Source of the DNA: Candidatus Aminicenantes bacterium
GTDB lineage: Bacteria; Acidobacteriota; Aminicenantia; Aminicenantales; JAFGBC01
Assembly (NCBI GenBank): GCA_963702005.1
Contig: OY969696.1
Coordinates: 4,128,001-4,192,000 of the forward strand
DNA: 64,000 nucleotides
Direction of reading: 5' to 3'
This document shows, piece by piece, positions 1 through 64,000 of the stretch (positions are counted from its first letter, which is position 1; each line of letters starts with the position of its first letter). Below the pieces are notes generated by a model. The model was given only the letters and a program-made list of their open reading frames with translations, searched no databases and was not told where the DNA came from. The translations under genes were made by a program, and so were the position numbers.

Positions 1-1178
1 AAAATTATGGAGATCGGACTCATATCCGGCTTCTTATGCATGATGTAAATTTCATTGTTGCCCGGGGTCAGGTCCTGCCAGACAACGAAGATTTGTGAGC
101 CCCCGACCCCCAGGGATTGGCCGCAGGACGCGCCCGAATTATTCGTGAGCCTCTCGATTTCCCGCCAGGCGCCTCCCCCGTTCGTCGATTGCCGATGGGT
201 GATCTCGAAATTTCCCGGCGTGTCGTCGTTCCAGACGACATCGAGGCTTGAGTCATTGACGGCCAGGGCCGGAGCCTCGGAGCGGCCTGAATTATTGGTG
301 AGCCTCAAACCGGACTGCCAGGTGGCTCCTTGATCGGCGGATTTCCGGAAATAGATCTCAGGATTCCCGGGTGTCGTATCGCTCCAGGCGAGATAGACCG
401 TTGAGCCCATGGCGGCGACGGCCGGAGAATTGGAGGAACCCGAATTCGTGGTGAGTCTTACGGAAGCTTGCCAAACAGCGCCTCCGTTCGTCGATTTCCT
501 GAGGTAGATCTCGTAGTTACCGGACGTGTTCTCCTCCCAGACGACATAGACGCCCGAGTCGGCGGCGGCGACGGCCGGATTCCGGGCGTCGGCCGACCCC
601 GAATTTCCGGATAGCGTTTTAGCGGCCTGCCAACCGACTCCTCGGTCGGCGGATTTCGTCAAGGCGATCCAGCAATTTCCTCCCTTGGCGCTATCGTCAT
701 TATGCCAGGCCACATAGAGAGTCGCGCCGACGACGGCGATGGCCGGCTTTCCCGCTTTCGCCGTCTTGTTATTCGTCAGGGCCCGGGCGGCCTTCCAGTG
801 GTTTCCTCCATCCTCGGATTTCATGAAATAGATCTGGGCGATCCCCGGCGTCGCATCCTCCCAGACGACATAGACGTTCGAGCCGTCGACGGCGATCGCC
901 GGAGACTCGGAGTCACCGGCATTGGTGGTCAGTCTTTGGGTGATTTGCCAGGCGACTCCTCCATCGATCGATTTCCGGAAGTAGATTTCGCCATTTCCCG
1001 GCGTATCGTCCGTCCAGACGACATAGACCGCCGAGCCGTCGACGGCGATCTTCGGACTCCCCGAGTCGCCCGAGGTCGTCGTAAGCCTCGTAGTCATCCA
1101 GCCCGCTCCATAGGCAGTCCCCGAGGACAGGAGCAGAACGATCAGGCCCGCCATGAGGATCATTCTGAATGGTTTCAT
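1..1178 (-). CDS. Secreted BNR/Asp-box (sialidase-fold) repeat beta-propeller protein, 3' end runs off the window
   Basis: Absent from the ORF track. ATG at 1178 follows RBS AAGGAGGGG. Manual translation gives MKPFRMILMAGLIVLLLSSGTAYGAGW (signal peptide), then about 7 repeats like PAIAVDGSxVYVVWxDxTPGNxEIYFRKSxDGGxxW. Still in frame at position 1. Confidence 0.85.
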   Translation of the reverse strand, partial: MKPFRMILMAGLIVLLLSSGTAYGAGWMTTRLTTTSGDSGSPKIAVDGSAVYVVWTDDTPGNGEIYFRKSIDGGVAWQITQRLTTNAGDSESPAIAVDGSNVYVVWEDATPGIAQIYFMKSEDGGNHWKAARALTNNKTAKAGKPAIAVVGATLYVAWHNDDSAKGGNCWIALTKSADRGVGWQAAKTLSGNSGSADARNPAVAAADSGVYVVWEENTSGNYEIYLRKSTNGGAVWQASVRLTTNSGSSNSPAVAAMGSTVYLAWSDTTPGNPEIYFRKSADQGATWQSGLRLTNNSGRSEAPALAVNDSSLDVVWNDDTPGNFEITHRQSTNGGGAWREIERLTNNSGASCGQSLGVGGSQIFVVWQDLTPGNNEIYIMHKKPDMSPISII

Positions 1179-1432
1179 TATCCCCTCCTTATTTGAAGAA
1201 AATTGGGGGGATTCAAATCCTCAGGACCCCGGCTGATCGACGTTAAATTGCGCCTAGCTGGTCGGCTTGAGATAGAAAAACTTGCTTTTTCCGGGAAACG
1301 ATGAATGCCCGCTCTCGGCGCTGAATCTCCCCTACTCCTTAAGTTTTTATTGTATCGTCATCATCGAGGCGATGTCAATCGCAGCGATGATGGCAATGTC
1401 AATCGAAAAGGGACTTGACGGCCATCGGAGAC

Positions 1433-2878
1433 TTAGGACTCCCTTTCCATCCAAAAGATCCTTTTCGAAGCGCGGTCGACCCTGAAGGCCTCCCCGGCCG
1501 GGAGGCCCGGCACCCAGACAATTCGGCGAGCGCGAGCCGAATCCCGAGACTTGGAGGATATCCCGACGACGATCACCGGGAGCCGGTCCCGTTCCTCGAC
1601 CGGAATCCCTTTGGCCCGCAGGATCTCCTTGAGCTTCTTCGAGCCGGGGGCGCCGAGCGGCCGGTAGCGATCGCCTTCCTGACGGTTCCTGACCACGATC
1701 GGGAATTCGATTTTATCCGCGTCGAGAAACGCCCGGGTCCGGTCGTCGAACGGAGCGGGAAACGTCCCCCGGAATTTCAGAAGCCGTCCCTTGAACTTAA
1801 CGCCCGTCTCCTTGATCGTCAAAACGCCCCGGCCGTCCCATAAGTAAGAAAATCGGACCTTTCCGGGGGCAGGCTCCGCGACCAAGACGATACCTTTGTC
1901 CCGCCGCAACATCAATCCTTTGGTCAGGGTCGCCATCTTCCCGTCGACGAGCCCGAGGACGGCTTCGACATCGGCGAACGTCACGCCCCTGAGGTTGCCT
2001 CGAATCTGCTCCAGAAAATCCCGGACGGACCGGCGGGCCTGGGCCTGAGGCAGGCGTTCGAGCGCGGGGAGGTCTAGCGTCGGTTTCCCTCTTTCGCTCT
2101 CATTGTTCTTGCCGTCAGTGTCGGCATTGACGAAACGAGAGATTCTTCGCGAACCCGGTTCGGCCCGGAGGTCCTCCTCAGCTTGAAGGATCAGGGCCAG
2201 CCGCCCAAGTTGGGAGACGACTTTGGGCTCGATCCGCTTCAGGAGGGGCAGGACTTCGTGCCGGATCCGGTTGCGGAAGAAACGGAGATCGAGGTTCGAC
2301 TCGTCCGTCCGGAAGTCGAGCCGCCGCGCGGCCAGCCAGCGGGCGATGTCTTTCCGTTCGATCCCCAGGAGAGGCCGGACGACGCCGCCCTCGCTCGCGG
2401 GCCTGATCCCGCCCAGGCCGCGGAGGCCCGTCCCGCGCAGGAGCCGCATCAGGACGGTTTCGGCCTGGTCGTCGGCGGTGTGCCCGGTCGCGATCCTGTC
2501 GGCCCCGAGCTTCTTCGCCGCGCTTTTCAAGAATTCGTAGCGCAATTCGCGGCCGGCTTCCTCGAGGTTCATTTTGCGGCGCTGGGCGTAACCCCGGACG
2601 TCCCTGGATCCGACGACGATCGGCAAGCCATATTTTGCGGCCGATTCCCGAGCGAACGTTTCGTCCTCCTTCGCGGCCGGGCGCAGGCGGTGATTAAAAT
2701 GGGCCAGGGCAAGCTCGAGTCTCAGCTCTCTCCGAGCGGCCAGGAATAGGGAGAGGAGAGCCGTCGAGTCCGGCCCGCCCGAGAAAGCGATCAAGATACG
2801 ATCCCCCGGGCGGACCAGGCCGTAGCGTCCGATCGTATTCCGGAATTGGACCAGAATGGCCGATCTCTCAGGGGCCAT
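1433..2878 (-). CDS. tilS: tRNA(Ile)-lysidine synthetase
   Basis: PP-loop SGGPDS, TGHTADDQAETVLMRLLRGTG, DESN...RNRIRH and C-terminal GSKKLKEIL...ERDRLPV. Confidence 0.95.
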   Translation of the reverse strand: MAPERSAILVQFRNTIGRYGLVRPGDRILIAFSGGPDSTALLSLFLAARRELRLELALAHFNHRLRPAAKEDETFARESAAKYGLPIVVGSRDVRGYAQRRKMNLEEAGRELRYEFLKSAAKKLGADRIATGHTADDQAETVLMRLLRGTGLRGLGGIRPASEGGVVRPLLGIERKDIARWLAARRLDFRTDESNLDLRFFRNRIRHEVLPLLKRIEPKVVSQLGRLALILQAEEDLRAEPGSRRISRFVNADTDGKNNESERGKPTLDLPALERLPQAQARRSVRDFLEQIRGNLRGVTFADVEAVLGLVDGKMATLTKGLMLRRDKGIVLVAEPAPGKVRFSYLWDGRGVLTIKETGVKFKGRLLKFRGTFPAPFDDRTRAFLDADKIEFPIVVRNRQEGDRYRPLGAPGSKKLKEILRAKGIPVEERDRLPVIVVGISSKSRDSARARRIVWVPGLPAGEAFRVDRASKRIFWMERES

Positions 2879-2949
2879 GGCCGGAGGGGTTCCTTAGCGA
2901 ATATTCGGGCGGGCGGGCTGTCTCCATCGTGCTCGATAATACGGGAAAA

Positions 2950-3023
2950 TGGCGGCGGAGGGATTTGAACCCCCGACACTGCGGATATGAGCCGCATGCT
3001 CTGACCAACTGAGCTACGCCGCC
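2950..3023 (-). tRNA. tRNA with CAT anticodon, probably elongator tRNA-Met (Ile2 not excluded)
   Basis: GGCGGCGTAGCTCAGTTGGTCAGAGCATGCGGCTCATATCCGCAGTGTCGGGGGTTCAAATCCCTCCGCCGCCA folds as a cloverleaf. G1-C72 is paired, so it is not an initiator. CCA is not fully encoded. Confidence 0.93.
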
Positions 3024-3035
3024 GAAGGTGAAAAA

Positions 3036-3064
3036 ATTTTAGCGGAATCCGCGGGCAAAGTCAA
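3036..3064 (-). promoter_or_regulatory. sigma70-type promoter for tRNA-tilS
   Basis: TTGACT-17 nt-TAAAAT on the minus strand, just upstream of the tRNA. Confidence 0.7.
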
Positions 3065-3134
3065 TTTGCCTTGACAGTCCCGCGGCCCCTTTGATATTGT
3101 CCTATTGCCAGCTTTTATCAAGGAGGATTATCCC

Positions 3135-3563
3135 ATGAAAAACGCCAAAGCCCTGATGACCGTCTTCATCCTTATCTTCGCCGTTTCCGGCGCCCTCCAG
3201 GCGGCCGTCCCCAGCCTCGTCGGCGCCTGGACGGGGACGGGCAAGGCGGTCGGACTCGAGCACGGCTACTACAACGTGACCTACTCCGTCACAGTGACGG
3301 ATCAGAACGGGAACTTGTTCCGGGGCAGCATCAAGATCACGACCCCGATGGGTTCCTTCACCCAAAAGTTCACCGGCATCATCAAGACCGACAACACGAT
3401 CGCGGCCAACTACCGGGAATCCACCGGCGAAAAGGTCACCGAGGCCATTTCGTTCGGGAAATACATCGCTCCGACCGCCAAACAGCCCAAGGCCGGTTAC
3501 GAAGGCTACTGGCTGAACTCGCTCAACCAGGATACCGGGACGATGTCGCTCCTCAAGAAATAG
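3135..3563 (+). CDS. Hypothetical secreted protein
   Basis: AGGAGG RBS before ATG 3135, signal peptide MKNAKALMTVFILIFAVSGALQA, host-like codon usage. Confidence 0.75.
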   Translation: MKNAKALMTVFILIFAVSGALQAAVPSLVGAWTGTGKAVGLEHGYYNVTYSVTVTDQNGNLFRGSIKITTPMGSFTQKFTGIIKTDNTIAANYRESTGEKVTEAISFGKYIAPTAKQPKAGYEGYWLNSLNQDTGTMSLLKK

Positions 3564-4245
3564 CGGCCCGCACGGCGGCCGCGGCGTGAAGGGCCGTCGT
3601 GTCGAACAAGGGAAGCTCACAGTCGTCCTGACGGATGAGGAGCGGAATCTCGGTGCAGCCCAGGATGACGCCCTGGGCGCCGGATTGCGCCAGCTTCGCT
3701 ATGATGTCCAAATAGGCCCGCCGCGATTCCTCGCGGATGACGCCCCGGGCCAGCTCCTCGTAAATAACCGTGTGGATTGTCGTCAGGTCGGGCTCGGCCG
3801 GGATGAGGATGCGGAGGCCGTGCTTCTCTTTAAGCCTCTTCCGGTAAAAATCCTGCTCCATCGTATAGCGCGTCCCGAGTAATCCTACCGTTTTCAATCC
3901 TTGAGCCTTGACGGCCTCGGCCGCGGCGTCCGCAATATGGAGAAGGGGAATCTTGACCGAGGCCACAATATCGTCGGCCGTCCGATGCATGGTATTGGCG
4001 CAGATGACGATAAAATCCGCTCCGGCCCGCTCGACGTTCCGGGCCGCCTCGACCATGAGTTCCGTCAGCCTCTTCCAATCGCCCGCGACCTGGAGGCGTT
4101 CGAACTCATCGAATTCCACCGAGACCAGGACGCAGCGGGCCGAATGGGAGCCGCCCAGCTCGGCCTGAACCCCCTCGTTGATCAGCCGGTAGTATTCGAG
4201 CGTGCTATGCCAAGTCATCCCGCCCAGCAAGCCGATCGTTTTCAT
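3553..4245 (-). CDS. Aspartate/glutamate racemase family protein (YgeA/RacX-like)
   Basis: MKTIGLLGGM start, two catalytic Cys motifs ICANTMH and LGCTEIP. Confidence 0.93.
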   Translation of the reverse strand: MKTIGLLGGMTWHSTLEYYRLINEGVQAELGGSHSARCVLVSVEFDEFERLQVAGDWKRLTELMVEAARNVERAGADFIVICANTMHRTADDIVASVKIPLLHIADAAAEAVKAQGLKTVGLLGTRYTMEQDFYRKRLKEKHGLRILIPAEPDLTTIHTVIYEELARGVIREESRRAYLDIIAKLAQSGAQGVILGCTEIPLLIRQDDCELPLFDTTALHAAAAVRAAIS

Positions 4246-4255
4246 CGCAGTCCTC

Positions 4256-6388
4256 TCAGTCCTTGATCCCGGCCAGGTCGAGGATGAAGGCGTACTGGAA
4301 GGCCGTCTCGCGCAGCCGCCGGAAGCGGCCCGAGGCGCCGCCGTGTCCCGCCTCCATGTTCGTTTTTAAAATAAGCGGGTTCCGGTCGGTCTTGCTGACG
4401 CGGAGCCTGGCCACCCACTTGGCCGGCTCCCAATACTGGACCTGGGAGTCGTGGAGGCCGGTCGTCACCAGCAGGGCCGGGTAGGCCTTGGGCCGGACAT
4501 TGTCGTAAGGGGAATAATTCATCATGTATTCGTAGTAGGCCGGGTCGTTGGGATTGCCCCACTCGTCGAACTCCGTAGTCGTCAGCGGGATGGACGGGTC
4601 AAGCATGGTCGTCACGACGTCCACGAAGGGGACGGCGGCGATGACGCCCTTGAACAGGTCGGGCCGCAGGTTGACGACGGCGCCCATCAGAAGTCCCCCC
4701 GCGCTCCCGCCCTGGGCGAACAGCCTGTCGGGAGTTGTGTAGCCGTGCCGGACCAGGTATTCGGCGCAGGAGATGAAGTCGGTGAAGGTGTTCATCTTCT
4801 TGAAGAGCTTGCCGTCCTCGTACCAGAATCGGCCCATCTCGGAGCCGCCCCGGATGTGGGCCAGGGCGATAATGAAGCCGCGGTCCATGAGGGAAATCCG
4901 CATGATATTGAAACCCGGATCGGTCGAGGCGCCGTAGGAGCCGTAGCCGTAGATGAGGAGCGGCGCGGGACCTTTGTCGCGGGCGCCCTTCCGGTAGACG
5001 ACGGAAATCGGGACGAGCGTCCCGTCGTAGCCGGGCGCGCTCAGCCGCTCGGTCGCATAATCCTCGGGCTTGTAGCCGCCCAGGACCTCCTGCCGCTTGA
5101 GGACCGTTTGCTGCCGCGTCTTCATGTTGAATTCATAGACGGTCGCCGGCGTCGTCAGCGAATTGTATCTGTAGCGGAGGAGGTCGGTCGCCGGCTCGGG
5201 CGTCGGCGTCGGATAGGCTTCATAGGCTTTGTCCGGGTACTCGAGATAATAGCCGTCCTTTTCCCCCCAGGGGATGACCCGGATCTGCGACAGCCCGCCC
5301 TTCCGTTCGCTCAGGACCAGGAAATCCTTGAAGAGGCTAAACCCCTCGAGATAGACATCGGCCCGGTGGGGGATGACCTCCCGCCAATCGGCCAGGCCGG
5401 TCCGGCCGGGCGCCGCTTCCATCAGGCGGAAGTTGCGGGCCTGGTCGTTGGTCAGGATAGTGAACTTATCTCCGAGGTGGTCGACGCTGTATTCCAGGCC
5501 GTACGTCCGCGGCTGGAACATCGTGAACTCGGCCAGGGGTTGCGAAGCGTCCAGGTAGCGGTATTCAGTCGTCAGAGTGCTGCCCGAAACGATGAAAATG
5601 TATTTCTTGGAGCGGCTCTGGTCGAGCGAAAGCTCGAAGGTCGGATCCTGTTCGTAAAAGACCTCGACATCGCTTTTGGCCGGAGTGCCCAACGTGTGCC
5701 TGAAGATTTTGTAGAGACGGAGCGATTCATCGATAGCCGGGTAAAAGACGGTTTTGCTGTCGTTGGCCCAGACAGCGAAGCCGGCCGTCATCGTTATCTC
5801 CTCGGGATAAATCTTTCCCGTCTTGAGGTTCTTGAAGTAGAGCTTGTACTGCCGGCGCGAAACCGTGTCGACCCCATAGGCCAGGACCGCGTTGTCGGGG
5901 CTGACGGCGGCGCCGCCGATGTTGAAAAAGCTGTGCCCGGCGGCCATTTTGTTCCCGTCGAGCATGACCTCTTCCTTGGCCTTGAGCGTCTTGGCTTTGC
6001 GGCAGTAGACGGGATAGTCCTTGCCGGTCTCGAAACGGGTATAGTACCAGTAGCCGTTCTCGAAATAGGGGACGGACATGTCGGTCTGCTTGATCCGGCC
6101 GGTCATCTCGTTGTAGAGCTTTTCCTGGAGCGGCAGGGTGTGGGCCGTGAGCGCGTCCGTGTAAGCGTTTTCGGCCTTGAGGTACTCAACGACCTTGGGG
6201 TTGGAGCGCTCGTTGAGCCAGTAGTAATCGTCGACGCGGGTCTGCCCGTGGATGGTCAGCTCCTTGCGGATCTTCTCGGCCAGGGGCGGCTGGGGGACGT
6301 CCTGGGCAAGAACCGGAACCGCCAGCACGGCGACGAATAGGGCGGCCAGAAAAGCGGCCTTGAGTCTCAAAGAACGGGGGTTCTTCAT
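4256..6388 (-). CDS. ptrB: Oligopeptidase B (S9A) with signal peptide
   Basis: DDYYWL N-terminus, GGSAGG nucleophile elbow, HDSQVQYWEPAKW, AGHGGASGR. Confidence 0.92.
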   Translation of the reverse strand: MKNPRSLRLKAAFLAALFVAVLAVPVLAQDVPQPPLAEKIRKELTIHGQTRVDDYYWLNERSNPKVVEYLKAENAYTDALTAHTLPLQEKLYNEMTGRIKQTDMSVPYFENGYWYYTRFETGKDYPVYCRKAKTLKAKEEVMLDGNKMAAGHSFFNIGGAAVSPDNAVLAYGVDTVSRRQYKLYFKNLKTGKIYPEEITMTAGFAVWANDSKTVFYPAIDESLRLYKIFRHTLGTPAKSDVEVFYEQDPTFELSLDQSRSKKYIFIVSGSTLTTEYRYLDASQPLAEFTMFQPRTYGLEYSVDHLGDKFTILTNDQARNFRLMEAAPGRTGLADWREVIPHRADVYLEGFSLFKDFLVLSERKGGLSQIRVIPWGEKDGYYLEYPDKAYEAYPTPTPEPATDLLRYRYNSLTTPATVYEFNMKTRQQTVLKRQEVLGGYKPEDYATERLSAPGYDGTLVPISVVYRKGARDKGPAPLLIYGYGSYGASTDPGFNIMRISLMDRGFIIALAHIRGGSEMGRFWYEDGKLFKKMNTFTDFISCAEYLVRHGYTTPDRLFAQGGSAGGLLMGAVVNLRPDLFKGVIAAVPFVDVVTTMLDPSIPLTTTEFDEWGNPNDPAYYEYMMNYSPYDNVRPKAYPALLVTTGLHDSQVQYWEPAKWVARLRVSKTDRNPLILKTNMEAGHGGASGRFRRLRETAFQYAFILDLAGIKD

Positions 6389-6458
6389 GCGGGTCTCCTT
6401 AAGGATTTTGTTTCAATCGTCACCGGAAACGCGATGGTACCGCCGGACACGAACGAAA

Positions 6459-6533
6459 GTCAACCCCTCGACACCCGAGCCTCGAGGCGGGGGCCTGTTC
6501 GGGGGTGACCCTGAGCCTCGGCGAACGGGTCAA
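6459..6533. repeat. Palindromic REP/MITE-like element at the IS insertion point
   Basis: GTCAACCCCTCGA...CCTCGAGGCGGGGGCCTG...GGTGACCCTGAGCC...GAACGGGTCAA. GC-rich, self-complementary, intergenic. Confidence 0.4.
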
Positions 6534-6540
6534 GCCAACC

Positions 6541-7909
6541 TGTTGGGAAAAGTTGAAAAGTAGACACTTTAAACTTCAAAAGTGGACACGTGGAAAAGCC
6601 TTAATCGGGAACTTAGTGGAGGCGACCATTGAGTTGTGCCACCAGACTCGGATCTCCACGGTCTCATTGGCGAGGTTAGGAACCAGGTGCAGGTCGACCT
6701 CTTCGCCCGGGGGGACGTGCTTAATCGGGATTTCCTGTTTGTAGAAGGAGAGGCGTCGATAGGGGTTGACCACCCGCGTTTCCTTGAGGCAGAAGACATC
6801 TTTGGAGGCGTGGTAGGGTTTAGGAACGAGGAAGGGGCGGAAGAGGGACTGGCCGGCCCTGCGAGCCTTCGCAAAGCGATAATCGGGGATCTCGCCGGTC
6901 GTCGCGTGGACTTGGAGTCGATTATAGCGATGCATCTCGTCTTGGAGGACCTGGCGGACCTCCTCGAGGGTGGAGAGCTTTTCGAGGGCCGCCGTCCGCA
7001 CGATCCGATCCTGAAGCCAGCGATAGGAGCGCTCGATCTTGCCCTTGGCCTGGGGCGAGAGAGCATAGATGATCTCCACGCCCAGACTCTTCAGGACCTG
7101 CTTCCAGTAGGGATCGACGTCATCGGTCCTGAGGTTCAACTTCTTCCAAAAACTGTCCCGGTTCTGGACGAAGCGGAAGACGCGCAGGGAGTCCACGTAA
7201 TACTGTAAAGGTAAGCCATAGCGACAGATCAGGGCCTCAGCCGCCTGGATATGGGCCCAGGTGGTCTCGTGGGGAACCAGGTCGGCATACAAGAGCTTGC
7301 GGCTGTAGTCGTCCAGGGAGCTGATCAGGACCCATTGTTCCTGGGCGTAAGGAGACCAGCGGTGATGAGAGGCGTCGTGCTGGATCAGGGCGCCGATCGC
7401 GGTGGTCAGGACCTGCCGGTCGTGGAGCTTCTTCGGAGGATGTCCCTTGTAACATCCTAACGCCTTGGCCCGGCTAATGATCGTCGGGACCGAGACCTTG
7501 ATTCCCCGCTTGAGGAGTCGGTCCCGGATGGCGGAGTAGTTGTAGGAGGTGATCGGGAGGGTCCGGTCTTCGATGAGAGCCTTTTCGGCGATCAGCGCCC
7601 CCTTCATCTCCCCTTCGGCCTGGAGAGGCAGCTTCGCGGGGGACCGCCGGTGATAAGCGATCGAGAACGCCGCAGGATCCTCCCTATAGAGCTTGAGAAG
7701 GGCAAAGAACCGGGCCTTTCCGATGCCGAGGGCCTCTTCGACAACCGCGCGGTCCAGGAGGCCCTCCGTGTACCCCCTGAAGAGATTCCGGACATGCTCG
7801 GTCGTGAACCGTCTGTGAACCTGTTCCATACATTCCTCCTTCTTGAGGAATGTAACCCAGGTGTCCACTTTTCATCTTTAAACTGTCCACTTTTCAACTT
7901 TAAATAACA
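6541..7909 (-). mobile_element. IS1202-family (formerly ISNCY) insertion sequence, apparently intact
   Basis: TGT...ACA ends. Imperfect ~49-bp IRs: TGTTGGGAAAAGTTGAAAAGTAGACACTTTAAACTTCAAAAGTGGACAC versus TGTTATTTAAAGTTGAAAAGTGGACAGTTTAAAGATGAAAAGTGGACAC. Flanking DR GGGTCAAGCCAACC at 6527-6540 and 7911-7924. Confidence 0.88.
6576..7868 (-). CDS. DDE transposase (IS1202/ISNCY type)
   Basis: QHDASHHRW, LDDYSRKL, YGLPLQYYVDS and SPQAKGKIERSYRWLQDR motifs. True start may be MEQVH. Confidence 0.9.
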   Translation of the reverse strand: MDTWVTFLKKEECMEQVHRRFTTEHVRNLFRGYTEGLLDRAVVEEALGIGKARFFALLKLYREDPAAFSIAYHRRSPAKLPLQAEGEMKGALIAEKALIEDRTLPITSYNYSAIRDRLLKRGIKVSVPTIISRAKALGCYKGHPPKKLHDRQVLTTAIGALIQHDASHHRWSPYAQEQWVLISSLDDYSRKLLYADLVPHETTWAHIQAAEALICRYGLPLQYYVDSLRVFRFVQNRDSFWKKLNLRTDDVDPYWKQVLKSLGVEIIYALSPQAKGKIERSYRWLQDRIVRTAALEKLSTLEEVRQVLQDEMHRYNRLQVHATTGEIPDYRFAKARRAGQSLFRPFLVPKPYHASKDVFCLKETRVVNPYRRLSFYKQEIPIKHVPPGEEVDLHLVPNLANETVEIRVWWHNSMVASTKFPIKAFPRVHF

Positions 7910-7924
7910 AGGGTCAAGCCAACC

Positions 7925-7953
7925 TTGACATCCTCCGGACCCTGATTTATGCT
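7925..7953 (+). promoter_or_regulatory. sigma70-type promoter of the beta-propeller gene
   Basis: TTGACA-17 nt-TATGCT, starting directly after the IS target duplication. Confidence 0.65.
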
Positions 7954-8039
7954 TCCGCACGGCGGCGAGATGGGATAATCGATACGGAAATGCGCCCGCA
8001 GCCGGCTCAGAAAAAAATAAGATACCAAAGGAGATCGGA

Positions 8040-10025
8040 ATGAAGGGGACGCTTTATTTTTCCGTGGTCGCGGCCGGGCTTCTTCTTGTCGCGGCGGCCG
8101 CCCCCGCGGCCAAGACCGATTCCCAAGACGCCGCGGCCGTCTGGACCGAGCTCGGGCCGATGGGGGGCAATATCGTCGCGCTCGCCCGCCATACGAAAGC
8201 CCCCGCCAAGATCTACGCTCTGACCGGGAGCTCCCCCGGCCAATTCTTCCGGTCCGCCGACAACGGGACAAGTTGGAAGCGCATGGCCATCTTCCAGGAC
8301 ACGGCCTATGACATCGCGGTTGATCCCAATAACGGTGACATCGTCTATGTCCTTTCTTACAGTGCCCTATACAAGTCCACGAACACGGGCGATTCGTTCA
8401 AGGAAATACGCTTCCCGGAAGGCATGCACGGCGCGGGACGTATGGCCGTTCGCCCCAACGATCCTAACAACCTCTACGTCGCCGGGACCTTCCGGGCCAA
8501 CAACAAAGAGTGTCTGGCGTTTCTCAAGTCCGCGGACGGAGGACAGACCTGGACGGCGATAAAATTCGACACGGGAGCGACCTATTCAACCGCCGCCGGG
8601 ATCGCCGTCTCGTCCAAGAATCCCAACACCGTTTATTTTTGCGGACATTATTATGACGGAAAATCGCGATACTATAGCCGCGTTTATAGGTCAAGAAACG
8701 GAGGAAACGCCTGGGACAACATCACGGGGCCCATCCTGAATCAAAACAACAAAACTCCCTCCGGCCTGGCCGTCGACCCCACGAATGCGGACCGCGTCTG
8801 GGTGGCCTATAACGACGGTGTACTCCGGAGCACGAACGGGGGAACGACCTGGCTCAAACAAAACAGCTCGTCTTTCTATGGCGGCCCCGTTGCCATCGAC
8901 CCCAACCAGGTTAACACCCTCTACGCGCCGAGCGAGAGCCTCAACGACCCTGGCGTTTACAAGAGCACGGACGGCGGAATCAACTGGAAAAAATACCCTG
9001 AGGGCGTCTACGGCTACGCCAACACGATTATCATCAAAGACAACACGATCCAGGTCGGAACATCGGCCGGGATCTTCCGGAGCAAGAACGGCGGCGGTTC
9101 CTACCAAGCGGCCCACCGCGGCATCAAGGCGACCTGGATTACGACCTTCGCGCTTTCCCCGAGCTCCCCGGGGACGATCTACGCCGAGGCCTGTGACTAT
9201 ACGTATTTCAAGTCGTCAGACGGCGGAGCGAGCTGGATGAAGGGGACCGATTTTTATCGCTGCCACAGCATCATGAATTTCGCCGTCCACCCCGGAAACC
9301 CGAACACGGTCCTCATCCTGGCCGGGGGCTGATATGACGACGACGTCTACAGGTCTGTAGACGGCGGCCAGCACATCACGAACGTCCTCCACAAGAACCT
9401 CGGCGTACTTGCCGGCGATCCCCGGAACGGAAACCGCCTGATCGCGGCCGGCCAGGTCGTGGACGGAACGGCCTCCATGGGCGCCTACATCAGCTTGGAC
9501 GGCGGGTTGACCTGGTCTCCGGTCAAGATCCGGAGTGACGCTAACAGCATGGCCACCGTCGCGGCCTTCGACCCGAAAAACAAAAAAATCCTATATGTCG
9601 GCGGCCAGGACGGCGTCAGCCGGGCCTGCTTGTACAAGAGCACGAACGACGGCGCCTCCTGGACTCAGCTCGCCATCCCGGCCGGCTTCGACATCCTGTG
9701 TCTGGCCGTCGACCCCAAAGCGTCCGGCACCCTCTACTTCGGCGGCGCCAACGGAGTCTTCAAGAGCACGAACGGAGGGTCGAGCTGGACCGAGCTGACC
9801 GGGGTTTACAACGCGCAATCCATGGCCGTCAATCCCAAGAACGGGGACGAGGTTTTTGTCGGTAACTGGTCCGGCGTTTTTTACAGCAAGGACCAGGGTG
9901 CGACCTGGAAGGACCTCAGCCAGGGCATGCCCGTGAAGTCCACGAACTGGGTCGCGGTCCACCCGACGAGCCGAATCATCTACGCCGGGACCTTCAACGG
10001 CGGGCTCCTCAAGCGGAATTTCTAA
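8040..10025 (+). CDS. Secreted BNR/Asp-box (VPS10/YCF48-like) beta-propeller protein with in-frame TGA, putative selenoprotein (661 aa, Sec431)
   Basis: Signal peptide and repeated SxDGGxxW boxes. The frame continues through TGA 9330-9332 (…ILAGG*YDDDVYRSVDGGQH…) into ORF 9459-10025, with a SECIS-like hairpin downstream. Confidence 0.8.
9344..9363 (+). promoter_or_regulatory. Bacterial SECIS-like hairpin
   Basis: CGTCTACA-GGTC-TGTAGACG, a perfect 8-bp stem starting 11 nt after the TGA. Apex CAGGTCTG as in the E. coli fdhF SECIS. Confidence 0.78.
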
Positions 10026-10078
10026 GGGCTGGGGAATGAGGTTTGATACTTATAAGGTAGCGAGGAGGAGGTCGAACT

Positions 10079-11305
10079 ATGAAAGCGTCGAAAACCGTCA
10101 AGCGCCGGGAGTTCATGGCCAAGGCGGGCGCCGCCGCCCTGTCCATGACCGTTCTCCGTCCGGAGCTCGTCCGGGGGACTCAAGCCAATTCCAAAATCAA
10201 GGTCGGACTCATCGGCTGCGGCGGCCGGGGCGGCTGGATCGCCGGACTGTTCCGCAAGCACGGCGGCTACGAAATCACGGCCGCGGCCGATTATTTCAAG
10301 GAGCGGGTTGACGAGGTCGGAACGACTCTCGCCGTCCCCGAATCCCGCAGGTTCACGGGTCTCTCCGGCTACAAGCGGCTGCTCGACGCGGGCGTCGACG
10401 CGGCCGTCATCGAGACGCCGCCCTATTTCCATCCCGAGCAGGCCGCGGCTTCGGTCGACGCCGGCGTCCACGTCTACCTCGCCAAGCCGGTGGCCGTGGA
10501 CGTCCCGGGCTGTAACTCCATCGCCGAGACCGGCCGGCGAGCCTCGGCGAAGAAACGCGCCTTCCTGGTCGATTTCCAGACAAGAGCCCATCCGGCCTTC
10601 ATCGAAGCCGTCACAAGGGTCCACGACGGCGGCCTGGGCGAGCTGCTTTTCGGCGAAGCCGTCTACCACGCCGAATCGCCCTGGGAGCAGTGGTACGACC
10701 TGATCAAAACGGCCCCCGAAAATCCGGAGAACCGCCTCCGGGCCTGGGGCCTGGATAGGGCGCTTTCGGGAGATATGATCACCGAGCAGGACATCCACGC
10801 CCTCGACGTCATGAACTGGGTCATGGGGACGCCCCCGCTCTACGCCCTGGGATGCGGCGGTCTCAAAGCCCGGCCGAGGGTCGGGACCTGCTGGGACCAT
10901 TTCGTCGTCACCTACCAATATCCGGACAAAGTCGGCATCCAGTTCAGCGGCCGCCAGTTCAAGGGACACGGGACGGCTGAGGGCATCAAGAACCGCATGT
11001 TCGGATCCAAGGGAGTCCTGGAGACCGAGTACGGCGGCTCCGTCCTCATCCGCGGCGAGAATTACTACAACGGCGGGAAAACGGCCGAGATCTACGAGGC
11101 CGGGGCCGTCGCCAACATCGCCTCCTTCCATCGCGCCGTCGTCGAGGGCGATTTCCGGAATCCCACCGTCGCCCCGAGCGTCCAGAGCAACCTGATCACG
11201 ATCCTCGGCCGCAAGTCGGCCTACGAGAACCGCGTCGTCGGCTGGGCGGAGCTGCTCAAGGACGGCGAGCGGCTCACGCCCGACCTCAAGGGTTTGAAGG
11301 ACTAG
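10079..11305 (+). CDS. Gfo/Idh/MocA family oxidoreductase with Tat-like signal
   Basis: KRREFM twin-arginine motif, GLIGCGGRG Rossmann motif, HVYLAKPVA, EQDIHALD. Confidence 0.9.
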   Translation: MKASKTVKRREFMAKAGAAALSMTVLRPELVRGTQANSKIKVGLIGCGGRGGWIAGLFRKHGGYEITAAADYFKERVDEVGTTLAVPESRRFTGLSGYKRLLDAGVDAAVIETPPYFHPEQAAASVDAGVHVYLAKPVAVDVPGCNSIAETGRRASAKKRAFLVDFQTRAHPAFIEAVTRVHDGGLGELLFGEAVYHAESPWEQWYDLIKTAPENPENRLRAWGLDRALSGDMITEQDIHALDVMNWVMGTPPLYALGCGGLKARPRVGTCWDHFVVTYQYPDKVGIQFSGRQFKGHGTAEGIKNRMFGSKGVLETEYGGSVLIRGENYYNGGKTAEIYEAGAVANIASFHRAVVEGDFRNPTVAPSVQSNLITILGRKSAYENRVVGWAELLKDGERLTPDLKGLKD

Positions 11306-11327
11306 ACCGCCAGCTAGGAGTATCGCC

Positions 11328-12191
11328 ATGTTTAAGATCGGCCTCGGCCTCGTGTATCTCGTCTCGGCCTTGATCGCAAGTCCGGCCGCCGCCGGCACCG
11401 CCGCGGCTTCCGGAAACGGCGGGCCCGAAGTCAGGCTGGGCGTCTGCGATTGGACGATCGGAAAGTCCGGCGACCCGGCCGCGCTCGGACTGGCCGGAAG
11501 TCTGGGCCTGGACGGCGTCCAGGTCAGTCTCGCCTCCGAGGGCGATTCGCTGGCCCTCGTCCAACCCGCCTTGCGCCGCGCCTATCTCGAAGCGGCCGAA
11601 AGGACGGGTATCGCCATCGCCTCTTTCGCCATCGGCGAGCTCAACGACGTCCCGCTCAAGAGCGACCCGCGCGCTGAAAAATGGCTGGGCCAGGGCATCG
11701 AGGTCGCCCAGGCCATGGGCATCGGGATCCTCCTGGTCCCGTTTTTCGGCAAGGGAGACCTGAGAAACGATCCTCCCGGATTCGACGCCGCGGTTGCGGC
11801 CCTGAAAAGGCTCGCTCCCCGGGCCGAGAAGGCCGATGTAATCTTGGCCCTCGAGAACTGGCTCAGCGCCGGAGAGAACCTCGCAATTCTCGAGCGCGTC
11901 GGCTCGCCGGCCGTCCGGATCTACTACGACGTCGGGAACTCCCAGGACGCCGGGCATCCCATCCTCGAGGAGATCCGACTGCTCGGGGATCGCATCGCGG
12001 AATTCCATGCCAAGGATACCAAGGACCTCTACGGCAAGGGCGCGATGGATTTCCCGGCCGTTCGCAAGGCGATGGAGGACATCGGCTACCGGGGCTGGCT
12101 CATCCTGGAGGGCACCAAGACGCCGCTGGGGGTCGAGAAGAGCATCCGCTACGACGCGGACTACCTGAAGGAAGTCTTCGCGGTCAAATGA
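11328..12191 (+). CDS. Sugar phosphate isomerase/epimerase (xylose isomerase-like TIM barrel)
   Basis: LALENW, YYDVGN, FHAKD and GYRGWLILE motifs. Operonic with the Gfo/Idh/MocA gene. Confidence 0.87.
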   Translation: MFKIGLGLVYLVSALIASPAAAGTAAASGNGGPEVRLGVCDWTIGKSGDPAALGLAGSLGLDGVQVSLASEGDSLALVQPALRRAYLEAAERTGIAIASFAIGELNDVPLKSDPRAEKWLGQGIEVAQAMGIGILLVPFFGKGDLRNDPPGFDAAVAALKRLAPRAEKADVILALENWLSAGENLAILERVGSPAVRIYYDVGNSQDAGHPILEEIRLLGDRIAEFHAKDTKDLYGKGAMDFPAVRKAMEDIGYRGWLILEGTKTPLGVEKSIRYDADYLKEVFAVK

Positions 12192-12713
12192 CCGCGTCTT
12201 TTCATTTCCAGTCTCCATTGAGCAGGAAGCCCGCCCAGAAGTAGGGATGGGAAATGGTCCGGTCGGGATTACGGATGAACTCGATCTGAGCGAATTGAAG
12301 AGCCCGATCCTTGCTCAGTCCGGCCTTAAGGTAAGAATAAAACCGCGTCATCAGTTCCGAGGTGGCGACGTCCGCCACTTTCCATTGTGAGGCTAAGACC
12401 GTGCGAGCCCCGGCATACTGAAAGGCCCTTGTCAGGCCTATCAATCCTTCGCCGCCCATTTCTTTTCCCAGCCCTGTCTCGCAGGCGGAAAGCGTCACCA
12501 AGTCCGCGTCGATCCGCATCCTTTCGAATACTTCCCAAGCCTGGAGGATTCCGTTGTCCCGACCTTCTATTACGGCCGGGGGAATTGACAAGGCCAGTCC
12601 GGAATTAAGGGGGAACAACTCATCCAGGAAGCCATGGCAGGCGAAATGGATATAACGAACGCCCTTGCCGAGTGCTTTTGCCTTTTCTTCCGTCGCTTCT
12701 TCGCCCAGATAGA
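12169..12713. repeat. Left copy of ~545-bp imperfect direct repeat (epimerase 3' tip plus CHAT gene 3' end)
   Basis: Aligns without gaps to 25341-25885 (offset 13172) with roughly two dozen substitutions by manual count. Confidence 0.92.
12202..12713 (-). pseudogene. Headless C-terminal CHAT-domain fragment
   Basis: YLGEEATEE...IHFACHG...LSACETG...FLLNGDWK is nearly identical to the end of 25374-28754. Homology stops abruptly at 12713. Confidence 0.88.
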
Positions 12714-12925
12714 AGGCCTCAGAGGAGAATGCGACCAAGCTGGAAGCACAACTGAAAACCACTCAGTTGCGAGCCCAGCAAACAGAACAGCTCACAAAAA
12801 CCCAGGATAAAACGTTAGCCATATTAGTAAAAGTGCTGTCTCACTCTCAACTCCAGGCGCTTCGCGCAGATGCTGAAGTAGCAGTCGCATTAGACCGTCT
12901 TAAGGAGCCCATAAACATTAATTGA
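12713..12925 (+). pseudogene. 3' fragment of an unrelated coiled-coil gene at the island junction
   Basis: Open frame KASEENATKLEAQLKTTQLRAQQTEQLTK...KEPININ* begins right at the repeat boundary with no start of its own. Confidence 0.4.
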
Positions 12926-13080
12926 TCGGCGCTCCTAATTCGACAAGCGCCTGACGTGTATTTTTCACCCTAATCCTGCTAGCGGAATGCGGAATGAAGC
13001 TGCATTCAGGAGGATAAGCTTTTTGCCTCCTTGGATAGGCCCCACGATTTGACAGCTCAGACGGCTAACTAAAGAGAGTT

Positions 13081-13371
13081 ATGTGGCCCCGAAATTGCAA
13101 ACGTCCGTTGACGCGGCCCGACTTCTCCATTTACGATGATTATGAGTTCGCGATCTTCATCGGCGGTCGCCAGCCGGGCGATAAAGCCGTCCTCGAAATC
13201 GTCCTGGGCGCGCTCGACGGGCCGATCACGGTGGGAGATGTGACCGTCGTCTCCCGGACGGCCGGCCTGAACCCGCCGAAACGTTTTAAGATCGAGGTGA
13301 CCTTCGGCGACTGGGAACGCGCCCGCTCGACGGTGTATCGATCCGAATCCCAAAGCCCAAACACGGGCTGA
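13081..13371 (+). pseudogene. Probable gene fragment with PDZ-like C-terminal motif
   Basis: FIGGRQPGDKAVLEIV resembles PDZ tails. High-GC codon usage, no clear start. Confidence 0.35.
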
Positions 13372-13411
13372 GCGGCCATCACGGATATCCGGGGACCCGC
13401 CCCGGCTCTGG

Positions 13412-14440
13412 CTATTTTGCGAAAGGGCGGAGTCTGTAACAGTAAATTTCAGGATTCGGCTGCAAGTTCCCGGAAGCGGCCTCTCCTGAACCTTCGAGGT
13501 AGAGAATATCGCCGCAGGCGTGGAGTATCCTCATGGATAAGGCGATGTCGCCGATAATGAAATGACCCTCTGTATCAAAAAGATCAAGGCGATCTTCGCG
13601 TTGAATAACAAGAAGCCCCAAATCGAGGTAATAAGGGCCATTGAAGATCAATGGCGAGCCGGACTTCTTGTTGCTACGGTCAAAATGAGGGTTCGTAAAA
13701 GATCGAATCCATCGTCCATCGGCCGCGTATTTCCGGACCTCATAATACAAAGGATTCATTTCATAGATGAAATCATCTTTATCAATGGCCATCCCGTCGG
13801 CGACCGCGCTGAATCCCATGTTTAAAACCGGCTGAGGAATGGGGGCAAAGGAAAAGACCGTACCGCCCTCCTTATCCAGCTTATGGATCGTATCGAAGGT
13901 ATCGCGATGGCCGGGCCTGACCGTCCCCGAGTACATAAAGATTTCGTTCTTGCTGTTTATATGAAGAAAATAATAGATCCTAGGTTTCCCCAGGATAGTA
14001 TCTCGATATCTATAATCTGAATCATAGATTATGATTTGATTCCGCAGAAAATCGGAAAGGAGAATCTCGTTTCCTGAATTAACGGCGACACTCACCGGAG
14101 TCGAATACTCGCCCGGTCCCTGGCCGCGTCGTCCCAATAATTGCTTAAACTTCCCCGTAGCGCTAAAAACATAGACTTGTCTCAATTGCCAGCCATCGGC
14201 AATTATTAAATTCCCTTTTGCATCTACATCTAAGTCGGTTATGGAAGCGATAGCCGATTCAGCGCTCAGCTCGAGATGAACGCTATTGACATCATCAAAT
14301 AGATCGCTTATTTTTCGCGCTGAAGCGATCGTTTGGAACTCTGGTCTTGATAATGGCGAAGCTTCAGAATTCTCTCGTCGAGAGCATTCAGCACATATTA
14401 AGATCAGAACCGCAAGACAAATCAATCCCCAGTTGCGCAT
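13412..14440 (-). CDS. 6-bladed beta-propeller (NHL/TolB-like) exported protein, possibly a lipoprotein
   Basis: Hydrophobic N-terminus with Cys, LDVDAKGNLIIAD, GRRGQGPGEY motif. Confidence 0.82.
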   Translation of the reverse strand: MRNWGLICLAVLILICAECSRRENSEASPLSRPEFQTIASARKISDLFDDVNSVHLELSAESAIASITDLDVDAKGNLIIADGWQLRQVYVFSATGKFKQLLGRRGQGPGEYSTPVSVAVNSGNEILLSDFLRNQIIIYDSDYRYRDTILGKPRIYYFLHINSKNEIFMYSGTVRPGHRDTFDTIHKLDKEGGTVFSFAPIPQPVLNMGFSAVADGMAIDKDDFIYEMNPLYYEVRKYAADGRWIRSFTNPHFDRSNKKSGSPLIFNGPYYLDLGLLVIQREDRLDLFDTEGHFIIGDIALSMRILHACGDILYLEGSGEAASGNLQPNPEIYCYRLRPFAK

Positions 14441-14514
14441 GATTCCTCTTCTAAGTATCCACCACGATTCTATTCTTCTGCGCTTTCATAGCGGCTTTCA
14501 AGCATAGACTAACA

Positions 14515-15153
14515 TTATCGCCCGAAATCAAGCTCTATTAGCGAATGCACTTTTTCAAAAAACCTAATATTTTTACCTTCATCCCTATAATCTGAAATAC
14601 TTGCCGCTATAATATGTTTATCATGGTTCAATAGTAATATTATGGGAGATAATATATGGGAAAATCTTTTTGCTAGTACATTCAATTCATCTCTAGCTGA
14701 TAATTCCCTAATATAAAATAAATTAATAAAGCTAACATATTGATATTGATCTATATCCGTCAATATTACTATTATATTAATTCTAGACCTTTCGATAAGA
14801 GGACGTTGAATTTGAAGCAATCTCATCTCTGCGCTGAGGCACCGATCACAAGATGACCCTCGAAGGATATACAACAGTATATATCCTTTAGCTTCATCAA
14901 ATAATCGGCATGCCTGCAAATTATATTTTTTAAGATCCTCAATATCTTTGCTCAAATCGATGCCCTCAAGGTTATGTTCAAGAATGGCTATCTGATCGCT
15001 CAAACTTAAAGTGATTTTATTTTTCCATATTTGATTCTCAGCCTTAATCTCTGTTACCTTTAATATTAGTGCCCCATTAATTAATATCATTATAGCAATG
15101 CAAATGAGTTGCCATTCTTTTAATATCGTGATCGCCCATTTCTTTACAAGCAT
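14515..15153 (-). CDS. Membrane-anchored thioredoxin-fold/redoxin-like protein
   Basis: N-terminal TM helix, SSCDRC (CxxC) after a hydrophobic strand, later SPIILLLN cis-Pro-like motif. Confidence 0.6.
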   Translation of the reverse strand: MLVKKWAITILKEWQLICIAIMILINGALILKVTEIKAENQIWKNKITLSLSDQIAILEHNLEGIDLSKDIEDLKKYNLQACRLFDEAKGYILLYILRGSSCDRCLSAEMRLLQIQRPLIERSRINIIVILTDIDQYQYVSFINLFYIRELSARDELNVLAKRFSHILSPIILLLNHDKHIIAASISDYRDEGKNIRFFEKVHSLIELDFGR

Positions 15154-15192
15154 TTAGCACTTTTCATATCATCTTTGTTTTCTTTTAAGTTT

Positions 15193-16332
15193 TCATATCA
15201 TATCAAGCTTAAGAGAATAAACAATCACATAAGGATTCCACTTCCCTTCTGAATTGCTTGAAATCCTAGCTCTAAGCATAAAGAGATTGTTTCCAAACGT
15301 CAGAATCCCGTGTGGCCCTGCTATATAATCAGGCATTATAATGTCGCCATATATCTTTATAAGATCTAAATCATATACATCTAAAAAGATCCGCTTTCCA
15401 TTTGGTTGATTAAATATTATTCCTATCAATTTGTCGCCAATACGAAAAATCTGAAGAATATGGCTCCAGGTTAAATGGTATTCTTTTCGCTTTTGAAAAT
15501 CTTCCTCAATGGCCTTATCCATTGGCTTTGAAGGCGGCACATAATAAATGGACCTTCCTTGAACTTGCTTAATGAGTTTTCCTCGAAAATCGAATTTTCT
15601 TATCAAATACTCATAAGGCTGAATGACAAATATGTGGTTTTCAACAATAATTATCCCTCCTCCCTTTGATTCTGTACCAGGAGCATAATTTTTCGATGGC
15701 CCACAAAACTTATTTAATATATTTCCATGCGTATCGCACTCATGAATAACTTCGCCGATTCCTTGAGGGCCTGCTGCGCCACTTGTGTAACAAAAGATCC
15801 TCCCGTCATTAGTAACGGCTAGCTTTTCTAAATAAAGCGGAATACCGAATTGATAATTATAGCGGAAGTCCTCATTGAAAATACAAACCCGCAGGAGATC
15901 CCCATCATAAACATAATAATGACCACTCTGCATATGATAGAACATATTATCAGGAAATAAATATTGCCCTTCTCCTTTTCCCTGGCTGCCAATTCTTGCT
16001 TTTCCTCTTCCCGTATGATCGAATACTAGGATTTGTCTAACCCATAAATTATCAAGAATAATAAAATCTCTCATAGAATTAACGGCCCCAAAACTCGGCA
16101 ACGGGCTTAGCTCGAACCCTGGACTTGTAAGTAAAGGAATGCGTTCAGTTTCTTCGAATAAATCGTTAAATGATTTTGTTAATATCGGAAATCTTGACTT
16201 ATAATTCGATTGCTTAGCAAGATTTCCTGAATGCTGTTGGTCCTCTAGAAAAAAGATGAAGACTAATAATACTAAAATAATACTCTCTAAAATCACCCTT
16301 ACGATCGAACATTTAAATCGGAATAGATACAA
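15193..16332 (-). CDS. 6-bladed beta-propeller protein, membrane-anchored
   Basis: N-terminal TM, QILVFDHTG..IGSQGKGEGQY motif, paralog of 13412-14440. Confidence 0.8.
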   Translation of the reverse strand: MYLFRFKCSIVRVILESIILVLLVFIFFLEDQQHSGNLAKQSNYKSRFPILTKSFNDLFEETERIPLLTSPGFELSPLPSFGAVNSMRDFIILDNLWVRQILVFDHTGRGKARIGSQGKGEGQYLFPDNMFYHMQSGHYYVYDGDLLRVCIFNEDFRYNYQFGIPLYLEKLAVTNDGRIFCYTSGAAGPQGIGEVIHECDTHGNILNKFCGPSKNYAPGTESKGGGIIIVENHIFVIQPYEYLIRKFDFRGKLIKQVQGRSIYYVPPSKPMDKAIEEDFQKRKEYHLTWSHILQIFRIGDKLIGIIFNQPNGKRIFLDVYDLDLIKIYGDIIMPDYIAGPHGILTFGNNLFMLRARISSNSEGKWNPYVIVYSLKLDMI

Positions 16333-16388
16333 TTATTATATTCTTTATTTGCTATTTTGAATAACCAATAATCTTTTTATAGATTTCT

Positions 16389-16589
16389 TTAATACCATAA
16401 GGCGCTTGCAGGCAAACAATGGTCATACGTAGCAGCTTCACAATGATATAGCGTTCCAGTTATATAAACCCAATCAAGCTTTGGCGGAACTGCCTCTGCA
16501 TTATTCGTAAATAGAACAAGAAGGCTCATACAACAGATAAGCAAAATGAACGTAACAACAAATACCGCAACCAACCTTTTATTTTTCAT
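16389..16589 (-). CDS. Small secreted His-Cys peptide, copy 1
   Basis: 33-aa signal ending AEA, mature VPPKLDWVYITGTLYHCEAATYDHCLPASALWY, GGGAG RBS, paralog at 19301. Confidence 0.82.
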   Translation of the reverse strand: MKNKRLVAVFVVTFILLICCMSLLVLFTNNAEAVPPKLDWVYITGTLYHCEAATYDHCLPASALWY

Positions 16590-16697
16590 TCTCTTCTCCC
16601 TTTGTTTTAAAGAATATTATTATTATTCTGATAAATCAAGATTATTTACTTTTCCTAAATTTTTTTTACTTTTCTCTTTTTTTGCTATCTTTATACA
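16590..16697. repeat. Conserved upstream region shared by both peptide genes (other copy ~19502-19608)
   Basis: AGAATATTA-TTATTATTCT, TAAATCAAGAT and TATCTTTATACA blocks occur at both loci. Confidence 0.75.
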
Positions 16698-16749
16698 AAA
16701 CTGAAAATTATATTATTGCACAATAATCCTCACAATTCCTTACTTACTT

Positions 16750-18353
16750 CCGTAGATTGCCGATAGGCGGCCCCTGTTCAGGCATAAAGTCTCCTGGTAT
16801 AAGGAGTTTGAGAGAACTCATGCCCTCACCCGGTGGGTGAAGGACCTTAACCAGGAGGGTATTTTTATGATAACGCAAGGGATCTTGCCGTTCAAGCTCG
16901 AACGGACCGACGAACTCATCACGCCGAGAAGCGGGCTGGCGCTGTTCGCCGAAGTCGTCCGGACGCTCAAGGTTCGGGACAAGGTAAGATCGTACTTTCC
17001 CCGGCCGGGCTCGAACCGGGGCTACGAGGCTTGGGCCTATATTGAGCCGCTGCTTCTGATGCTGGAGGGCGGCGGGCGGCATGTCGAGGACCTGCGGGAG
17101 ATCCGGGACGACGCGGCGTTGAGACGGATCATCGGGCTGCGGCGGATGCCGTCGCTGTCGACGTTCGGGGACTGGCTGGTCAGGATGGGATGGAGAGGGG
17201 TTCGGGCAGTCGTCCGGGTTGGGGAGGAGACGGCGGAGGCGATCGGGAAGCGGATCGCGACGCCGGATGACACGCTGGATATTGACGGGACGGTGATCGA
17301 GTCGGAAAAACGGGCGGCGCAGTGGACCTATAAGAAGGTCAGGGGGTACCAACCGATCCTGGGCTTCCTGGCGGAGACGGGGGTCTGTGTGAGCCACGAG
17401 TTTCGGGAAGGGCATATCCCCGGCCACAGCGGCGCGTTGAAGTTCCTGAAGAGGTGTCTGCGGCTGTGTCCCGGGATTAAACGGCTGCGGTCCGACAGCG
17501 CCTTCTACCAGGCCGATGTCATCAACTGGTGCCAGACGCAGGGGATCGGGTTTACGATCACGGCCGACCAAAATGTTGGAGTGAAAGAGGTTATCCCGAC
17601 GGTGCGGGACTGGAGGCCGCTCCGGGACGAGGCGGGGAAGGAGATCGATCGGGAGGTCGGCACCGCGATCTATCTGCTGGCCAAAGGCCGGGAGGCGTTG
17701 CGGTTGGTCCTCCAACGCTGGCACGATCCGCAGTTGTCGCTGTTCGCGCCCTAAGGCTATTGTTATCACATCCTCGCCACCAACCGGGATGAGCTGACGG
17801 CCGAGCAAGTCGTTTACTTTCATAACCGCCGGGGTCAGGCCGAGAACCTGATCAAAGAGGTCAAGATCGGGTTCGGGATGGAGCAGATGACGAGCGGCGA
17901 CTTCGCCGCCAACGCTCTCTGGTTCGCCCTCGGCCTTTTGGCTTATAACTTGACCCAGGCCCAGAAGCTCCTCTTCCTGGACCCGGACTGGACGACGAAG
18001 ACGATCGCGACGATCCGCTGGCAGCTGATCGACGTCGCTGGGCGTCTCATCTGTCACGGCCGGAGGCTGGTCCTCCGTCTGGCCGTCTCCCGAGAGAAGT
18101 TCGTCGTCCTCCTCCGGATGCGGCAGCTCATCGCCGCCTTTACGTAACAGCCTGTTCGGCGAAGCCCCCGCCTTTCATCCCCTGTACCCCTCGGATCAGG
18201 CAAGGTCTGTTTAAAAACGCCTCTTATGGCCAACTCTGAGTCCGATGCCCGTCGTCCGGCTCGCCGCTGCGCTTGCCGTTGACCCCTGCCGTCCGCAAAG
18301 CCCCCCAGGATTCAAAAATACCAAGTCAAAAAATCTCTAACGGCAATTTCGGG
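16750..18353 (+). mobile_element. IS1380-family insertion sequence
   Basis: IRs CCGTAGATTGCCGATAG and (reverse complement) CCCGAAATTGCCGTTAG match at 13/17. GC-rich insert in AT-rich DNA. No clear TSD. Confidence 0.8.
16867..18147 (+). pseudogene. IS1380 transposase interrupted by in-frame TAA at 17752-17754
   Basis: TLDIDGT, GYQP, LRSDSAFY and HNRRGQAENLIKEVK motifs. The frame continues after the TAA into ORF 17878-18147. Confidence 0.87.
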
Positions 18354-18974
18354 TCTAATGTGTTCCCATGAAGACAGCGGCATGACCGGCAGGCTAGACC
18401 CAACGGTCCTGCGCCCTAGCAAAATAAAAGTTCTTCTTATCAGAGGGATTGCGGCTTTTATTCTTGTTGCTGTAAGGCAGATAGCAGTTAATTCTTTTTT
18501 GAACTTCAGGTTCCAGCTCCCATAATTGCCCGCATCCCAACTCCAGATTAGGCCCCTCCGGCAACCCTTCCAAGTTCTTATCGGTCTATCTGATCTGTGG
18601 TAGAAAATAAACGGCGCCTGCCTCATCCTTTCCCGCATCATTCGCCAAGATTACTTCGTTCCGCTTCGCAGTTGCCTTTGGAATAATATACGACAGCTCG
18701 ATCTTCCACTTGGCGTTCTTAATAAACCGACTCCCGGGATCTGCGGCGACGTCTTTCTTCAATCCCTTTTCTATGATTTCTTTCTCCTCAAGCCCCTTGA
18801 CACTTATAGGCCGCAGATACCTTTCGACCACCTTCAGCATCATTTTCTATTTCTGAGCCGAAAAAGGACATCGAATTCGTCCCTCGTCAACATTCTTTTG
18901 CCGGAGGGATTAGCTCCGACTTCGCTCGCGTCGGTAGAGACATGGGTTAAAATCCAGCCACCCCTCTTTTTTCG

Positions 18975-19110
18975 TCAGAAGGACTATATAATGAAACATC
19001 ATCTTGATCAGTTCCTGATGAGTTTTTCGAAAATCGCCGATCGTCTAAAAATCCAGCATAAGCTTCTCGGTCAAGTCCGTATGGATCCCATTCTCCTGAG
19101 CTTGCCGGGT
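18975..19110 (-). pseudogene. Degraded transposase fragment, IS1182-like
   Basis: Manual translation KLMLDF*TIGDFRKTHQELIK resembles the PDFxTIxDFRK motif. Confidence 0.4.
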
Positions 19111-19300
19111 TAAACGTTACGAAGCTCGCTCTCCAGAATCCACATTTCCAAAAAAGCTCAATCTGAATCCGAGAATAATATGCCAGAGGCTTTCAGCCTA
19201 CCTCCTAGAAATCAATTTTCCTTTAATTCTGGGCGTCGGATAATAATATGTAAATACCTTCATATATAGAAGAAATAGTAATCTTTCTCTTACAGCTTTT

Positions 19301-19501
19301 TCACCAGGTCATAGCGCTTCCAGGCCAGCAATGATCTTCCAAACCAGGTTCGCAATGATAGTACAAATCAAACCAATAAATAAAGTCGAGTTTTGGCGGG
19401 ACCGCTTCAGCTTTTTTCGCAGATAAAATAAAAACGCTAATAAAACAGGATAACGATACGAGCGCAAAAACGATCGCCGCAACTAACTTTTTATTTTTCA
19501 T
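19301..19501 (-). CDS. Small secreted His-Cys peptide, copy 2
   Basis: 33-aa signal ending AEA, mature VPPKLDFIYWFDLYYHCEPGLEDHCWPGSAMTW. Confidence 0.82.
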   Translation of the reverse strand: MKNKKLVAAIVFALVSLSCFISVFILSAKKAEAVPPKLDFIYWFDLYYHCEPGLEDHCWPGSAMTW

Positions 19502-19690
19502 TTTCTTCTCCCCTTCTTTGTTAGAATATTAATATTATTCTAGTAAATCAAGATCTTTCTCTTCTCTTAATTTTTTTTCGCTTTTCCCTCTTTTTGTTAT
19601 CTTTATACATAATTATAAATCATGGTCATTGAATTCATATTTGCCATCTCTTGACTATTAAAATAATCCAAGTTTTGTATCAAAGATTGT

Positions 19691-20422
19691 CTATTTGATT
19701 CCTGATCGGGGTATTAATTTTTCTCTTATTAGAGTTGGGGGAACTCCAAATGTTTCTTTAAAGCGCTTACAAAAAGAAGCATGGCGATAGCCAATATTAA
19801 AACTAATTTCCTTGATCAATCGATTTGTATTGATTATATCCCACAATGCAATACATAATTTATTCTTAGTAATATACTTCTCAAGAGTAAGATCTGTAAT
19901 TTCTCGGAATCTTCGAGAGAGCCAACATCTAGAAATGTCATGAATCTGTGATAGCTTTGTAAGATTAAAGGTTTCATATGGATTCTCCGCAATTTCTTGT
20001 TGTAGAGTTGCGACCTTAAAGAAGACGGTGGATGGGTGAATCATTAATCCAAGGTTTTTTATATAGTATTTTGAAGTTGTTAATTTATTAATTATATCTA
20101 ATTGATTTTGAGAAAAACAATTTACCCATTGAAAAGAAATCCCAAAAATTGGAGAAGAAAATGGTCTTTTTTTTAAACACAGTTCCCTAATCATAATAAA
20201 AGGAATATTTCGATTAGCTACCGCAAATAAATATTTATCAAGACAATGAGCAAGGCTGCATTGAAAATTGCAGTAAAGAAATATAATTTCTGTTTGATTT
20301 TTATTAATCATTTTATTATGTAAATTGACTTCTTCAAAATGATAGGTGCTCTTCCTCAATTGTTTTTTTATATTATCAGATATTTCATCGCTCATTGCGT
20401 CTAAAAGGATTTTTTTTCTCAT
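19691..20422 (-). CDS. AraC-family transcriptional regulator
   Basis: C-terminal double HTH: LSRRFREIT...IKEISFNIGY..ASFCKRFKETFGVPP. Confidence 0.85.
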   Translation of the reverse strand: MRKKILLDAMSDEISDNIKKQLRKSTYHFEEVNLHNKMINKNQTEIIFLYCNFQCSLAHCLDKYLFAVANRNIPFIMIRELCLKKRPFSSPIFGISFQWVNCFSQNQLDIINKLTTSKYYIKNLGLMIHPSTVFFKVATLQQEIAENPYETFNLTKLSQIHDISRCWLSRRFREITDLTLEKYITKNKLCIALWDIINTNRLIKEISFNIGYRHASFCKRFKETFGVPPTLIREKLIPRSGIK

Positions 20423-20504
20423 TACTAAATATCAGTTAAATTCTAGTTTCTCAAGAATCCATTTTTTAAATTAATTAGTATAAATACATTAAATATTGAC
20501 GCTT

Positions 20505-20945
20505 ATGAGCTTGAATCGTTGGATCCAAACAGTAAATTCAGAGGGATTGAAAGCTCTGAAGAGAAAAACGATTTCGGGCCGGCCGTCACGCTTGCCGCCC
20601 AAAATTGCCCAGGAGGTGGAGCGCCATTTTGAACAGTCGCCTTAAAATTTTGGCTTGAACCGGGCTCGATTGAGCGGTCCCATGCTGACAGGGTATCTAA
20701 GGAGGCGCTACGGGCCGAAGATGCAAGTACGACAAGCTCAGAAATGAATGCATCATTTAGAATATCGGCTAAAATGAACCAGTTATTTCTATCTTCAAGC
20801 CTGGGAAAGAGAGGCGAAACAATCTCGCCAAGAGTGTAAAAAAACTTCAAATTCTTAGGCTTCGGGAAACGATGCCTTTTCGGGATGAAACAGGGTTTAG
20901 CCTGCGTTCGCGACCGGGGCGGCAGTGGGTCAAGAGAGGACACTT
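20505..20945 (+). pseudogene. IS630-family transposase remnant
   Basis: Manual translation LNRWIQTVNSEGLKAL...SGRPSRL...QSP*NFG...LRRRYG (HTH region with stops), an A-run, then FRDETGFSL..R.WVKRG. Confidence 0.7.
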
Positions 20946-20958
20946 TTTTCAATTCGCC

Positions 20959-22005
20959 CTACCACACCCTGTCAGGCCTCTTAGCTTCTACCCTGTCCTG
21001 GACGTCCTTGGGCAGGGAGGACAGGAAATCCAGACCGGTCATCTGTTCAATCTCGTCTATCGATACGAGGTATTCGCTGTAAGCGTGGCCTCTCAGGTCC
21101 TTGTTGGGCAGGAGGAAGGCCAGGGCTTCAATGTCATTCGGGTTCTTGGCGTCGACGACGATCTTGAAGAAGTGGGTGGGCACTGCGACGCTATCTTTTC
21201 CGATGACGGGATAGGAAACCTTTTTATCGGCGACGGCGAATACCGGACCCGTAATTACCGTCAGGGTCCCCTTCTGCTCCACCCATCCCCTCACGGCCTC
21301 TTCCAGGTCCTTCCAGATGCCCTGATTGAACCCGACGCCCACCTGCGGGGCTATGTTTGAAAGCAGGAAACTCTCGGCCATTACTTTTTCGTTTCTGCTC
21401 ATGTCGGCGGCCGGCGCCTGGTGTCCCCTGTCGTAACCGCTGCCTGTGTAGTCGCTCAGTTCGGCGCGGGAGCCATAAGGGATTGAGGTGTCCGGCGCGA
21501 AGGCGTTCGTCCGCTCGACTCCGCCGCTCAGGTCTCCGGGGCTTATTTCATACTGGACCCATACCGGAATCTTCAGCCTGGCGCCCTGGGCAAGCGCGTA
21601 GCCTTCCTGGAAACGTTCATACAAGGCTTCAGGCTTGCCGACTTTCAAATGGCGATTTGGCTGTGCCGTTTCTGCGCCAATCTTTTCTTCCGCTGCCGCC
21701 GGCGCTTCAACGGTTGCGCCTTCCGCCGTTCCCGCGTAGCCTCTCACATAGGTTCTATAAATCCAGCCTGACTGCCCCGTGACCGGATTGACGACTTTGT
21801 AATACCCTGCTTTCCTGTTGGACGTATCGTCGGATTTGAACTGAAGCTGGACATCTTTCTCAACAGTGCAGACTACCCTGGAATCCTTTGATGGGCTTTC
21901 GTAAACATTGGCTTTCCTCGTGACCTTCAAGTAGTCGGCGAAAGAGAAGCCTGAGATAAGGGCGATGAGCAGGGCAAGTCTCGTGGCAAACTTAGTGATT
22001 CTCAT
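20959..22005 (-). CDS. Secreted DNA/RNA non-specific endonuclease (NucA/EndoG type) with N-terminal SH3b-like domain
   Basis: GYDRGHQAPAAD, SFLLSNIAPQ, FNQGIW, VPTHFFK motifs and a signal peptide. Confidence 0.92.
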   Translation of the reverse strand: MRITKFATRLALLIALISGFSFADYLKVTRKANVYESPSKDSRVVCTVEKDVQLQFKSDDTSNRKAGYYKVVNPVTGQSGWIYRTYVRGYAGTAEGATVEAPAAAEEKIGAETAQPNRHLKVGKPEALYERFQEGYALAQGARLKIPVWVQYEISPGDLSGGVERTNAFAPDTSIPYGSRAELSDYTGSGYDRGHQAPAADMSRNEKVMAESFLLSNIAPQVGVGFNQGIWKDLEEAVRGWVEQKGTLTVITGPVFAVADKKVSYPVIGKDSVAVPTHFFKIVVDAKNPNDIEALAFLLPNKDLRGHAYSEYLVSIDEIEQMTGLDFLSSLPKDVQDRVEAKRPDRVW

Positions 22006-22402
22006 TGGAGTCTCTGCCGGTATGTTTTGCCAATTTCACAGATAGCTTCGCCTGCCTTTCCTTTTCTGCGCTGCTCATGAAGCCCAAGATGTCCCTGAAC
22101 AACTTCACCGAAGCCTTGCTTCCTCCCGAAATTATGGCTCCAGTGATTACGTAGCCAAGAAAGTTGGTCTTGTCGGCAACGATGATGATGCTAAGGGCAT
22201 CAAACTTCCACAAGAAACAAACCAAAGCGCAAACAAACAGGAAGACGAATTCCTTGGTGCCCTTTCCATCGCAGTGCTTGATGAAAATCCTGTTTTCAAA
22301 GATGATGGAGAGACCCCTTTCAATCAAGAAAGCGAGGATAACGATCGTAGCCAAAACCTTAAACGAACGATCCCAATCGAAATGAAAAAAAATAGGTTCC
22401 AT
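21992..22402 (-). CDS. Small hypothetical membrane protein
   Basis: About 3 hydrophobic segments. Overlaps the nuclease start, suggesting coupling. Confidence 0.7.
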   Translation of the reverse strand: MEPIFFHFDWDRSFKVLATIVILAFLIERGLSIIFENRIFIKHCDGKGTKEFVFLFVCALVCFLWKFDALSIIIVADKTNFLGYVITGAIISGGSKASVKLFRDILGFMSSAEKERQAKLSVKLAKHTGRDSNENH

Positions 22403-22941
22403 GTCTTTCCCCCTTAAAGAAACTAAACGTTTTTATCGCCCGATTAAGGCGACCAGACTCCCCTCAAGCATTAGCCTGTAACCGGAAGGATTAAAACTCC
22501 ATGCTCTTATTGCCAATAGGCGTCCGAATCCCATTGCCTTAGAAACCCCCTCCAAATTTCTTTGTCCTCCCAAAAGCCTATACTACTTTAATAATTTAGT
22601 CGGCGTTTTGTCAACGAGATTGAAAATTGGATTGGGAATCGATTCTCCAGGATTCGGATTTGAACTGGCTTTTAATGCGCGAAAAGTAAATAGTGCTTTT
22701 TGCCTTGGGCCCTTAGCAAGCTTTGTAATCTGTATTGTGCAGGAATTATTAATAGTATTAGGGTTTTGCTTGCATTTTTGTCAATTTTTTGTTAAATAAA
22801 TATTTTAGAATCCGTTCCTGGAAAGGGGGACTATATCAAACACACTATGCTTTATATCGGGGGTTGGGCGGCCAGACACTTAGTAGACGCGCCGCCGGAA
22901 GCCCTTGCTGGATAGAGGATTCTGGTCATGACGAGTTTCTA

Positions 22942-24117
22942 ATGAGTGTCACCGACCTGCTCATTTCGATCTGCAAGTTTGCCTCGATTGCGTTTACGGG
23001 GTTCTTTGGGGTTCTTGCCCTTACGCGTCCGTACCGTGACAAAGACGGCCAACTAACCCGCTTAGGACGCACTGCCCTCGGAGGGATTGTCATAAGTTTC
23101 GCAATCGCTGTGCTTTCACAGTCGCTTGAGCTTCAACGTTCACATCAACAAGCTCTTGCTGCACAAGAGAAAACGCAGAACGAACTTGCGCGCTTCGAGC
23201 GTTTGCTTCATGAAGTGCAGCGGACGTCACCGCTTACCGCAGTGCGGATCAAGTTGTTTGTCGACAACGTGCCCGACGATATTTGTTCAAAAATCATCGA
23301 GGCAAAGCACGCTGCTGATTCGATTACATCTGAGCCAGGGTTTCAAGACTTGGAAGAACATCATAATGTCGGCGCTGACGATGAAAAGTCATTGGAACAG
23401 TCTGAACTGGATAAAAAGGCGATCCGGCCATTCATCGTGTGGCTGGCAACCGGTCGCTTTCTAGTAGAACAGGAAAAAGAGGGACTCATTGCTTTAAGCC
23501 TGGACAACCACTTCTCCGCGCTTGTCTGTATCGGATGGGTAAAAGAGCCTAGCGTTTTCGCTAGCCAAGAAAAGATTAGCACGTTGCCATCGGGCACCCT
23601 GATCGGAGACGAGATTGATTGGTGGCCTTCTTGGGGGGTTCCACAGCGCCTATACGAACGAAAGAATGCCCTCAGACCGGACGTTAAGATCGACGTGGAC
23701 GGACAATCCGTCATCCTTTCCATCAACATCAACTATACCGCGCTTGACGCTAGTCTGCTGCGTTATGCGCGGAACAGCGTTTTAACCGCAGCTTTTCCTG
23801 ATGATATAGAGCTCTTCAGCTGGAGTCCTACAAAAACGGGGGAGGCTTCAGACTCCGGTGAGCTGCTACTGCTACCCTTTGATACTGTTAAGGTGGACGA
23901 CAGCGTCGTTCAGATGGCTCAACGTCAAGATTTGGAGCTGGTCAAGCGAGCTCCATCCTGGTTTCGCAAACTGCGCCTAGAAATTATACCAAATGGCATT
24001 GAACAGCTCTCAAAATCATACGATCTATCCCTGACTTCCGACGAAGAGATCTTTGTGGGAGATCGCGGCGATGAGCCACGCGGATACGTTAGACTCTGGA
24101 ACGGCCATTCCCGATAA
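22942..24117 (+). CDS. Hypothetical protein with two N-terminal TM helices
   Basis: Long ORF with atypical codon usage. The likely start is ATG 22942. Confidence 0.7.
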   Translation: MSVTDLLISICKFASIAFTGFFGVLALTRPYRDKDGQLTRLGRTALGGIVISFAIAVLSQSLELQRSHQQALAAQEKTQNELARFERLLHEVQRTSPLTAVRIKLFVDNVPDDICSKIIEAKHAADSITSEPGFQDLEEHHNVGADDEKSLEQSELDKKAIRPFIVWLATGRFLVEQEKEGLIALSLDNHFSALVCIGWVKEPSVFASQEKISTLPSGTLIGDEIDWWPSWGVPQRLYERKNALRPDVKIDVDGQSVILSININYTALDASLLRYARNSVLTAAFPDDIELFSWSPTKTGEASDSGELLLLPFDTVKVDDSVVQMAQRQDLELVKRAPSWFRKLRLEIIPNGIEQLSKSYDLSLTSDEEIFVGDRGDEPRGYVRLWNGHSR

Positions 24118-24360
24118 AAGAATCTTGGGTTATCGAATTGGAGTTGCCGCTGGCGCTCAAACATCGTGTTGCACCTGACGAAGTGGCCGGCGTTCCTCCG
24201 CTCGTTGGCGTTAATGGCCGTAGTAAATTCCCCTCTTCGATGCTAGTTCTGTTCGGTCGCGGGCGCTCAAGGGATAAGAGTTTCCTTTTCGGCTGCGCTG
24301 GCCGAGGGGACATCTTTGGAGCATCTGTGTTCCCATGGACCCATCTAACCATAATGAGGA

Positions 24361-24389
24361 AGCATAAATCGGACCTCAGGACCTGTCAA
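24361..24389 (-). promoter_or_regulatory. Outward-facing promoter downstream of the IS91-type gene
   Basis: TTGACA-17 nt-TATGCT on the minus strand. Confidence 0.55.
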
Positions 24390-24485
24390 GGAAGGCTTGA
24401 GCGGGGGGGAAGGGCGACCCAGAAGCTGTGCGCGGCGCCCGATGCGGCGGAATTCCTCCGGACCTCCCCCCGCTCTGGAAAAAGG

Positions 24486-25155
24486 TTATGAAAAATATTC
24501 GACCGGGGGATCAGCGGCCAGGAGATATTCCTGGAAGGCGACCTGAGGCGGCGGTGGCCTGTCCGCCACAAAGGTTAACTTCAGGTGCGCGATGATCCGG
24601 TCTACGACGGCAGACTCCGTGAGGAAGGCGACAACCTTCATGGTCCCGCCGCATTTCGGACAGAGCATCGGGTCGATCTCATAGACCTTCCGGATCATCG
24701 CCGCCCAGCCCTTGGAGGGGATGCGCAGGAGGTCTTCCTCGACCAGGCGGAGGACCGGGGGATTCTGGGCCGCCTTCCGGACTTTCCCTCGGTGGGCATT
24801 GGCATAGAGGCCGTAGTAGCGGACCATGACTTGCCCTTTGTCGGGGATGTGCGAGGTCACCCGGGCGATGAACTCCAGATAGTCCATCGTCTCTTGCTCG
24901 GCCGCGTTTTGACCATATCGGCAACCGACCTTGCCCTCGGGCTCCAAAAACGAGAGCCTCTCCAACGACAGCACCGTCCGGATCATGTACTTTCCGACCC
25001 GCTCGGCTTCCGGCTTGGTCTTGGCCCTCACCCGGCTGTGGACTGAGAAGCCTGTCACCTCATCCACTCCGCCCTCGGTCACCAGAAAATGAAGGTGCGG
25101 GTGAAGATTAATCCTATCCCCGAACGTCTGGATGGCCGCAATGATGCCGGGCCAA
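24486..25155 (-). pseudogene. IS91-family (Y2/HUH rolling-circle) transposase, 5'-truncated and probably internally deleted
   Basis: PGIIAAIQTFGDRINLHPHLHFLVTEGG, GFSVH, KYMIR, HIPDKGQVMVRYYGLYAN and CPKCGG. N-terminal zinc-binding part absent. Confidence 0.88.
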
Positions 25156-25340
25156 TGTCATGGATCGGGCCGCGTCTCCCTGGAAAGAGGCGTTGACCGC
25201 GACCCGGAAGGGCAAATCAGGTCGAGAAAACGTCAACGGCCGTTGCCGCTCGTCGGAGGCAATGGGAAACGCAAGGGTACGGATACAGAGGAAAAAGAGT
25301 ACCGGGAGGGACCGATGGAATGAGCTTGGAGAGGCCGTTC

Positions 25341-25885
25341 AGGAGGTCTTTGCGGTCAAATGACCGCGTCTTTTCATTTCCAGTCTCCATTGAGCAGGAA
25401 GCCCGCCCAGTAGTAGGGATGGGAAATGGCCCGGTCCGGATTGCGGATGAACTCGATCTGAGCCAATTGAAGAGCCCTGTCCTTGCTCAGTCCGGCCTTA
25501 AGGTAAGAATAAAACCGCGTCATCAGTTCCGAGGTGGCGACGTCCGCCACTTTCCATTGTGAGGCCAAGACCGTGCGAGCCCCGGCATACTGAAAGGCCC
25601 TTGTCAGGCCTATCAATCCTTCGCCGCCCATTTCTTTCCCCAGCCCTGTCTCGCAGGCGGAAAGCGTCACCAAGTCCGCATCGATCCGCGTCCTTTCGAA
25701 CACTTCCCAAGCTTGGAGGATTCCGTTGTCCCGACCTTCCATTACGGCGGGGGGAATTGACAGGGCCAGTCCGGAATTAAGGGGGAACAACTCATCCAAG
25801 AAGCCATGGCAGGCGAAGTGGATATAACGAACGTCCTTGCTGATAGCCTTGGCCTTTTCTTCCGTCGCTTCTTCGCCCAGATAGA
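25341..25885. repeat. Right copy of ~545-bp imperfect direct repeat
   Basis: Matches 12169-12713 and includes the orphan tip EVFAVK* of the epimerase gene. Confidence 0.92.
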
Positions 25886-28754
25886 TCGTTGCGTCTCCTT
25901 TGTAGAGGCCAGCAATCGAGGTGACCTCCTTCCGCGTTCCGGGCAGAGGAGTCAAATCATGCCCCCTCTGGACGGCCGCCCGGACGCCGGGATCCTGAGC
26001 ATCCCCGGCGTTTTGGTTTTCCAGGCCGGGGTATTTCGGATCGCCGAAAGCAAGCAGCGTTGTCCTCGTCCTCATCGCATCCGAAGCTCTTCGCTGCTTT
26101 TTGAGTTCCTCAAAGACCGTCGCCGACAGGGCTATCTGTATCGGTTTCCATTCGGCCAAGAATTGCCAATTTTTATTTTTCTCCTTTGTTTTTGCGGAAC
26201 GGATGAGAGCTCCGAAAGGGAGGGTGTGGAGCGGTCCGTCGGGGATAAACAGGATCCGCTCGCTCTTCTCGATTATTTTGCCCGCAGGCCGTATCAGCAT
26301 CTCATAGAGCTTCTTGCCCTGCGCAAGCAGGCCTTCCTGAAGGGATGCCGCCTGGCCTTGCTGGATCAAGAGGTTGAATCTTTCGACCTCGCTTCTCAAT
26401 CGATTTTCAGACACGGCCATGTCGATAACCGCGAACCGGTTGACCGTCACCACGAAAAGCCGGCTTCTCTCCTCCCCCAGGTCATAGGAGAGAAGGACGG
26501 TCCCGGGGTCGAGCGCCTTCTGAGCGCTTAAAAGATCCAGGGCCTCCGGATACTGAAGGGCGGCAAAATTCGGAGATACTTTTTTGATCTGCTCGGCGAT
26601 CTCCGTTTGCCTCGACCTCAAAACACGAAGGTCTTCCAGGAGTTTTTCGATTTCCGCTTGATCCTTTTCGGGGTTGAGCTCGGCCAGGCGCCCTTGAATT
26701 CTGTCATAGTCCCAGGCCGTGCGCTTTCGGCCGCGCTCCAGCTCTTCCGGCACATCGGCCAAAAAAACGAGGTCCCGCTCGGCGAGCATGGCCAGAAATT
26801 GCCGGGCGCGCCATCGCTCCAGTGTTTGGAAGGCCTCTTCCGGTTTCTTGAGCTTCATCAGGACCTCGATATAGGACTGATAAAGGGCCTTATGCTCGGA
26901 GCGGTAGGCCGCTTTGATGTCCGGGGATCCTCCCAGCTTTCCGATATGAGTCTCGATGGCTTCAATGGAGCGCCGGAGATAATCGGCCGCCTCCTGAAGC
27001 CGGTCTGTCTTCAAGCAGATGGCTCCCAGTGAATACAGGGAGCTGGAAAGGCGACTGCTTCCCGGAGCAAGCCGTTCTTCAATAGGCACTGCTTTCCCAT
27101 AGAGCGATTCCGCTTCTTGAAGGTTACCCTTCTTGAAAGCAACTTCCCCCAAATTTTGGAGCCCTCCCGCCACCTCCAGACTTCCCGGAGCGTTCTTTTC
27201 CGTGATGACAAAGCCTTGACGGAAGAAATCCTCGGCCGCCTTGAGGTCCTGTCTGTCAAAGGCCAGATGACCGAGATTTTCCAGGGCGTCGGCGGAGTTA
27301 AGGCCGCCGGGCGCCAGATTTTCCCGGATCGTTAGGGCTTTTTTGAAACAGGCCTCCGCAGATTCGAAATCCCGGCGGTTCTTGAAGACCATGCCGAGGT
27401 TTATGAGATTGGCAGCCATATCATCGCCGTCCGGCTTCACTTTTTCCCAGAATGAGAGCGCCAGCTTGAGGTAAGACTCGGCCGAATCATAGTCGGACCT
27501 ATTGCCCGCTATAACAGCTAAGTTATTATAAATATAGATGATTTCTTCGCTGTCCGGAGTCAGCTTTTTCTTGATGGCCAGGGCTTTCTTATAATAATTC
27601 TCGGCCGTTTCCAGGTTGTCGCGAGAGAAGGCCACATTGCCGAGGTTGATAAACGTCGCGGCCGCCTCGGGGCTTTCCGGGGAGTTTTTCTGGTCGATGG
27701 CGAGCGTCTTTTTGAAATAGTCTTCGGCCGCGTCCAAATCGCCTCGATTTCGAGCGACATTGCCGAGGTTATTCAAGGTCCCGGCCAAGGCCACGCTGCC
27801 GGGCGCCAGGTTTTCCAGGATGTCCCGGGCGCGCTTGAGGGCGGATTCAGCCTTCTCCAGATCGCCGAGCCTCCGGCTCACGGTCCCCACGTTGTTCAGA
27901 ACGCCGGCGGCCAGAAGGCTGGCCGGAGCAAATTTTTCGCAGATCTCCAGGGCCGCCTGGGCGGCGGCGCCCGCAGCCTGCAGGTTCCCCCGGCTCCGCG
28001 TCAAGGTCGCCAGTCCGTTTTGGAATCTCGCTAGGGAAAGGCCTTCGCCGAACTTTCTTCCCAGAGTTTCAATGGCGAAATTCAAGGCTTTCTCCGCCTC
28101 ATCAAATTTATTCTGTTTCCTGTACAGAGTCGCCATAGCTTCCCAAATCGAAGCTTGAGCCAGCGCGCTGTCCGTCAGTTGAGCGACACAGAGAGCCTCC
28201 TGATAAACGGCGAAAGCGCCTTCCCCTTGGGCTGCGTCCGCTAGGGCGGTTCCCGTTTGAAGTGTCAACCAGGTGACAAGATCTTGATCGTTTGATTTTT
28301 TCGCGGATTGAACGGCTTTCGCTAAAAGGGATTTTCCCTTTTCGACCTCCCCGGCCTTAATCAACTGGATTCCCGACCGGAATTCGGACAGCATTTCCCC
28401 GTTCAGCTTGGGCTCGACTTTCACTCTCCAGTCTCCGGCCGGAACTTCAAAATTCAGGGGTTGACCCGAGCGCTCTCCGAGGAGCTTAACCGAGCCGCGG
28501 GGGCCTTGCTCCCACTCCACCCACCAGAAATCGAAGACGGAGCCGATCGCCCCTTTGTCTTTCTCGGGATTCGCGGACGGGCGAGAACCGACCTCCCAGG
28601 CCGTGATGATGTCTCCGGGCTGAAGGCCCGCTTTTTCGGCCGCCGATCCTTTAGCGACTTCCTCGACGACGACGCCCCTCTCCAGGCCGAAAAGGCTCAG
28701 GGCGATTCCGATCAAGGCCAGACAGCCGAAAATAGAGAGAATTTTTTTGGCCAT
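25374..28754 (-). CDS. Exported PDZ-TPR-CHAT (caspase-like) protein
   Basis: Start MAKKILSIFG with RBS, GSAAEKAGLQPGD (PDZ), about 10 TPR repeats of 42 aa, catalytic IHFACHG and LSACETG intact. Confidence 0.9.
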   Translation of the reverse strand: MAKKILSIFGCLALIGIALSLFGLERGVVVEEVAKGSAAEKAGLQPGDIITAWEVGSRPSANPEKDKGAIGSVFDFWWVEWEQGPRGSVKLLGERSGQPLNFEVPAGDWRVKVEPKLNGEMLSEFRSGIQLIKAGEVEKGKSLLAKAVQSAKKSNDQDLVTWLTLQTGTALADAAQGEGAFAVYQEALCVAQLTDSALAQASIWEAMATLYRKQNKFDEAEKALNFAIETLGRKFGEGLSLARFQNGLATLTRSRGNLQAAGAAAQAALEICEKFAPASLLAAGVLNNVGTVSRRLGDLEKAESALKRARDILENLAPGSVALAGTLNNLGNVARNRGDLDAAEDYFKKTLAIDQKNSPESPEAAATFINLGNVAFSRDNLETAENYYKKALAIKKKLTPDSEEIIYIYNNLAVIAGNRSDYDSAESYLKLALSFWEKVKPDGDDMAANLINLGMVFKNRRDFESAEACFKKALTIRENLAPGGLNSADALENLGHLAFDRQDLKAAEDFFRQGFVITEKNAPGSLEVAGGLQNLGEVAFKKGNLQEAESLYGKAVPIEERLAPGSSRLSSSLYSLGAICLKTDRLQEAADYLRRSIEAIETHIGKLGGSPDIKAAYRSEHKALYQSYIEVLMKLKKPEEAFQTLERWRARQFLAMLAERDLVFLADVPEELERGRKRTAWDYDRIQGRLAELNPEKDQAEIEKLLEDLRVLRSRQTEIAEQIKKVSPNFAALQYPEALDLLSAQKALDPGTVLLSYDLGEERSRLFVVTVNRFAVIDMAVSENRLRSEVERFNLLIQQGQAASLQEGLLAQGKKLYEMLIRPAGKIIEKSERILFIPDGPLHTLPFGALIRSAKTKEKNKNWQFLAEWKPIQIALSATVFEELKKQRRASDAMRTRTTLLAFGDPKYPGLENQNAGDAQDPGVRAAVQRGHDLTPLPGTRKEVTSIAGLYKGDATIYLGEEATEEKAKAISKDVRYIHFACHGFLDELFPLNSGLALSIPPAVMEGRDNGILQAWEVFERTRIDADLVTLSACETGLGKEMGGEGLIGLTRAFQYAGARTVLASQWKVADVATSELMTRFYSYLKAGLSKDRALQLAQIEFIRNPDRAISHPYYWAGFLLNGDWK

Positions 28755-28767
28755 GGCCGCTCTCCCC

Positions 28768-29646
28768 CTAATCAGGCGTCGGGGGAGTCCTAAAAAGCCC
28801 CAGCAATTTGGGGAAAGTTTCATTCTCCGGAAATTGCGCGCGGGCCGTCTGTACGGTCCGGTAGGCATCGTAGAAGAGCCCTTTGTCGAGAAGATAGCCG
28901 TACTCGACAAGAAAGCGGGTGATCCGGTTTCCCTCCGGGATTTCTTTGATCACCTCGGCAAGCTCTCCGCGGAGGGAATTCGTCTCGGCTTTGCTCAGGA
29001 CCTGAAACTTTCCTCCGCCTTGATTGGAGTCCGAAAAAATCACCCAATTGTATATCATCCCTTCCCGAAATATTTCCGCGGGAACTCTCGCCTGGCTCTC
29101 CTGAATCTGTTTTTCATAAACCGATTTTCGCTCCGTCCCATCCGCTTTTTGATAGATATGCAGGGAATAGGGAGGGCGATCTTCCTCCCATTGAAAAATG
29201 AGGCCGCCTTCCGGGTAGAGAACCGGCGTGTTGTCGGGCTGGATGATCTTGACGGCGCTTTTAGCCCGGGTGACCAAGGCGACCGTTCTCTCCTCATCTT
29301 TTCGGATCAGGCCCTGGAATATTTTCTTCAATTTTGAAACGGCCTTCTTGCCCCTGCTCTCCGCGATCTTAGGCTCTTGGATCGTATAGGGCGAGGTCGC
29401 TTCGCTGATGCTCTCGGTGCGAAGACCCAGATAGTTCAGAACCGCCTTTCCGCCCGCTCCGATACGGATGACATCGCCGGGATAGAGGGGCTGAAGAGGA
29501 AGGAGGTCCGCCCAGTCATGGCCCCTCATTATTTCCGCCTTTCCCGCAACCTCGGTAAGGGTCGCAGCCGGAGCCCTTGTTTCCTCGGCCAAACCGAACA
29601 GGCCGGCGATGATGGATATCAAACCGAAAAGACACATTCTTTTCAT
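28768..29646 (-). CDS. Secreted hypothetical protein (FecR/DUF928-like partner)
   Basis: Signal peptide, LYPGDVIRIGAGGKA FecR-like segment, located between CHASE2 and CHAT genes. Confidence 0.65.
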   Translation of the reverse strand: MKRMCLFGLISIIAGLFGLAEETRAPAATLTEVAGKAEIMRGHDWADLLPLQPLYPGDVIRIGAGGKAVLNYLGLRTESISEATSPYTIQEPKIAESRGKKAVSKLKKIFQGLIRKDEERTVALVTRAKSAVKIIQPDNTPVLYPEGGLIFQWEEDRPPYSLHIYQKADGTERKSVYEKQIQESQARVPAEIFREGMIYNWVIFSDSNQGGGKFQVLSKAETNSLRGELAEVIKEIPEGNRITRFLVEYGYLLDKGLFYDAYRTVQTARAQFPENETFPKLLGLFRTPPTPD

Positions 29647-30980
29647 TGGCGGCCTCCTTGTTTCGGATCGCTTTTTTTAGACTTAGGGAAACGAAGCTTC
29701 GTCTCCAGTTTTTCGATTTTCCGGTCTTTCTCTTTGAGTCTATCCTTCAAATCTTCGACTTCCCTTTTAACCCTGGAGTAGCGTTCGATTAAGGAAAATT
29801 CCCCATGAAGGAAGACTGAGGCGGCCGCCGGGATGAAATTCAGCCAGCGGCTCAGGCTGGAGAAAACGAGATAGCTCCCGAAGACGGCCAGCGGGATCAC
29901 GGACAGCAAACAGATGAGGGACGCTTTAAAAGGCGCATAGCGGACAAAGACCAAGGAGAGAATGACGACGACGGCCAACTCGAATAATAATTCAAAAAGA
30001 TGGCTGACCGGCTTCAGGGGCTTGGCCTTCAGCAGCGTTTCGATAGAGTTGGCGATGATTTCCGTCCCGGACAGGAGCCCCTTGGGCGTCGGATAAAAAT
30101 CCCTGGATTCCTTGAAAGTGCCGCCGACGAGGACGATTTTACCGGAGAGAAGGGGCGAGGACTGGAGGAAGAGGTCGGGGACCTTCCAGAAACTGGAGCT
30201 GCTCAGCGAGTTGAAACTGCGCTTATCGCCGATGAACCGAATATTATCGAGGGGGGAATGGCGGCTTCCTTTCAGGAGGGCCGGGGTTTTCCCGCCGCGG
30301 CCCGTTTCCTCCCCCAGGCCTTTTTCGCCCCGATTCAGCAGGGTTTGAAATGTCTCCCAGGTCAATCCCTCGCCGGCCGCGACAATCGAGAGAGCGAAGC
30401 AAGGGTATCGTCTTTGACCGCCCATTTCCAGAACAAGGCGCATCTTGCGAAGGACCCCATCCCCAGCGATGGGATAATTCACGGCTCCGTAGAAAACAGC
30501 GTCGGGAGTCTTGAAGGGAAGTCCCTGACCGATAGGATAGGCGGCTTCGCCCTTCTTCGATTCTTCTCTTTTCAAGTCCGAAGAAAGAACCACCGGAATT
30601 TTCCATTGTTCGAGGCGTTCAAGCGCGGCGGCCATCAGGCCGTCTTCGGCCGTGGGGGTGCTTAAATCCACATCCAGGCCGATGACTCTTGGCCTGGCCC
30701 GAGCCAGCTTGACGAGAAGCTCCGAAAGAACCCGCCTGGATAAAGGGCTCGTTGAATGAAAAAGGTCCCGATAGTCCGCGTCGCCGATTTCAATCAGGAA
30801 GATGTCCGCCGACCTTTTCTCTTTTTCCCACCAGACCATAAAATCAAAAACGCCGTTCTCCCAGCCCGCTAAGATCCCGAGAAAGGAAAGAGCGCTCGTG
30901 ATGAGGCTGACCAGGAATCCGACGGCCAGGCCGTGCGCCAGGACTTTTTTGGAGAGGTTGCAGGAATGAACTTCAGCCAC
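29643..30980 (-). CDS. CHASE2 domain membrane sensor with no output domain
   Basis: PRVIGLDV, DGVLR, GKIVLVG, D.YPTP...GTEIIAN motifs, then 3 TMs and a short coiled-coil tail. GTG start. Confidence 0.88.
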   Translation of the reverse strand: MAEVHSCNLSKKVLAHGLAVGFLVSLITSALSFLGILAGWENGVFDFMVWWEKEKRSADIFLIEIGDADYRDLFHSTSPLSRRVLSELLVKLARARPRVIGLDVDLSTPTAEDGLMAAALERLEQWKIPVVLSSDLKREESKKGEAAYPIGQGLPFKTPDAVFYGAVNYPIAGDGVLRKMRLVLEMGGQRRYPCFALSIVAAGEGLTWETFQTLLNRGEKGLGEETGRGGKTPALLKGSRHSPLDNIRFIGDKRSFNSLSSSSFWKVPDLFLQSSPLLSGKIVLVGGTFKESRDFYPTPKGLLSGTEIIANSIETLLKAKPLKPVSHLFELLFELAVVVILSLVFVRYAPFKASLICLLSVIPLAVFGSYLVFSSLSRWLNFIPAAASVFLHGEFSLIERYSRVKREVEDLKDRLKEKDRKIEKLETKLRFPKSKKSDPKQGGRQ

Positions 30981-31173
30981 GGAAACCCCTATCCCGGGAT
31001 GACTCCGGTTATTCCCTTCCTCTTAGGAAAAAATATCACAGCGAATGGATTTGTGTCAAGTCAATCCGGCCCTCTGGAGCGGCCGGTGACCTTAGGGACC
31101 TTCCCTGATGACAGAAGGCTTGTGATTTCGTTAGAATAGGAACCTCGGCAACTTCACGAAAAGGAGTTCGAAC

Positions 31174-33620
31174 ATGGGGATCCGCGGACAAGGACGATTA
31201 TTCAAAGGGTTGGCGTTCGGACTGCTGGCGCTTTGGCTGACGGCAGGCATCGCCGCCGCCCAAACCGACGTTCCGTACCAGAAGCCTCCCAAGGAAATCC
31301 TCGCTCTGGCGGACGTCGCCCAGCCGCCCCGGATGATCACCGACCGCCACAACCGGTACATGGCCTTTCTGACCAGGCCGAACTATAAAACGCTCCAGGA
31401 GCTCGCCGAGCCCGAGCTCAAGCTGGCCGGCATCCGGGTCAACCCCCAGAACCACGACCGGGCCCGGACCATGTCCTACACGACGATCTCTCTTCAGGAA
31501 TTCCCATCGGGCAAACCCATCCCGATCGCCGGCCTGCCAAACGACCTCCGGATGGAATATATCGGGTTCTCCCCCCAGGGCTCCTATTTCTCGTTCATCC
31601 AGGTCGGGAAAACGGGTCTCGAGCTCTGGATAATCGAGATGAAGACGGGGCAAGCCCGGCGGCTCAGCGCGCCCGTTTTATCGGCCGTCCTGGGCTATAT
31701 CTACACCTGGTCCCCCGACGAGCGGACCATCTACGCCATGAAACGTCTTCACACCGAGCCCTATGTCGAGGAGAAAGAGCTGCCGACCGGACCCGCCATC
31801 CAGGAGGCGACCGGAACCAAGGCCGCCGCCTGGACCTACCAGGACCTCCTCCGCAACAAGCAGGACGAGAAGCGCTTCGACTATTTCGCCGCCCGCTCCA
31901 TCGTCCGCTATGCGCTTGACGGCCCCGAACAGCCCTATCTCCCCGCCGCCGTCTATACGAGCGCCCAGCTTTCCCCGGACGGCGCTTTTTTCCTCACCGA
32001 AACCGTTCATCCTCCTTACTCCTACCAGCTTCCTTACAACCGGTTCCCGGCTCGCGTCGAGATCTACGACCTCGCCGGAAAGAAGGTTGTCGAGTTGTGC
32101 GACAAGCCTCTCCAGGACACGATCCCGGTCGCCTTCGACGCCGTCGAGGCCGGACCGCGCGATCACCAATGGCGGGACGACACGCCGGCGACCGTCGTCT
32201 GGTGCGAAGCCCAGGACGGCGGGGATCCGGCCAAGCCGGCCAAAATCCGGGACCGCCTCTACCAGCTTCCCGCGCCGTTCAACGGAGAGCGCCGGCTCCT
32301 CTGCGGAACGGTAAACCGTTTCGCCGGCGTCACCTGGGGGGACGGACGGACGGCCGTCGTCCAGGACTCCTGGTGGAAGAACCGCAACACGAAACCTACC
32401 TCATCGACCCTTCCGGAGAAAATCCGTCGCCCCGGATTCTCTTCGACCTGTCCTCCGAAGACCTCTACGCCCAGCCCGGGTGGTTCGTCGCCGCGCCCAA
32501 CGCGCTCGGGCGCTACGCGCTTCTCTTCAGCAAGGACAAGTCCAAGCTCTACCTCCGGGGCGAGGGCTATTCCCCCCAGGGCAACCGGCCTTTCCTCGAC
32601 GAGTTCGTCCTGAAGACGGGAAAGGCCCGGCGCCTGTGGCGGGCCGACGGTCTGAAAACCTACGAGTCGATCGTCGACGTCCTGGACATCCGGAAGAAAA
32701 CGCTCGTCGTCCGGATCGAGAGCCCGACCGATTATCCCAACTACTTCATTCGCGGGTTCGACTCCAAGCGGCCGCCCCGGCAAGTGACCTTCTTCGAGAA
32801 TCCCTATAAATCGCTGGCGGGCGTCAGCAAACAAATGATCGCCTACAAGAGGGAGGACGGCGTCGACCTCAAGGGAACCCTCTACCTGCCCGCCGGCTAC
32901 GACCCCAAGCGGGACGGCCGCCTCCCGATGCTCATGGAGGCCTACCCCGTCGAGTACAAAGACAAGGCCGCGGCCGGACAGGTCGACGATTCCCCCCACC
33001 GGTTCGTGTTCCTCTACTGGGGCTCGCCCGTGTTCTGGGTCGCGCGCGGCTACGCCGTCCTCGAAAGCGCCGCCTTCCCCGTCGTGGGTCAGGGCAAGGA
33101 AGAGCCCAACGACACCTACGTCGAGCAGCTCGTCATGGACGGAAAAGCCGCCATCGACGCCGTCGACCGGATGGGCGTCGTCGATCCCAAACGGGTCGGC
33201 GTCATGGGGCACTCCTACGGCGCGTTCATGGTCGCCAACCTCCTGGCCCATTCCGACCTGTTCGCGGCCGGGATCGCCCGCAGCGGCGCTTACAACCGGA
33301 GCCTGACGCCGTTCGGTTTCCAGGCCAAGGAGCGGACCTACTGGCAGGCCCAGTCCCTCTACCTCCGGATGTCGCCCTTCAACTACGCCGACAAGATCAA
33401 CGAGCCTTTGCTCCTCATTCACGGCGACGCCGACAACAACCCGGGGACCTTCACGCTCCAGAGCGAGAGGCTGTTCCTGGCCATCAAGGGATTGGGCGGG
33501 AAGGCCCGCCTCGTCCTCCTCCCCTACGAGAGCCACGGCTACGCCGCGCGCGAAAACATCCTCCACATGCTCTGGGAGATGGACGCTTGGCTGGAGAAAT
33601 ACGTCAAGGGCGCTCATTAG
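31174..33620 (+). CDS. S9 family peptidase (glutamyl endopeptidase-like), frameshift near 32392
   Basis: ORFs 31174 and 32097 join if one A is added at AAA 32392-32394 (KNRNTK-TYLID). GHSYGA, GDADNN and ESHGY triad motifs. Confidence 0.88.
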
Positions 33621-33703
33621 CTTGAACCCCCGTCCGCCGCTCATTTGACCGCCCCGGGGTCCTATGGTATGTAAGGAGTAAAGATAGAGGCGGAGATCGC
33701 GAC

Positions 33704-35107
<1,404 letters not shown>

Positions 35108-35131
35108 GTTCAAGATGTCGCGGGAGAGATA

Positions 35132-37828
35132 ATGGGGTATCGAGCAATCACGGCCTCAATAATCGCCCTCACCCTCCTCGCCGGAACGGCTTGTCGAAAT
35201 GCGGACAAGGCCGCAGCCAATCCCGACAGCGAGGCCGTCGGGGCGGGCGGGCCGAACCGCACCGTCCTGCCCGTGAACCAGGTCGTGACGCCCGCGGGCG
35301 TTCAAGTCCCGCTCCCCGGCTTGCGTCCCTTGGCCCTCGCCCTGTCTCCGGACGAAAAACTCCTCGCCGTTTCGGGCAAGACCAGCGAGGTCGTCATCAT
35401 CGACCCGGCGAGCGGCCGCATCCGCCAGCGCGTCGTCTTCCCCGCCCATAAAGAAGACCAATCCCATCCCGAAGCCCCGTCGGCGGCCATCCTGTTTCAG
35501 GACAGCGAGGCACAGCTGAGCTATACGGGCCTCATCTTCTCGCCCGACGGGAAATGCCTCTATCTCAGCAACGTCAACGGAGACATCAAGGTTTTCGCCG
35601 TCAGCCCCGACGGGGAGGTCTCGCCCACGCGCGCGCTGCCTCTTCCCGCCGCCCATGCGCCGCGCCGGGAGGAAGAGATCCCGGCCGGATTGGCTCTTTC
35701 CGCCGACGGCCGGCGTTTGTTCGTCTGCGGCAACCTCTCGAACCGGCTTCTCGAGCTCGACGCCGAGACGGGAGCGGTCGTCCGGATCTTCGACGTCGGC
35801 GTCGCGCCCTATGACGTCGTGCTCGCCGCCGGCAAGGCTTATGTCAGCAACTGGGGAGGACGCCGTCCGCGGCCGGGCGACCCGACCGGCCCGGCCGGCC
35901 GCGGGACCGAGGTCAAGGTCGATCGCGAGACCCGGATCGCCTCGGAAGGGTCGGTCAGCGTCATCGACTTGGCCGCCGGCCGAGTCACGAGCGAAATCCT
36001 CGTCCAGAAGCACGCCTCCGCCCTGGCCGTATCCCCAGACGGCAGGTACGTCGTCTGCGCCAACGCCGCGAGCGATAACCTGAGCGTCATCGACGTCCGG
36101 ACCGACGTCGTCGTGAAAACCATCTGGGTCAAGCCGAGCCCGGCCGACTTGTTCGGCGCTTCCCCCAACGCCGTCTGTTTCGCGCCGGACGGCCGCCGGC
36201 TCTACGTCGCCAACGGGACCCAGAACGCCGTCGCCGTCCTGGCCTTCGACCCCGACGAGGGCGACGCGCGTATCGAGGGCTTCATCCCGGTCGGGTGGTA
36301 TCCGGGCGCGATTGTCGACAGCCCGGCGCGGAAATCGCTCTGCGTCGCGAACATCAAAGGGCATGCCGCCGCCCCGGAGCCGTCCGAGGACACCGGCGCC
36401 CCCGGCTTCAACTCTCATCAGTACAGCGGCTCGGTCTCGCTCATCCCCGTCCCCGAGAAGCGCGAGCTGGCCCGGATGTCGGCGACCGTCGAGAAGAACT
36501 ACCGCCGCGAGCGGATCTCGCTCGCCCTCCTTCCGCCCCGCCCCGACCGGCCGCCCCGGCCCGTCCCGGAGCGGATCGGCGAGCCCAGCGTCTTCAATCA
36601 CGTCGTCTACATCATCAAGGAGAACCGGACCTACGATCAGGTTTTGGGCGACGTCGCGGCCGGGAACGGCGACCCCGCCCTCTGTATCTTCGGCGAGCGG
36701 GCGACCCCCAACCAGCACAAGCTGGCCCGCGAGTTCGTCCTTCTCGACAACACATATTGCAGCGGCATCTTGAGCGCCGACGGGCATCAGTGGTCGACGA
36801 CCGCCTTCGCGACCGATTACCTGGAACGGTCCTTCGCGGGCTGGCCGCGGAGCTATCCCGACGGGATGGGGCCGGACGAGATCGACGCCCTGGCCTACGC
36901 CCCCAGCGGCTTCCTCTGGGACAACGCCCTGAAGCACGGGATCTCAATCTGGAACTTCGGGGAATTCGCCATGCCCGACTGCCGCTGGGCCGATCCCAAG
37001 CGCGAGGGGGAACCGGCCTGGCGCGACTTCTGGAGCGAATATCTCCACGGCGACGGCCTGGTTCGCATCGGTTCCCTGCCCGGGATCGAATCGATCGCCC
37101 CGTTCACGCCGGCCGATTATGTCGGCTGGAACATGGACGTCTCCGACGTCTGGCGGGCGCGGGCGATCGTGCGCCAAATCGAGGCCTGGGACAAGGAAGG
37201 CCGGATGCCGCAGCTTGTCCTCATCTGCCTGCCCAACGATCATACCAACGGAACCGAAGCAGGCTCTCCGATCCCCGAAGCCTGTGTCGCCGATAACGAC
37301 CTGGCCTTCGGCCGGATCGTCGAGGCCCTGAGCCGGAGTCGGTTCTGGCCGGAGACGGCCGTCTTCGCCATCGAGGACGATCCCCAGAGCGGCTGGGATC
37401 ACGTCAGCGGCTACCGGACGACGGCTTATTGCGTCAGCCCCTACACGAAGCGCGGGCAAGTCGTCGGCACCCAGTACAACACGACGAGCATCGTGCGGAC
37501 GATCGAACAGATCCTGGGGCTGCCGCCCATGAACCAGTTCGACGCCACGGCGATCCCGATGTTCGACTGCTTCGCCGACACCCCCGACCTCGAACCCTTC
37601 GAGGCCGTGGCCAACCGGGTACCGCTCGACACGATGAATCCCCGCCCAGAGGAGATCGCGGACGTTCTCCTGCGCCGCGACGCCCTGATATCGGCCCGCC
37701 TCGATTTCAGCCGGGTGGACGCTTGCCCCGAGGACGTCCTCAACCGCATCCTGTGGCACGCCGTCAAGGGGAGCGCCGCGCCCTACCCGGCTTGGGCCGT
37801 GTCCGAGCGGCCGGACGAGGATCGGTAG
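35132..37828 (+). CDS. YncE/YVTN beta-propeller fused to phosphoesterase (alkaline phosphatase superfamily), lipoprotein
   Basis: Lipobox-like TAC, YVTN-type repeats, HVVYIIKENRTYDQVLGD, SADGHQW, LPNDHT. Confidence 0.88.
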   Translation: MGYRAITASIIALTLLAGTACRNADKAAANPDSEAVGAGGPNRTVLPVNQVVTPAGVQVPLPGLRPLALALSPDEKLLAVSGKTSEVVIIDPASGRIRQRVVFPAHKEDQSHPEAPSAAILFQDSEAQLSYTGLIFSPDGKCLYLSNVNGDIKVFAVSPDGEVSPTRALPLPAAHAPRREEEIPAGLALSADGRRLFVCGNLSNRLLELDAETGAVVRIFDVGVAPYDVVLAAGKAYVSNWGGRRPRPGDPTGPAGRGTEVKVDRETRIASEGSVSVIDLAAGRVTSEILVQKHASALAVSPDGRYVVCANAASDNLSVIDVRTDVVVKTIWVKPSPADLFGASPNAVCFAPDGRRLYVANGTQNAVAVLAFDPDEGDARIEGFIPVGWYPGAIVDSPARKSLCVANIKGHAAAPEPSEDTGAPGFNSHQYSGSVSLIPVPEKRELARMSATVEKNYRRERISLALLPPRPDRPPRPVPERIGEPSVFNHVVYIIKENRTYDQVLGDVAAGNGDPALCIFGERATPNQHKLAREFVLLDNTYCSGILSADGHQWSTTAFATDYLERSFAGWPRSYPDGMGPDEIDALAYAPSGFLWDNALKHGISIWNFGEFAMPDCRWADPKREGEPAWRDFWSEYLHGDGLVRIGSLPGIESIAPFTPADYVGWNMDVSDVWRARAIVRQIEAWDKEGRMPQLVLICLPNDHTNGTEAGSPIPEACVADNDLAFGRIVEALSRSRFWPETAVFAIEDDPQSGWDHVSGYRTTAYCVSPYTKRGQVVGTQYNTTSIVRTIEQILGLPPMNQFDATAIPMFDCFADTPDLEPFEAVANRVPLDTMNPRPEEIADVLLRRDALISARLDFSRVDACPEDVLNRILWHAVKGSAAPYPAWAVSERPDEDR

Positions 37829-37834
37829 GCCCGG

Positions 37835-39019
37835 CTATAACTCCCCCAAGTGACCGTAGGCCGCCCTCAAGCGGATGCGGTTCGCCTCGTCCCGCGGCGG
37901 GATTCCTCCGTTGAGAGGGTTGATGATATCGGCGATGCACACGGGCGTCAGCCGGCCCTTGCGGACGGTCGCGTCCGGACAGGCGTGGCAGAGGACATAC
38001 TCCCGGCCGCCGTCCCGAAACTCGGGGGGCGTTTGGATGACGGAGAACCAGAAGCCGATGTCCCGTCCCCTTCCCGAGCGCTTGAGAATCGAGACCGCTT
38101 CCCGGAGCGCCTTCGTCCGCCCGGCGGCTTCGGCGAAAACGGCAAGGATCGCGAGCGGAAACACCGCCGCTCGAGATAGAAAGGGCGCGTAGAGCCATCG
38201 TCCCCGAATGACCCGATGGAGGCGGGCCAAGAATCCGAACAGCCGCGGCGAAAGGATCAAGGACCGCCCCGTCCGGCGGTTGAAGAAGAAGAAATAGACA
38301 AGCCAGCGGACGTCCCCGTCGTCGAGGTTTGAAGGGATGTAGGCGGAGGGCGCCGCAGCCATCTCCAGCCGGAAGCTGTCATATTCGTGGGCCAGCCCCG
38401 GCCCCGTTTGTTCGGGCCGGGCGGGATCGCGGGCCAGGACCGCCAAGGCGCCGTCGAAATACCGATAGCCGGAATAAGCGCGAAGAAGGCTCGGAATCCG
38501 TCCCCGGCTTCCTTCATAGACCGTGAGGGACAGGCCGAACCGAACCCCCCGCCGCTCGAGCTTTTCGAAGACGGCCCGCCGCGCCGCTTCGAGGTCGGGG
38601 TGGACATGGGCCTGCCCCTCGTCGATGTGGACGAGGACGCGGTCGAGCCCGGACGCGGCCAAGCGGTCCAGAAGATCGTCGCCGCCGGTTTCGAGGAACC
38701 GGATCCCGTTCGTCAGGAGCTGGCAGCGGAGGCCGCGGGCTTTAATGTCCGCGACGATGCCGGGAAGCTCGGGGTGAAGGGTCGGCTCTCCCCCCAGGAG
38801 CGTGACGACGCCGGCCTTCCGTTTGGCCAGGGCGAGGCCGACTTCCTCCCGGATCTCGCTCCGCGATTTGACGAGGCTCCGCTCGGAGCTGTAGCAGGAC
38901 CGGCAGCGGATGTTACAGGTTTTGTTCGTCTCGATCGTGAAATGGGGCGTCTCCCGGAGCGGGTACTTGAGCATCCAAGGCCGGTCGGGGCCGGCGGGGC
39001 CGAAGTCCTCAATGCGCAT
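37835..39019 (-). CDS. Radical SAM protein
   Basis: CNIRCRSC, GGEPTLHP, LLTNG, C-terminal CHACPD...PVC. Start MRIEDF overlaps the upstream gene. Confidence 0.88.
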   Translation of the reverse strand: MRIEDFGPAGPDRPWMLKYPLRETPHFTIETNKTCNIRCRSCYSSERSLVKSRSEIREEVGLALAKRKAGVVTLLGGEPTLHPELPGIVADIKARGLRCQLLTNGIRFLETGGDDLLDRLAASGLDRVLVHIDEGQAHVHPDLEAARRAVFEKLERRGVRFGLSLTVYEGSRGRIPSLLRAYSGYRYFDGALAVLARDPARPEQTGPGLAHEYDSFRLEMAAAPSAYIPSNLDDGDVRWLVYFFFFNRRTGRSLILSPRLFGFLARLHRVIRGRWLYAPFLSRAAVFPLAILAVFAEAAGRTKALREAVSILKRSGRGRDIGFWFSVIQTPPEFRDGGREYVLCHACPDATVRKGRLTPVCIADIINPLNGGIPPRDEANRIRLRAAYGHLGEL

Positions 39020-40511
39020 CGCGGCCGGAGCCTTCTTTCTTTGACGATCTTTCCCGGGCCAGCCGGAGGGCGAAGCCGGGCTCATCCAGAATCCGGTCGA
39101 CGATGTCGCGCCGCGGCTCGCCCGCGCTCCGGGGGCGGATATCGTACCAGCCCGAGGCTTTCAGGATGAAGCTTCGCTCCAGGCCCGGTACGGCCGGCGG
39201 CGCCGGGAAGACGAGATCAACGCTATCGCCCCGGCCGGGCATGTCTTGGAAGACCCCGTCGGTCCGGACGAGCAGGCTCCGCACATCCGCCCCCTTCCCG
39301 TCAATGGCCGCGGCGGCCTGAATCTCGCGGACGGAAATCGGCGCGTCCTCCGAATAATCGACGGCCAGGCTGTCGAGCCTCCAGAATCCGGCCGGCGGCT
39401 TTAGGCGGAGCTTCAGCCTGTCTCCCGGGACATCGCTGACGTTGATGAGGTAAGCCTTCTCCTTGGCCACGTAAGGTCCCCCTCCGTAGATGACGGTCCG
39501 CGGGACCCAACCCGCGGGCGTTTCGACCTGGACCTTGAGAAGGTAGAGCTCTTCCCGGGCATACCAATTCATGAGCCTGGCATAGGCCGGTCCGCGGGCG
39601 TTGACGTTCCGGAAGAACGCCGGGAGGTCGCTCCCCAGATATTCGAGGAAGCTTTTTGCGACCTGAGACCCCCAGAGAGTCGTCCAGGCATCGGCGACGA
39701 GCTTTGCGGTCCGCGCCCCGTCCGGCTTGGGGAATTCGATCACGATTTCGTCCCGGAGACCGTCCGTCCCCGGCTTGCGGCCGGCGGCCGAGGACTCCCA
39801 GAACAGCCCGTCCCTTTTTAGGAGAGCCGCCCTGACATCTCGGTTGTTCCCGTCCACGGCCCTAAGGGGCAGGAGGGGCGCGCGGATCGTGTAGAGCCGC
39901 CCGAAAGAATCGGGCAGAACCCTGACTCCGGCCGGATGATCGATCGCCAGGATCTTGACTTCGTCCGTATGCTCGATTTCCTGGAGCTCGTTCGTCATCC
40001 GCAGCCGGTAGCTCCCCCGCAGGTCCCGGAGCCGTTCGAGCGGAATCCACTCCGTCCGTTCCAGGGCGCGGCAGATCGCCCCTCCGTAAGGCTCGGCCTC
40101 GAGGACGAAGCGCGTCCCATCGAACGTGAAAACAAAGGGACAGGATGTCAGCGGCGGAAAAGGCGAAGGAGCCGTCTTGGCGCTGATGGCCAGGCCCAGT
40201 TCGATGGCCGCGAGGCCTCCAAACAGGATCGCATAGGTTAGATCAGTCTTCCTTACCGTCACCGATTCGATCGTAGCGGCATCGATCGAGACGGCTTTGC
40301 TTTTATCCGACGTTCCCGTAATCCGGCCTTCGGCCAGACGGGGCCTATTGACGATGGTTTCGACGCCATCCTTGGTCCGGACGACGACCGAGGGGCTGCT
40401 CTCGATGGCCGGTTTTTCAGAGGGCGAAAAGCGGATCGTCGTGGTCGAGCAGGCGACGAAAAAGACGACGGCCAGGATCAGGGCCAAAACCTTTCTTGGA
40501 ATGGGACACAT
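39009..40511 (-). CDS. Hypothetical lipoprotein with SCPF-initiated beta-rich domain
   Basis: Lipobox FVAC, AGGAG RBS, internal TM-like helix, then SCPFVFTFDG. Confidence 0.75.
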   Translation of the reverse strand: MCPIPRKVLALILAVVFFVACSTTTIRFSPSEKPAIESSPSVVVRTKDGVETIVNRPRLAEGRITGTSDKSKAVSIDAATIESVTVRKTDLTYAILFGGLAAIELGLAISAKTAPSPFPPLTSCPFVFTFDGTRFVLEAEPYGGAICRALERTEWIPLERLRDLRGSYRLRMTNELQEIEHTDEVKILAIDHPAGVRVLPDSFGRLYTIRAPLLPLRAVDGNNRDVRAALLKRDGLFWESSAAGRKPGTDGLRDEIVIEFPKPDGARTAKLVADAWTTLWGSQVAKSFLEYLGSDLPAFFRNVNARGPAYARLMNWYAREELYLLKVQVETPAGWVPRTVIYGGGPYVAKEKAYLINVSDVPGDRLKLRLKPPAGFWRLDSLAVDYSEDAPISVREIQAAAAIDGKGADVRSLLVRTDGVFQDMPGRGDSVDLVFPAPPAVPGLERSFILKASGWYDIRPRSAGEPRRDIVDRILDEPGFALRLARERSSKKEGSGRDAH

Positions 40512-40522
40512 GGTCTCCTCCT

Positions 40523-41077
40523 TCAGATTCCCATCAAGCGCCGGAGGACGCCGAATTTTTTTTCGGGACTCATTTCCCTGAAATCGTAGCGGGAGGGAGG
40601 GGAAGCTGCGTCCTCGCTTAAGCCGATGAGAAAGCCGAGGGGAATCCCAATCACCAGCCCGGAGAGCGGAACTCCCAAAAGGGCAGCCTGGTACTCCGTG
40701 TTATATTCGGATGTGCACAGCGCAATCACTCCGGTCAAACAAGAGACTAATCCAAATCCCGTCCCGATGGCCCGTCCGGTATGGCTTTTTTGGCCGCACA
40801 ACCGAATGGAACGGATCTCCGTGACGGCGACGGTCTTCGTCTCAACGTTCCAGTAGGGCGAAGGAAGGAACGCGACCTTGTCCTTTTCGAGGCGCGCCAA
40901 CTTGCAGAGATACAGCTGTCCCCCGGTCGTCAGGAGCTCAACTTCGGGGAAGGCTTTGGCCTCCACGACGACCCCCTCCGGAGGGGCGATCCCGGGGGTG
41001 ACGCTCGTGGTCGCGCATCCGGCAAGAGCCAGGCTTAATACGGCCAAGACCGCCCCACTTCCCATTGTCGTTCTCAT
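40523..41077 (-). CDS. Hypothetical lipoprotein
   Basis: Lipobox LAGC, AGGAGG RBS, glycine-rich hydrophobic C-terminal helices. Confidence 0.75.
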   Translation of the reverse strand: MRTTMGSGAVLAVLSLALAGCATTSVTPGIAPPEGVVVEAKAFPEVELLTTGGQLYLCKLARLEKDKVAFLPSPYWNVETKTVAVTEIRSIRLCGQKSHTGRAIGTGFGLVSCLTGVIALCTSEYNTEYQAALLGVPLSGLVIGIPLGFLIGLSEDAASPPSRYDFREMSPEKKFGVLRRLMGI

Positions 41078-41348
41078 CGCTGACCTCCTTTATAAATGAA
41101 AGCCGAACGTTAAGCCGACCGAGCCGCTCGACAGCGAAAGCCGCCGGGCGGGAACGCCGACCGCGGCCATGGCCGGGATGGTGCTGGATCTCTAAAGCGC
41201 GAATGTCGGATCGAGCGAACTTTCGGGGAGAATTTTCGATACTCAGGAAGAGGGCGTCGCCCTCGACTCCCAGCCGAGGGCCGAGCGTCGTCTTGATCTT
41301 GTCCATGGCGTCCCTCTGCTTTCAATCTAGGCAAGGCGGGCTGACGGT

Positions 41349-41379
41349 TGTCAGAACGCCGTCAAGAATATGTCAAGAT
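41349..41379 (-). promoter_or_regulatory. Three 11-bp-periodic TTGACA-like direct repeats (OmpR/PhoB-type box)
   Basis: TGTCAG 41349, CGTCAA 41360 and TGTCAA 41371 on the plus strand. Confidence 0.6.
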
Positions 41380-41408
41380 TTCCTGAAGCTCGACTCCCCT
41401 TCCGCCCC

Positions 41409-42090
41409 TTATTTCTTGAATTTATAGCCGGACCAGGGGATGGTCAGGAGGTGGGCGGGACGGGCGGGATCGTCCTCGACCTTCCTCCTGAGGTTGTGGA
41501 TGAAGGTGTCGACGGTCCGTGTCGTCGGAAACTTTTTGTAGCCCCAGACCTCGTTCAGGATCCGCTCCCGGCCGACGACCTCGTCCTCATGACCGACGAG
41601 GAGGCGGAGGAGGGCGAACTCTTTAGCCGTGAGATGGACGGTCCGCCCACCCTTGGTCGCCGTCTGGGTCTTGAAGTCGAGCCGGACGTCGCCAAACGCA
41701 TATTCTTCGAGGCCGGATGAAACGGCCGTCCCCCGGCGCAAGACGGCCCGGATCCGGGCCAGCAGTTCCCGGGCCCCGAACGGTTTCTGGAGATAATCAT
41801 CGGCGCCCAGCTCGAGGCCGAGAACCTTATCGATCTCCTCCTCTCTGGCCGCTTATCATGACGAGCGGGGTCCAGTTTCCCTTGGCCCGCAGCTCCCGGC
41901 AGACGTCGAACCCGCCCTGGCCGGGCAGCGCGACGTCCAGGACGATGAGGTCGAACGGCCGCATGCCCACCAGGCGGAGGCCTTCGTCCCCGTCGTTGGC
42001 GAGCTCGATCTGGAGGCCCTCCGGTTCCAGCGCCGTTTTCAAGGTCTCGGCGAAGGTCCGGTCATCCTCGATGATCAGGATTTTTTTCAT
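41409..42090 (-). CDS. OmpR-family response regulator, frameshift near 41840
   Basis: MKKILIIEDD...VLDVALP receiver, then in another frame EEIDKVLGLELGADDYLQKPF and winged helix TRTVDTFIHNLRRKVE. Confidence 0.87.
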
Positions 42091-44471
42091 GGTTGCGCCT
42101 TCTTGAAAACCAAACTCAGGCGGCTCCCCCGTCCGGGCTCGCTCCACAGGCCGACCGAACCCCGGTGGCCGTCCATGATGTGCTTCACGATCTTGAGCCC
42201 CAGCCCGATGCCTCCGGGATTGGCCCGAACCGCCTCGGCCGTCCGCCGGAAGCCTTCGAAGACCCGGGCTTGGTCGGCGGCGGGAATCCCGATCCCGTTG
42301 TCCGCAACGGCTATCGTCGCCTCTTCGCCCCCGTCCTCCACGGAGACCTCGACCTCCTTCGGCCTCCGCCCGTACTTGACGGCGTTGTCCAGGAGGTTGA
42401 CGAGGGCCTGCATGACGGCGTCCGGGTCGACCTCGAGAAAGACCGGAGCGGCGGGCAAACGCGTCCGGAGCCGCCCCCCGTCCTGCTCGAGGGCCGGCCG
42501 GAAGAGCCCGACGGCGTCTTCGACGAGGGGGCGGACGTCCGTTTGGGCCATCGCGTAGGTTTTAACCTCGAGTTCGATCTTCCCATAATCGAGGACGTTG
42601 TGGACGAACCGGGACAGGCGGCCGCACTCGGAGGCCATCATCCGGAGCAGGCGATCCTTCTCGGCCTCTGCGCCGACCCGGCCCGAGCGGAGAATCTCGG
42701 ACAGGCAGAGGATCGAATTCATCGGCGTCCTCAGTTCGTGGGAAACGGAGGCAATGAACTCGGTCTTCATCCGGTTGAGCTCGACCAGCGACCGCCGGAA
42801 GGCCTTTTCATAGACGATTTCCTCCAGAAGGCCGATCCGGTCCAGGTTGAGCCCCATCTCCGAAGTCAGGGCGAGAAGGAGCTCGACATCGTCGTCGCCG
42901 TACTTTGCCCCGGACAGCTTGGGTCCGAAGGCCGCGAAGCCGGACTGGGACGCCGATAAGGCCGGAAAGGGAATGAGGAGACCGAATCCCGACTTCTCCA
43001 AGAGCGGCGAGCGGGACTCATCCAAGGCTTTCTCGACGGCCGCGCCGCCCGTGCGGACGTAGCTCCGGCCCGGCGTCCAGTTCTCGGCCTTGAGCCGGTC
43101 GAAGGCCGGGTCGTCCGGAACGGCCCCGAGGAGGTCCTCCTCTTCCTGGTCCGCCCGCCGCCCTCGTAAAAAGACGGCCGTCCGGCCGACCGGCATCGCG
43201 TCCTCGACCGCGGAGCGGAACAAACCGGTCAGGTTCTCGCGCCGGACCATCTTTTGGGCGGCCGCGCTGAACGCGTCCAAGCAAGCCCTGAGATCGTAGC
43301 TCCGCCGGAAAAAGGCCTTGTCCACCAGGCGCTGGATCTTCCTCCGGGCCGGATGGAAAGCCGCCGCGGCCAAGACGGCCGCCGCCAGCGAGACCCACCG
43401 CTCCCGGACCGGTCCCCAGCGAGAGAAAAGGCCGCGCAGGAGCTCGAGGGCGAAAAGATAGAAGGAAACGATGGCCACGGTCAATAGGGAATAAACCAGG
43501 CTTCGGTTGATGACCAGGTTAATGTCAAGGAGCTTGTACTTGAGAACGGACAGCGCGAAGGCGGCCGGGACGACGATGATGAGCAGCGTCGCCAGTTCTT
43601 CCGGAACCAGCGGGGCGCGGCCTAACGCCCGCGGGATCTGGTAGAGGATGACGAACGGCGTGAGCCCGACCGCGAGACCGTAGAAAATCCATTTGAGCTT
43701 GGCCCTGTCCTCGACCGCGCCGGCCCTCCGGAAGCTCCGGACGAACTGGACGAAGGCCGCCAAGAGAAAGACCACCAGATACCAGCGAAAGGCAGGGATC
43801 AAGCGCTGCTGGGCGCGGAAGGCCGCGATCGAAGGAGCCAGAACGGCCGAGATGAACAGCGCGTTCAGGCCGGCGGCGAACGCGAGCGCCGGCAGATAGA
43901 GTGTCGTCAGCCGCCGCACGGCGAACCGCGGGGCAAAGGTCAGCGCGAAGCGGAGGAGCAGGGCGGGCGCCAGAGCATAGAACAGATTGAAGACGAGGCC
44001 GGGGAGAAGGCTGGCCGGGCTCGTCCGGACGCAGTAGAAATCGCCGTTGATGATGAGCGCCGCGCCGAAAGCGAGGGCCATCCAGAAAAAAATCCGGGCC
44101 CGGCTATCGCCCCTCTTGAGGGCCAATACCAGGAAGCCGAGGAGGAAGATGGCCAGGCCGCTGACTAAAAAAAGCGAGGGATAGGGGATTTGAGAATAAT
44201 AAGGAACGAGCCGAACGACAACCGTCTCCTCGGCGCCTCCCCGGTTCAGGACCAGTTGCGACTCCCGGCCGATCGTGCGTCCGCTCAAGAGAAAGTCCAG
44301 GTCTCCGGCAGACCGGACCTCGATCCCGTCCATCCGGACGATATTCGAAACCGCGATATTGCGGGGCAGCCCGGGACGTCCCTTGAGAAGGATAAATCCG
44401 AAGACGCTGAGGGCGACGACGACGGCCCCCGCCGCGACGGAGAAGAAGAAAACGGCCTTGGGAGGTCGCAC
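42087..44471 (-). CDS. Membrane sensor histidine kinase
   Basis: Multiple TMs, SHELRTP, NLLDNAVKY, DNGIGI, GIGLGL. Confidence 0.92.
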   Translation of the reverse strand: MRPPKAVFFFSVAAGAVVVALSVFGFILLKGRPGLPRNIAVSNIVRMDGIEVRSAGDLDFLLSGRTIGRESQLVLNRGGAEETVVVRLVPYYSQIPYPSLFLVSGLAIFLLGFLVLALKRGDSRARIFFWMALAFGAALIINGDFYCVRTSPASLLPGLVFNLFYALAPALLLRFALTFAPRFAVRRLTTLYLPALAFAAGLNALFISAVLAPSIAAFRAQQRLIPAFRWYLVVFLLAAFVQFVRSFRRAGAVEDRAKLKWIFYGLAVGLTPFVILYQIPRALGRAPLVPEELATLLIIVVPAAFALSVLKYKLLDINLVINRSLVYSLLTVAIVSFYLFALELLRGLFSRWGPVRERWVSLAAAVLAAAAFHPARRKIQRLVDKAFFRRSYDLRACLDAFSAAAQKMVRRENLTGLFRSAVEDAMPVGRTAVFLRGRRADQEEEDLLGAVPDDPAFDRLKAENWTPGRSYVRTGGAAVEKALDESRSPLLEKSGFGLLIPFPALSASQSGFAAFGPKLSGAKYGDDDVELLLALTSEMGLNLDRIGLLEEIVYEKAFRRSLVELNRMKTEFIASVSHELRTPMNSILCLSEILRSGRVGAEAEKDRLLRMMASECGRLSRFVHNVLDYGKIELEVKTYAMAQTDVRPLVEDAVGLFRPALEQDGGRLRTRLPAAPVFLEVDPDAVMQALVNLLDNAVKYGRRPKEVEVSVEDGGEEATIAVADNGIGIPAADQARVFEGFRRTAEAVRANPGGIGLGLKIVKHIMDGHRGSVGLWSEPGRGSRLSLVFKKAQP

Positions 44472-44544
44472 GAGATGTAACCCCTGCCTTGTTTGGACTA
44501 TAACACTCCACCGGAAGGACTGTCAACCTCGCCCGCGGCTACTA

Positions 44545-44572
44545 TTAACAGATTCTTGACAGCTTCTTGACA
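44545..44572 (+). promoter_or_regulatory. Three 11-bp-periodic direct repeats upstream of the nucleotidase
   Basis: TTAACA 44545, TTGACA 44556, TTGACA 44567. Confidence 0.65.
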
Positions 44573-44640
44573 ACTCGGTCCTCCGCTTCGGTTAGATTGA
44601 GAAGCGGGACAACCCAAAATCTCAATTCAAGGAGGTCATC

Positions 44641-46248
44641 ATGAAAGGGAGATTGATCAGGGTCCTGGCGCTCGCCGTCTGTCTGGCCGGCGCCGCGGTC
44701 CTTGGCTACGCCCAGGGGGATTCGGCGACACTAACGATCCTCCACACGAACGACACCCATTCCAGCTTGGTGCCGTTCGGCCCCGACGGCCGCTACGGCG
44801 GGATCGCGCGGATGGCCGCGCTAATGAAGCGGCTCAGGGGAAGCGACCCGAACGTCCTGGCCTTGAACGCCGGGGATGTCTTCGTCGGATCGTTCGAGTT
44901 CAACAAGTACCTGGGCTATCCCGAGCTGAAGCTCATGGAGAACTTCTATGACGCCATGGGGTTGGGAAACCACGAATTCGACCTCGGCACCGATGTCCTG
45001 GCCGGCGTCCTCAGCGGTCAGCTGGCCGGCGACTCGCCGGTCGCACTCCCCGTTTTGTGCGCGAACATCAACCTCGCCGGCCAACCGTCGCTCAAACCCT
45101 TCATCAAGCCCCGCCTGATCAAGACCATCGGAAGCCTCAAGGTCGGGATCACGGCTGTCGTCACCACCGACGCCCAGAACTACTCACAGGACGTCTTCAA
45201 GCTCCTCAAGGATCCCTACCAAGCGGCCGGGCTTCAAGCCGGACGCCTGCGAGCCGAGGGTTGCCAGCTTGTCATTTGCGTTTCCCACCTGGGGAGGCTC
45301 GCCGACCTCATGGGGCTGTCCCAGGTTCCCGGGATTGATATCATCGTCGGCGGTCATTCTCACGACTTCATGAGGACGCCCTACGTCCTGAACGGCAAGA
45401 TCATCGTCCAGGCCGGGGAGATGGGCAAGGCCCTGGGAGTGCTCAAGGTCCGGGTGTCCGGGGGGAAAGTCAGCCTCGAATCCTACAAGCTCTATGCCGT
45501 GACCAGCGCCGTCAAGGCCGATCCGGTCGTCCAGGCGACCGTGGACGCCCTCAAAGCCGGCGTCGAACAGGATCCCCGTTTCGGCAAAGTCTACACCCGA
45601 GTTCTGGCGACGGCCCAGGTCGACCTTGAGGAGCGCTGGAAGGCCGGAGACCCCAAGCGGGACACCGCGCTGGGCAACTTGGTGTCCGACGCCATCCGGG
45701 CCGGCGTCCGGAAGGCCGGCCTTCACGCCGAGATCGGGCTCGAAGCCCTCGGCTACACGGCCTACCGGATTCACAAGGGGCCGGTCGTGGGGAACGATAT
45801 CCTGCGGGCGGTCCCTTATGGCTACGATCCGGCGTCGGGCCTCGGCTTCAAGATCAATTGCGTCATGCTCAGGGGCGACCAGCTCCTGGCCGGCCTGGAA
45901 TATTCCGTCTCGCTCGTCGAGTACACGGACGATCTATCCCTTCAGCCTTCAGGGTTGACCTATCGTTACGATTCGCGGAAGGCGGCTTCGCCCCGCCTGG
46001 GGGAGATCAACCGGCTCGATATATCCTCGGTCAGGATCAACGGACAACCCATCAATCCCCTGGGTTTGTATTGGGTGGCCATGAGCGAACAGCTCACCAA
46101 GTTCCTTCTCTCGCTGGGCATGACGCCCTACAAAACCGTGGACACCGGGCTCTTCGAGTATAATGTCGTCCGCGATTTCATGAAGGCCGAAAAGACGCTG
46201 AATTATGCCGCTGAGGGCCGGGTCATCGATGCCCGCTATCTGAGGTGA
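44641..46248 (+). CDS. Bifunctional metallophosphatase/5'-nucleotidase
   Basis: LHTNDTH, AGD, GNHEFD, SHLG and GGHSH motifs with a signal peptide. Confidence 0.9.
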   Translation: MKGRLIRVLALAVCLAGAAVLGYAQGDSATLTILHTNDTHSSLVPFGPDGRYGGIARMAALMKRLRGSDPNVLALNAGDVFVGSFEFNKYLGYPELKLMENFYDAMGLGNHEFDLGTDVLAGVLSGQLAGDSPVALPVLCANINLAGQPSLKPFIKPRLIKTIGSLKVGITAVVTTDAQNYSQDVFKLLKDPYQAAGLQAGRLRAEGCQLVICVSHLGRLADLMGLSQVPGIDIIVGGHSHDFMRTPYVLNGKIIVQAGEMGKALGVLKVRVSGGKVSLESYKLYAVTSAVKADPVVQATVDALKAGVEQDPRFGKVYTRVLATAQVDLEERWKAGDPKRDTALGNLVSDAIRAGVRKAGLHAEIGLEALGYTAYRIHKGPVVGNDILRAVPYGYDPASGLGFKINCVMLRGDQLLAGLEYSVSLVEYTDDLSLQPSGLTYRYDSRKAASPRLGEINRLDISSVRINGQPINPLGLYWVAMSEQLTKFLLSLGMTPYKTVDTGLFEYNVVRDFMKAEKTLNYAAEGRVIDARYLR

Positions 46249-46285
46249 TCCCTCGACGGGGAAAGTCATTGGCCGTATTTTGTTC

Positions 46286-46324
46286 AAAGGGGGCGGCCTC
46301 CGGGTGGGGGGCCGCCTTCTCTTT
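46286..46324 (+). terminator. Rho-independent terminator
   Basis: AAAGGGGGCGGCCTCC-GGGT-GGGGGCCGCCTTCTCTTT hairpin after the nucleotidase. Confidence 0.6.
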
Positions 46325-46451
46325 GGAGCGTGTTCGTCCGGCCTTGACATCCCCAAGATTTTATTGGACACCAGCCGCCGATTGCGCTAAAGACAATTAA
46401 GAGTATTCAAATCGGCAGGCTCCGCCCGCAGATTAAAGCAGGAGAGCTTTG

Positions 46452-47336
46452 ATGAGAAACCTGGCAATTGTCGCGCTCCTGATCATGCTGACCGCCGCGG
46501 CCTCCGCTCCGCTCGCGGCTCAAGACGAACTCGCGATCTGGAAGGAGTTCGTCCAACTCCTCAAGACCGACGCCTTAACCCTGGACCGCGTCCATCCCGC
46601 CGATCCGCGGACTCCGGAATCCCGATTGGCTTGGCTGGGGGATTTCGCGAAAGGGACGGATTGGAAAGAGTGGGAGGCGGCGCCCAAGGTTGTCCGTTCC
46701 GGAAACCTGGTCTCTTTCATCATCACCCTCGGACAGAGCCGCAACAGCCCGTGGGAATATATTTTCTGCTTTAGGGTCGAGGACGGCCGCTGGTCTTACC
46801 GCTTCACGGAGGGCATTTTTATCCGCCTGGATAAAGTCGGCAAACTTCCCGCCGAAGCCTCGGGCTTTCCCGACCTGCCCGAGGAGCGGAAAGACTGGAT
46901 GCGGCAGGAAATTTACTGGTCCGAACAAGTCCGGCTCTTTAATTTCTTGGCCCGTGAAAAGGGGAAGGATTTCGCTTTTCGTTGGGTCGCTGAGGGCATC
47001 GGAAACGGAGTCGGGTATCTTCTGGGAGCCGCCACCTGGGTTCCCTTCTACCCGCCTTCACGGTCATTCATTCTCTATTTGTGCTGGGAGCAGGCGAAGC
47101 TCCTGGGCAATAAGGTCACCCTGGAGAAGCTGGACGATCACGAAGCCGTCGTCCGTTTCGACGACCTCATTTATTTCGCGCTCTACATGCGGGCTTCTCA
47201 CCTGAAGCAGCAGATTTCGCTCGAGGACTATGTCAAGATCTTCGAAACGATCTGGCAGGACCGGGCCCGGGCCGCCGGCTGGATTCTTAAAATCGACGGA
47301 CAGGGACGGCGAATCTTCCTGCGCTTCAGCAGATAA
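46452..47336 (+). CDS. Hypothetical secreted protein
   Basis: GGAG RBS, signal peptide, host-like codon usage. Confidence 0.75.
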   Translation: MRNLAIVALLIMLTAAASAPLAAQDELAIWKEFVQLLKTDALTLDRVHPADPRTPESRLAWLGDFAKGTDWKEWEAAPKVVRSGNLVSFIITLGQSRNSPWEYIFCFRVEDGRWSYRFTEGIFIRLDKVGKLPAEASGFPDLPEERKDWMRQEIYWSEQVRLFNFLAREKGKDFAFRWVAEGIGNGVGYLLGAATWVPFYPPSRSFILYLCWEQAKLLGNKVTLEKLDDHEAVVRFDDLIYFALYMRASHLKQQISLEDYVKIFETIWQDRARAAGWILKIDGQGRRIFLRFSR

Positions 47337-47465
47337 TGATCCTTCGGCCATACTCCGCCTTCAGAAACATTTGGATTGTGGATGAGCGCGGCCTATTCCT
47401 GGGCCTTTCCTTGACAACGGTCATCGGTAGAATGGCGCTGGTGGAGAACGGAACGGTGCGGGGCT

Positions 47466-48680
47466 TTAGCCTTCGGCTACGTCCGGGGCCATCGGCTTGG
47501 GCGCGCCGCCGCGGCCCTTCCCGAACACCTCGGGCCCGCGCGTCAGGTAGAAGAGAAAGACGGCCAGGGACAGGACGCCCGTGAATAGAAACGGCGCCTG
47601 AATCCCGTACCGGTCGGACAGGAATCCGGAGATCAGGCTGACGACCGCGCCCGAGAGCATCTGGAGGTTGGAGACCCAGCTGAAAGCCAGCCTTTGTCCC
47701 GAGGTCGGGACCGTGGACCCGACGAAGGTGTGAAGGGAGGGGTAAGTCATGAGGAGGAAACCGCCGTAGCTGAGGAGGCCGACAACCGCTAACGCCTTGT
47801 GGCCGGCCAGCCCGATGACGAATAGGGAGACCACCGCTCCGACCAGGCTCAGCAGGAAGACATTCCGTCGGCCGAAGCGTCGGCTCCAGACGCCGTATCC
47901 GTAGCCGGTGATCGTGCCCAAACCAATCCAAAAAGCGAGGTAGAGCCCGGTCGCTCCGATCGGGATGCGGAACCTGTGATTGAGGAGCGAAGGGGCATAA
48001 TAAACGATGACCGACCAGCCGATTCCTCCGAAGAAAAAGCCCGGGATGTAGCGTTTGATCCCGACCAAGGACCTCCACCAGGATCCGACGCTGAGGTCGG
48101 GCGTCTTCTCGCTGCGGGAGGAGACGCCCTTGATCGCCCGCATGCCTAAGATCCCCAAGAGAAGCCCCAAGACGCTCCAAACGTAGAGCGGCGTTTTCCA
48201 GGTCCAGCGCTGGGCCAGATAGCCCACCGACAGGAAGGCCAGCAGGACGCCGACGTTGCCGGACCCGCTTTGGATCCCCATGGCGTCGTCGAGCTCCTGT
48301 CCCGACCCGGCCCGCGAGGTCGAGATCCAGGCGATGATGATCGGATGATAGAAGGTCGTGAACAGCCGGAGGAGGAGGAAGAAGGCGAGGAGCGCCGCGA
48401 AGCTCGTCGCGAACGGGACGAGAGCCATCGAGGCGCAAATCCCCAGCAAGCTCAGGAGCATCAGGCGGCGGTACTCGTGGCGGCAGGAGAGGCTGACGAC
48501 GTAGAACTGGAAAACGAAGGAGATGAGCAGGCCGAGGTTCGAGAGGAGGCCGATCTGGGAATAGCTCGAGATCAGGAACCGCTGGCTGTAGAGGATGGGA
48601 AAGATCATCGGCGTGGCGACGGTCGCCGCGTCGTTGAGGGCGTGGAAGAGCGAGGCGGAGAGGAGGATCTGCTTTTTCAT
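47466..48680 (-). CDS. MFS transporter
   Basis: About 12 TMs, FHALND and YHP motifs (Fsr-like), SRRFGRR loop. Confidence 0.85.
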   Translation of the reverse strand: MKKQILLSASLFHALNDAATVATPMIFPILYSQRFLISSYSQIGLLSNLGLLISFVFQFYVVSLSCRHEYRRLMLLSLLGICASMALVPFATSFAALLAFFLLLRLFTTFYHPIIIAWISTSRAGSGQELDDAMGIQSGSGNVGVLLAFLSVGYLAQRWTWKTPLYVWSVLGLLLGILGMRAIKGVSSRSEKTPDLSVGSWWRSLVGIKRYIPGFFFGGIGWSVIVYYAPSLLNHRFRIPIGATGLYLAFWIGLGTITGYGYGVWSRRFGRRNVFLLSLVGAVVSLFVIGLAGHKALAVVGLLSYGGFLLMTYPSLHTFVGSTVPTSGQRLAFSWVSNLQMLSGAVVSLISGFLSDRYGIQAPFLFTGVLSLAVFLFYLTRGPEVFGKGRGGAPKPMAPDVAEG

Positions 48681-48773
48681 CGGCGTAAACGGGGTTACTG
48701 TAGCACGTCCGGCGCCGCCTGTAAATCACCCGGATTTGCGGAAAATGCGCTATTCGTGTATAAATAACGACTT

Positions 48774-50018
48774 ATGGCAAACCCGCTCCATCTGTTCCGC
48801 CATCTCGATTTCAGCCGGACCTTCTCCGCCCTCCATTACCGGAATTACCGGTTGTGGTTCATCGGGCAGACCATCTCGCTTTTCGGGACCTGGATGCAGG
48901 CCGCGGCCCTGGGCTATCTCGTCTTCGACCTAACCCGTTCGCCCGCCTATCTGGGCTATGTCGGGTTCGCGGCCGGCGTCCCCGCCTGGCTGTTCATGAT
49001 CTACGGCGGGGTCGTGGCCGACCGGATGTCCCGCCGGACCCTCCTCATTCTGACCCAGACGGCCATGATGATCCTGGCTTTCGCCCTGGCCGCCTTAACC
49101 TTCCTTCACGTCGTCCAGGCCTGGCACATCATCGTCCTCGCCTTCGGCTTTGGGATCGCCAACGCTTTCGACGCGCCGGCCCGGCATGCTTTCATCACCG
49201 AGATGGTCGGCCCCGAGGACCTGACCAACGCCATCGCCCTCAATGCGACCATGTTCCACCTCGGAATCTCCCTGGGCCCGGCCGTATCGGGCATCACCTA
49301 CGCTCTCTTCGGCCCGGGCTGGTGCTTCGCCATCAACGGCATCTCCTTCATCGCCATCATCATCGCTCTCCATCTCATGAAGCTCACCGATCCGGACCGC
49401 CCGGCAGCCATCCGGTCTCACCGGACCGATCTCAAGGAGGGCTTCCGCTATGCGTTCCGGCATCCCGTCATCCGGACGGTCATTCTCCTCATCGCCGTGA
49501 CCGGACTGTTCGGGAGCGCGTTCCTGACGCTCATCCCGGCCTGGGCGGTCAAGATCCTCCACGGAAACGCCGCCACCAACGGCTGGCTCCAGTCGGCGCG
49601 CGGGGTCGGCGCCCTGATGAGCGCCCTGCTGATCGCTTCGCTGGGACGCTTTCAGTTCAAGGGGAAGCTCCTCACGGCGGGCACCTTCGCCCTCCCCCTT
49701 CTCCTCCTCGCTTTCGCTTTCACGCGCGGGCTCGCGCTTTCGCTCCTGCTCCTGGTCGGGGTGGGCGGTTCGCTTGTCGTTGTCATGAACCTGGCCAACG
49801 CCCTGGTCCAGACGCACGTCGAGGAAAGGCTCCGCGGACGGGTCATGGGGATCTATGCCTTCGCCTTCTTCGGCCTCATCCCGCTCGGCTCCCTCTGGTC
49901 GGGTGCCCTGGCCCAGTGGCTGGGAGAAACCGTCTCGGTCGCCGCCGGTGCCGTCGTAACGCTCGGGTTCGCGGCCGCAGCCTGGATTTTCGCCCCACGG
50001 CTGAGAACGCTTTCTTGA
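48774..50018 (+). CDS. MFS transporter (MFS_3-like)
   Basis: ALHYRNYRLWFIGQ, GGVVADRMSRR, FDAPAR, RLRGRVMG. Confidence 0.9.
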   Translation: MANPLHLFRHLDFSRTFSALHYRNYRLWFIGQTISLFGTWMQAAALGYLVFDLTRSPAYLGYVGFAAGVPAWLFMIYGGVVADRMSRRTLLILTQTAMMILAFALAALTFLHVVQAWHIIVLAFGFGIANAFDAPARHAFITEMVGPEDLTNAIALNATMFHLGISLGPAVSGITYALFGPGWCFAINGISFIAIIIALHLMKLTDPDRPAAIRSHRTDLKEGFRYAFRHPVIRTVILLIAVTGLFGSAFLTLIPAWAVKILHGNAATNGWLQSARGVGALMSALLIASLGRFQFKGKLLTAGTFALPLLLLAFAFTRGLALSLLLLVGVGGSLVVVMNLANALVQTHVEERLRGRVMGIYAFAFFGLIPLGSLWSGALAQWLGETVSVAAGAVVTLGFAAAAWIFAPRLRTLS

Positions 50019-50080
50019 GTTGACGTTCCGGCCCAAACTCCCTACCTTTAGTAGAGCGGTCCGCCGCGGCCGGACGGCCC

Positions 50081-52381
50081 CTAGCGGCTGTCCGAGTCGA
50101 GGAGCGGGTATTCCTTGGGCGGCTCGACTCCCAAGAGATTCTTGACGAAATAATCCCAACGCTTCCGGACGAAGTAGCCGTTCCCCAGACCGTGGTGCCG
50201 GTTGGGCATGATGAGCAGGTCGAAATCCTTATTGGCCTTGATCAGGGCGTCCACGAGCTGGAGTGTTGCCGCCGGGTGGACGTTATCGTCCAGGTCTCCG
50301 TGGACGAGGAGGAGCTTTCCCTTAAAGTTCGCGGCCAGGGTCGGGTTCGCCTGGGCTCGGTAGTGGTCTCCGACCGGATAACCCATCCACAGCTCGTTCC
50401 ACCAGACCTTGTCCGCGCGGTTGTCGTGGCAGCCCGAGGACGACACGGCGACCTTATAGAACTCGGGATGGACGAGGAGGGCGTGGGCCGAGTCGTAGCC
50501 GCCGGCCGAATGACCGTAGATTCCAACCCTCTCCAGGTCCAGGTAGGGGTAGCGTTGGGCGAGCTGGCGGAGGCCGAGGATGTGATCTTCGAGCCCGGAG
50601 TCGCCCAGGTTTTTGTAGGAGACGTTGTGGAAGGCCTTGGAGCGCATGGCCGTGCCCATGCCGTCGATGGTGACGACGATGAAACCCAGCTCGGCCAGGG
50701 CCTGATCATGGGAGGACGCCTGGAACGACTTGGGCGTGCGGACGGCCTGGGGCCCGTTGTAGATGCCGTCGATGACGGGATATCGGCGCGAAGAGTCAAA
50801 ATTCGAAGGTCTGTAGATGACGCCGTAGATGCCGGTCTTGCCGTCGCGTCCCGTGACCCGGAACGGCTCCGGCTTGGGCCAACCGGAGGCGAGGAGTTGT
50901 CCGAGGTCGGCTTTCTCGAACTCGCGAACGATCTTGCCGTCCGGGAAGCGGCGCAGGACCGAGACCGGGGCGGTATCGATCTTGGAATAGGTGTCCAAGG
51001 CGAACGCTCCGTCGGGGGAGGGACGTATATTGTGGTCGTCGTCCTCGGGCGTCAGCAGGGTCAGCCCCCGGCCGTCGAGGTTGATCCGGTAGAGAAACCG
51101 GAAATAGGGATCGCGGCCGGGCTCCCGGCCGCCGGCGATAAAATAGACCTGCCGCTTCTTTTCGTCGACCCGTACGATCTCGCGCACGACGAACTCGCCC
51201 GAGGTGATCCGGTTCTTGAGCTCTCCGCTCCGGCCGTCGAAGAGGTAGATCTGGCACCAGCCGTCCCGCTCCGAGCCCCAGACGAGTTCGGCGCCGTTCC
51301 CCAGCACGGCCAGATAGGTCATGTGGGGATCGACGCAGGTCTGGGAGGTTTCGGTCAGGACGACGCGGGCCTTCCCCGTGGACGGGTCGGCCTCATAGAG
51401 GCGGGCCGTCTGATAGCCGCGGACCGTTTCGGCGAAGTAGAGGCGCCGGCCGTCCTCGGTCCACAGACCCGAGCCGGCCGCCTTCCACATCAGGATCGGC
51501 ATGAGGAGCGGAGGGCATTCGACCGGGATCAGTTTCTTTGCTTCGACCTCGAACACGACCGGCTCGCCCCGGGTGAGGATTTCGTCGCCCGGAAGCTCGT
51601 AGACGTAGGAAAAAAGCTTTGCTCTCTGCCCGCCGGGAGGGACGAACTGGAGGAGATGATGGCGTTGAGCCCCCCGCTCGTCGATCCGCCAGGTCAGGAT
51701 GCGTTTTGAATCGGGCGACCAGAGGACCTCGATCGACCTGGGCGCGGGCTTGTCGCCCGCCTCGACCTGCTCCTGAAGCCCGGGCGAGGACGACCCGTAG
51801 GCGTAGCCTTCAATGCCGTCCCGACTGAGCTGAGTCTCCGCCCCGCCGGCGGCCTCGCGCAGCCAAAGATCGTAGCCGCGGAGGAAGGCCGTCCACTTGC
51901 CGTCGGGCGAGGGCGCTTCGTCCTTGCGCTCCTCGGTCTTCTCGGTCTTGACCAGGTTTCCGGTCTTGAGGTCGAATATCCAAACGGCTTTGGCCGCTTC
52001 GAACTTGATCCGCGTTTCACCCTTCTCGAAGCCGAACGTATCGAAAGGAAGGTTCGAGGCCGAGACGGCTTCGCCCGTGGCGGCGGCGAGCGCGGCCGCG
52101 ACCTTGGCGTGATCGAAGGCGGGCATGACCGCGTTACGGGCGGGATCGACGAGGAGGAACAGCTTTCCGTCGCGCAGGTCCCGCTTATACCAGAAGCGGG
52201 AGCCCTTGTCGAGCCAGTTCGGCGTCACGCGCTCGTTGAGCACCAGCTTGCGCGCGTTCTGGGGGAGGAACCGCTCGGCCCTCCGGTAATCCTCGAGAGA
52301 GCCTTGTCCCAGGAGCGGACCGATCAACACGCAGAGCAAGGCCCCCAAGCCTAATAATTTTGAACCGGCGGTCGGTGCCAT
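50081..52381 (-). CDS. Dipeptidyl peptidase IV family (S9B) peptidase
   Basis: DPPIV propeller, GHSAGG, HGDLDDNVH, RHHG. Start MAPTAG after GAGG RBS. Confidence 0.9.
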   Translation of the reverse strand: MAPTAGSKLLGLGALLCVLIGPLLGQGSLEDYRRAERFLPQNARKLVLNERVTPNWLDKGSRFWYKRDLRDGKLFLLVDPARNAVMPAFDHAKVAAALAAATGEAVSASNLPFDTFGFEKGETRIKFEAAKAVWIFDLKTGNLVKTEKTEERKDEAPSPDGKWTAFLRGYDLWLREAAGGAETQLSRDGIEGYAYGSSSPGLQEQVEAGDKPAPRSIEVLWSPDSKRILTWRIDERGAQRHHLLQFVPPGGQRAKLFSYVYELPGDEILTRGEPVVFEVEAKKLIPVECPPLLMPILMWKAAGSGLWTEDGRRLYFAETVRGYQTARLYEADPSTGKARVVLTETSQTCVDPHMTYLAVLGNGAELVWGSERDGWCQIYLFDGRSGELKNRITSGEFVVREIVRVDEKKRQVYFIAGGREPGRDPYFRFLYRINLDGRGLTLLTPEDDDHNIRPSPDGAFALDTYSKIDTAPVSVLRRFPDGKIVREFEKADLGQLLASGWPKPEPFRVTGRDGKTGIYGVIYRPSNFDSSRRYPVIDGIYNGPQAVRTPKSFQASSHDQALAELGFIVVTIDGMGTAMRSKAFHNVSYKNLGDSGLEDHILGLRQLAQRYPYLDLERVGIYGHSAGGYDSAHALLVHPEFYKVAVSSSGCHDNRADKVWWNELWMGYPVGDHYRAQANPTLAANFKGKLLLVHGDLDDNVHPAATLQLVDALIKANKDFDLLIMPNRHHGLGNGYFVRKRWDYFVKNLLGVEPPKEYPLLDSDSR

Positions 52382-52460
52382 TTTGACCTCCTCTGGATCC
52401 GTCTTTCCGTGTATACAGCACGCGCCAGGCCGAAAGCAAGCCCGGCCGGGCGGGCCGGAT

Positions 52461-52666
52461 TCGCGGGGACTGAAGCTCCACGAACTCACGTCCGTGGGAT
52501 CTGCTTATTGCAGGCGTTGGAGCGCACCCATGGAGCCGCTAATACGGCTCCATGAGTACTGCGAAACCGCACTCATGGAAGCCCTGAGTACTGCAAGGCT
52601 GCTGCCTGTCCCCGAAGCGGGGAGATGGCTATTCCTCCACGGACTAACGTCCATGGAATCCCGCGA
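52461..52666. repeat. Structured MITE/REP-like intergenic element
   Basis: Terminal TCGCGGG/CCCGCGA, two CCACG(G/A)ACT..CGTCC(G/A)TGG palindromes and an internal perfect hairpin at 52529-52554. Confidence 0.55.
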
Positions 52667-52717
52667 GGGGATTGAACGGCGCCCCGTTTTATGGTAATAA
52701 AATGAGCCTCGGAAGAT

Positions 52718-54767
52718 ATGGGAGTAGGGGTCGTGTTTTCGGCGCGTCCGGTATTTGCCGCCATACTCTGTCTATGTCTTTTTCTCGGCTCGACCGCGAT
52801 CCTCCCGGCCGCAGCCTCGGACACGGCCAGCCTCCCCGCCCTTCTCAAGAAGCTCGATACGCTCCCCGAAGCCGAGAAGATCCCCGTTCTCAACTTGATC
52901 TCCGAGACCTATCTCGCCCGGAAAGACACCCGGGAAGCGCTTCGCTGGGCCGAGCAAGCCCTCCGTCTCGCCCTGGTCCGCGGAAACGATTGGGAAATCG
53001 TCAGGGCGCGCCTGACGCTCGGTTCCGCCTATTATTTTCTCGAGAACTACGCGCTGTCCCTGGAGCATCTCAAGGAATGTTCGACGAAGCTCAAGGAGCT
53101 CGAGGGAGCGCCCGGGGGCGTTCCGAGAGATAAGCTCCTCAAGGCCCGGATCGAGACCGCCGGCTGGCTCGGCTACGCCTTCGAAAAAAACCAGGACATC
53201 CAATCCTCCCTGGATGCGCTCCAGACCGGGGTTGATCTCGCCAAGGAGGCCGGCGACGAGCGGTCCACGGCCGACTTCCTGTACCGAATCGCCGCCGGCC
53301 GCTTCGTCAAAACCGAGTACGAAAAGGCCCTGGCCGCGGGAATCGAGGCCGTCGAGACGGCGCGGAAACTTCGCGACCCGGGGCTCCTCAGCGATTGCGA
53401 ATCCGCGGTCGGTTTTATTTATCGCGACTTGAAGCGCTGGGACACGGCCCTGGAATTCTTCCAATCCGCGCTCCGCAGCTCCGAAGCGGCCCATGACGAA
53501 CGCCGGACGGCCTTGGTCCTAAACGAGATCGGAAATATCTTTACTTTTCGGGAAGACACCAAGGAAGCCCTTAGATACAAAGAGAAGGCCCTGGACGCCG
53601 CCAAACGATCGAACGACGATTACACCCTGTCCTGCTGCCTCCATGACATCGGCAGCGTTTACCTGGAACAGGGGGACAAGGCCGCCGCCTTGATTTTTCT
53701 CCGTCAAGCGCTGGACATCGATATCAAGGAAGGCCAGGAGAGGGAGATCGCCATCGTCTCCCAGAACATCGCCGAGATCTACATGAGTCTGAACAGGATC
53801 GGAGAGGCCCAGGCCGTTCTGGAGCGGGCCCTGCCCTATATCGAGAGAGTCAATTTTCCCAAGGAGCGGGCGGCCATCTACGGCTTGTTGGCCGATGTCC
53901 ATGAGCGGCGCGGCGAGCCCGGGCTGGCCCTGGCTTACCTGCGCAAGGCCTCCGACTTGGAGGAAAGGGTCCCTAAGGAAGAGGGCTCCCGTCAGCTCCA
54001 AGAGCTCCAAACCCGGTACGAAACCGATAAGAAGAGGCGGGAAAACGAGACGTTAGCGCAAAAGAACAACTTCAATGAGCTGACCCTCAAAAAGCAGACC
54101 GCCATCCGTTATTCCCTGATCGCCCTCTCGCTCCTGGTCATTCTCATCGCCGCCCTCATTTACAATCGCTATCGCCTCAAGGCTCGGGCCAATTGGGAGC
54201 TGAAGCTGGCCAACGCCGAGATCAGCGCTAAAAAGGACGAATTGGACCGTGCCAACGTCCGGCTCGAGGAGCTGTCCCGCCATGACCCTCTGACCGGCCT
54301 CTCCAATCGCCGCGACATGATGGAGAAATTCGAAGAGGAGAAGATCCGCTTCGACCGGACCGGACGCCCCTTCGCCTTGATCATGGCCGATATCGACAGC
54401 TTCAAGGACATCAACGACGGCCACGGACACGACTGCGGCGACTTCGTCCTCAAGAGGTTGGCCGGCGTCCCTGAGGTCCTCGCTCCGCAAGCTGACCTGG
54501 ATCAGCCGCTGGGGCGGCGACGAATTCCTCCTCCTCCTGCCCGAGACGAACCTGGCCGGGGCCCGCCGGGTCACGGACAAGATCCGGGACCGGATGGCTC
54601 GAACGCCCTTCTCCTGGGACGGCCAGGCCCTCGACGTCCGGCTTTCGCTCGGGGTCAGCGTCTTCCGGGAAGGGACGGAGATCGACGATCTCCTGCGCGA
54701 GGCGGACCAGGACATGTACCGGAAGAAGAAGGCCGCCAAGGCTAGGCCGGTCGGGCTCCAAGCCTGA
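52718..54767 (+). CDS. TPR-containing membrane diguanylate cyclase, frameshift near 54470
   Basis: TPRs, TM, DPLTGLSNRR, DIDSFKDIND. Removing one C of GTCCCTG restores SRWGGDEF...ADQDMY to TGA 54767. Confidence 0.88.
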
Positions 54768-54797
54768 GCCGGGATTTTTTTGAGGAGGACCAACCTT

Positions 54798-56144
54798 ATG
54801 ACCGAGACCGAGCAGCGCTTCCCGATGACCTTCTGGACGGCCAACACGATCGAGCTCTTCGAGCGGGCCGCCTACTACGCCATGGCCTCCTTCGTGGTCA
54901 TCTACCTCCATGAGAACCTGGGGATGAGCCCGAGCAAGGCGACCTCCATCAACGGCATCCTCCTCTGGGGCATCATCTATTTCCTGCCCATCCTGTCCGG
55001 CACGCTGGCCGATAAGTTCGGGTTCAAGCGGTCGCTGAGCGTCGCTTTCGTTCTGATCTCGTTCGGCTACCTGATCATGGGAAACCTCCAGCGGCTTTGG
55101 CCCGGGATCATCGGACGGGGCGCGGCCGAGACCGTCGACTTCACGGTGCCGGTCGTCCTGGGCGTGGTCCTGATCGGGATCGGCGGCTCGATCGTCAAGC
55201 CCTGCATCGCCGGCACGGTCCAGAAGACGGCCGGAACGAGGGCGACCCTGGCCTTCGGAATCTTCTACATGGTCATCAACATCGGCTCTATTTCCGGACG
55301 GGGCGTTTCCTACTTCATCCGGACCAGCCTGGGCATCCCGGCCATCTTCAGCTACGTCGCCTCGCTCTTCGCCCTGGCCGGCCTCATCATCACGCTTTTT
55401 ATCTACCGCGAGCCCGAGTTCGTCAGCGACGGCATCAAAGACGGGCAGACGGTCCCCAAGAGGACGTTGGGCCAGGCTCTGCTGGGCATCGTCACCGTAC
55501 TCAGCAACCTCAATTTCCTGTTCCTGATCATCGTCCTCAGCCTGTTCTGGTTTCTCTACATCCAGCTCTACAACCTCATGCCGCTCTTCATGCGCTATGT
55601 CGACCCCAACGCGCCCATGGAGCTATACACCATGGCCAACCCCCTTATGATCGTCTGCTTCCAGCTCCTGATCACCCGCTGGGTCAAGCGCTGGGCTCCG
55701 GTCAAGTCCATCATGCTCGGAGCCGTCGTCGTGACGCTGGGGATGTCCCTGAACGTCCTGCCGACGCTTTTATTCAAAGACATTACCTCAAAGATTCATA
55801 TCGGCATAGCCGTTCCCGTCGCCGGCATTTTCCTCCTCGTCTCGATCGCCTCAATGGCCGTGGGCGAGATGATGGCCTCCCCGCGGGTCTATGAATACAT
55901 CGGCGCCATCGCGCCGCGCGGCCAGGAGGGGCTTTACCTCGGTTACCAGAGCCTGCCGATCGCCCTGGCCAGCATCGTCGGAGGTCGCTTGGGAGGCAAG
56001 CTTTTCGAGCGCTACATCTCGAATCCCGTGAAGGCCGGCTTGCCCCCCGGCATCACGGCCATGTGGCTGATCATCGTCGGGATCGGGGTCGCCTCGATCG
56101 TCGGACTTTCCGTCTACGACCGGCTCGTCGCCAAAGCCAAATAG
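54798..56144 (+). CDS. POT/PTR-like MFS peptide transporter
   Basis: ELFERAAYY (ExxERFxYY) and FGIFYMVINIG. Confidence 0.88.
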   Translation: MTETEQRFPMTFWTANTIELFERAAYYAMASFVVIYLHENLGMSPSKATSINGILLWGIIYFLPILSGTLADKFGFKRSLSVAFVLISFGYLIMGNLQRLWPGIIGRGAAETVDFTVPVVLGVVLIGIGGSIVKPCIAGTVQKTAGTRATLAFGIFYMVINIGSISGRGVSYFIRTSLGIPAIFSYVASLFALAGLIITLFIYREPEFVSDGIKDGQTVPKRTLGQALLGIVTVLSNLNFLFLIIVLSLFWFLYIQLYNLMPLFMRYVDPNAPMELYTMANPLMIVCFQLLITRWVKRWAPVKSIMLGAVVVTLGMSLNVLPTLLFKDITSKIHIGIAVPVAGIFLLVSIASMAVGEMMASPRVYEYIGAIAPRGQEGLYLGYQSLPIALASIVGGRLGGKLFERYISNPVKAGLPPGITAMWLIIVGIGVASIVGLSVYDRLVAKAK

Positions 56145-56264
56145 AAATAAAGCGGAACGAGCGAGCTACAACAGGCATTCCCCACCGGGGAAAACTGCGG
56201 CTTCAGGCCGCTCCGGGAAGCCCTGAAAATCGGCGGAAGGACAGCACGGACGCGGGCCGGCCCG

Positions 56265-57710
56265 TCACAGGCTGCCGGCGGCTGCCGCGCCCCAGTCCAC
56301 GATGGCTTTGACGGCGGCGTCGATGGCGAGCCGCGTCCCGTTGCCGCCCCGGTTGGCCAGGAAGGAAAAAATATAGTCTCCTCCGTCCGTGCGGACGACG
56401 CCCGAGAGGGCTCGTACGGCCCTGAGATAGCCGGACTTTGCCCGGACCCGGCCGCGGTATGGTTTCTCCCAAAAGTGGTTCTCGATCGTTCCGTCCATCC
56501 CGCCCACGGCCAGCGTGCTCTCAAAAATATTCCAGTCGGGGCGGCCGGCCAGGTGCAGGAGGATTTGGGTCAGGGCCCAAGCGCTTAGGCGGTTGTCCCG
56601 GCTGAGGCCGCTTCCGTCGGAAAGATAAAATTCGCCGTCATCAATCCCCAGCCCGCGCAGATAATCGGACAGGACCTTTCGGCCGCTCTCCCAACTGCCT
56701 CCTTTGCCGTCGAGGCTGGCTTGGGCTCCAAGTCGCTTGAAGAGCGCCTCGGCGGCCAACCCCAGGCTCTCCTTATTGGCCATCATGAGACAATCGCCCA
56801 GCGGCGTCCGGTATTCGGCCAGCGGCCGGAAGTCAGCGTCGTCGGGCATGGGACGCTCCAAGATTTGCCCGGTCATGTGGATCCCCGCTTTGGTCAAACC
56901 ATCCCTGAGCAGATGGCCGAAGAAGAGGGCCGGATTCTCCACGGCGAAGGAGTAGGGGCCAGCCCGGTCACGGCAAGTTCCCGAGACGACGAGCTCGCCG
57001 GGAACTTCGGTCCGATCCAGGCTGATCCGGCTCCGGCCATAAGACCGGGGCCACACATCATTGATCGGATTCAAATAATCGGTCGGCGGCTCAAGGGAGA
57101 TCACGATCCGGCCTCCCTGATTGAGCACGACGATGTCCGCGCAGTTGCCGTTATAATTGAGGCCGCTGACCTCGCAGGCGTATTTTTGATTGAGTTGGTT
57201 CGCCGGCCAGTTGGGATAAATGCGTTGATCGTCGAAGACGGATACGTCGAGGACGATATTCGAAAGAGAGACGACGCCGCTTTCTATAAGGCGGTCGATG
57301 ATGTCCTGCAGAATCGAGGGGCGCCGATGTCCGTTTCGGGCGGCGATCTCGGGATCGCCGAACAGGGGGTCGCCGCTCCCGATGACGACCAGGTCTTCCC
57401 CGCTCAGGCCGACGCGCGTGACGAAGGCGAAATCCGGCCCCAAGATCTCCAGTGCGCCGGCCGTGGTGACGATCTTCATGTTCGAGGCCGGCATGAGAGG
57501 AAGTCGCGGGTTTTTCTCGTAGACGACCTCGCCCGTATCCCGGCGCACGACGCAGGCCGAAAATTGGACTTTTTTCAACCCGGGCCTGTTTAGAATCTCG
57601 TCGATCCGCTTCGACAGATCATTAGGCGCGACGGCTTGGCCGCAGGGCAGCCTCCCCAGACAAAGAGCGAAGGCCAAGATCGGCAAGGCCGCCATCCTCG
57701 TCAACTTCAT
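56265..57710 (-). CDS. dacB: D-alanyl-D-alanine carboxypeptidase/endopeptidase (S13, PBP4)
   Basis: PASNMK, GSGDP, DGSGLSRDN, AKSG. Confidence 0.9.
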   Translation of the reverse strand: MKLTRMAALPILAFALCLGRLPCGQAVAPNDLSKRIDEILNRPGLKKVQFSACVVRRDTGEVVYEKNPRLPLMPASNMKIVTTAGALEILGPDFAFVTRVGLSGEDLVVIGSGDPLFGDPEIAARNGHRRPSILQDIIDRLIESGVVSLSNIVLDVSVFDDQRIYPNWPANQLNQKYACEVSGLNYNGNCADIVVLNQGGRIVISLEPPTDYLNPINDVWPRSYGRSRISLDRTEVPGELVVSGTCRDRAGPYSFAVENPALFFGHLLRDGLTKAGIHMTGQILERPMPDDADFRPLAEYRTPLGDCLMMANKESLGLAAEALFKRLGAQASLDGKGGSWESGRKVLSDYLRGLGIDDGEFYLSDGSGLSRDNRLSAWALTQILLHLAGRPDWNIFESTLAVGGMDGTIENHFWEKPYRGRVRAKSGYLRAVRALSGVVRTDGGDYIFSFLANRGGNGTRLAIDAAVKAIVDWGAAAAGSL

Positions 57711-57798
57711 GGTCGTTCGGACATCAACGATATATTGACTCGAGTTCCTATTTATAAGGGCGATCTAAAATAAATGTCAAGCGGTTAGGGGAAAGCCG

Positions 57799-59889
57799 CT
57801 AATTCGGCTGCGCTAAGCGGGAAGCGAGGAGCTGGGCCGTATGCCGGACCTCGACCTCGAGGCCCCGCCGGCGGCAGCCGCCCCGGATCTGGAGGAGGCA
57901 GCCCGGGCAGTCGAGGGCGACGGTCGAGGCGCCGGTCTCCTTGATGGCGTCGAGTTTCTCGGCGAGGATGGCCTCGGAGACCTCGGGGTGGTCGGCCGAA
58001 AAGCTCCCGGCGAAGCCGCAGCAGGTCGCCGTCTCGGACATGTCTTTGATCTTAGACCCCGTCGCCGTCTCCAGGACCGACCTCGTCGCCTCCGAAGCCT
58101 TGAGGTAATACTTGTGATGACAGGATTCGTGATAGGTCAGGGCGCCTGGCTCTTTCCTTTTGGAAAGAACACGCGCCAAGCCTTTCTTTTCCATCCGCTC
58201 GACGAACTCGGCGAAGGAGACGACCTTCTCGGCAAGCCCCGCCGCCTCCTCCCCCGCCAGGTCCGGCCCGGCGTGCCCCAGCATGGTCGTGCAGGTCGGA
58301 CAGAGGGTGACGACGGTCTCGCTCGCCTTGATCGCATCGATCAGCCCGCGGTAGGACTTGCGGGCGGACCTTGAAAATCCCCCGTTCGCCGACGGGAATC
58401 CGCAGCAGACGGCCGGGGCGAGGTCGATCCCATATCCGAGCGCTCTAAGGACCCGGGCCGCGTCTATCCCGATCTCGGGATAAAAGTGCTCGACCAAGCA
58501 TCCGGCGAAGATGGTGACCCTGCCCTTGCCGGAGGACGCCGCACCGCCCAGTTCGCTCTTTTTAAAGAGCCTGGTGAAGGTTTTTTTCGCCGGAGCGGGG
58601 ACGGCCCTGAACCGGTCGTATTTCCGAAACGGGAACGGAAACCGTCTCAGGAATCCTTTCTTCCCGGTCAACAAAGGCCGCCCGATTCTGGCGGCCTTGA
58701 ACACGGCCCGATGGACGGGCGGCCGCGCCATCACGCCCTCGAACGCCATCCTCTTCCAGAGGGGCGCGCCCGTCCGCTCGTTGAGCCGCTCCCTGAGGGC
58801 GATTACGAGGTCCGCGATTTTGATCTTGGCCGCGCAGTACTCCTCGCAGCGGTGGCAGCCAAGGCAGAGCCCGGCCATCGCCTTCGAGTTCTTGAGTCCA
58901 TGAACCCAGGCCGTGAGAAGCGCCCCGATTCCTCCCATATAGACGTGGGCGAATTCTTTCCCGCCCAGAACATTGTAGGCGGGACAGACGTTGAGGCAGG
59001 CCGAGCATTTGATGCAGCGCAGAACCTGGCGGAAGACGGGATCGGCCAGGATCTCGGAGCGGTGGTTGTCGAGGATGACGATGGTCCGGGGATGATCCCC
59101 GGCGCCGGCGATGAAAGAGACATAGCTCGTAAAGACCTGGCCGGTCGCGTTCCGGGGCAGGAGCCGGAGGACGAGGGCCGCGTCGGCCATGGTCGGCACG
59201 ACCTTCTCGATCGAGGCCAGGACGACCTGGATGGGCGGGACCGTCGAGACGAGCCGTCCGTTTCCCTCGTTGGTGACGAGCATGACCGCGCCGTTCTCCG
59301 CGACCAGGGCGTTGGCGCCGCTGAAGCCCGCCGGTATCGAGAAGATCTCTCGGCGGAGCTCCTCGCGGGCGATCCGGACCAGCGCCGGGATCTCGTTGGG
59401 CACGGGACGGCCCAAGCGGCGGGCGAATGTCCGGGCAACATCGGCCCGGGTCAGGTGGATGGCCGGCATGACCATGTGGGTGGGCGCTTCGGCCTCGAGC
59501 TGGACGATCCACTCGCCCAGGTCGGTCTCGCGCGGCTCGATCTTCCGACCGATCAGGAAATCGTTGAGATGCGTCTCCTCTCCGACCATGGACTTGCTCT
59601 TGGCGACCTTGCCCGCGCTGTTCCGGCGGAGGACCTCGGCGATCGCCAGGTTCGCTTCATCGCCGTCCCGGACCCGGAGGACGGTGTTCCCGCGCTTGCG
59701 GGCCTCGGCCTCGAACAGGGCGAGCAGCTCTTCGTTTCTCTCCAGGCTCCGGTCCTTCATCTCGGCCAGCAGAGTCCGCAGCTCCTCGAAATCCTCCCCC
59801 ATTAGGGCGTTCCGGCGCTTGACGAGGTAGCTCCGCGAGAATTCGGCCAAGACGGATTGGAGGTGAGGGTCGATCCGGGTCCGGCTCAT
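57799..59889 (-). CDS. LutB/LldF-like LUD + 4Fe-4S protein fused to CCG domains
   Basis: KSKSM, ETDLGEWI, PTHMVMPAIH, CIKCSACLNVCP, CLGCHRC and two CCG motifs. Confidence 0.88.
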   Translation of the reverse strand: MSRTRIDPHLQSVLAEFSRSYLVKRRNALMGEDFEELRTLLAEMKDRSLERNEELLALFEAEARKRGNTVLRVRDGDEANLAIAEVLRRNSAGKVAKSKSMVGEETHLNDFLIGRKIEPRETDLGEWIVQLEAEAPTHMVMPAIHLTRADVARTFARRLGRPVPNEIPALVRIAREELRREIFSIPAGFSGANALVAENGAVMLVTNEGNGRLVSTVPPIQVVLASIEKVVPTMADAALVLRLLPRNATGQVFTSYVSFIAGAGDHPRTIVILDNHRSEILADPVFRQVLRCIKCSACLNVCPAYNVLGGKEFAHVYMGGIGALLTAWVHGLKNSKAMAGLCLGCHRCEEYCAAKIKIADLVIALRERLNERTGAPLWKRMAFEGVMARPPVHRAVFKAARIGRPLLTGKKGFLRRFPFPFRKYDRFRAVPAPAKKTFTRLFKKSELGGAASSGKGRVTIFAGCLVEHFYPEIGIDAARVLRALGYGIDLAPAVCCGFPSANGGFSRSARKSYRGLIDAIKASETVVTLCPTCTTMLGHAGPDLAGEEAAGLAEKVVSFAEFVERMEKKGLARVLSKRKEPGALTYHESCHHKYYLKASEATRSVLETATGSKIKDMSETATCCGFAGSFSADHPEVSEAILAEKLDAIKETGASTVALDCPGCLLQIRGGCRRRGLEVEVRHTAQLLASRLAQPN

Positions 59890-60467
59890 GCCTTCTTCCT
59901 GATTTTTCCGTCGACAAGGACGATGACCAGACGGCCCGGGCCGTGGACGCCGATCGAAAGGACGTTCTCGATATCGGCGGTCCGGCTCGGACCGGTGACC
60001 AACGAAACCTGTCCGAACCCGGACGGCCGCGCCAGGTGCTTTATGATGGCGGGAAGAGTCTCCTCGAGGCGGGCGGCAATCGCGCCGGAATCGAGGACGC
60101 CAACGCAGACGGGCGGCAAGGTCCAGACGTTTTTATCGGCGTCGCTTCGATCGAGGTGGACAAGCGTCCCCGTTTCCGCGATTCCGTGATGGGCGAATAC
60201 GATTCCGGCCTCGGCCGCCGCTATTTCTTCGGCCTTGTTGCCCCGGACGATGCGCGCCTTGGAGCGAGGAGGGACAAAGGCCCGGGCGTCGGACGCAACG
60301 GCCAAAATCTTGGCGCCGAGATCGTCGAGGATTCCGGAGATGATTTTCCGGGCGCCGGCGGCCGTTTCCGCCCTTAGAACCTCGGCGCCGGCCGCCTCGG
60401 CCCGTTCTCGGAAGAGCCCGGCGAGCCGCGCCCCTCCGCTCGCGCCGGCCGTTCGCCGCTTCACCAT
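59886..60467 (-). CDS. LutC/LldG-like LUD domain protein
   Basis: GIAETGT and TGPSRTADIE...GVHGP. Confidence 0.9.
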   Translation of the reverse strand: MVKRRTAGASGGARLAGLFRERAEAAGAEVLRAETAAGARKIISGILDDLGAKILAVASDARAFVPPRSKARIVRGNKAEEIAAAEAGIVFAHHGIAETGTLVHLDRSDADKNVWTLPPVCVGVLDSGAIAARLEETLPAIIKHLARPSGFGQVSLVTGPSRTADIENVLSIGVHGPGRLVIVLVDGKIRKKA

Positions 60468-61783
60468 CGCCGGGCCTTCTTGGGCTCCATCTTGCGGAGG
60501 TCCAGCCCCCGCTCGAGCGCGCCGATCCGGTACAGGCAGATCTCGCGGACGGACGAGGGATGGTGAAGGACTTCGCTCAGCGATTGGGCGCCCACCGCCC
60601 AGACGCCGCCTCCCCGGACGATGACGACCTTGTATTCGTGGAGCTTGGCGATGAACGTCGCGTCGTCGACTCCGGGCGGGAGGACGGGGATGACGAGATA
60701 GAGGAAGCCGCCCTCGGCGTCGATCGGGATGACCCGGTCGGCGGGCTCCGTTTCTCCCGGATAGCGGTAGTGGGCCAGGGCTTCGGCTTCGGGCTGGTAG
60801 CAGTGCATGGCGGTTTGAAAGTCCGTTTCGGCGTAGATGAGCTTATGGAAGCGAAGCTCCCCGGGATCGCCGGCCTCCGGCCCGATCGGAAGCCTGCGCA
60901 GCGGGCCGCCCAGGTCGCGCGGCATGGCGCCCTTCCCCGCGTAGAGAAGATGGTCGACGCCGCGGGCCGAGATGGAGCCGGTGTGGAAGGGCGAAAGCCG
61001 CGATTCGAACATCCGGTTCCCGGCCTTGCGAAACTCCTTGAGGATCTCCTCCTCATCGGGAAAATCGCAGACGTCGTCGCCCTCGATCTCGTAGGGAACG
61101 GGCGGATGCCGGAAATGCGCGGCCGGGTCGCTCCGGATCTCCGCCCTCAGCTTTTCGACATCGACGCCGAGCTTGCGGAGGAGCCGGACGACGTAACCGG
61201 AGTTGTTGGCAATGCCCAGAATGAAGAAGGCCTCCTGCAGGGTCCGCCCCCGGGCGAACGTCCCGTGGGTCTGGACGACCGTCGCGGGATGATCGGCCAG
61301 GCGCTTGGGGACGGTCTCGATGACCTCGAACGAGCCGCTCGGGACGGCCAGCCAGTCGACCGGGACGACGCCCCCCAGATGATACCAGCCGAGGGGATCG
61401 ACCGGGACGAAGGCGGGCGGCTTGTTGGGCTTGTCGGCGTCGTCGAAGGTCGCGATGATGAGGTCCTTGGTGTGGGCGTGGAACGAGGCCCGGACGCCCG
61501 CGATGGCCAGAATCCGGGCATGGATGTCCGTCTCGGACGAAGCCTTGTAGTAGCCGTAGTCGGTCTCGCCGGGCGAGAGAAAGCAGATCTGGCTCGGTTC
61601 GAGGTCGCCCTTCTGGGAGCCGGTCGCAGTGATGACGATTTTCTCGCGGCCGGCCCCGTCCCGCCACTTGACGACCATGTTCCCGCTGTGGCTGTCCTGG
61701 ATGTCGACGAGGAGGCTGGCCCTCCCCACAGTCTGGAAGAGCTTGAGAAGCTCCTCGCTCGCTTTCCAATCCTTTCCGATCAT
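60461..61783 (-). CDS. Class II aldolase/adducin family protein with tandem domains
   Basis: SHSGN, ITATG, ASSE, HAH and HG motifs in domain 1, degenerate second domain. Start MIGKDW overlaps the AOR stop. Confidence 0.8.
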   Translation of the reverse strand: MIGKDWKASEELLKLFQTVGRASLLVDIQDSHSGNMVVKWRDGAGREKIVITATGSQKGDLEPSQICFLSPGETDYGYYKASSETDIHARILAIAGVRASFHAHTKDLIIATFDDADKPNKPPAFVPVDPLGWYHLGGVVPVDWLAVPSGSFEVIETVPKRLADHPATVVQTHGTFARGRTLQEAFFILGIANNSGYVVRLLRKLGVDVEKLRAEIRSDPAAHFRHPPVPYEIEGDDVCDFPDEEEILKEFRKAGNRMFESRLSPFHTGSISARGVDHLLYAGKGAMPRDLGGPLRRLPIGPEAGDPGELRFHKLIYAETDFQTAMHCYQPEAEALAHYRYPGETEPADRVIPIDAEGGFLYLVIPVLPPGVDDATFIAKLHEYKVVIVRGGGVWAVGAQSLSEVLHHPSSVREICLYRIGALERGLDLRKMEPKKARRW

Positions 61784-63639
61784 CGCGTCCGCTCCTCGAT
61801 CGCGAGCGCGCGAAGGAGGGCCGGGCCGGGCCGGCCGTCCGCATCCCACTCGCGCACGCGGTAGTAATCGCGCCGCATCCTGTCCATGGCCTCCCGCGAG
61901 ACGGTCCGCTCCTGGCCGTCGATGACGACGGGGATCGAGGCGAAGCGCTCGGGCAGGGCGTCGTCGGCCGGCGTCAATCCCGCTTCGATGTTGAAGAGCC
62001 GCTCGAGGGCGGCCACCCGGTTTTCGACTTCCTCGAGCCGGGCCATTGAGAAGTCGAGGCCGGTCGCCCCGCTGGCCATCCGCGACCAGGGATCGGCCGC
62101 GAACGCGAACCCGGTGAAGCGGCACACCCCCAAGCTGTCCTGGAGGATGCCCAGGTTCTGCATGTTGCGGATGGCGATCGGCGACTGGAGGAGGCTGAAG
62201 CGGGGAATCTCCTTGGCCCCGCCGAAAAAGGCGAGCGAAACGGCGTAGCCGCCGCGCAGGTGGCAGGCGCCGGTCGGAGAGGTCATATAGCCAAGCGCTT
62301 GAGTGAGGGAGGCGCGGGGATCGTAGCCGGGGATTTCGAGCCCCTTGACGGACATCGAAAGCTCCGGGCGTCCGCAGGACGCCGCCAGCCGGCGCGATCC
62401 CTCGGCGAGCCGAGCCCCGATCCCCTCGCGGCGCGCCGTGAGCCGGGCCAGCGTCTCGAGCGAGGAGGCGCTCCCAAAGCGCAGGTCGAGTCCGCCGGCG
62501 TCCGCCGGCGTGAGGAGGCCTTTCTCGAAAAGCTCCATGGCGCAGGCGACCGTCCCGCCGAAGGAGATGGTATCCATGCCCAATTCGTTGCAGCGATAAT
62601 TGGCCCTGGTGATGGCGGGAAGGTCGTAGACGTCGCAGACCGGGCCCATCAGGACCGTCGTCTCGTACTCGGGGCCCTCGCCCTTCTCGTCGCAGGCTCC
62701 GCCCTCGCCGTCCCGGAGGCGGGTATGCCGCTGGCAGCCGATCGGACAGGCGTGACAGGCGCCGGGGCGCTCGAGCAGCGTCTTGGCGAGAGTCTCGCCC
62801 GAGATTCTCTCCAGGTCCTCCTCACGGTGGCTGCAGTCCAGGAAGTTCCGGTGGGGAAGCATCCGGATGAGGTCGATGAGCTCGACCAGGCCCAAGGTTC
62901 CCAGTTCGCGGAGGAGGCGTTTGGTGATGGGCGCCTGTTTCATGAGGTAGAAGGCCTGGTCCAACCCGGCCTGAAAGCGGTCCTTGTCCTTGATCGCGAT
63001 CTTGGCCTTGCCCCGTACCCGGACGGCTTTGAGGTTCTTGGAGCCCCAGACGGCGCCCGGGCCCGAGCGTCCGTAGGTCCGGTTCATGTCGTTGACGACG
63101 GCCGCGATCCGGACCAGGTTTTCGCCGGCCGGGCCGATGCAGAGGACCTTGGGGCGGAGGCCGGGCTCGGCGCCCTCGCTCAGCCTGTCGGTCGTCGCGT
63201 GGACGTCGAGGCCCCAGAGATGGGAGGCCGGGGCGATTTGACAGCCTTGGGGCGAGATGTCGAGCATAACCGGCCCGGAGGCGCGGCCCTTGACGACGAG
63301 GACGTCGTATCCGGTCGCTTTAAAGGCGCTGGCCCAGGTCCCTCCCGAGTTCGCGCTCCCGATGAACCCGGTCAGGGGCGATTTGAAGACCATGTGGCCG
63401 CGGCAGGAGGTCGGGGCGTTCGTCCCGACCAGCGGCGATGTCGCCAGGACGACGACGTTCTCCGGGCCGAGCGGGTCGCAGGCGGGATCGACGCCGTCGT
63501 AGAACAGGCGGGTGGCGAGGCCGCGGCCGCCCAGGTAGCGCTCGACGAGGGCGGGTTCGAGGGGGAGCGTCCGAGCCTCGCCACAGGAGAGATCGACCTC
63601 GAGGATCTTCCCGTGGAAGCCGAACGGATTTTCGCCCAT
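61780..63639 (-). CDS. Aldehyde:ferredoxin oxidoreductase family (tungsten-pterin)
   Basis: YLGGRG, KSPLTG, IGPAGE, GSKNLKA, CxxCxxxC, GPEYET, GMDTIS, GACHL. Confidence 0.93.
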   Translation of the reverse strand: MGENPFGFHGKILEVDLSCGEARTLPLEPALVERYLGGRGLATRLFYDGVDPACDPLGPENVVVLATSPLVGTNAPTSCRGHMVFKSPLTGFIGSANSGGTWASAFKATGYDVLVVKGRASGPVMLDISPQGCQIAPASHLWGLDVHATTDRLSEGAEPGLRPKVLCIGPAGENLVRIAAVVNDMNRTYGRSGPGAVWGSKNLKAVRVRGKAKIAIKDKDRFQAGLDQAFYLMKQAPITKRLLRELGTLGLVELIDLIRMLPHRNFLDCSHREEDLERISGETLAKTLLERPGACHACPIGCQRHTRLRDGEGGACDEKGEGPEYETTVLMGPVCDVYDLPAITRANYRCNELGMDTISFGGTVACAMELFEKGLLTPADAGGLDLRFGSASSLETLARLTARREGIGARLAEGSRRLAASCGRPELSMSVKGLEIPGYDPRASLTQALGYMTSPTGACHLRGGYAVSLAFFGGAKEIPRFSLLQSPIAIRNMQNLGILQDSLGVCRFTGFAFAADPWSRMASGATGLDFSMARLEEVENRVAALERLFNIEAGLTPADDALPERFASIPVVIDGQERTVSREAMDRMRRDYYRVREWDADGRPGPALLRALAIEERTR

Positions 63640-63726
63640 TCCGATGTATTAATATATAGGATTAAGGAGGTGTCCGACAAGCTATCCGTTTCGCCGCCGC
63701 GGGACGAGCGAAGCGCGCGGATGAAT

Positions 63727-64000
63727 TCACTCGAGGCCGCGCTTGTGCTTATAGACGTCCTTCAAGTATGCCGCCACTCGCCTGCCAAAAGCCTTTTCGG
63801 CCTGGCGGCGCGCCCTGACATCTTGTTTCAAGGCCAGAAACCTCAACTCCCGGCGCAGCTTGAAATAGCTCTCCAGCCGACCGGCGTCGAGGGCTCCGGA
63901 CGCTACGGCCGCCCGCACCGCGCAGCCCGGCTCGTTGTCATGGCGGCAGTCGGCGAACCGGCAGCGAGCCGCCAGTTTTTCGATGTCGTCAAAGGACCGT
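63727..64000 (-). CDS. rsgA: Ribosome small subunit-dependent GTPase A, C-terminal part
   Basis: CRFADCRHDNEPGCAV zinc finger followed by RLESYFKL. Confidence 0.88.
   Translation of the reverse strand, partial: RSFDDIEKLAARCRFADCRHDNEPGCAVRAAVASGALDAGRLESYFKLRRELRFLALKQDVRARRQAEKAFGRRVAAYLKDVYKHKRGLE

Follow-up and report, generated by a model that had tools for sequence, protein, structure and literature searches.

A single reading frame on the forward strand of the window, which is the whole 64-kb stretch of DNA analyzed in this study, extends from position 8040 to position 10025 and comprises 661 codons followed by a TAA. The TGA at 9330-9332 was the sole internal stop in this frame, and the residues around it read AGG-U-YDDDVYRSVDGG. 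Under translation table 11, the same frame yields two ORFs, at 8040-9332 (430 aa) and 9459-10025 (188 aa), and the proposal of a preliminary description of this locus that they form one frame broken only by the TGA was borne out. The following features were identified.

8040-10025, forward strand: complete propeller gene in a single frame, with the UGA read as selenocysteine (Sec) at codon 431, delineated by Pfam, the AF2 model, and a fold match
8040-8111, forward strand: signal-peptide-like N-terminal segment MKGTLYFSVVAAGLLLVAAAAPAA, with an AF2 helix at residues 7-19 and low pLDDT at residues 1-31
9261-9263, forward strand: TGC codon of the candidate partner Cys408, motif DFYRC, located in the blade-9 loop that leads into strand 1
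9330-9332, forward strand: in-frame UGA, putative Sec431, found at the same column in 14 paralogs and preceded by the invariant Gly430 (G-U motif)
9341-9366, forward strand: weakly kept extension of the putative SECIS, with two further pairs beyond a 1x1 mismatch
9344-9363, forward strand: core of the putative SECIS, an 8-bp stem CGUCUACA/UGUAGACG with the apical loop GGUC at 9352-9355, encoding part of VYRSVDG
9354-9377, forward strand: blade-9 Asp-box S439-V-D-G-G-Q-H-I, sharing nucleotides with the 3' arm of the putative SECIS

A basic-then-hydrophobic start resembling a signal peptide was found in all 14 paralogs when their N-termini were compared, in agreement with the export proposed earlier, and the locus is read as one gene for a predicted exported protein of about 635 residues once the signal peptide is removed. 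The idea of two annotated ORFs held in part: the 430-aa upstream ORF is on record, while the exact 188-aa downstream ORF was absent from the sequence collection searched. Public orthologs are recorded as ORFs that end at the UGA, with a length of 430 aa in 15 of the 17 listed cluster members and the JGI label 'photosystem II stability/assembly factor-like', as expected from the suspected mis-annotation. Because gene callers cut the propeller genes at the UGA, metagenome surveys miss the family. An altered codon at 9330, which would have spoken against selenocysteine, was not seen in independent assemblies from two studies, where the TGA and the hairpin downstream of it were identical.

This hairpin, CGTCTACA-GGTC-TGTAGACG, starts exactly 11 nt past the TGA, as had been described, and folds as drawn. 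In E. coli K-12, the TGA of fdhF is likewise followed by 11 nt and then by GGTTGCA-GGTC-TGCACC. Both genes thus have a UGA, an 11-nt spacer, and a stem-loop within the coding sequence with the loop GGUC and the apex CAGGUCUG, and the likeness to fdhF claimed earlier, i.e., the spacer and the same apex CAGGTCTG, was confirmed on the E. coli DNA. The two elements also differ in several respects. Counted from the U of the UGA, the loop starts at 21 nt in fdhF and at 22 or 25 nt in the propeller family; the fdhF stem includes a bulged U, whereas the hairpin in the window is a perfect 8-bp stem without it; and fdhF encodes a molybdopterin enzyme to which the window protein is unrelated. Unlike the fdhF element, that of the window doubles as the code of an Asp-box (VYRSVDGG). 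It is inferred from the sequence that this hairpin, written into the next Asp-box, would act as the SECIS that directs the decoding of Sec. Given an apex shared with E. coli fdhF, a direct test of the recoding in E. coli is probably feasible.

The hairpin is inconspicuous by its energy: the folding of a 61-nt segment was ordinary (z = -0.87, with 37 of 200 shuffles folding equally well). Three perfect hairpins with an 8-bp stem and a 4-nt loop occurred in the 64-kb window where about one was expected by chance. An Rfam search with the hairpin returned zero matches at E-values up to 10. The significance of the hairpin lies in its conservation and not in its folding energy. In an alignment of 24 sequences, 91.3% of the hairpin cells were paired, which answers the earlier question of whether homologs keep the structure. 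The extension of the stem by further pairs, also suggested earlier, was present in the window but poorly kept among relatives, where pair 27-52 was formed in 20 and pair 28-51 in 11 of the 24 sequences. Compensatory changes were seen at two pairs of the core: pair 31-48 was GC in 18 sequences, AU in six, and unpaired in none, and pair 35-44 was AU in 23 and UA in one. Additionally, the outermost pair, which the pattern used for the metagenome search had left free, was formed in 37 of 38 metagenome members (24 G-C and 13 A-T, with one A-C).

A different reading of these data is that the palindrome is a by-product of Asp-box coding, since the codons of V-Y-x-x-V-D are self-complementary, and that it does not function as RNA; whether the UGA is decoded would then depend on something else. 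A covariance model of the hairpin (R1) produced 14 matches in the 4.3-Mb genome, all within genes of the propeller family. Its match in another genome (G083, 39.5 bits) was rejected as a false positive, and it illustrates how such a palindrome can arise: in that genome, which lacks selA, an ordinary Asp-box, VFKSEDGG, forms a similar one and has no TGA in frame. The choice of codons and residues at the hairpin argues against this reading. In pair 31-48, a Val codon (GTC) or an Ile codon (ATC) faces one of the two synonymous Asp codons, GAC or GAT, and in all 24 sequences the choice between these two followed the base that opens the 5' arm. The codons AGG, TCT, and GTA, which were already noted as rare in this gene, accounted for 15% of Arg, 6% of Ser, and 6% of Val codons across the 14 Sec paralogs; at the hairpin, AGG and TCT were each used in 12 of 12 boxes and GTA in 10 of 11 Val codons, where the 12 boxes are those of the 14 paralogs that fit the search motif. 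In the other Asp-boxes of the same genes, TCT was found in none of 70 cases and AGG in five of 31 Arg codons. Furthermore, Val440 was fixed only in the Sec forms, at 95%, and varied in the paralogs without Sec. A mere by-product of protein coding is thus regarded as extremely improbable. A SECIS that overlaps a conserved structural motif would clearly exemplify how the structure of an RNA can fix a residue of the protein, here Val440.

The gene in the window is not a single gene but a member of an expanded multi-copy family of about 12-14 copies. A TGA was found at the homologous column in 14 paralogs of the genome, each followed by the same hairpin; 12 of these copies were uninterrupted and two carried one frameshift each. 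Another paralog, at 1977 kb and initially flagged for one TGA, was set aside as a frameshifted copy without a Sec codon or hairpin. Outside this genome, the TGA was retained in all 38 metagenome matches with family context, a count that leaves out the matches L230 and L250 as spurious (multiple stops or TAG). A genome-scan match in Streptomyces (L117) was dropped on the same grounds.

One alternative is that translation genuinely ends at the UGA, in which case the locus would be a pseudogene or two distinct genes and the similarity past the UGA a relic of decay. The 430-aa product alone is recorded by gene callers, and the frameshifts in two paralogs would fit decay. So would a comparison of strains, where all six distinct differences downstream of the UGA in the window gene were non-synonymous, against upstream synonymous to non-synonymous counts of 7:7 (X1) and 9:10 (X3), although these counts are too few to be informative and display no sign of constraint at that scale. 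However, a TGA at the same column in 14 paralogs, at least seven other genomes, and the 38 metagenome matches cannot reflect independent decay. Past the UGA, each of the 14 copies retains an open frame of 220-390 codons, the Trp and Gly residues of the Asp-boxes there are invariant, and in five of five ortholog pairs, all of which kept the TGA, dN/dS past the UGA was 0.22-0.41, compared with 0.24-0.40 upstream of it. These ratios indicate that the sequence 3' of the UGA is under purifying selection and that translation continues past it, and termination at the UGA appears hardly credible.

Complete machinery for the insertion of Sec was identified in the genome, as the preliminary description had proposed to verify. 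Profile scores were 562 bits for selA, 365 bits for selD, and 288 bits for selB (the sum of its pieces in one frame), all above the curated cut-offs, and a tRNA-Sec with the anticodon TCA (UCA) scored 73.8 bits. These genes form a contiguous operon, selA-selD-selB-tRNA-Sec(UCA), at 765-770 kb with propeller paralogs on both sides, and they would supply the organism's own means of decoding the UGA. Three exported TlpA-like proteins with CxxC motifs and a NapH-like 4Fe-4S protein are encoded at 775-780 kb. A genome-wide reassignment of UGA was ruled out, as UGA terminates 1,185 of 2,368 long open frames and six of the same paralogs. No Sec-containing gene of the FdhA, SelD, or AhpC/TSA type was found in the genome when these were looked for, and a codon-score scan of the genome for UGA-interrupted genes had no discriminating power: most of its 86 candidates were neighboring genes or frames on the opposite strand, and the propeller family was not among them. 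The presence of 12-14 selenoprotein genes of a single family in one genome would be relevant to the reasons for which lineages retain so costly a system as that for Sec.

The occurrence of the family follows that of selA. Among 151 genomes of the order, true matches were found in five, all of which encode selA, compared with 69 genomes that encode selA overall. Three further genomes with family members also encode selA, for a total of eight in eight, and in the genomes G000, G089, and G157 a family member lies at most 11 kb from selA. At the Sec column, the earlier expectation of TGA or Cys with a conserved hairpin was met by TGA in most homologs and by Cys in a few. For example, P0008 has Cys at this column and is 39% identical over its full length, and Cys was also found in the genome's own paralog at 2125 kb and in L043; two Sec/Cys sister groupings received an SH-aLRT support of 100 in the tree. 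Close relatives also carry Ser, Asp, Ala, Pro, or Gly in place of Sec, which is unusual for an indispensable catalytic residue.

These distributions bear on the possibility that the hairpin drives read-through of the UGA, or its decoding as one of the standard amino acids Trp, Cys, or Arg, with no involvement of the Sec machinery. In other systems, read-through can be enhanced by a stable hairpin 3' of the stop codon, and the case for a selenoprotein is built from sequence. On the other hand, the hairpin matches the SelB-binding element of fdhF in apex and spacing, members of the family occur only in genomes with selA and in three of them close to it, and the only standard residue that recurs in a sister position is Cys, the usual counterpart of Sec. 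Decoding apart from the Sec machinery is therefore considered very improbable. A conserved UGA, an fdhF-like stem-loop, SelA, SelB, SelD, and tRNA-Sec(UCA), Cys homologs, and constraint past the UGA in the form of the dN/dS ratios were all found, and on this basis the UGA at 9330-9332 very probably encodes selenocysteine and the window gene a selenoprotein, in line with the initial proposal.

As a selenoprotein family, the propellers appear to be new: a 2026 catalog of 119 prokaryotic selenoprotein families includes no propeller, BNR, or GH74-like family and no GH74 with Sec (Table 1, PMC13188914), consistent with the novelty claimed in the preliminary description. Most characterized prokaryotic selenoproteins have a thioredoxin-like fold, most of the others are thought to be redox proteins (PMC13188914), and several in the catalog are metal-binding (Table 1, PMC13188914). 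The closest parallels in the catalog include the TonB-dependent receptor of the FCYXU type, the outer-membrane beta-barrel GSU2204, and the UshA-like protein, which are also predicted to be extracytoplasmic selenoproteins without a thioredoxin fold; they have other folds and motifs, none of them is a beta-propeller, and none is reported as a multi-copy expansion around a sel operon (PMC13188914). The window gene and its paralogs would hence add an exported, glycosidase-like beta-propeller family to the known prokaryotic selenoproteins.

The fold of the window protein is predicted to be a GH74-like tandem seven-bladed (7+7) Asp-box propeller. The AF2 model had a mean pLDDT of 93.3, and when it was searched against the PDB with Foldseek, the best matches were to GH74 (E-values of 2.6e-30 to 1.7e-24, TM-scores of 0.64-0.70), the chains of which occupied the best 23 ranks listed. 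Two tandem seven-bladed propellers that form a cleft, the arrangement characteristic of GH74, were present in the model. GH74 xyloglucanases and OXG-RCBH (5FKQ, 6P2O, 2CN3, 1SQJ) share with the window protein the tandem Asp-box propellers and export, but the identity is only 17-20% and the sequence match is weak and repeat-driven (E-value of 1e-9). In blade 1 of 1SQJ, loop 2-3 contains the YARTD motif (YARTD-IGG) with Asp35, which we take to be the first catalytic Asp of GH74; the window protein instead reads YALTG-SSPG, and an Asp at this offset was found in about three of 25 family sequences. The second catalytic Asp is Asp465 of OXG-RCBH, named in the title of 2EBS as the D465N mutant. Its candidate equivalent is Asp387 in loop 2-3 of blade 8, which is not conserved in the family, and the sequence alignments to PDB entries are shifted by repeats; P0122, a Streptomyces protein distantly resembling GH74, likewise gave no clear mapping of Sec onto the second Asp. 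Lacking the Asp35-type catalytic residue, the window protein is unlikely to be a canonical GH74 hydrolase.

Matches to other propeller families were repeat-driven. The Pfam family Sortilin-Vps10 (PF15902) scored 143 bits against a cut-off of 33 through five stretches, BNR was also matched, and the NCBIfam model NF045728 (F510_1955 family glycosylhydrolase) scored 209.5 against a cut-off of 175 through six repeated stretches of its 246-position profile. Neither NF045728 nor PF15902 is a selenoprotein model. Sortilin/Vps10 and Ycf48-type propellers resemble the window protein in their Asp-boxes, the Ycf48 matches being weak, but each of them is a binding scaffold with one propeller of 10 or 7 blades and no Sec, in contrast to the 7+7 tandem of the model. 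The protein also departs from the thioredoxin-fold redox selenoproteins and their UxxC or CxxU motifs, as its predicted fold is an all-beta propeller, its motif is G-U, and the conserved Cys nearest to Sec431 is Cys408, 23 residues upstream.

In the AF2 model, Sec431 follows the invariant Gly in the loop between strands 2 and 3 of blade 9, on the top face. The top face, with loop 2-3, is the functional face of Asp-box propellers. Gly430 and Sec431 were the only invariant residues specific to the Sec forms, and apart from them no top-face residue was conserved among these forms. Cys was found at the 408 column in 15 of 19 Sec-form sequences, compared with none of six paralogs without Sec, and was replaced by Ser or Ala in the remaining four Sec forms. 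A tree-aware test of the coupling between Sec and Cys408 was not significant (median p of 0.25), with change counts that are overestimates, since the Sec rows 772893, XL161, and XL126 were scored as 'other' owing to a one-column alignment shift. Cys408 precedes the strand 411-416 in the model, and the blade topology suggests that it is near Sec431, each at the top end of one of two neighboring strands within a single blade. Together they may form a redox-active selenylsulfide or a nucleophilic center acting on an extracytoplasmic substrate, a center that the exported TlpA-like CxxC thioredoxins encoded beside the sel operon could regenerate. This mechanism is proposed tentatively and is judged plausible but slightly less likely than not.

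Instead of taking part in redox catalysis, Sec may be structural or metal-binding, for example in a stabilizing selenylsulfide cross-link or as a ligand of a metalloid or soft metal. Such a role, which differs from the preferred explanation in mechanism only, agrees with the lack of a conserved catalytic constellation around Sec, with the non-Cys residues that replace it in close relatives, and with the metal-binding members of the catalog. To our knowledge, however, costly Sec is rarely kept for structure alone; in addition, the residue sits in the top-face loop 2-3 where Asp-box propellers act, and a second conserved ligand residue beyond Cys408 was not seen. A structural or metal-binding Sec is accordingly judged rather unlikely, though a serious contender.

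A broader scenario starting from the Sec-Cys mechanism is a radiation of exported selenoenzymes, in which a glycosidase-type propeller swapped its carboxylate for the Sec431/Cys408 center and variable top-face loops provide paralog-specific substrates. The SECIS would have been recruited from the self-complementary Asp-box code, and this family, rather than formate dehydrogenase, would be the main reason for which the lineage keeps the Sec machinery. As a whole, this scenario is speculative and on balance improbable. The flanks of 10 loci of Sec paralogs lacked a recurrent neighbor gene apart from three exceptions: the thioredoxin-like trio, which falls in the overlapping flanks of the 773-kb and 781-kb loci, the propeller paralogs themselves, and one DUF7948/SBBP pair.

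The gene at positions 8040-10025 of the window very probably encodes a selenoprotein. The preliminary description had proposed a single frame broken only by a TGA, a propeller repeat continuing across that codon, and a GGTC-loop hairpin exactly 11 nt beyond it. All of this was recovered when the sequence was read, with Asp-box repeats running on across the TGA and a predicted fold as originally drawn:

8040-10025, + strand: propeller gene, a single frame with 661 codons and a terminal TAA
8040-9332 and 9459-10025, + strand: open reading frames under table 11 in that shared frame (430 and 188 aa)
9330-9332, + strand: TGA, the sole internal stop of the propeller gene
9344-9363, + strand: hairpin CGTCTACA-GGTC-TGTAGACG, 11 nt past the TGA

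The lone hairpin proves little, because its folding energy does not stand out in such GC-rich DNA (z = -0.87; 37 of 200 shuffled sequences fold equally well) and three perfect hairpins with an 8-bp stem and a 4-nt loop were observed in the window against about one expected. Orthologues are recorded in public protein collections as 430-aa products (15 of the 17 cluster members listed), and two cluster members carry the JGI label 'photosystem II stability/assembly factor-like'. Contigs from two other studies span the entire gene without a gap, at 20 and 26 differences, and none of the listed differences in these independent assemblies touches the TGA or the hairpin. Downstream of the UGA, all six distinct strain differences are non-synonymous, which is too few to weigh yet is not support.

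A search of the read-through protein against its own genome (4.31 Mb, one contig) identified numerous paralogues in which a single TGA interrupts the frame. In every extracted paralogue, the TGA occupied the identical alignment column, after Gly and before a shared hairpin that codes for (V/I)(Y/F)(R/S)S(V/E)DGG. A mechanical genome scan for a TGA that has 100 open codons on either side and, beyond it, a hairpin of 6 bp or more with a G[GT]TC loop gave 13 matches, all in the propeller family. Similarly, a covariance model of the hairpin (R1), made from 24 elements, gave 14 matches, again all in the family, and a signal-peptide-like N-terminal segment was found in 14 of 14 paralogues. Twelve selenocysteine (Sec) copies aligned with the query in one unbroken stretch, while those at 756 kb (756153-758166) and 3456 kb (3454954-3456883), both with TGA and SECIS, each contain one frameshift, which could be real or an assembly indel. 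A third frameshifted copy at 1977 kb (1976599-1978582) has neither TGA nor SECIS. Assembly indels are possible, since one junction adjoins a C5 run.

The genes for selenocysteine insertion, whose presence the preliminary description had proposed checking, were all found contiguously on the same contig:

765451-766824: selA, above the curated cut-off
765-770 kb: selA, selD, selB, and tRNA-Sec (selC) in a row, all above curated cut-offs

The anticodon of the tRNA-Sec is TCA. Immediately upstream of this operon are four paralogues (756-764 kb); another two are found at 773 and 781 kb. The latter two, at 772368-774833 and 780801-782684 (plus about 170 codons), stay open for about 800-820 codons, which implies about 170-190 extra C-terminal residues compared with the window copy. 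Two other matches to the tRNA-Sec model, at 3352060-3352149 (52 bits) and 3016357-3016448 (45 bits), were rejected as extra tRNA-Sec genes because ARAGORN calls them ordinary long-arm tRNA-Ser.

Genome-wide reassignment of UGA is ruled out as an explanation of the in-frame codons, as UGA ends 1,185 of the 2,368 open frames that reach 400 codons or more and also six propeller paralogues. The TGA was kept in each of five pairs of orthologues shared with another genome of the genus. For these pairs, dN/dS was 0.22, 0.41, 0.40, 0.39, and 0.31 downstream of the SECIS and, in the same order, 0.24, 0.33, 0.40, 0.31, and 0.25 upstream. Translation is accordingly predicted, from sequence comparison, to go on beyond the UGA. 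The proposed likeness to the E. coli fdhF SECIS was confirmed on K-12 DNA, where the TGA is followed by 11 nt and then GGTTGCA-GGTC-TGCACC: the two elements share the apex CAGGTCTG and the 11-nt spacer, whereas the bulged U of the fdhF stem is missing from the window stem. A Sec-containing formate dehydrogenase alpha subunit was not found in the genome (the best TIGR01591 match reached 154 bits, the cut-off being 666), nor was an in-frame TGA in SelD or nine AhpC/TSA matches. The Sec system of this genome may serve mainly the propeller family.

The hairpin codons AGG, TCT, and GTA had been described as rare in the gene and as a sign of selection on RNA structure, and codon counts across 14 genes agree. 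Gene-wide, 15% of Arg codons are AGG, and TCT and GTA each supply 6% of the codons for Ser and Val, respectively; in the 12 hairpin boxes fitting the search motif, AGG occurred in 12 of 12, TCT in 12 of 12, and GTA at 10 of 11 Val codons. Elsewhere in these genes, in 70 other Asp-boxes, TCT was never used and AGG accounted for five of 31 Arg codons. In an alignment of 24 sequences, 91.3% of cells were paired, compared with 16-50% when partner columns were slid. Pair 31-48 was G-C in 18 sequences, A-U in six, and unpaired in none; its 5' base separates Val (GTC) from Ile (ATC), and its 3' base falls on the third position of the Asp codon, where the change is silent (GAC/GAT). Pair 35-44 was A-U in 23 sequences and U-A in one. 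Ten non-self rows of this alignment came from an exact 16-mer search, so that in them the outer positions alone are unbiased. The free outer pair among the 38 metagenome matches listed was G-C in 24, A-T in 13, and A-C in one. Val440, forced by the GTA codon of the hairpin, is kept in 95% of Sec forms and variable in non-Sec paralogues. These patterns indicate that the family hairpin is selected as RNA.

Matches to R1 occurred in six of 151 sampled genomes of the order, with 14 in this genome, five in G001, one each in G040, G082, and G089, and one weak match in G083. The last was rejected as a family member, being an ordinary Asp-box without TGA in a genome without a selA match. Of the 151 genomes, 69 have selA, among them all five that gave true R1 matches. 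An exact 16-mer scan covered 185,579 species genomes, and 80 of the 87 matching stretches were listed; most of these were chance or unrelated, and ten lay in family context (seven Candidatus Aminicenantes MAGs, one Zixiibacteriota, and two uncultured bacteria), a Streptomyces match (L117) having been dropped as spurious before this count. All five genomes examined from this set contained selA and R1 matches. The distance from selA to a family member is about 0.8 kb in the window's genome, 5 kb for G089, and 11 kb for G157. Among the 80 metagenome loci listed, 33 carried at least 38 matches in family context; each of these has TGA, and several stand in tandem. Additionally, the 16-base palindrome occurs in L062, L098, L099, and about 25 other Streptomyces or Kitasatospora loci; at the three actinomycete loci examined it lies outside family coding context, apparently between genes, and may be an operator-like site unrelated to the propellers. 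A metagenome contig (L254:36-595), likewise unrelated, holds seven palindrome copies in a tandem repeat of about 84-92 bases.

Besides TGA, Cys was found at the Sec column in the homologue P0008 (674 aa, 39% identity, full length), the 2125 kb paralogue, and L043. The anticipated pattern of TGA or, in a few homologues, Cys at this column, with a conserved hairpin, was present. In a family tree of 37 sequences, U872139 and P0008 were sisters with support of 100, as were the 2125 kb Cys paralogue and two Sec paralogues, and Sec forms were interleaved with Ser, Asp, Ala, Pro, or Gly forms. One gain with repeated losses would be the simpler reading, since every Sec form has the same SECIS.

Together, paralogue TGAs, hairpin, sel operon, dN/dS, and Cys homologues strongly support the proposed exported selenoprotein. 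Table 1 of a 2026 review of prokaryotic selenoproteomes (PMC13188914) gives 119 families or subfamilies and has no propeller, BNR, Asp-box, Sortilin, or GH74-like entry, and a word search for the same terms found none in that review or the deep-Sep paper. Full-text literature yielded no selenoprotein linked to a BNR repeat, Asp-box, or beta-propeller, and supplementary lists may differ; no relevant work linked Aminicenantes with selenocysteine. The preliminary description's view that described bacterial selenoproteins are not known to include a secreted Asp-box propeller is consistent with that table and this literature. The propellers very probably form a new selenoprotein family decoded by the known bacterial Sec mechanism. 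It stands out by its fold, by the number of copies that one genome carries, and by linkage with the sel operon.

The window protein matched Sortilin-Vps10 and BNR in Pfam and, through its repeats, NF045728 in NCBIfam, where it matched no selenoprotein model. Its AlphaFold2 model (mean pLDDT 93.3) predicts a tandem seven-bladed Asp-box propeller, with GH74 xyloglucanases as the best structural match (E to 2.6e-30, TM 0.64-0.70) at just 17-20% identity. Canonical GH74 catalysis is unlikely, because the GH74 motif YARTD, whose Asp35 (1SQJ) is presumably catalytic, reads YALTG in the window protein and Asp stands at that offset in about three of 25 family sequences. Downstream, window 10079-12191 (+ strand) encodes a Gfo/Idh/MocA oxidoreductase, whose N-terminus is twin-arginine-like (RREFMAKAGAAAL), and a TIM-barrel protein resembling xylose isomerase, which suggests a sugar-related context; such neighbours did not recur at the other paralogue loci examined. 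Directly upstream, a 430-aa open reading frame on the opposite strand (6576-7868) matched no Pfam family at E <= 1e-4; long overlapping antisense frames are typical of the GC-rich window DNA.

In the model, strands 2 and 3 of the ninth blade span residues 424-428 and 434-439, which puts Sec431 in loop 2-3, three residues past the end of strand 2. Asp-boxes are located on the bottom face of the propeller according to Quistgaard and Thirup (PMC2716378). Among 19 Sec forms, only Gly430 and Sec431 are conserved specifically in such forms. Cys408, part of an FYRC motif in the loop that leads into strand 1 of the Sec blade, occurs in 15 of the 19 and in none of six non-Sec paralogues, and a tree-aware test of its coupling to Sec was not significant. 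Since both residues are predicted to sit at the top ends of adjacent strands, a Cys408-Sec431 selenylsulfide would be geometrically plausible. A redox or nucleophilic Sec-Cys centre is put forward tentatively; a structural or metal-binding role for Sec is somewhat less likely. Beyond the sel operon and ahead of the 781 kb Sec paralogue, contig positions 774988-779674 (L178:4988-9674) contain genes for a set of three exported, mutually paralogous proteins with a TlpA/AhpC-like thioredoxin fold and WCxPC motifs, one of them fused to a DUF6029 domain that is probably a beta-barrel, and for a NapH-like 4Fe-4S protein. All proteins of this group lack an in-frame TGA, and the TlpA/AhpC-like and NapH-like proteins would be possible reductants for a Sec-Cys centre.
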